Positions 1-25,814 of a stretch of DNA of 25,814 nucleotides are shown in pieces. Every line of letters begins with the position of its first letter. Within the stretch, counting starts at the first letter, position 1. The translations under genes were made by a program, and so were the position numbers. This stretch comes from Candidatus Heimdallarchaeota archaeon (lineage in GTDB: Archaea > Asgardarchaeota > Heimdallarchaeia > Hodarchaeales > Hodarchaeaceae), in the NCBI GenBank assembly GCA_020353515.1, contig CP070695.1:3366136-3391949 (forward strand), given 5' to 3'. Below the pieces are notes generated by a model that had not been told where the DNA came from, did not search any database, and saw only the letters and a list, made by a program, of their open reading frames with translations.

Positions 1-1
1 C

Positions 2-310
2 CGCGTTTTTTCTGCTAGCAACGGAGAAGAAGCAATAGAATTTCTGGAGACTGATTCAGAAAAACCAGATCTTATCCTTTTAGACGTCCTTATGCCTAAA
101 AAAAACGGATTAGAAGTTTGTAAATGGATAAAAGAAAGCCCCAAATTGAGGGAGATCCCCGTTTTACTATTTACTGCAAAAGTGGGCAAAAAAGATAGAG
201 TTGCAGGAGAGGCAGCAGGGGCAGATGCCTATATAAACAAACCCTTCAGTGCAGATGACTTACTGAATCTGATAAAAACTCATCTCGAGAAATCAAAGAA
301 TGTAGCATAA
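2..310 (+). CDS. Response regulator receiver (CheY-like) domain protein, 5'-truncated by the window edge
   Basis: The frame is open from position 2 (RVFSASNGEEAIEFLETDSEKPDLILLDVLMPKKNGLEVC). It has the phosphoacceptor Asp in DLILLDVLMP, the conserved T-A (FTAK) and K-P-F (YINKPF). The ORF-track Met at 92 is internal. Confidence 0.9.
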   Translation, partial: RVFSASNGEEAIEFLETDSEKPDLILLDVLMPKKNGLEVCKWIKESPKLREIPVLLFTAKVGKKDRVAGEAAGADAYINKPFSADDLLNLIKTHLEKSKNVA

Positions 311-315
311 GGTAG

Positions 316-642
316 TTATCCCCTTAAGATTTCTTGAATAAACACATCTGCATTGGGGAGAAGTTTTACAATTTCCTGAAAAAAACTTGGAGAATATTCA
401 ACTACTCGAAAAGTAACCTCAAAAAATACTTCTTGGATAACCACAGAGATGTGAATATCTAAGCTTAGTTTTCTTTTCTCAAGAAATCTTAATTTAAGAT
501 CAAACCTTTTTAATATTGGAAAACACTTCAGAAAATTCTCTTTAGTTACCACATAGAGAATGTTTTGTGGTGTATTTTGAATCGCAGCCATAAAACTACA
601 TTTCTGGTTCAAAATGGATGTCAAAGTATCAAGACTTGTCAC
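316..642 (-). CDS. Hypothetical protein, possible divergent NADH dehydrogenase subunit C (NuoC/EchD)-like fold
   Basis: 108-aa ORF whose start abuts the FAH stop (643-645), suggesting coupling. VVTKENFLKCFPILKR...VTFRV...EIVKLLPNADVFIQEI resembles the NuoC pattern (SI..hhP.A.W.ERE) but is degenerate. Confidence 0.5.
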   Translation of the reverse strand: MTSLDTLTSILNQKCSFMAAIQNTPQNILYVVTKENFLKCFPILKRFDLKLRFLEKRKLSLDIHISVVIQEVFFEVTFRVVEYSPSFFQEIVKLLPNADVFIQEILRG

Positions 643-1437
643 TTATATTACGCCAACCTCAAGTGTTCCAATGGACTCAATTGTAGCACTAATTTTATCT
701 CCTTTCTGTACTGGTCCAACTCCAGCAGGAGTACCTGTTGCTATCAAATCCCCTTCCTCCAACGTGGTTATAGAACTACAATAACTTATAATTCGCTCGA
801 TACTGAAAATCATGTCTTTAGTATTTCCTTTCTGCTTAATTTGACCATTAATACTTAGTTCCAAATCAAGATTCTGAGGATATTTTATTTCATCCGATGT
901 TACTATAACTGGTCCAATTGGAGAAAATGTATCAAAACCCTTAGAGGGAAACCAAGGGCGCCCTTTTTTCTTTGCTAAAGCTTGGATATCTCGAGCAGTC
1001 ATATCGAGTAATATAGTATAACCAAAAATAAAATCAAAGCTGTCCTCTACAGAGATATTTTTCCCTTTCTTTGATATTACTACTGCCAATTCAACTTCAT
1101 GATCCACTTGTTGAGCTTGAGGAGGGAAAATGATATTTTCACCTGGTCCGATTAAAGCAGATTGTGGTTTCAAAAAAAGATCTGGATGTGGTGGTAGATT
1201 CTCTGGTTCAACTCCCATTTCTTTTGCATGAGCAGGATAATTTTTTGCTAAGCAGATTATCTTAGAGGACTTGATTGGGAGCTCGAGAGGAGGAGGACTC
1301 TTCAGCTCCTCATATTCTTGTTGGTTTATGCACTCACGATCACGGATAACTAGACCGATATTTCTTAAGTTGGGGTACCTTCTAATGTGGTTGTTTTCCC
1401 AAACAACTATCGCACCTTCATTCATACCAATTCGCAC
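643..1437 (-). CDS. Fumarylacetoacetate hydrolase (FAH) family protein
   Basis: Motifs KIICLAKNYPAH, LFLKP, DHEVELAVVI, DMTARDIQ, SKGFDTFSPIGP and GDLIATGTPAGVG. The GTG start is preceded by a GGAGGA Shine-Dalgarno (complement TCCTCC, 1445-1450). Confidence 0.95.
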   Translation of the reverse strand: MRIGMNEGAIVVWENNHIRRYPNLRNIGLVIRDRECINQQEYEELKSPPPLELPIKSSKIICLAKNYPAHAKEMGVEPENLPPHPDLFLKPQSALIGPGENIIFPPQAQQVDHEVELAVVISKKGKNISVEDSFDFIFGYTILLDMTARDIQALAKKKGRPWFPSKGFDTFSPIGPVIVTSDEIKYPQNLDLELSINGQIKQKGNTKDMIFSIERIISYCSSITTLEEGDLIATGTPAGVGPVQKGDKISATIESIGTLEVGVI

Positions 1438-1651
1438 GATTTATTCCTCCATGAAACCTTTTATGCCGTAAAATAGCTTATAAGATGTCAAATACACTCC
1501 ACATCAATAATAGCGCTATTAATGGTTGAAAGTTTTCTTTTTTTGATGGTGCAAGTCCAAAATACAATAAAAATTAAACCTTTTGACCTAAAACTGAAAC
1601 ACCAAGAAATCAGATAAGATTCGTATATAGTAAGAAGGATGAGGAATATCA

Positions 1652-2575
1652 ATGAAATCTTTAGTCACTGGTGGTGCAGGATTTGTAGGTAGCCATTTAA
1701 TTGAACGCTTATTATTGGAAAAGCATTCTGTGGTTTGCTTGGACGATTTTAGTAGTGGAAAGGAGAAAAATTTGGAAAGTATTAGGGATAAAATCAAAAT
1801 TGTTGAAGGAGATATAAGAGATATTGATATCGTCCAAAAAATTGTCATTGATGTTGATTACGTATTTCATTTAGCAGCTCAAACATCTGTTACTCGCTCT
1901 GTACGAGAACCACAATATGATGCTTCTGTGAACATTGAAGGGACGATCAATCTTCTAGAAGCAATAAAGGAATGTTCAGTGAAACGAATCATATTCATGT
2001 CAACAGGTGGAGCGATTTATGGTGAACCTATATCTCTCCCTGCCACAGAAAGCACTATGGAAGAACCTATTTCCCCATATGGTCTTAGTAAATTAACAGC
2101 GGAAAAGTATTTGCATTTCTATAGTAAGGCTTATGGTCTCTCATATGTAATTCTCCGCCCCGCTAATATTTATGGACCAAGACAAGATCCTCATGGTGAA
2201 GCTGGAGTAATATCTATCTTTTTGGAAAAAATAAAAACTAATAAACCCCTTGAAATATTTGGAGACGGGAAGGACACACGAGATTATGTATATGTAAAAG
2301 ATATTGCTGAAATTTGCATCAACGCGATGAATTCCTCTCAAACCGATGTTTTTAATGCTGGAACAGGAAATCAAACAAGTTTATTAGAATTGATCAAAAC
2401 GATTGAATACGTAACAAAAGTCGAAGCAGATAAAAAATTTTGTGATCCACGCCCAGGAGACGTTCATTATATAGCATTAGACTCACTCAAAGCGTATGAG
2501 AAATTAGGTTGGAAACCAACTACAGACTTGACAATTGGAATACATAAGACCTGGGATTGGTTTTTAACGACATAA
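1652..2575 (+). CDS. galE: NAD-dependent epimerase/dehydratase (UDP-glucose 4-epimerase-like, extended SDR)
   Basis: Rossmann motif TGGAGFVG, HLAAQ, catalytic YGLSK (YxxxK), NIYGPRQ, RDYVYV and PRPGD, with GAGG upstream of the ATG. The exact sugar-nucleotide substrate is uncertain. Confidence 0.88.
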   Translation: MKSLVTGGAGFVGSHLIERLLLEKHSVVCLDDFSSGKEKNLESIRDKIKIVEGDIRDIDIVQKIVIDVDYVFHLAAQTSVTRSVREPQYDASVNIEGTINLLEAIKECSVKRIIFMSTGGAIYGEPISLPATESTMEEPISPYGLSKLTAEKYLHFYSKAYGLSYVILRPANIYGPRQDPHGEAGVISIFLEKIKTNKPLEIFGDGKDTRDYVYVKDIAEICINAMNSSQTDVFNAGTGNQTSLLELIKTIEYVTKVEADKKFCDPRPGDVHYIALDSLKAYEKLGWKPTTDLTIGIHKTWDWFLTT

Positions 2576-2589
2576 CAGACTTCTTACTT

Positions 2590-3585
2590 TTAATGAGGAA
2601 GTAATTCCTTCACTTTCTTTTTTTGTTCCAATAACCAATTTGCATCTAGCTCATTAAATCCAAAGTGGTTCCAAAATGAACCAACTACCCATGGATCCAA
2701 TTTCACTTCGCTTCTTGGATTTTGAGCCACCAACCAATACGCCTGCCATAATTCAGCTACAGCAGTTTCAAAAAGTCGTGTTGTTACTTTTGTATCACTC
2801 TTTTGGCACTGATTTAAGCGTCGTTCTGATTCATTAATGGATACAAAAGCTGCCAATATCCACATCTCTCTATTTGTTCTTACATTCACCTTGTACAGGT
2901 GATCTGCTAATGTTTCTAACTCCTTTCGAGCTTTCTCGAGTTTTTCATAATCGAAAGATGAGATTCTAAGTAGATCAGCAAAAAAAGTGTAAAGCTCATC
3001 ATCAAAATCTCTTAAAACATCCAATAGGAGTGTTGCAGTTCCAATCTTAAACGCATTTGTCTGCATCAATGGAACGCAAATTGCTTCCTCTGCGGCTTTG
3101 ATTAACCAGATATATGCATCTGCAAACATATCTTCTTTGATTCTATTATTCATTCGATCTAACAACAGCTGAGTTGTTTGACGCTTTAAGTCGATTAGAT
3201 TCGGATCCCATTCAATGTGAGGAGCTTGATCCATCCACAGTTGCATCTTCCCATGAGGATCATAAATAATATCAGAATCTCGTAAAATGCGCATAACAGT
3301 GGCAACTTGCCAGTAGGGGACATTTTCTTTCCCTCCTAGGACATCCGAAAAAAATGAGGGGGGAGCATACGTCACTTTTATCTCCACATCATCTGGAATG
3401 TTAGTCATATCAGTGATAGTCGTTTCTTTTAGATCACGTACGTTTTCCCTGACAGCCCAGAGATTAATTCGTGAGTCAAACTGCTCAAAATCGTCATGTA
3501 CTAAAAGTCGCCCCTGTTCTTGGTCTTTGGCCTCTATTTTCTCCAAGAGAGTCTCAATGATTCTATTGATGATCTCAGTTTTCAA
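2590..3585 (-). CDS. Nucleotidyltransferase-fold protein with degenerate catalytic motif plus C-terminal helical bundles
   Basis: 331-aa ORF with a TTG start and GGGGA upstream. LLVHDDFEQFDSRINLWAV aligns by eye to the Pol-beta NTase hGS..SDIDLhh motif. ILRDSDIIYDPHG matches the end of MNT/KNTase domains. The C-terminal half looks helical. Confidence 0.55.
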   Translation of the reverse strand: MKTEIINRIIETLLEKIEAKDQEQGRLLVHDDFEQFDSRINLWAVRENVRDLKETTITDMTNIPDDVEIKVTYAPPSFFSDVLGGKENVPYWQVATVMRILRDSDIIYDPHGKMQLWMDQAPHIEWDPNLIDLKRQTTQLLLDRMNNRIKEDMFADAYIWLIKAAEEAICVPLMQTNAFKIGTATLLLDVLRDFDDELYTFFADLLRISSFDYEKLEKARKELETLADHLYKVNVRTNREMWILAAFVSINESERRLNQCQKSDTKVTTRLFETAVAELWQAYWLVAQNPRSEVKLDPWVVGSFWNHFGFNELDANWLLEQKKKVKELLPH

Positions 3586-3666
3586 CTAGTGATCCCCAAG
3601 TAAATTGTTAAACATTAGGAATCTATTAAATTTTCATTAAAAATTCTATTCATTGTTACTCATACG

Positions 3667-6018
3667 GTGAATTATGTGAATAGACTTCTGATTTTAGCAC
3701 CTATACTTCTTTTTGTTTCATGTTTATCTATACCGATGGTTATTTGTCCGAGTAATAATGTTATAATATCCTTAAAACAACCTCAATTTGAAAATAGAGT
3801 TATTAGTGCAACGCTCACGGTACTTGTTGTTCTCATGGAGTTACCTGATGATCCCCACTATGCTACGCATACGCTTCAATATTTTGAAGATTTATTCTTC
3901 TCAACTACAAGTATGAGTGTCCATCAATACTTTAAAAATACCACTTATGAAGAAGTTATCTTGGAAGGAGAGGTACTTGGATGGTATCAGGCTGAACATG
4001 ATTTAGCATATTATGGGGCTGGAGGAAGACTTGAAAATGTTGATATTCGTCCAGATTACCTTGTGAATGAATCTCGTGCTCAAGCTTTAAGCGCTGGTAA
4101 GGATCCAGCGGATTATGATCTTTTTATTGTGATCCACTCTGGGGATGGTCAGGAATACTCTGGTAATTCAGACGATATTTGGTCACACAAATTTGATCTT
4201 AGACGGTTTGAATTGGGTTCTGTTGAATACTCAATAAATCACGAATTCGTGACATATATTACTCCCTCACATGAACTTGGGCATGAACTCTACTTTCCAG
4301 ATTTATACGATCATGCAAATAATTTTCAGCACATTTTTGCTGGTCCATATTGTCTCATGGCCTACGGGGAAGGCCATTTTTCCATTTGGAATAAATATTA
4401 CAGTCATGTTTCAAGAATGGATTCAGCTCAGCTTCTTAACGATACGTATCGCCTACAGATCTCCAATTTTACAAATGATACGATAGTTACAGTAAACCCA
4501 ATTGCTATTCCTGAACCTACAGGTATTATGTGGCTTGAACTCGCATGGAATTCCTCAGGATTCTCTAATCAAGATCTTGGTAGAGGATGGATAGTTACTG
4601 TGCGAGAAAATGTGGATTACGACAGATTTCTACCGAAATATGGTGTCATTATTGCGAAAATACAGGTTGGCCACCGGACTTCCCAGATTCAAACTGATCA
4701 ACTCTATCCTAATGTTTACCCACCTATGAATGTGATTGACGCCCATCCAGAAACAACTGAAAACAAAGAAGATGCTGCATTTTCTTTGGCTAACGGAGAC
4801 GTTGGAACCTATTCAGGAGAAGAGTGGGCTGTACAACTAATTGAAAAGTTTGATAATTTATCATACTCTCTGCGTGTGACAGATAAAATCAATATACCAA
4901 AAGTAGAGGTTTTCAAGCCTAGTCAATCAGTAAAGGGGGAGCATGATTTCATTATCTCAGCTTCAACTGACTCCTCTTATTCAATATCTCAAACAGAAAT
5001 TTCAATCGATAATGGCCCATGGTTGAAATGTACACCTCATCCAGATTTGGATGGAAATTTCTCATTTAGGTTGAATACATTAGAGCTAAGAGAGGGAACG
5101 CATCTCATTCGAGCGCGAGCTAAAGATAACGCCAGTATTCCTTATGTTGGTTACTCTCTCTTCACAACTTTTGAAGTTGATAATAGTGATGGCCTGATAC
5201 TTGTAATAGATGACGATCTAGGGCGCTCTTCAGAGTTAAGTGTACTTTCAGCTTTAGATGAAATGGGTTACTTTGGACAATATGAAGTTGTGCGAACTAC
5301 CTCATTAACCGAATCAGAAATAACTGCAGAGGCAATGATGGACTATGAATCTATTATTTGGGTAGGAAATCCGTCAATTACTCCAATAATTAACTCTCAC
5401 ATCAATCACAATGAATTCAAAGAAATTAAAAGATATTTGGATTCATCCACAATAGATAATCCTTCCCGTATTATCTTTATGTCAAATTACAATATTTTTG
5501 ATTTTAGTAATCAAGGATCAAATGTACACAATGAAATAGATGATATTTTTCGAGCACGAAGTCCAACGAACTTCCGCGCCCCTGTATCATTATTACAGGG
5601 CTTTAATTTTCTAAAAGATCTTTCTTCTTTCACATTGGGTTCTACAGACTCTGTACGTGCAAATCGAAGCAGTGATGGAGAAGTTGTTACATTATTATCT
5701 GGAGCTGTACCTATTCTTAAGGATAAGAATCCTGAGTTCCAAGGTTATGCTACCAAAGGATATTTTGTCGATAATGGCAAATATAAACTGATCAATTTTC
5801 TTTTTCAACCTGAATTGGTCCCTGATACAGTCTTACCTCAACTTCTTCATCTTTCTTTGATTTACCTCTCTGAACCTAACAACTCTACATTCACAACATT
5901 CACTACTACATCATCAAATAAAATTCCCTCTACTAGTGGAATAGAACCGTTTCACTTCTTTGGAATGCTAATAATTGGAGTTTGCTGCCTACTGACTATG
6001 AGGAAATTCAATGAATAG
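3667..6018 (+). CDS. Membrane-anchored M6 family (immune inhibitor A-like) zinc metalloprotease with Ig-like and accessory domains
   Basis: N-terminal signal/TM segment; IVIHSGDGQE and DDIWSH; zinc motif HELGHELYFPDLYD (from 4270); Met-turn YCLMAYG; Ig-like segment (IDNGPW...LNTLELREGTHLIRARAKD); C-terminal Thr/Ser linker + TM + RK. Confidence 0.88.
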   Translation: MNYVNRLLILAPILLFVSCLSIPMVICPSNNVIISLKQPQFENRVISATLTVLVVLMELPDDPHYATHTLQYFEDLFFSTTSMSVHQYFKNTTYEEVILEGEVLGWYQAEHDLAYYGAGGRLENVDIRPDYLVNESRAQALSAGKDPADYDLFIVIHSGDGQEYSGNSDDIWSHKFDLRRFELGSVEYSINHEFVTYITPSHELGHELYFPDLYDHANNFQHIFAGPYCLMAYGEGHFSIWNKYYSHVSRMDSAQLLNDTYRLQISNFTNDTIVTVNPIAIPEPTGIMWLELAWNSSGFSNQDLGRGWIVTVRENVDYDRFLPKYGVIIAKIQVGHRTSQIQTDQLYPNVYPPMNVIDAHPETTENKEDAAFSLANGDVGTYSGEEWAVQLIEKFDNLSYSLRVTDKINIPKVEVFKPSQSVKGEHDFIISASTDSSYSISQTEISIDNGPWLKCTPHPDLDGNFSFRLNTLELREGTHLIRARAKDNASIPYVGYSLFTTFEVDNSDGLILVIDDDLGRSSELSVLSALDEMGYFGQYEVVRTTSLTESEITAEAMMDYESIIWVGNPSITPIINSHINHNEFKEIKRYLDSSTIDNPSRIIFMSNYNIFDFSNQGSNVHNEIDDIFRARSPTNFRAPVSLLQGFNFLKDLSSFTLGSTDSVRANRSSDGEVVTLLSGAVPILKDKNPEFQGYATKGYFVDNGKYKLINFLFQPELVPDTVLPQLLHLSLIYLSEPNNSTFTTFTTTSSNKIPSTSGIEPFHFFGMLIIGVCCLLTMRKFNE

Positions 6019-6102
6019 TGCTAAAGGGATTTCGTCCATAGAAGAAAAAAATAGATAATATTATTATTACAATATAGAGTTATTTGAGAGCTGGTTACAC
6101 AA

Positions 6103-7041
6103 TTAGTCTTTTGTAGAGGAACTCGATATATCATATTTGATATCTAGATATATACCAAAAAGAATGAAAAACCCTCCAATTAAAGTGATTGGTGGTAATA
6201 CTTGTAGGAATATTATCCAAGCTAGAATTGAAGCTCCTACAGTTTCCCCAATAACTGCTAAAGAAACAGTCTGAGCTGATATATGTTTCATTGCATATGT
6301 ATACATTGCATGCCCCAAAAGACTGGGTCCTATAGCTAATGCAATAAACAGCACCATATCATTTAAAGTGAAAGTGAGAATGTTTTCTCCTAAAATTACT
6401 GCAAAAATGAAAAGAAATAATGAACAGAAAGAGTTAACAAAGAAAACATAAGGGATATTAGGTACAGTATGATGTGCCCGCATCCGTTTTCCTATTATAA
6501 AATAGCAAGCTACCATGATTGCTCCAAACGAAGCTAATAAAATCCCCTCAGGCAGTATTATTGAAGATTGTTGGGAATCTGAGGCTAAAGAAATTAACAG
6601 TAACCCTCCAAATCCAAGAATTAGGCCAATTAATTGATAAAAAGTAATTTTCTCTCGTAGTAATGCAAAAGAAATAACAACAACCCAAATGGGAGAAGAA
6701 TTAACAATTAAAACAGACACAGCTACAGAGAGACCGAATATTGGATCCAAACTCGATATCCATGAAAGAAAATGGAGAGAAAGAAAGAGTCCAGATAATG
6801 CAAAAATACCCAAATAAGATTTGTCAATGAAAGGTTTAAATTGAATTCTAACATCTTTACGTGAAATAAAGGGAAGTAGAAACAAAACAGACAAGAACAA
6901 ACGCCAAAAAGCAATAACAACTGCTGGAATATTGTGGGGAGGATTCAATAATATTGTAATGAAGATTGACGCCCAGGATACAGCTACAGTGGCGATGATT
7001 AAGCTAATTTGGCATTGCGTCTTTGGTTGGAAATGTTTCAT
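6103..7041 (-). CDS. EamA/DMT family transporter
   Basis: About 10 hydrophobic segments in two repeats, with IAFWRL, LHFLSW, SSPIWV, LREKIT and GETVGASILAW motifs. The ATG at 7041 (MKHFQ) is preferred over the upstream TTG at 7092. Confidence 0.9.
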   Translation of the reverse strand: MKHFQPKTQCQISLIIATVAVSWASIFITILLNPPHNIPAVVIAFWRLFLSVLFLLPFISRKDVRIQFKPFIDKSYLGIFALSGLFLSLHFLSWISSLDPIFGLSVAVSVLIVNSSPIWVVVISFALLREKITFYQLIGLILGFGGLLLISLASDSQQSSIILPEGILLASFGAIMVACYFIIGKRMRAHHTVPNIPYVFFVNSFCSLFLFIFAVILGENILTFTLNDMVLFIALAIGPSLLGHAMYTYAMKHISAQTVSLAVIGETVGASILAWIIFLQVLPPITLIGGFFILFGIYLDIKYDISSSSTKD

Positions 7042-7543
7042 ATTATCACAGAAATAGGTAATAATGCTATTTTTACGAAAATTGTTTTTCAATATTTTTA
7101 CACTATCTTGAAGTGATAACTGAAAATGAACATTTTTTCATTTTGTTTTATTTATAAGCTCAACAATTAGCTTATTGCTGGTGTTAGCCTCCATTGTGAT
7201 GATCATGACCAAATAACTCTATCCCATTAGTTGTGAAGGTATTTGGGACTGCATTCGTTATGATATTAGATGTTCCCTTCACAGTGACTTTAAAAATGAT
7301 CCCCCCTTTGGATTTAAACAACACAACTACAAAATTCCGGCCTTATTTTTTTCATAAGGAACTATACTTGTCCAATTAAAATCTTTTTATTTTTACTGTA
7401 AGAAAATCCCAAAAAACATGATTAAATATTAAAAAAACTAATGTGGGAAATATTCCTTAATTAATTTTGAAAAATTATCCGAATTATTTGTCTAGAAAGG
7501 AATATAATTCACTAAACCAATTATAAATGGATAATTTACGAAA

Positions 7544-10500
7544 ATGCCTTTCTCTACTAGAATATTTGCATATAACAATTTAATCAAATCATTAGGTGTA
7601 AGCTTGAACCGTAGTAAAATTATATGGAAAAGATGTTCAAAACATTCATTTTTTTTGTTACTGTTATTTCTATACTTTTCTATGAATATAGTGATTTTTA
7701 TATGGGCTACGAATCATAAATCAGAGGATTCTACTGATATAAAAAATGTACCAGTTCCCATTTTACGAAGCATCACAAGCTTTGATAAGAATTTAAGCTA
7801 TACTTATTCTGAAAACGAGTATTTCCAGCTTGTTTCGAACATTAATCATTTATCAAAAAATAAGTCAATGTTACCCCAAACTACAGAACCTGCTAACTCA
7901 GAAGAAATAGTTAATTTTAATATTAAAGGTTCTATAAATGGAGAATGGGCTGATACTCGATGGAATCGTCGCAAAAATATTACTATTGATCAAAGAAAAG
8001 TTAATGGGGATTTAACAAATTTTACCTTGCTTTTAGATATTTTTGATGCTGATTTACAAGAATATGCACAGGAGGATGGAGGAGATATCATATTTACTCA
8101 GGCTAGTGGTGAAAAGTTAAATCATGAAATAGAAATCTATGATCAAACTGGTAACAGTACACATGCTCATTTAGTTGCCTGGGTACAGGTTGATCTCTAT
8201 AGTTACCAAGATACTTATATTTCCATGTATTTTGGCAATAGTACGGTTTCAAATCAGGAAAAACCAGAAAATGTGTGGAGTAATGATTATATCTCCGTAT
8301 GGCATTTAAGTGAGATTGGAAATGGTTCTATTAATGAATATATAGATAGTACAGCATATAATAATCATGGACAAGGAGGAGGGGGTATTCTAGAACAAAC
8401 TCCAAATCAAGTACCTGGTCAAATTGGGATGGGACAATTTCTTGATGGTATAGATGATCTCATTCAAATACCTAGTAGTTCAAGTTTATCTAATCCTAAA
8501 GAAGAAATGACGATTGAAGGATGGGTCTATTCTCCTGATGGAGCACCTGGTGGAAGTATTATATCTTCAACTGGTGAATTTGGCTTTAATTTTTTTGATA
8601 GCGAGATTTGGATTCTCCTAAATGGAACTGAGGTTCCATATTGGCATACTGGTCAATTTACTGGTTTTAATTGGCATCACTATGTTTTTACCTATGATGG
8701 CAACCTTAATTTGTTGTATATTGATGGTGAAGAAAGATCTGGGGGAAGTAATAAAGGTACCATTCAGAACACGGAACCACTGTATATTGGCTGGAATGAT
8801 TTTGTGTCGCACTTCACAAAAGGAATTATTGATGAAGTTCGTATATCAAATATCACTAAATCTCCTGAATGGATAATGACTGAATACAATAACCAGTTTG
8901 ATCCTTATAACTTTTATTTTGTTGGTCCTATGGAGATCTATGATGAAGAGCCTCCTTTAATAAATGATTTTGGAGTGGATGATTTAGGTGATGGTTCTCC
9001 TCAATTCTGGGTAGATATTACTGATGAAAAATCCTCTATCGATTTTGTAACATTGAAACTAAATCAAACATCACATAATATGACATTTGATACCGAAACA
9101 AATCTTTGGATTTATCAACCCTCTATAGTGGCTTTTAGGGATTCTTACTTTTATGAAATTAATAATGCTTCTGATATTTGGAGAAATTATCTTTCACTCC
9201 CTTCATCCCCAAAATTTGTTATGTTCAATTATGATTCAGTTCATCCTAATGTACTGAATTGGGAATATTTCTCTGATGAAGGTGAATATGGAACATTTAA
9301 AGCTAATGTATCTGATTCATGGGGAGTGATTGATACAGTGATTGTAAACATAACCCAAGGGACAGTATTAGAGGGATCACGTTGGGCTATTATGCAAGTT
9401 AACTCCACCTATATAAATGATACAATAATTTTGGGTTCTGGGCTATTTAAATATGTGATTACAGCTAATGATACAGCTGGAAATTCTTTCACCTCTAGTG
9501 AGCATCAAGGAACTGTTCCTATTACTAATCATGCTCCAATCGTTGAGAATATTACGTTTTCACGCGATCCATCTACACCTCTTCTACCAGTATATAGTAA
9601 TAACACCTTATATTTGTTGTATGATTTTTACGACCAAGATAATGACACTGAAGCAGGAACAGAAATCAGATGGTTTAAGGATGGAGTGCTTAAGACAGCC
9701 TATAACGATATGGTTGTAGTACCAAGTACTGCGTTTGTGAAGAATAATCAATGGAATGTCACAATCCGACCGAAAGATGGATTAGATTTTGGAAACATGA
9801 CTTCTAGTGATACTATTACCATTCAGAATACGGCTCCAACCGCTTCAGGAATATCTATCACCTTAAATCCCACAACTTGTGATGATATCGAAGCTAGCTG
9901 GACACCAACCGACCAAGATGGAGACAACCCGAATGACTATCTCAATGTCACCATTATCCATTGGTTCAAATGGAATGGCTCTGGGTGGGAGTTACAATCA
10001 TTATTAGGTAATTCGACTTCAGTGGGGTCTGGAAATACTACTAAAGATGATAATTGGCATTTTACTGTAAAAATATTTGATGGAGAAGATTATTCTATCG
10101 AATATTCTTCGTCAAACACTATAGTGGTCAATTCAATACCAGTAGTCATTGATCCTGTCTTCAATGTAAGCTCAGGTGTCTCTAGTTCATTATCCTTTAA
10201 AATTGACTATACATATAATGATATAGATAATGATTTAGAAAATTCAGGGAAGAGAATCGTATATTGGTACATTAATGGTACTTACAATTCTACATTTACC
10301 AATTTCACTGTTATTAATAGTATATATACTCACGAGGGGGATTTTTGGCAGTACAAGATTGCTGTGTATGATGGATATGATTATAGTATTAATTATACCT
10401 CATCGCTTCTAGGTATTGGTGACACCTTGAATACTCCACCAACGGTCACTTCTTGTAATCTTACGGAATCACCAACTACAATTGATTATCTAATTGCCTC

Positions 10501-13500
10501 CTATATTTATTATGACAATGATGGGCATTTTCAGGTAGATCATGTGATTCATTGGTTTAAAAACAGCATTCTTCAGCCCGAATTGGATAATTTGACTGAA
10601 ATTAATCCCATTTTAACCTCAAAACATGAAGTCTGGAATTATACGTTAAGAGTCTATGATGGCTTAAATTGGTCAATTCAATACAATTCATCTATAACTA
10701 CCATTCTTAACAGCCTCCCAGAAGCTTCAGATTTAACTTTAACTTCTAACCCGACTACTGTGGATGATTTAGTAATTAGTTGGGATTATACTGATAATGA
10801 CAATGATCCATCTCTCAATTATCTTGTAAAATGGTTCATAAACAATATCTATAATGCTTCCTTTGATAATCATACCACAATTTCTTCTAACATCACAAAG
10901 AAAGGTGAAGAATGGAATTATACATTGAGGGTCTTTGATGGGGAGAATTACTCAATCCAATACAATTCTAGTTCAACGATAGTCATAAATACTTTACCTG
11001 TTGCTTTAAATGTGTCTTTAAATGAAAATCCTTTAACAAATGATAATTTAACGGTGAATTATACTTATTATGATGCAGATGGGGATAATGAGAGCTCTTC
11101 TTGGAGGATTCGCTGGTATAAAAACAATGAATTACTACCTGAACTAAATGATACAATGATTGTGAATTTTGGTAACACTACTAAGAACGAAATCTGGTAT
11201 TACAAAATCCAAATTTCAGATGGGGAGGATTATTCAAATAATTACTATTCAACAAGTCGAATTATTGAAAATACTCCTCCAATATTATCAAACTTATCAA
11301 TAACTCCTAATCCTACCACAATCACCGCATTGGAAGCCTTTTGGTCTTTTCACGACGATGATGGTGACTTTGAGAGTATTATAAGAATAATCTTATGGTA
11401 TAGAGATCATATTCATCAGCCATCTTTAGATAACCGAATCTTAGTTCCTTCAGTCTACACCTCAAAAGGAGAACTATGGCATTATGGGGTTAAAGTCTTT
11501 GATGGAACAGATTATTCTGTCCAATTCAATTCTACAATCATCTCCATTTTAAATTCACCCCCAACAGCATCAAGTTTAAGCCTCACAGACTTTCCAACAA
11601 CTAACGATTATCTCTACGCAAATTGGATCTTCTTTGACTTGGATAATGATGTTGAAAATAACAATTCCATTATACGTTGGTTTAAAAATGGTGAGTTACA
11701 ATCTGATTACAATAATCTCCATATAATTCCTTCAATTGCAACTAGCAAAGGCGATACTTGGAACTATACTGTTTGTGTTTATGATGGAACAGATTACTCA
11801 ATTCAATATTCATCTCCTCTTGCAGTAATAAGGAATAGTGCCCCAACAGTAAATAATATCCAAATTAAGAACTCAATTTGCCCTGAATTTCAAGTAGAGG
11901 ATGTTAATCTCAATATTACTTATCATATTGATGATTTAGATAATGATACGGATTTTTCCTTGATTCGTTGGTATGTTAATGGATCCTATCAACCTCAATT
12001 CGAGGGAATGAAGTTTATTTCTGCTAATAATACCAATCCTGGAGAAATTTGGACTATTGAAATCCTTCCTTTTGATGGAAGTGATTATGGCCCCAAAATT
12101 GGTTTATCATTAATCATTGAAAGTCGACCTACAATAAATGATTTTTATTATAAAAGCCTTAAGGACTTAGAGGGACATTATCTCTTTCAAGTAAATGTTA
12201 CTGATCCTAGAAATCCTTTGAAAAACTATGATGAAGTAGTTTACCAGATATATGTAAATAATTCGATTCTTCTACAAGAAAATTTGGCCAAGGAAAACGA
12301 AACAACAAATCTTTGGGAGCTTGATTTCCAATTAGAAAACTATTTCTACATTGGTTATCAAATAGACATAGTAGTAACTGCAACAACTGTAGTAAAATAC
12401 TCCAATATGTATTATGATATTAAAATAAGTAGAAATTTTAGTTTGATTTTGGAAGATGTAGCTCCGCCACGTATTTTGAACATTTATCATGAAATAGATA
12501 ATGAAGACCGACCTACAAATATTACTTTTTATGTTGAAATTCAAGAGTTTGGACTTGGGGTTTTTAATGTTACTCTTTTCTACCGTTATGAGTCTATCAA
12601 TTCAACTGAAGGAGGAAATGGGGCACAAGAAATCCTGTGGTATCAGGTACCAATGGTTTACCAATATGAAAATATCTCTAGGAATTCCAAATTTTATTCT
12701 GTTACAGTAGATTTTTCACCAGCTTTAGATACAACAATTTTTTACAGAATTCAAGCAGCTGATTATCAAGGTAATGTTAATTCAGAAAATACTCCATTTA
12801 ACTTTACTTTTAAGCCTATAATAAATCGAAGCACAATTGAATTAAGTGATCTCTTACCACTTTTAGTATTGGTTGGAGTTCTTCCAGCATTTCTAATTAC
12901 AGCAATGATAATAGCTCGAAAATATCACCAAACTAGAGTTCTTACCCAGAAAAGAAAAAAGAAAAAAATTATAGATAGAATATCTGACATCTTATCTCTA
13001 CGTGTTATAATATGTCGAAATAAAAGTGGTATTGCGTTCTTTACAAATAGCTTTGCAGGATATGGTCAAGATGAAGACATGATTGCTGGGATAACTTCAG
13101 CTATGACCAGTATGGTTTCAGAAATAGCAGAGCGGAAAATAAATAGTGGAGAGTATGACATCTTGGAGCGTGAGGGATTCAGTATCCTTTCTTATCATGG
13201 TAAGTATAGTACAATAAGCATGATATCTGAAGAGAAATTAAGTTTATACATGAAAAAGAAGATGCAAAAGCTTGCTTATGAAATTGAAAATCATTTTACA
13301 CAGGAGGAATTGGAAGGTTTAATTACACCTGAATTATCCAAAGGTGTGGAAAAAATTGTTTTAGAGATTCTTCCAATTAGATTATTAAGGCCATTAATAT
13401 TTGATCAATCTCTATTCATAACCAATATTAATCAATTTTCAAAATACGAAAGAAAAATGAGTGAATATATCAGCGAAATTCCATCCTTTATTGATGGCCA

Positions 13501-13663
13501 ACACACTTTCTATGCAATAAACTTTATCTCTTCCCTTACAGTCCAAGGGGTTCCACTAATAAAAGCCTTTAATTTTCTAGAACATTGTTATAAATCAGAA
13601 ATAATACGAAATCTTTCCGAGGAAGAGCTTACATTTTTAGGTTCTGTAACAACTCCTCAATGA
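7544..13663 (+). CDS. Giant cell-surface protein: DUF2341 + LamG-like domains, nine cadherin/Ig-like repeats, one C-terminal TM helix, cytoplasmic longin-like and winged-helix-like region
   Basis: 2039-aa ORF with an N-terminal hydrophobic signal/anchor. DUF2341-like region (RKNITID..DGGDIIFT..LNHEIE..AWVQV..MYFGN, from ~7946); LamG-like region (WHHYVFTYDG..LYIDG..GIIDEVRIS, to ~8895); repeats 9527-12121; TM 12851-12916 followed by a basic stretch. Many N-x-S/T sequons lie before the TM. The true start may be TTG 7604 (AGGTG upstream). Confidence 0.85.
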   Translation: MPFSTRIFAYNNLIKSLGVSLNRSKIIWKRCSKHSFFLLLLFLYFSMNIVIFIWATNHKSEDSTDIKNVPVPILRSITSFDKNLSYTYSENEYFQLVSNINHLSKNKSMLPQTTEPANSEEIVNFNIKGSINGEWADTRWNRRKNITIDQRKVNGDLTNFTLLLDIFDADLQEYAQEDGGDIIFTQASGEKLNHEIEIYDQTGNSTHAHLVAWVQVDLYSYQDTYISMYFGNSTVSNQEKPENVWSNDYISVWHLSEIGNGSINEYIDSTAYNNHGQGGGGILEQTPNQVPGQIGMGQFLDGIDDLIQIPSSSSLSNPKEEMTIEGWVYSPDGAPGGSIISSTGEFGFNFFDSEIWILLNGTEVPYWHTGQFTGFNWHHYVFTYDGNLNLLYIDGEERSGGSNKGTIQNTEPLYIGWNDFVSHFTKGIIDEVRISNITKSPEWIMTEYNNQFDPYNFYFVGPMEIYDEEPPLINDFGVDDLGDGSPQFWVDITDEKSSIDFVTLKLNQTSHNMTFDTETNLWIYQPSIVAFRDSYFYEINNASDIWRNYLSLPSSPKFVMFNYDSVHPNVLNWEYFSDEGEYGTFKANVSDSWGVIDTVIVNITQGTVLEGSRWAIMQVNSTYINDTIILGSGLFKYVITANDTAGNSFTSSEHQGTVPITNHAPIVENITFSRDPSTPLLPVYSNNTLYLLYDFYDQDNDTEAGTEIRWFKDGVLKTAYNDMVVVPSTAFVKNNQWNVTIRPKDGLDFGNMTSSDTITIQNTAPTASGISITLNPTTCDDIEASWTPTDQDGDNPNDYLNVTIIHWFKWNGSGWELQSLLGNSTSVGSGNTTKDDNWHFTVKIFDGEDYSIEYSSSNTIVVNSIPVVIDPVFNVSSGVSSSLSFKIDYTYNDIDNDLENSGKRIVYWYINGTYNSTFTNFTVINSIYTHEGDFWQYKIAVYDGYDYSINYTSSLLGIGDTLNTPPTVTSCNLTESPTTIDYLIASYIYYDNDGHFQVDHVIHWFKNSILQPELDNLTEINPILTSKHEVWNYTLRVYDGLNWSIQYNSSITTILNSLPEASDLTLTSNPTTVDDLVISWDYTDNDNDPSLNYLVKWFINNIYNASFDNHTTISSNITKKGEEWNYTLRVFDGENYSIQYNSSSTIVINTLPVALNVSLNENPLTNDNLTVNYTYYDADGDNESSSWRIRWYKNNELLPELNDTMIVNFGNTTKNEIWYYKIQISDGEDYSNNYYSTSRIIENTPPILSNLSITPNPTTITALEAFWSFHDDDGDFESIIRIILWYRDHIHQPSLDNRILVPSVYTSKGELWHYGVKVFDGTDYSVQFNSTIISILNSPPTASSLSLTDFPTTNDYLYANWIFFDLDNDVENNNSIIRWFKNGELQSDYNNLHIIPSIATSKGDTWNYTVCVYDGTDYSIQYSSPLAVIRNSAPTVNNIQIKNSICPEFQVEDVNLNITYHIDDLDNDTDFSLIRWYVNGSYQPQFEGMKFISANNTNPGEIWTIEILPFDGSDYGPKIGLSLIIESRPTINDFYYKSLKDLEGHYLFQVNVTDPRNPLKNYDEVVYQIYVNNSILLQENLAKENETTNLWELDFQLENYFYIGYQIDIVVTATTVVKYSNMYYDIKISRNFSLILEDVAPPRILNIYHEIDNEDRPTNITFYVEIQEFGLGVFNVTLFYRYESINSTEGGNGAQEILWYQVPMVYQYENISRNSKFYSVTVDFSPALDTTIFYRIQAADYQGNVNSENTPFNFTFKPIINRSTIELSDLLPLLVLVGVLPAFLITAMIIARKYHQTRVLTQKRKKKKIIDRISDILSLRVIICRNKSGIAFFTNSFAGYGQDEDMIAGITSAMTSMVSEIAERKINSGEYDILEREGFSILSYHGKYSTISMISEEKLSLYMKKKMQKLAYEIENHFTQEELEGLITPELSKGVEKIVLEILPIRLLRPLIFDQSLFITNINQFSKYERKMSEYISEIPSFIDGQHTFYAINFISSLTVQGVPLIKAFNFLEHCYKSEIIRNLSEEELTFLGSVTTPQ
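9527..12121 (+). repeat. Nine tandem ~93-101 aa Ig/cadherin-like protein repeats
   Basis: Units start at N-x-x-P at 9527, 9827, 10130, 10430, 10709, 10988, 11270, 11552 and 11834. Each has D-x-D-x-D (one D-x-D-x-H), a W(F/Y) strand, K(G)(D/E)xW-type and (F/Y)DGx(D/N)YS-type motifs. The units are diverged at the DNA level. Confidence 0.9.
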
Positions 13664-13871
13664 AAGATTAATATCACTTTTGCCTAAATCGATAAATTCA
13701 ATCACAATCCACCCACTACATGCCATTAGGAGTCCTTAACCAAAGATCTAGAATATCATTAATTTCCCTGAAATTTTATCATGCAACAATTATCCATCCT
13801 TTTGATGTCTTACATAAATAAGAAGAAATATTTACAAACTTTGGTGTTTTTTTAAAGTTATTATACAGTAT

Positions 13872-14753
13872 GTGATTGCTATCATGATTGAAGAAAAGGA
13901 GATTGGACCGAGGATTGGCGCTCATAAATCAATCGCTAAATCAATTGATCTGGCGATCGATCGAGGAGTACACAGCACTTGTGAATGTCTGCAAATATTT
14001 ACTCGACCTCCAAGACGTTGGAACACGGTAGAACTTAAACCTAATGCTGTTCAAGAATTCATTAAGAAGTCTAATGCAGCAAATTATTATGACACAGCTA
14101 TACATATGCCCTATCTCCCAAATCTTGCCAGTCCAGATGATACTTTATTTGAAAAATCTGTCAAAGTTTTAATTGAAGAGATAGAAAAGATGCCTATATT
14201 ACATGTACCTTATGTGATAACTCATTTGGGGAGTCCAAAAGACCTCGATGAAGTATTTGCTGCAAAGCGTGTTGCAGAAGCGTTAAATCGAGGCCTGAAT
14301 CACATAAAGAAGTCTTCGATGATATTATTAGAAAATTCAACAGCAAAAAGAAAGAAGTGGGGGAATGAAATTGAACATATTGAGGCAATTCTCAGCTTGG
14401 TTGAGGAAGAACATTTTATTGGTGTGTGCTTCGATACTGCTCATGCTTTTTCATCAGGTTATGATATATCTACCTCAGAAGGCCTAAATGAAGTTATAGA
14501 TAACTTAGAAGGCTTAGTAGGTAAAAACAAACTCCAAATGTTCCATATCAATGATTCTAAAGGTCCTCTTGGCTCTGGAATAGATCATCATGAACATATT
14601 GGTAAAGGTTATATTGGAATAGAATGTTTTAGAGAATTAATGCAAAATCCTCGTTTTAAAAAATTCCCCATGATTCTCGAAACTCCAAAAAGTGATCAAA
14701 TTGGGGATATAAATAACTTAGAACTCTTGAGAAAATTCCGTTCAAGGAGTTAA
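13872..14753 (+). CDS. nfo: Endonuclease IV (AP endonuclease family 2)
   Basis: IGAH, QIFTRPPR, IHMPYLPNLAS, HLGS, LLENSTA, CFDTAH, HINDSK, DHHEHIGKG and ILETP supply the EndoIV metal-ligand set. The start may be ATG 13884. Confidence 0.95.
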   Translation: MIAIMIEEKEIGPRIGAHKSIAKSIDLAIDRGVHSTCECLQIFTRPPRRWNTVELKPNAVQEFIKKSNAANYYDTAIHMPYLPNLASPDDTLFEKSVKVLIEEIEKMPILHVPYVITHLGSPKDLDEVFAAKRVAEALNRGLNHIKKSSMILLENSTAKRKKWGNEIEHIEAILSLVEEEHFIGVCFDTAHAFSSGYDISTSEGLNEVIDNLEGLVGKNKLQMFHINDSKGPLGSGIDHHEHIGKGYIGIECFRELMQNPRFKKFPMILETPKSDQIGDINNLELLRKFRSRS

Positions 14754-14768
14754 TAGAGGAGAAAAACC

Positions 14769-15317
14769 GTGAAGCATCCGATTTCAGATTTGAGTACAGC
14801 CTATCGATATCTATACCCAAGGTTAACGGTTTTAGTTTCTTCAGGAACATTACAAAACCCTAATGCCTTAACAATAGCATGGTCATGCCCATTATCAGTT
14901 GACCCACCCTTAATAGGAGTTTTAATAACAAAAAAGCGTTATTCACATGAAATAATTCAGCGTCACAATGAATTCGTTATAAACATCCCAGATAGTTCAC
15001 AGGTTAAGGAGAGCTATCATATAGGTCGTATTAGTGGGCGAGTAGAACCGCAAAAGCTTAAAAATGCTGGATTTAGTGTGGAAACCTCAACTATGATTAA
15101 AGCTCCACGAATTAAAGAATGTCATATTAATCTAGAATGTAAATTGAAAGATATTATCCCAACTGGAGATCATGATTTATTTATTGGAGAGGTGGTTTTT
15201 ATTGCGATTAATCATGAAATCACAGATAATTGGGCTTTTGATTTGAAAAAGTTTAAGCCAATTTATTGGAGACAATCAAGATCGACAGAAGAAACCTATC
15301 ATCTTGATTTAAAATGA
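14769..15317 (+). CDS. Flavin reductase-like FMN-binding protein
   Basis: YPRLTVLVSS, NALTIAW, PPLIGV, EFVINIP, APRIKECHINLEC and GDHDLFIGEV motifs; GAGGAG upstream of the GTG start. Confidence 0.92.
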   Translation: MKHPISDLSTAYRYLYPRLTVLVSSGTLQNPNALTIAWSCPLSVDPPLIGVLITKKRYSHEIIQRHNEFVINIPDSSQVKESYHIGRISGRVEPQKLKNAGFSVETSTMIKAPRIKECHINLECKLKDIIPTGDHDLFIGEVVFIAINHEITDNWAFDLKKFKPIYWRQSRSTEETYHLDLK

Positions 15318-16426
15318 GATATAAGGAAAGACAGATGAAATCAAAGAAAAATTCTTGTTTAGAAATTGAAGATCAAACTGTTTATTTCAAATCATCAGAA
15401 AGAATGGATGAAATCCCATCTGAATCCATAACTTTAGTTGTTACTTCCCCTCCTTATTGGAACGTTCGTGATTATGGTGGAGAACAGATTGGATTCGGGC
15501 AAAGTTATACTAGCTATATCGAATCTTTAAATAAAGTATGGTCAGAGTGCATTCGAGTTCTTCAACCTAATGGAAAAATTGCGATTAATATTCAACCCCT
15601 CCCAATTGAAGCTAGTCGTTCTGGATTCAATCGACGTATAATCCAAAATATCATGTGGGATATTGAAAAATTCATGCGATCAGCGAAAATGTATCTTTCT
15701 GGGATGCACTATTGGGATAAATCTGAGTATGTCTCAAATGTATCTTGGGGATCCTACCCCAAACCGACTAATATTGCCTCAAATACTGGTTTCGAACAAA
15801 TATTTGTTTGGGTCAAAAAAGGGAAGACTAGAATAGTTCCAAAGGATATTTTAGCTCAAAGTATTCTTACGAAAAGTGAATGGCGGCATTGGGCCGTTCG
15901 ATGCATCTGGGACGATATTTCTCCAGTTTTTAAGATTGATTCCAAAGGCCAAAACAGGTTTGGTCATTCTGCGCCATTTCCAGAAGATATTCCTTTTCGT
16001 TTGATTAAAATGCATACAGCGATCGGCGAAACAGTACTGGATCCTTTCCTTGGTTCTGGAACGACTCTTAAGATGTGTCGATTAACATCGAGAAAAGGGA
16101 TAGGATACGAAATAAATTCAGATTATGCGGAATTAATTCGTACACGAATTTTAGAAAAATGGAAACCTCCTTCTATCGAAGCACAATATAAAACCTTCGG
16201 AACAACTCAATTCTACAGAATTTTAGAGTTCATGTATCAACGATTGAAGGAAGAGCCTTTATTATCATTAAATTCGTTTTGGGGAGATTTATTGAGGAGT
16301 TTTCCACAAAAAATGACAAAATCTTGGATTAAACATCTAAAAAACTTGGAAGAAGAAACCCAAAATAATTTAGTAACCTCTCAAAAGACAATTCTCGATA
16401 GATTTTTAGATCAACCTAAAAAATGA
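15314..16426 (+). CDS. Site-specific DNA methyltransferase, N6-adenine/N4-cytosine beta class, apparently orphan
   Basis: Motif IV VTSPPY lies N-terminal; HSAPFP and motif I VLDPFLGSGTT plus GIGYEI lie C-terminal (beta order). It overlaps the flavin reductase stop by ATGA. There is a ~85-aa C-terminal extension, and no adjacent restriction endonuclease. Confidence 0.92.
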   Translation: MRYKERQMKSKKNSCLEIEDQTVYFKSSERMDEIPSESITLVVTSPPYWNVRDYGGEQIGFGQSYTSYIESLNKVWSECIRVLQPNGKIAINIQPLPIEASRSGFNRRIIQNIMWDIEKFMRSAKMYLSGMHYWDKSEYVSNVSWGSYPKPTNIASNTGFEQIFVWVKKGKTRIVPKDILAQSILTKSEWRHWAVRCIWDDISPVFKIDSKGQNRFGHSAPFPEDIPFRLIKMHTAIGETVLDPFLGSGTTLKMCRLTSRKGIGYEINSDYAELIRTRILEKWKPPSIEAQYKTFGTTQFYRILEFMYQRLKEEPLLSLNSFWGDLLRSFPQKMTKSWIKHLKNLEEETQNNLVTSQKTILDRFLDQPKK

Positions 16427-16658
16427 ATTCGTTGAGTTCTCAAAAAGATTAAAAGAGAAAATACGCGATTTTTCGAAAAAAAGAAAGCTGAAAACCTTGA
16501 TAAAGATTTCACTTGATTAAAACTGTAAACAGAGAGTTTTAACTCTTTTTTTACATATATGAAAAAAATCGAGTATAGAATTTTTATTGAATTGACAACT
16601 TTCCTCTATCAATAATAGTGCACACTTGTCTAATAGATTGACATCATTGGATTTTAAA

Positions 16659-16677
16659 TTGATTAAACAATAATCAA
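16659..16677. promoter_or_regulatory. Perfect inverted repeat TTGATTA-N5-TAATCAA abutting the histone BRE (candidate operator)
   Basis: Read directly from the sequence. A further TTGATTA half-site lies at 16514-16520. Confidence 0.45.
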
Positions 16678-16679
16678 AA

Positions 16680-16695
16680 GAAAACCTTTAAATAG
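16680..16695 (+). promoter_or_regulatory. Archaeal BRE/TATA promoter of the histone gene
   Basis: GAAAACC followed by TTTAAATA (16687-16694), about 85 nt upstream of the ATG. Shine-Dalgarno AGGTGA at 16768-16773. Confidence 0.65.
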
Positions 16696-16779
16696 TTTTA
16701 TAAAATAAGGAAAATTGCTGTAAAAAACATAGCAGCAATATGTACTGTGTGTAAAACACAGGAGAAAAGGTGAAAGAAA

Positions 16780-16983
16780 ATGGCAGGTTTTGCCTCCGCA
16801 CGTGTTGAAAAACTTATCCGTAATGCCGGAGCTAGACGAGTTTCTGCTGACGCGATTAACAGATTAAATGAAGTTCTAACTGATTATGCCACAAACATCG
16901 CCAAATACGCAGTTGAGATCGCTCGTCACTCTGGTAGGAAAACTATTAAGGAAAATGACATTAAGCTAGCAGCCGCTAAATAA
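16780..16983 (+). CDS. Archaeal histone (HMfA/HMfB family, tailless)
   Basis: 67-aa histone fold with RVEKLIRNAGARRVS (AGA loop 1), HSGRKTIKENDI (R-T..D salt bridge) and a strong SD. Confidence 0.96.
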   Translation: MAGFASARVEKLIRNAGARRVSADAINRLNEVLTDYATNIAKYAVEIARHSGRKTIKENDIKLAAAK

Positions 16984-17004
16984 GCATGCTAATTTAATGT
17001 TTAT

Positions 17005-17032
17005 TATCCTTCCATCCCCTCTTTTTCTTTTT
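17005..17032 (+). terminator. Pyrimidine/oligo-T terminator after the histone gene
   Basis: TATCCTTCCATCCCCTCTTTTTCTTTTT begins about 20 nt after the stop, in the gap between convergent genes. Confidence 0.6.
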
Positions 17033-17064
17033 ATGATAATTAGCTGTGCTTTTATGTTTTGACA

Positions 17065-17457
17065 TCATCTTGATTTTATTTTTAAGGTTTCAGTTTGCAG
17101 TTGCTGAATTCGATCTATTTCACTTAATAAAGTGCGGATACTTGTGGGTTTTGTAAAAAAACCTATCGCTCCATTTTCAAGTGCTTCTTTTTCGACTCTT
17201 TTCTCAGCACTAACGAATAAAACCTTCGCATCAGGAGTCATTTTTAATATTTCCTTCATGGCAACTAAGCCATCAAGGACAGGCATCCGATAATCCATTA
17301 TAATTATATCTGGTTTAATTGGGAGGTCTGAAAACTTCTTAATCGCTTCTTTACCATTACTCGCTGAATCGACAACGTCATGTCCTTCCATCATCAACAG
17401 CTTTGTATAAATCATTAGGAGATCTCGCTCGTCATCGACGAGAAGGATTCGTGCCAT
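17065..17457 (-). CDS. Single-domain response regulator (CheY-like)
   Basis: ILLVDDE, PDIIIMDYRMPVLDG (phosphoacceptor D), VSA and TKP; no output domain. Confidence 0.93.
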   Translation of the reverse strand: MARILLVDDERDLLMIYTKLLMMEGHDVVDSASNGKEAIKKFSDLPIKPDIIIMDYRMPVLDGLVAMKEILKMTPDAKVLFVSAEKRVEKEALENGAIGFFTKPTSIRTLLSEIDRIQQLQTETLKIKSR

Positions 17458-17880
17458 TTGATCATTCGCCTCAACGGAAGGTAAGGAAAGGGAGATTGTA
17501 TGTAAAGAGTAATAATTTGTTTCTATTTACAGTGTTACTTGTTCCTAGATTACTTATATTCTAATTACATTTATTAAATCAGATTTTTTAAATCTAATGC
17601 TTGTAGAGATTATGAGTTATTAATTCATTTTTCCATCGTTTTCTTTATATTTATAACCGAATTTATGAGAATGAGAAAGGAGTATTGGAGCTTTTTAAAA
17701 AGGGAATAAAGGGTGTTATTAAAAGGGTTACCTCAAATACTAAAAATTTACGTAGTACATCACATTTCTTAGCTTCCAGAAACAGAAATATCGATATCAA
17801 ATTAAATTATTCCATTAATCAAAAATTCGAGTAAGACATGGGAGGAACTGTGCGATAATGATACCAATTATAGTTCTTGT

Positions 17881-18477
17881 CTATAACAGATCGAGAGCGT
17901 CCTTTAATTGTTCTTTCTCTTCTTCAGTTAAACCAGCTTCACTTGGAATTAAGAGATCAGCGTCTGCTAGCCTCATTGATATAGCTAAACTCCTCTCCAA
18001 ATAATATTGGGCTTTTTCATCCATACTTTTATGTTTATAAGCCGTGGAAATAATATACATTGATGTTGCTATTCCCTTCTCATACCCAATATCCTCTGTA
18101 ACTTCAAGAGCCTCTTCAGTAAAATCGAAGGACCTTATGAAGTCTTTTTTCTCCATAGCTAAGACCCAAGCTAAGTTTAAAAGAGCCTCAGCGACTCCTT
18201 TCTTATAATTATGCGCTCGGGCTAAAGCTAATGATTCTGCTGTGATTTCTAAGAAAATAGGAAATGAATTATTCTTCCAGTGTAAAATTCCTAGAGAATT
18301 TCTAATATTTACCTCTGGTTGAACAAAATCAAGATTTTCTGCTTCTTCTAATTTCCTTTGAAGAAGTTTAATTGCTTCTCCAAATGCACCATCCTCAGCC
18401 AAAGCAGTAGCTTTCTTAATTACTTCTTGAAACTCGGATAGAACTTTAGGATCAATCATCGAAGCTTCTTTGGCCAT
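17881..18477 (-). CDS. Tetratricopeptide repeat (TPR) protein
   Basis: Repeated helical-hairpin patterns NSLGILHW, AEALLNLAWV..ALE and ATSMYIISTAY..KAQYYLERSLAI. The ATG at 18477 (GTGA upstream) is preferred over 18540. Confidence 0.8.
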   Translation of the reverse strand: MAKEASMIDPKVLSEFQEVIKKATALAEDGAFGEAIKLLQRKLEEAENLDFVQPEVNIRNSLGILHWKNNSFPIFLEITAESLALARAHNYKKGVAEALLNLAWVLAMEKKDFIRSFDFTEEALEVTEDIGYEKGIATSMYIISTAYKHKSMDEKAQYYLERSLAISMRLADADLLIPSEAGLTEEEKEQLKDALDLL

Positions 18478-18707
18478 TTTGATCACTATATTTACTCTAT
18501 GATGGTATTCAGAGAAATTAATAACTTGATTGTTAAACACATAGATATAATTTTCTTTTATTAGCGCTTCGTTTTTATCTTTTTCTTGAAAAAGAAAATT
18601 ACTTCATAACAAAGCTCATTGGTGTATATTAAACCTTCAATGTTACATCATGTATTCCATGATTAGAAGTAAAATGCTTGACGAGTTATCCAAATGATGG
18701 TAATTAA

Positions 18708-19418
18708 ATGAAGTGCGATGGAATTTACTATATTGCTAAGTTCAAAGAGCGTCCAAATAGGTTTCTAGCAAAGGTAGAAATTAGTTTTTCTCAGCAATCA
18801 AAAATGGTTGTTGAAGCGCATGTACCTGATCCTGGAAGATTAAAAGATTTATTTTTGTTAAATGCTAAAGTCATTCTACGAAAGAGTTCTAATCAATCTC
18901 GTAAAACCCAATATTCACTTGTTGGTGTTAAAACAGGTAAAGTTTGGGTGAATATTGATTCACTTTTAACAAATCGCTTATTTGAAGAAGAGTATCTAAA
19001 TATTACACGTTTTCAGCGATATAAAATCATTAGACCAGAATTTACGTATAGAAACAGTAGATTTGATTTCCTGATGGTTAATCGTGATACACATCAAAAA
19101 GCTTTGATTGAAGTAAAGAGCGTAACTTTAGTTAAAAATGGAATAGCACTATTTCCCGACGCACCAACAATAAGAGGAACCAAACATGTAATGGATTTAA
19201 TAAAAGCAACCAAGGAATATCAATCTTTTTTAGTATTTTTGATCAAGCGAAATGATGTTTCTGCTTTTAGACCAAATGAGGAGATTGATCCTACTTTTTC
19301 TCAAACCCTCATAACGTCTATGAAGAGTGGGCTTCAGGTTTGTGCAGTTAAGTGTTTGTACGATCCGATTGTGAAAAAAGAATTGAAAATTCTCAATGAA
19401 ATTCCAATGACTCAATAA
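18708..19418 (+). CDS. sfsA: SfsA family DNA/RNA nuclease (sugar fermentation stimulation protein)
   Basis: RPNRF, HVPDPGRL, RKTQY, SRFDF, IEVKSVTL, FPDAPTIRGTKH and F.PNEEIDP.F: OB fold plus PD-(D/E)xK domain. Confidence 0.95.
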   Translation: MKCDGIYYIAKFKERPNRFLAKVEISFSQQSKMVVEAHVPDPGRLKDLFLLNAKVILRKSSNQSRKTQYSLVGVKTGKVWVNIDSLLTNRLFEEEYLNITRFQRYKIIRPEFTYRNSRFDFLMVNRDTHQKALIEVKSVTLVKNGIALFPDAPTIRGTKHVMDLIKATKEYQSFLVFLIKRNDVSAFRPNEEIDPTFSQTLITSMKSGLQVCAVKCLYDPIVKKELKILNEIPMTQ

Positions 19419-19576
19419 AGAAGTAATTAAAATGTGTCTCGTTAAAACAAAAAATATTTTTGGTTTAAATAAATACTTAAAAATCTGACAACAAGTAGAA
19501 AACGGGAATTACTTTTTATTATGGTGATTCGAAGATTTTTATTGGCTTAAATCCTCTGAATTGTTGGTGGTTCTTT

Positions 19577-20686
19577 TTGGATTGGAGCCATGTTATCATC
19601 CATGTAGATCTAGATGCCTTTTTTGCAGCTGTTCATATAAAGAACCATCCCTTTCTAAGAGGTTATCCAGTTATCATTGGCGCAAATCCTCAGAAAGGTA
19701 ACGGGCGTGGCGTAGTATCAACCTGTTCTTATGAAGCACGAAGGTTTGGTCTTCATTCCGCCATGCCTATCTCTCAAGCATATAAATTATGCCCTCATGG
19801 TGTATACATCTGTTCTGGTACTCCAATATCATTTTCTCATTATCATGAAGAATCAGAAAAGGTTATGACGATCTTACTTAAATATACGGATATTTTTCAA
19901 AATGCTGGAGTTGATGAAGCATATTTAGACGTTACAAAGGTATGGTCTGACTATGGCTCAACACCTAAATCAATAGCTGAAACTATTCAAACAGAAATCC
20001 AGAATCAACTATCTCTGCCTGTTTCTCTTGGTGTAGCTGAAACGAAATCTATTGCCAAAATAGCCTCTGACTTAGGTAAACCTAATGGAATTACTCTTGT
20101 TCATAACTCAGAGCTGGATAGAATTATATATAATCTACCTGCACGAAAAATTGTGGGAATTGGGAAAAAAACAGAACAACAGCTACAAAAAAAAGGAATC
20201 GTCACCATAGGCGATATTGCATCACTATCCCGTGAGAAAGCATACCTACTCATGGGTGATCATGGACTTTATCTGAGAAAAGTCGCGCTTGGAAACAATT
20301 ATCGTAGCGTCGGTTATAGCCATAATGGACGGAAATCAATTGGTTCTGAGCGAACCTTTGGAAAAGATCAAAATGATTGGGATTTCATAGAAAATACTGT
20401 GGATCAAATTGTTTCAAGATTATCTGGAAGATTGAAGAAAAATAATCTTTTAACTCGGACTATTTCCATTAAAATCCGTTTTCAAGGTTTTATCACATAT
20501 ACTCGGAGTTTTAGCTTTCAAAACTTCTTATCGGATGAAAAGACAATATTTAAAACAGCAATCAAACTCCTTGAAGAATTTAAATCATCATCAAAGAAAG
20601 TTAGGCTTATAGGTGTTCGTGTTACTTCTTTGAAAAGTAAGGAAGGACAACTTATCTTAACACCATTTCTAGCGTCTAGTAATTGA
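19577..20686 (+). CDS. dinB: DNA polymerase IV (Y family)
   Basis: HVDLDAFFA, SYEARRFG.HSAMP, VDEAYLD, AKIASD..KPNG, GIGKKT, KSIGSERTF and VRLIGV motifs; C-terminal PIP-like QLILTPFL; TTG start after GGTGG. Confidence 0.96.
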   Translation: MDWSHVIIHVDLDAFFAAVHIKNHPFLRGYPVIIGANPQKGNGRGVVSTCSYEARRFGLHSAMPISQAYKLCPHGVYICSGTPISFSHYHEESEKVMTILLKYTDIFQNAGVDEAYLDVTKVWSDYGSTPKSIAETIQTEIQNQLSLPVSLGVAETKSIAKIASDLGKPNGITLVHNSELDRIIYNLPARKIVGIGKKTEQQLQKKGIVTIGDIASLSREKAYLLMGDHGLYLRKVALGNNYRSVGYSHNGRKSIGSERTFGKDQNDWDFIENTVDQIVSRLSGRLKKNNLLTRTISIKIRFQGFITYTRSFSFQNFLSDEKTIFKTAIKLLEEFKSSSKKVRLIGVRVTSLKSKEGQLILTPFLASSN

Positions 20687-20825
20687 TAAATAAGATCTAT
20701 ATATATTGAAAAAGAGAATTCTTTTGAATTGTAAAAAGAAATTAGCGAAGTTTAAAAAATCAGTAACAATTTTCATATTCTAATTATTCTGGAAAGAGTT
20801 GCATTCATTTAAGGAGTGATTGCTA

Positions 20826-22379
20826 ATGGTATATCGATTAACATCAATGACCATGAAAACAAAAGTAATTTTTTTCTGTCTTATTTGGTTTTTTTCTGCG
20901 ATATGTGCAATTATTGGCACTCTATTTATAGCAACAGCCGCAATTTTACCTCAAACTCCCTATAATGTCGAACCAAGTCCAGTGGTTGGACAAATTAGGC
21001 AAAATCTCGGACAACAAATAGCACTTGATTATTATGATCCAAAAACAGATGAATTCTATGGGAATGTCTCGATTGTAGAGGGGGTGGAGGAATATCAGTT
21101 AGTTGATGAAAATAATGTTAAAATTGGGCCACTTGTCCCATGGAACCTAAGAGAGTTCCATACTAATGGGTCTGTGTTCTATTTAGATGATCCAGGTATT
21201 CTTGTTTTTGAAATATTTCGCGAAAATTCAATATCAAGTTATGAAGTAAAAGCTGATCCTGAACATCTTAAGGTAGATGTTTCACGAAGACAACTAACGT
21301 TAAATTATCAACCTGGTAAGATTTTTCAGATTAACCATAGAATTATAGATTTTTCAGACACCACAGAAGAAGAAAAACCAAATATTGAGAATGTTGGAAG
21401 ATATTTTACTGTAACCAATCGTGGTTGGGTTGATTGGTTTTTTATAATTCTCAGAGCTCTGTGGTTATATTCTTGGGACGCATTTATCATGATCGGACGT
21501 ATCATCCTCGTTACTGTGGCGATTGGGGGAGGACTTGGGATATTATTTGCATTTTTCCTAATGATAACACGTCTTTCTAAACTCTTTGGAGGGAAATATT
21601 TAACATTTCTAATATTAAAGGCTTTACATGGAAAAATTGGTAAAATTCTCAGCTATATTCCTATTTTCGACTTCATAGGAGATTTTTTTGTTGATGAACG
21701 TTTAGTTGATGTGATTGATTTTTCTGGGATAAGACCCACTCTTTCAGAATTATATAAGCAACGATGGTATGATATTTTAGTTTTTCCAACTGCTCTGGCC
21801 TCTATCCTAACAATATTTTTTGTACAATATTATCCAGGTGAAAATAAGACGGATGCTCTTGTTTTAAGTCCTTTATTAACTCCAATAGTCTTAATTCTCA
21901 TTTTAATCTACTACCCCCTAATCTTTGCCTTCAATGAGGGTGGATTCAAGAGGATGCAAATAAGTCCTCAGGGAGATATTATTGCAGTAAAACCTTTAGG
22001 AAATATTCTGAGAGATGGTCTTGGAATTGTTATTGGTTTCTCAGGTATTTTATCCTTGGGAGCCTTAGCGTATGAAGTTAATACTAGCACTGCACGTCAA
22101 GCAACAACCACTGGTCAATTACAAGTCGCCGGATTTAGCCTTGACATTTTTAGTATACTCTTACTCATCCTATGGACTCTCGGTTTATTTTTCATCCTCC
22201 TAGGGTCATCTTTTGTTGGAGCATCCATACTAGCCGTCCATTACTTACAGACCTCCCATTTAGATACAATTGAATATCTTAGAACGCAATCAGAAGAGAA
22301 AGGAGTAGTTACCAACTGGGGCTCGGTTACTTATCAATTTAGTCCAGTAGCGACCAAGGCAATATTTGAAAAAACATAG
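20826..22379 (+). CDS. Hypothetical polytopic membrane protein with a ~155-aa soluble (likely extracellular) domain
   Basis: N-terminal TM, a beta-rich hydrophilic region, then about 6-7 hydrophobic segments. AGGAGTGA is well spaced for ATG 20826 (the ORF track gives TTG 20820). No family recognised. Confidence 0.75.
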   Translation: MVYRLTSMTMKTKVIFFCLIWFFSAICAIIGTLFIATAAILPQTPYNVEPSPVVGQIRQNLGQQIALDYYDPKTDEFYGNVSIVEGVEEYQLVDENNVKIGPLVPWNLREFHTNGSVFYLDDPGILVFEIFRENSISSYEVKADPEHLKVDVSRRQLTLNYQPGKIFQINHRIIDFSDTTEEEKPNIENVGRYFTVTNRGWVDWFFIILRALWLYSWDAFIMIGRIILVTVAIGGGLGILFAFFLMITRLSKLFGGKYLTFLILKALHGKIGKILSYIPIFDFIGDFFVDERLVDVIDFSGIRPTLSELYKQRWYDILVFPTALASILTIFFVQYYPGENKTDALVLSPLLTPIVLILILIYYPLIFAFNEGGFKRMQISPQGDIIAVKPLGNILRDGLGIVIGFSGILSLGALAYEVNTSTARQATTTGQLQVAGFSLDIFSILLLILWTLGLFFILLGSSFVGASILAVHYLQTSHLDTIEYLRTQSEEKGVVTNWGSVTYQFSPVATKAIFEKT

Positions 22380-22385
22380 AAAATC

Positions 22386-22418
22386 TCCATTATCCTTTCA
22401 TTTTTTTCTTTTTTTTTT
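22386..22418 (+). terminator. Pyrimidine/oligo-T terminator
   Basis: Pyrimidine run containing ATCCTTTC and then a long T tract, just after the stop at 22379. Confidence 0.6.
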
Positions 22419-22569
22419 ATCATGACATAGAGAATTTCTCATATTTCTATGTTTTTAGTAAAATAATTCATATAATTGAGATAAAATACTATCTTTAAAC
22501 GTAAGTAGAAGAGTCTCTCAGAATTATATTTAGTAACACTGACGGAAAGAATACCAGGTTTAAATAAAA

Positions 22570-23301
22570 ATGGTTGATGTTTTAACAGTAGGACTTCTTA
22601 TCTTTGCTATAATTTTAGGAGTTAAACATTCTTTCGATGCTGATCATTTGGTTGCTGTCTCTGGTATTTTAACTAATTCTCAAACAAAGAGGACCACATC
22701 TCTAAGCATCTCATGGGCCTTAGGACATATGGTAACAGCCTCAATTCTCACGATAATTCTTTACACCTTTCGGGAAACACTTCTAAAGGCAGTTTTAAGT
22801 AATTTAGAACTTTTAGTACCCGTTATGCTAATCATTATTGCAATCTTTACTTTAGCATGGGAATTTGATTTACTGCACTATCATCGACACTCACATAATT
22901 GTGAACACCAACTTAGAGACGCAGATCAGAAAAAAGAACACGCTCACTTCCATTTTCATGGATCATCAAAAAAAGAACATGGAACAATGGTAGGTATTGG
23001 AATAATACACGGAATTGCAAGTAATGACGAACTTCTTCTTCTATTTACATTGACTATAGGCATCGAAGAATTAAGTGGTATTCTCTTGGGAGTTCTGTTC
23101 TTTACAGTCGGAGTTATCATGGGGATGATATTGTATGGCTGGTCACTAAATTATCCTGTACAAAAATGGGGACAGAAGAAAGTCACACGAACAGTAAATG
23201 TTACGATAGCATCATTAAGCATTCTTTATGCGTTCTGGTTATTATTGGGCTTAGATGGCCTCAATTTATTTGAGGTCATGGAGAATCTTTTCTGGCAATG
23301 A
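22570..23301 (+). CDS. Nickel/cobalt transporter (NiCoT/UreH-like)
   Basis: Signature HSFDADH (HxxDxDH, 22627-22647), WALGH, a His-rich loop (HYHRHSH...EHAHFHFH), GIIHGIAS and about 6 TMs. Confidence 0.88.
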   Translation: MVDVLTVGLLIFAIILGVKHSFDADHLVAVSGILTNSQTKRTTSLSISWALGHMVTASILTIILYTFRETLLKAVLSNLELLVPVMLIIIAIFTLAWEFDLLHYHRHSHNCEHQLRDADQKKEHAHFHFHGSSKKEHGTMVGIGIIHGIASNDELLLLFTLTIGIEELSGILLGVLFFTVGVIMGMILYGWSLNYPVQKWGQKKVTRTVNVTIASLSILYAFWLLLGLDGLNLFEVMENLFWQ

Positions 23302-23364
23302 ATGATCCAGTTGAACCTAGTCATCATATATTACTGGAAATGTCTAATACATAGGGTATAAATC

Positions 23365-23898
23365 GTGATATCTAAAGAAGAAATCCGTGAATTTCAAGAA
23401 GATTATGACTCTCTTGACACTGAAGATTATTCTGAATTATTTAAATTCATCATTCGAATAGTACGACGATTTCTAGATAAATCTCGGCCTGGGATCATGT
23501 TAGGATTAGTAGAAATGGGATATGATCGAGGTAACTTCGTTGGGGGTTTCCATCGCCTTGGGACAAATGAGGTTTATCTGAATAAGTCAGCTCTCAGGAT
23601 CATGCGAGAAGAAACTTCAGAGGATCTCTATAAGGCATATCTCTTTCATTTATTACTTCATGAGTACATTCATACAAATAATTTTGTTGATGAGAAAGAA
23701 ACTCGTCAATTAACCCGTAATATCTCAATAGCTATTTTTGGGGAACGACATCCTATTGGTCGAATAGCAATCTTTGGATTGGGCTCATTATTCCCATATA
23801 AATTCCACCAAGAACGCTATAGACCAACTAAACAAGAATTATTGAATCCAGAGTTCATCTTGTTGCGTCATCCCGACAGCGAGTTCACATATCTTTGA
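23365..23898 (+). CDS. HExxH-motif (zincin-like) putative metallopeptidase
   Basis: LLLHEYIH (HEYIH at 23659-23673), preceded by GGFH..GTNEVYLN strands and followed by DEKETR (possible third ligand). Confidence 0.7.
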   Translation: MISKEEIREFQEDYDSLDTEDYSELFKFIIRIVRRFLDKSRPGIMLGLVEMGYDRGNFVGGFHRLGTNEVYLNKSALRIMREETSEDLYKAYLFHLLLHEYIHTNNFVDEKETRQLTRNISIAIFGERHPIGRIAIFGLGSLFPYKFHQERYRPTKQELLNPEFILLRHPDSEFTYL

Positions 23899-23971
23899 AA
23901 AGTAAAAATTTAAAACTTTATAGGGAATAGTCACTTAATATCATCGGAAAGAAATAAGGAGCTGATCATCC

Positions 23972-24199
23972 ATGAAAAAATTAGGTGGTTTAGCAAAAGG
24001 TGTTGGCAAGGAAGCTATGTCTACAGCATTGAACACAGCAGTAAAAGAAATTCTAGAAGAAACTGGAGCGAAAGAAATCGCCAAAGATAAGGCTCTTGAA
24101 GTGGGAAAAAAGATCATCGGGGATAAAAACATTCCGACGAAACAAAAGGTGCAAAAAGAGATCCTCAAAACCTTAATTAAGAAGGAACTAGGCCTTTAA
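23972..24199 (+). CDS. Small lysine-rich helical hypothetical protein
   Basis: 75-aa ORF with AGGAG SD, upstream AAAACTTTATA TATA-like element (~23912-23922) and its own downstream T-rich terminator. Confidence 0.7.
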   Translation: MKKLGGLAKGVGKEAMSTALNTAVKEILEETGAKEIAKDKALEVGKKIIGDKNIPTKQKVQKEILKTLIKKELGL

Positions 24200-24209
24200 T
24201 TCAATCTAG

Positions 24210-24283
24210 ATCCTTCCTTTCTTATTTATTTTTTTCAATATTCTAGTAAGGAAAAAAATAAAAAAAATGGAGAGAAAAGGGAG
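24210..24283. terminator. Convergent (bidirectional) pyrimidine/oligo-T terminators
   Basis: ATCCTTCCTTTCTTATTTATTTTTTT on the plus strand, facing the A/G-rich tract 24251-24283 (C/T-rich on minus), between two convergent genes. Confidence 0.6.
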
Positions 24284-24304
24284 TTTTTCATCAAATATTT
24301 CCTG

Positions 24305-25558
24305 CTACGATGTAATAACTGGTACTTCTGGTACTCTTCGATATTTTCTCATTTGAAAACCGAGTAAAAGGAATGTAATCGCTGATAAGCCTACCAAGCT
24401 AACAGCTAATGTCTGTTCTCGGGAAAAATCTAGGATGTCGATGATTATTGACAGTATAAAGTAGATAGAAGAACCAACGAAAGACATCAATGATACGAAA
24501 GTTGCTCTTTCATCAGATCGAAGATATTGTTGTAATATTGCTTGTATTATTGGTGTACGAATTCCACGAGTTATTTGTGCTAGCAAAGACATTACAAGAA
24601 TCCCAAAGAGATTTGGAATCTGGATCAATGCTAAGATATAAGCCCCTTCTATGAATGTTATTAACAAAAACATCCAGTAGCCCAATAGCTTATCAACTCG
24701 GGATCGTATCAATAGTGAACTAATCGCTGCGCAAAGGTTGAATCCAGCTAAGACGAAACCCATGAGTAGAGATGTAACTAGAAATTCCTCAACAAGAATG
24801 TGTTGAACAGCCCAGAAGCCAATCCGACTGAAAACAATACCAGTCAGACTGAAGATTAGAATCATTTTCAGCTCAGATTGATGTTTTAAGGAGCCTAAGG
24901 CTTTCATGATTGCAGCTTGTGGAGTTTTAGCTTTCAATCGTGGGGGTTCAGTGTATCCCCAGTAAACCAGAGCTGCAAAGGTTAAATGACCAATAGTTGC
25001 AATAAGAATGGGCATCTGAACAGATATTGTGCCAATGAATCCACCAGCAAGCGCACCAAGCGCTCCACCAAGAAACATGATTGTCATTCGTTTGGAAACG
25101 ATATTACCGAATTTAGTATTGATTTCAGTATCATTGAGGGAAAGTAACGAATCGTAAACTAGAGCAGTCTCACTTCCAGTCTGAAAGGCAACTGCTATCC
25201 CCGCTAATATCTCAGCAATAGCGAACACATAGAAATTATCACCGATAGCATAGAAGAACATTGCGATCCCGAATAGGCCATGAAAAACACTAGAACATCC
25301 TTTTCGGCTCCAAAAATCAGCAATAGAACCCGATGGGACTTCCAGAATTAATATTGGGAGGACGAATAAACCCTGAAGTAACAACATCTCATGAAAAGCT
25401 AGTCCTGCTTTTAACCAGACTAAAACGATCACAGGTACAATTAAGACCGTAATATCGAAACCTGTGATTTGAAATATTTGAATATTCCGCTGGCATTGAG
25501 CTCGACTAAACTGCTTATAGTGCGGTCTCTTATCTCTATCTAGAGTCATGGAATTCAC
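24305..25558 (-). CDS. Major facilitator superfamily (MFS) transporter
   Basis: About 12 TMs; motif A variant LEVPSGSIADFWSRK; AFQTGSETALVYDSL; SDERATFVSL. The start is GTG 25558 or ATG 25549. Confidence 0.92.
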   Translation of the reverse strand: MNSMTLDRDKRPHYKQFSRAQCQRNIQIFQITGFDITVLIVPVIVLVWLKAGLAFHEMLLLQGLFVLPILILEVPSGSIADFWSRKGCSSVFHGLFGIAMFFYAIGDNFYVFAIAEILAGIAVAFQTGSETALVYDSLLSLNDTEINTKFGNIVSKRMTIMFLGGALGALAGGFIGTISVQMPILIATIGHLTFAALVYWGYTEPPRLKAKTPQAAIMKALGSLKHQSELKMILIFSLTGIVFSRIGFWAVQHILVEEFLVTSLLMGFVLAGFNLCAAISSLLIRSRVDKLLGYWMFLLITFIEGAYILALIQIPNLFGILVMSLLAQITRGIRTPIIQAILQQYLRSDERATFVSLMSFVGSSIYFILSIIIDILDFSREQTLAVSLVGLSAITFLLLGFQMRKYRRVPEVPVITS

Positions 25559-25674
25559 GTCTTAATTTTAAATATTACTTTTAAATCACCTTCTTAACAT
25601 TAAAAAACCTTGGAACTGAAATACGCCACGATATGCGCATCTTATATTGAATTATCAGAAGACTTGAACGAATA

Positions 25675-25814
25675 ATGACGAGAAAAAGCAGATGGTTGGA
25701 TTTCAAACAAATCTTCAGCAAAATTCATGCGAACACGGGAGAGAGAGTGACGAGTGCCATAAAAATTGCACAAGACATCCTATTTGGACTCGTCATTAAA
25801 GTCTCCAACCAATA
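25675..25814 (+). CDS. Possible 3'-truncated hypothetical ORF
   Basis: ATG 25675 opens a frame (MTRKSRWLDFKQIFSKIH...) with no stop before the window end. It has no SD or recognisable motif and may be non-coding. Confidence 0.25.
   Translation, partial: MTRKSRWLDFKQIFSKIHANTGERVTSAIKIAQDILFGLVIKVSNQ

Follow-up and report, generated by a model that had tools for sequence, protein, structure and literature searches.

The solitary DNA methyltransferase described here ends in a tail that looks and evolves like the PCNA-docking peptides of its own genome, which suggests that the enzyme probably marks new DNA at the replication fork through putative binding to PCNA. The gene was analysed in a window (the whole stretch of DNA under study) of 25,814 nt, which corresponds to positions 3,366,136-3,391,949 of CP070695.1 from Candidatus Heimdallarchaeota archaeon (GCA_020353515.1). 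The explanation that we favour, and consider fairly probable, is that a solitary and probably m4C-forming methylase, encoded in an operon with nfo and a flavin reductase gene, is tethered to PCNA by its tail and methylates nascent DNA. The features of the locus are as follows.

13872..14753, + strand: nfo, endonuclease IV (AP endonuclease), at the head of a conserved three-gene unit (TIGR00587 nfo, E 2.4e-68; PF01261)
14769..15317, + strand: flavin reductase-like gene (PF01613, E 8e-31)
15314..16426, + strand: solitary beta-class DNA methyltransferase (P0001), 370 aa (ORF call, PF01555)
15428..16138, + strand: PF01555 N6_N4_Mtase catalytic core, residues 39-275 (E 4e-36)
15443..15460, + strand: motif IV TSPPYW, residues 44-49 (T44 to W49 invariant in 60 orthologues)
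16040..16066, + strand: motif I DPFLGSGTT, residues 243-251 (D243 to T250 invariant in 60 orthologues)
16160..16348, + strand: family-specific helical C-terminal extension, residues 283-345 (AF2 helices 297-313, 319-329 and the start of 336-365)
16349..16384, + strand: polar, poorly conserved linker, residues 346-357, with the out-of-register Gln357 as its last residue (column entropies 2.3-3.4 bits, indels)
16385..16408, + strand: PIP-like core KTILDRFL, residues 358-365, with the trident Leu361, Phe364 and Leu365 (supported by enrichment and column conservation)
16780..16983, + strand: archaeal histone gene, a neighbour outside the three-gene unit (PF00808, NF043032)
20648..20671, + strand: canonical PIP box QLILTPFL at the C-terminus of DinB (gene 19577-20686), used as the internal motif reference

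The methylase was assigned to PF01555 with a profile score of 125.4 bits against a curated cut-off of 26.7. An initial annotation of this DNA had given the open reading frame as 15314-16426 and the end of the beta-class core as lying near ...GYEINSDYAELI; the translation agreed with the former, and the latter followed from the span of the PF01555 match, residues 39-275. Motif IV ([SDN]PP[YF]) preceded motif I (FxGxG), which is the permutation of the beta class. The Ser form of motif IV is typical of N4-cytosine enzymes, and the TSPPYW of the methylase therefore points to a probable N4-cytosine specificity. The JGI annotation of the orthologues (cytosine-N4-specific) and the closest solved structures, namely TTHA0409 (2zie; phmmer E 7e-29, Foldseek E 4e-19) and the rotifer N4-cytosine MTase 8s9m (Foldseek E 1e-15), likewise suggest that m4C is the probable product. 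The AF2 model had an overall pLDDT of 79 and was superimposed on 2zif with a TM-score of 0.82 normalised to the target (E 3.6e-19); 8s9m, 6pbd and 1boo were also matched. A recognition site guessed from tetranucleotide palindrome statistics was not attributable to this methylase, because the genome has about 25 PF01555 ORFs. CTAG, for which the sole hint had been the M.MjaI-like annotation of a viral gene with 31% identity, was undepleted in the genome (observed/expected 1.05).

A helical extension and a polar linker had been described beyond the core, and three extra helices followed by a variable linker were indeed found there. The extension was present in all orthologues, the tail-less ones included. 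The AF2 pLDDT was 92-95 across residues 300-340, and residues 276-370 folded in isolation reached 86. When residues 276-370 were compared with 48,161 PDB representatives, no fold relative was found at Z 5 and the matches were generic helical hairpins; the extension was therefore left without a fold or function assignment. Residues 336-365 were drawn by AF2 as one helix, in which the tail continued the last helix at a pLDDT of 60-68, a value that neither supports nor excludes disorder of the tail.

The tail reads QKTILDRFL at 16382-16408, as had been noted from the letters, and is followed by DQPKK and the stop codon. Leu361, Phe364 and Leu365 occupy positions 4, 7 and 8 of a PIP box and form its trident. 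The match had been called imperfect, and this was correct: position 1 is Lys358, and Gln357 (CAA, 16382-16384) lies one residue early. The position 1 column was unconserved across the orthologues (K10/F5/R3 and others), and the last trident residue of this copy is Leu, not Phe/Tyr. The motif ends 5 residues before the C-terminus, outside the folded domain and after a variable linker with indels.

The distribution of the tail was evaluated with a loose motif, defined as h-x-x-[FYW]-h within the last 14 residues. One loose match alone is insignificant because 15% of the ORFs of this genome have one in their last 14 residues; its recurrence across orthologues, which rises beyond chance, makes the tail significant. 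The loose motif was found in 55 of 111 orthologues against 8.5 expected from shuffles (maximum 18), and the tight motif in 46 of the 111 against 5 in shuffles, giving a 6- to 9-fold enrichment. Moreover, 40 tight matches ended 0-4 residues from the C-terminus, and any other 5-residue bin held at most 6. The composition in 36 tail-bearing orthologues was L30/F4/I1/M1 at position 361 (0.86 bit), F22/Y13/W1 at position 364 (1.11 bit) and L14/F14/V4/I4 at position 365 (1.76 bit). Conservation was limited to these three hydrophobic positions, and the rest of the tail was variable and rich in indels. All major clades of the family tree contained tail-bearing forms, with a minimum of 16 state changes and with quite different linkers (VLDKFF, KSFDEFL, SLLKFI, TLFDFV and QLDSYF).

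About half of the 111 orthologues lacked the tail; a tail-less subclade of the same genus stops directly after the KSWIxHL helix. In the tail-less orthologues, the protein ends as soon as the last core helix is complete, so that the tail is an addition that the fold does not need, and since it is missing in about half of the orthologues, this subclade included, the tether is dispensable for the enzyme. The alignment of orthologues, which had been named as a check on the terminal motif, thus had a divided outcome: the motif recurred above chance and in all clades, and about half of the family did without it. Taken together, the position-specific pattern supports the view that the tail behaves like an archaeal PIP-type short linear motif. 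Among distant relatives, a bacterial beta-clamp motif was also considered and was dropped, as the numbers were too small (Q-L-x-L-F-like ends, e.g. KQLSLFD, in 3 of 149 against 0.18 expected).

The same type of tail was found on other proteins of the genome. DinB (19577-20686) ends in ...GQLILTPFLASSN, and the similarity of its QLILTPFL to the methylase tail, which had been pointed out earlier, was readily seen. The C-termini of the PCNA clients PolB (QVNLMEFF), Fen1 (QRALDQFF), NreA (QKTLDVFF) and DinB all contain the Gln. RFC-L ends in KKSLTDFF without a Gln, as is the case at position 1 of the methylase, and NucS ends in QTKRLDDFF with the same Q+3 spacing as QKTILDRFL. NucS and NreA bind PCNA experimentally via C-terminal PIPs (PMC4929162). 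Furthermore, the tight motif ended 6 of the 25 PF01555 ORFs against a background of 6.9% (binomial P = 0.006); all six are among the 13 compact ORFs of the family. These six methylases were only 22-35% identical, and their tails were placed on non-homologous extensions.

Modelling of peptide-PCNA binding had also been named as a check. PCNA (residues 1-252) was co-folded with residues 326-370 of the methylase in three runs with 3 controls. The score was 0.44 (runs 0.44, 0.33 and 0.46), whereas the best control reached 0.01; at least 45% of the contacts were shared between the runs, and the pLDDT of the partner was 43 or more. In the calibration, 58 of 80 solved complexes passed the mark, as did 2 of 110 mismatched pairs, but the band of scores up to 0.60, in which this result falls, held only 7 of the 80 solved complexes plus both passing mismatches. 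Unless an interaction was already likely on other grounds, a pass of this kind is wrong in more cases than it is right, and this one may reflect memory of solved PIP-PCNA complexes. The co-fold is therefore read as weakly suggestive of binding between the tail peptide and PCNA.

The methylase had been described as an orphan that is coupled to housekeeping genes, and both statements agreed with the wider comparison. Nuclease domains were not found in the 25.8-kb window besides the DNA enzymes of the nfo, SfsA and DinB types, and the adjacent cognate restriction endonuclease gene of a type II restriction-modification system was absent from the window. The stop codon of the flavin reductase gene and the ATG of the methylase share 4 nt (ATGA). 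The order nfo, flavin reductase, methylase was kept genus-wide: nfo was upstream of the methylase in 16 of 16 same-genus loci, usually with the flavin reductase gene in between, and the latter was syntenic with the methylase in 13 of 16. Within the genus, the methylase was 67-85% identical and nfo 58-78%, indicating that the methylase diverges no faster than its neighbours; PCNA identity fell to 55%, and the gene order at the locus was nonetheless kept. As part of the best explanation as a whole, the methylase gene is reasonably likely to be resident in the chromosome of this Hodarchaeales-type Asgard genus and to be co-transcribed with nfo and the flavin reductase gene.

The position next to a histone, which the initial annotation had also stressed, was only partly upheld. 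A histone gene is located at 16780-16983, beyond a 353-bp AT-rich spacer, but among the 15 genus loci reaching past the 3' end of the methylase, 6 had no histone gene at that position. A functional link between the methylase and the histone was dropped in view of this unconserved position and of the histone's own spacer. One Lokiarchaeal orthologue has two histone genes nearby in a different arrangement, which may be chance.

The orthologues were 58-91% identical and formed one tight 50% cluster, after which the identity dropped to 49% and 45%. They were present in 16 of 20 genomes of the genus and in 5 of 7 and 2 of 68 genomes of two other families, and no orthologue was found in the other Asgard families sampled; a universal Asgard core gene was therefore rejected. 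In five other lineages, the contexts of the methylase were unrelated to one another and mostly housekeeping, and no neighbour common to the six lineage contexts was found. Close viral relatives were absent from INPHARED phages (at most 32% identity) and from IMG/VR, and a viral or mobile origin was set aside. Across Asgard archaea the family is patchy, but its identity between phyla is 60-70%, a combination that points to horizontal transfer; the patchy distribution is as compatible with horizontal spread as with a core function.

From these features, we infer that PCNA is bound, when the enzyme acts relative to the fork, which base and sequence it would modify, and a biological role that would run as follows. 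The three-helix extension, and then the flexible polar linker, would present the Gln-less PIP-type peptide K-T-I-L-D-R-F-L, and Leu361, Phe364 and Leu365 would insert into the hydrophobic pocket of PCNA. The methylase would be held on clamps left on newly made DNA, and methylation of the nascent duplex would take place close behind the fork or follow repair synthesis. DNMT1 works on this principle in eukaryotes; here it would be an independent invention, made with an unrelated methyltransferase fold.

In a restriction-modification setting, self-protection would benefit from a PCNA tether just as much. The methylase could be a remnant or distant partner of restriction-modification or of another defence system, in which nascent DNA would be rapidly methylated before the nuclease acts and the tether, if real, would serve neither regulation nor maintenance. 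The genome, with its about 25 PF01555 ORFs and several modification islands, offers such a setting: one of the other tailed methylases adjoins an Eco57I-type IIG enzyme and another a DUF1156 methylase, and CCGG is strongly depleted (observed/expected 0.38), so restriction-type pressure exists in the genome. The signs of horizontal transfer and the Bathyarchaeota orthologue, which sits among large methylases, point the same way. This explanation is nevertheless judged unlikely, given the window free of a partner nuclease, the lack of a common neighbour across the six contexts, the translational coupling to housekeeping genes in an order that outlasts the divergence of PCNA, the unaccelerated divergence relative to nfo and the virus collections without close relatives. 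The earlier preference for replication-coupled methylation over restriction-modification is thus sustained in part by the PIP-type tail, the missing endonuclease neighbour and the conserved operon, and is tempered by the tail-less half of the orthologues, the patchy family and the equal fit of self-protection.

Two further explanations concern the tail itself. It may be a real short linear motif for a partner other than PCNA, such as another hub of the replisome or of repair, or, in a dimer, a second subunit of the methylase. PIP-like peptides are promiscuous in eukaryotes, position 1 is without Gln and the co-fold speaks only weakly for PCNA; however, the same peptide type ends RFC-L, NucS, Fen1, PolB, NreA and DinB, which have PCNA as their shared partner, PCNA is encoded by one gene only, and we know of no alternative hub for such tails in archaea. 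A different partner is hence considered improbable. Slightly more improbable still is a tail without any partner, which would be the amphipathic end of the last helix or the product of neutral C-terminal drift resembling a PIP box. The single AF2 helix of residues 336-365, the half of the orthologues that manage without a tail and the chance frequency of the loose pattern would agree with it, whereas the enrichment over shuffles, pinned to the last 4 residues, and the conservation at three hydrophobic positions only, next to a linker of varying length and sequence, argue against it. Five unrelated methylases of the same genome also gained the motif independently.

If the tail binds PCNA, as the favoured explanation holds, an entire group of Asgard methylases would work from the replication clamp, the restoration of orphan methylation marks on each new strand would be explained, and the archaeal PCNA interactome would gain a new enzyme class. 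It would also be a testable case in which fork-coupled epigenetic marking evolved convergently in the lineage closest to eukaryotes. As a more tentative generalisation, somewhat short of probable, Asgard and some other archaea may routinely tether many unrelated solitary methylases to PCNA via independently acquired C-terminal PIP peptides. If true, Asgard DNA methylation would be replication-coupled and clamp-organised, either a functional precursor or an analogue of the coupling between DNMT1 and PCNA, and methylation patterns could be inherited faithfully in the closest prokaryotic relatives of eukaryotes. For annotation, the tail would be a simple marker that splits replication-coupled methylases from ordinary ones.

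Among known enzymes, TTHA0409 of Thermus thermophilus (2zie/2zif/2zig) and the bdelloid rotifer N4CMT (8s9m) have the SPPY motif IV and the beta-class order of the methylase. However, they are only 24-28% identical to it, the alignments stop at about residue 282, and they have no counterpart of its 95-residue C-terminal extension and tail. CcrM (6pbd) and Dam are solitary bacterial methylases of the cell cycle and are orphans like this one. CcrM belongs to the beta class and carries an additional C-terminal domain, and 300 columns were aligned to the methylase by Foldseek, with sequence similarity confined to motif I; unlike the proposed Asgard system, it methylates N6 of adenine, and its control lies in transcription and proteolysis rather than in a peptide that binds the clamp.

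Eukaryotic DNMT1 reaches replication forks through a PCNA-binding (PIP) domain. The Asgard methylase resembles it in the proposed logic only, that is, a methyltransferase on the sliding clamp that would mark DNA right after synthesis. DNMT1 methylates C5 of cytosine (PF00145), carries its PIP close to the N-terminus and has reader domains for hemimethylated DNA, whereas the Asgard methylase is a small beta-class enzyme with a C-terminal tail and no reader domain, and its methyltransferase domain is PF01555 instead of the C5-cytosine domain of the DNMT1 type. The two are unrelated in fold and chemistry, and any similarity is convergent. Clamp-coupled methylation is known from eukaryotes (DNMT1), and in the literature searched, the coverage of which was incomplete, neither an archaeal report of it nor papers on PIP-bearing archaeal DNA methylases were found. 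DNA methyltransferases are not among the archaeal PCNA clients listed in a review (PMC4929162), nor do they figure as such in the papers found. The archaeal C-terminal PIP clients (Fen1, PolB, the RFC large subunit, Dpo4/DinB, NucS/EndoMS and NreA; PMC4929162) differ from the methylase in that its Gln is one residue out of register and its tail is optional within the family. They nonetheless carry, as the methylase does, an extreme C-terminal peptide behind a flexible polar/basic linker, and the common trident h-x-x-aromatic-hydrophobic has in the methylase the form seen in RFC-L, NucS and DinB of the same genome.

The window came from a single-contig Asgard genome of 4.94 Mb, and the relatives of its proteins carried Hodarchaeales, Hodarchaeota or Heimdall-group names. 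The features of the query methylase are as follows.

15314-16426 (+): query methylase, 370 aa
residues 39-275: PF01555 N6_N4_Mtase core (E 4e-36)
residues 44-49: motif IV, TSPPYW
residues 243-251: motif I, DPFLGSGTT
residues 297-313, 319-329 and 336-365: three extra helices after the core (AF2 model)
16382-16384: codon of Gln357
16382-16408 (+): QKTILDRFL, followed by DQPKK and the stop

Motif IV preceded motif I, which is the beta-class order. The enzyme is probably of the N4-cytosine type, as the serine in motif IV, the JGI orthologue names and the nearest structures (T. thermophilus TTHA0409 and rotifer N4CMT) agreed. The position of the terminal QKTILDRFL in the initial annotation was exact when the sequence was re-read. 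In the AF2 model, which was built from an alignment of 60 orthologues (pLDDT 79), the core was modelled with confidence, and the values dropped to 60-68 for the last 20 residues. The helical extension was found in all orthologues; E281, W283 and Y292 were invariant in its first part, and the remainder was variable with indels. When folded alone and compared with solved folds, it gave no match at Z >= 5.

The pattern [LIMVF]xx[FYW][FYWLIVM] occurred in the last 14 residues of 15% of the ORFs in this genome. Hence, a single match is no more than chance, and the case for the tail is its recurrence. Of 111 orthologues with complete C-termini, 55 had the loose motif and 46 a tighter one; shuffling of the final 40 residues gave 8.5 (maximum 18) for the former, and 5 were expected for the latter. 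The tight matches ended 0-4 residues from the C-terminus in 40 cases, with at most 6 in any of the other 5-residue bins covering the final 90 residues. In distant clades, the identity of the extension to the query fell to 17-30%, and the end was still aligned as K-x-[LFIM]-[D/x]-x-[FY]-[FLIV]. Entropy picked out exactly positions 361 (L30/F4/I1/M1), 364 (F22/Y13/W1) and 365 (L14/F14/V4/I4), with 2.3-3.4 bits in the neighbouring columns. According to a tree of the catalytic core alone, tailed forms occurred in all major clades, including the most basal branch, and at least 16 state changes were needed. As judged from these results, the tail behaves as a short linear motif and not as a structural helix. 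The proposed terminal motif recurred above chance, with tailed forms in all major clades, and was not universal: about half of the family, including one subclade within the query's own genus, ended directly after the KSWIxHL helix.

The PCNA clients of the same genome served as the yardstick for a PIP-type motif. Canonical C-terminal boxes were found on PolB (QVNLMEFFS), Fen1 (QRALDQFF), NreA (QKTLDVFFKK), a DUF72 protein, a radical-SAM/HhH protein and a RadA-like protein; the similar ending proposed for DinB in the window was also a canonical box, QLILTPFLASSN. PCNA and two clients with other endings are listed below.

G000:C1:4069459-4070313 (L001:1495-2349): PCNA, single in the genome
G000:C1:4071370-4072959 (+), locus L096: RFC large subunit, encoded immediately after PCNA, ending KKSLTDFFN, no Gln
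G000:C1:979545-980327 (+), locus L098: NucS/EndoMS, ending QTKRLDDFF, Gln one residue out of register

NucS and the methylase shared the spacing of Q, three residues and L-x-x-aromatic-hydrophobic. NucS and NreA bind PCNA experimentally through C-terminal tails of the PIP kind (PMC4929162). Because the RFC large subunit and NucS deviated in Gln, non-canonical PIP forms are normal in this organism, and the imperfect match flagged for the methylase also occurs in established PCNA clients there. A PIP-like tail, RKKSLTEFM, was also carried by Ogt/MGMT (O6-methylguanine-DNA methyltransferase; PF01035, PF02870) at G000:C1:1043335-1043961 (-), locus L097.

Co-folding of PCNA residues 1-252 (18-row alignment) with residues 326-370 of the methylase (60-row alignment) gave a score of 0.44 (runs 0.44, 0.33 and 0.46; contact agreement at least 45%, partner pLDDT at least 43), and the best of three controls gave 0.01. 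In calibration, 58 of 80 solved complexes passed the mark, as against 2 of 110 mismatched pairs; at scores of 0.60 or below, the passes were just 7 of the 80 solved complexes and both of the mismatches. No interface was reported for this pair. Since solved PIP–PCNA complexes exist, the pass may reflect likeness only, and the model adds a little, as weak support, to the docking case. PCNA itself had an acidic C-terminal tail of ~35 residues with spaced Trp (...EEWDSNEDWDEDDE), which was kept through the genus (homologues L062-L081) as EDWDEDEDWDEDEE, or as DDEYDDEYDDEED in one subclade; the PCNAs of the next families, ~30% identical, were without it. This tail could contact the basic linkers found ahead of many PIP-type endings, or it could have an auto-regulatory role on the clamp.

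The tight motif ended 6 of the 25 PF01555 ORFs in the genome (KLTDFMK, LNLDNFL, VLTKFLDESK, QSTLERFLQE, NLDSWLSKNQK and the query methylase), against a background of 6.9% (binomial P = 0.006; P = 1e-4 among the 13 compact enzymes only). The six were 22-35% identical, of mixed SPPY and DPPY/DPPF types and with non-homologous extensions, so the tail was gained repeatedly. Two of the other tailed methylases (loci G000:C1:3538712-3540780 and G000:C1:2229125-2231021) adjoined one replication-type gene each, for a DHH/DHHA1 phosphoesterase (RecJ/GAN-like, 357 aa) in one case and for an SSB/RPA-like OB-fold protein (189 aa) in the other. Taken together, 149 distant beta-class representatives had the motif no more often than background, and the clear PIP-like cases with a name were archaeal (Heimdallarchaeaceae, Marsarchaeota). 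Three of the 149 (proteins P0168, P0129 and P0228) had bacterial beta-clamp-like endings (e.g., KQLSLFD; 0.18 expected from shuffles), which hints that methylases may be tethered to the clamp in bacteria too.

An orthologue was present in 16 of 20 genomes of the query's genus and in 5/7 and 2/68 genomes of two other families; none was found in the remaining families of the 301 sampled Asgard genomes, one large family having only a 280-aa relative (44% identical). At database scale, the methylase family grouped tightly into a single cluster, in which members from different phyla were 60-70% identical and beyond which identity dropped sharply; no close viral copies were found. This distribution suggests horizontal spread among sediment archaea, then stable residence. 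Genome-wide, CCGG was far rarer than expected (1090 observed, 2873 expected from trinucleotides, ratio 0.38; remaining 4-bp palindromes 0.84-1.26), which suggests CCGG-directed restriction or modification pressure.

The proposed coupling to housekeeping genes was borne out. The stop codon of the flavin reductase gene overlapped the start of the methylase (ATGA), and the flavin reductase gene began 15 nt after the end of nfo (endonuclease IV). In same-genus loci, nfo lay upstream in 16/16, with the flavin reductase gene between in 13/16, and a response-regulator gene was retained downstream. The methylase (67-85% identical) diverged no faster than nfo (58-78%); PCNA identity within the genus reached down to 55%. 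Orthologues in Lokiarchaeota, Bathyarchaeota, a Heimdall-labelled MAG and two other contigs lay in unrelated, mostly housekeeping contexts, and no neighbour common to these five was found. The histone gene did follow the methylase, after a 353-bp AT-rich spacer, but it was absent from this position in 6 of the 15 genus loci reaching that far; hence, the adjacency noted in the initial annotation is incidental. At L091:3107-3615 (Lokiarchaeota contig JAIZWK010000001.1), two histone genes lay on the opposite strand <2 kb from the Lokiarchaeal orthologue, with a metallo-beta-lactamase-fold gene between, a proximity that may be chance. Elsewhere in the window, a 2039-aa ORF (7544-13663, +) resembles a giant surface protein. 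A signal or anchor-like segment lies at its N-terminus, it has many ~100-aa tandem domains rich in N-x-S/T sites and a single transmembrane segment, and its C-terminal domain is cytoplasmic. The ORFs at 20820-22379 (+; directly after DinB), 2590-3585 (-) and 23365-23898 (+), of 519, 331 and 177 aa, had no Pfam match at E <= 0.001.

On balance, we lean towards a solitary, probably m4C, methylase that would be docked on PCNA by a Gln-less PIP tail and, once docked, would mark newly made DNA, either in the wake of the fork or following repair synthesis. Because the methylase shares an operon with the AP endonuclease, a role at repair patches is conceivable. The expected lack of a neighbouring restriction enzyme held, with no restriction-type nuclease recognisable within the 25.8-kb window. 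The further proposal, that the methylation is of a maintenance or regulatory type and not part of restriction-modification, is not established: self-protection would benefit equally from a clamp tether. At least one other tailed methylase of the genome adjoins a type IIG enzyme. No description of PIP-bearing archaeal DNA methyltransferases was found in the literature searched, and the sole methyltransferase mentioned in a review of archaeal PCNA partners is a protein co-purifying with NucS (PMC4929162). The proposed PCNA docking would resemble that of DNMT1 only in principle, the fold of DNMT1 being unrelated to that of the query methylase.
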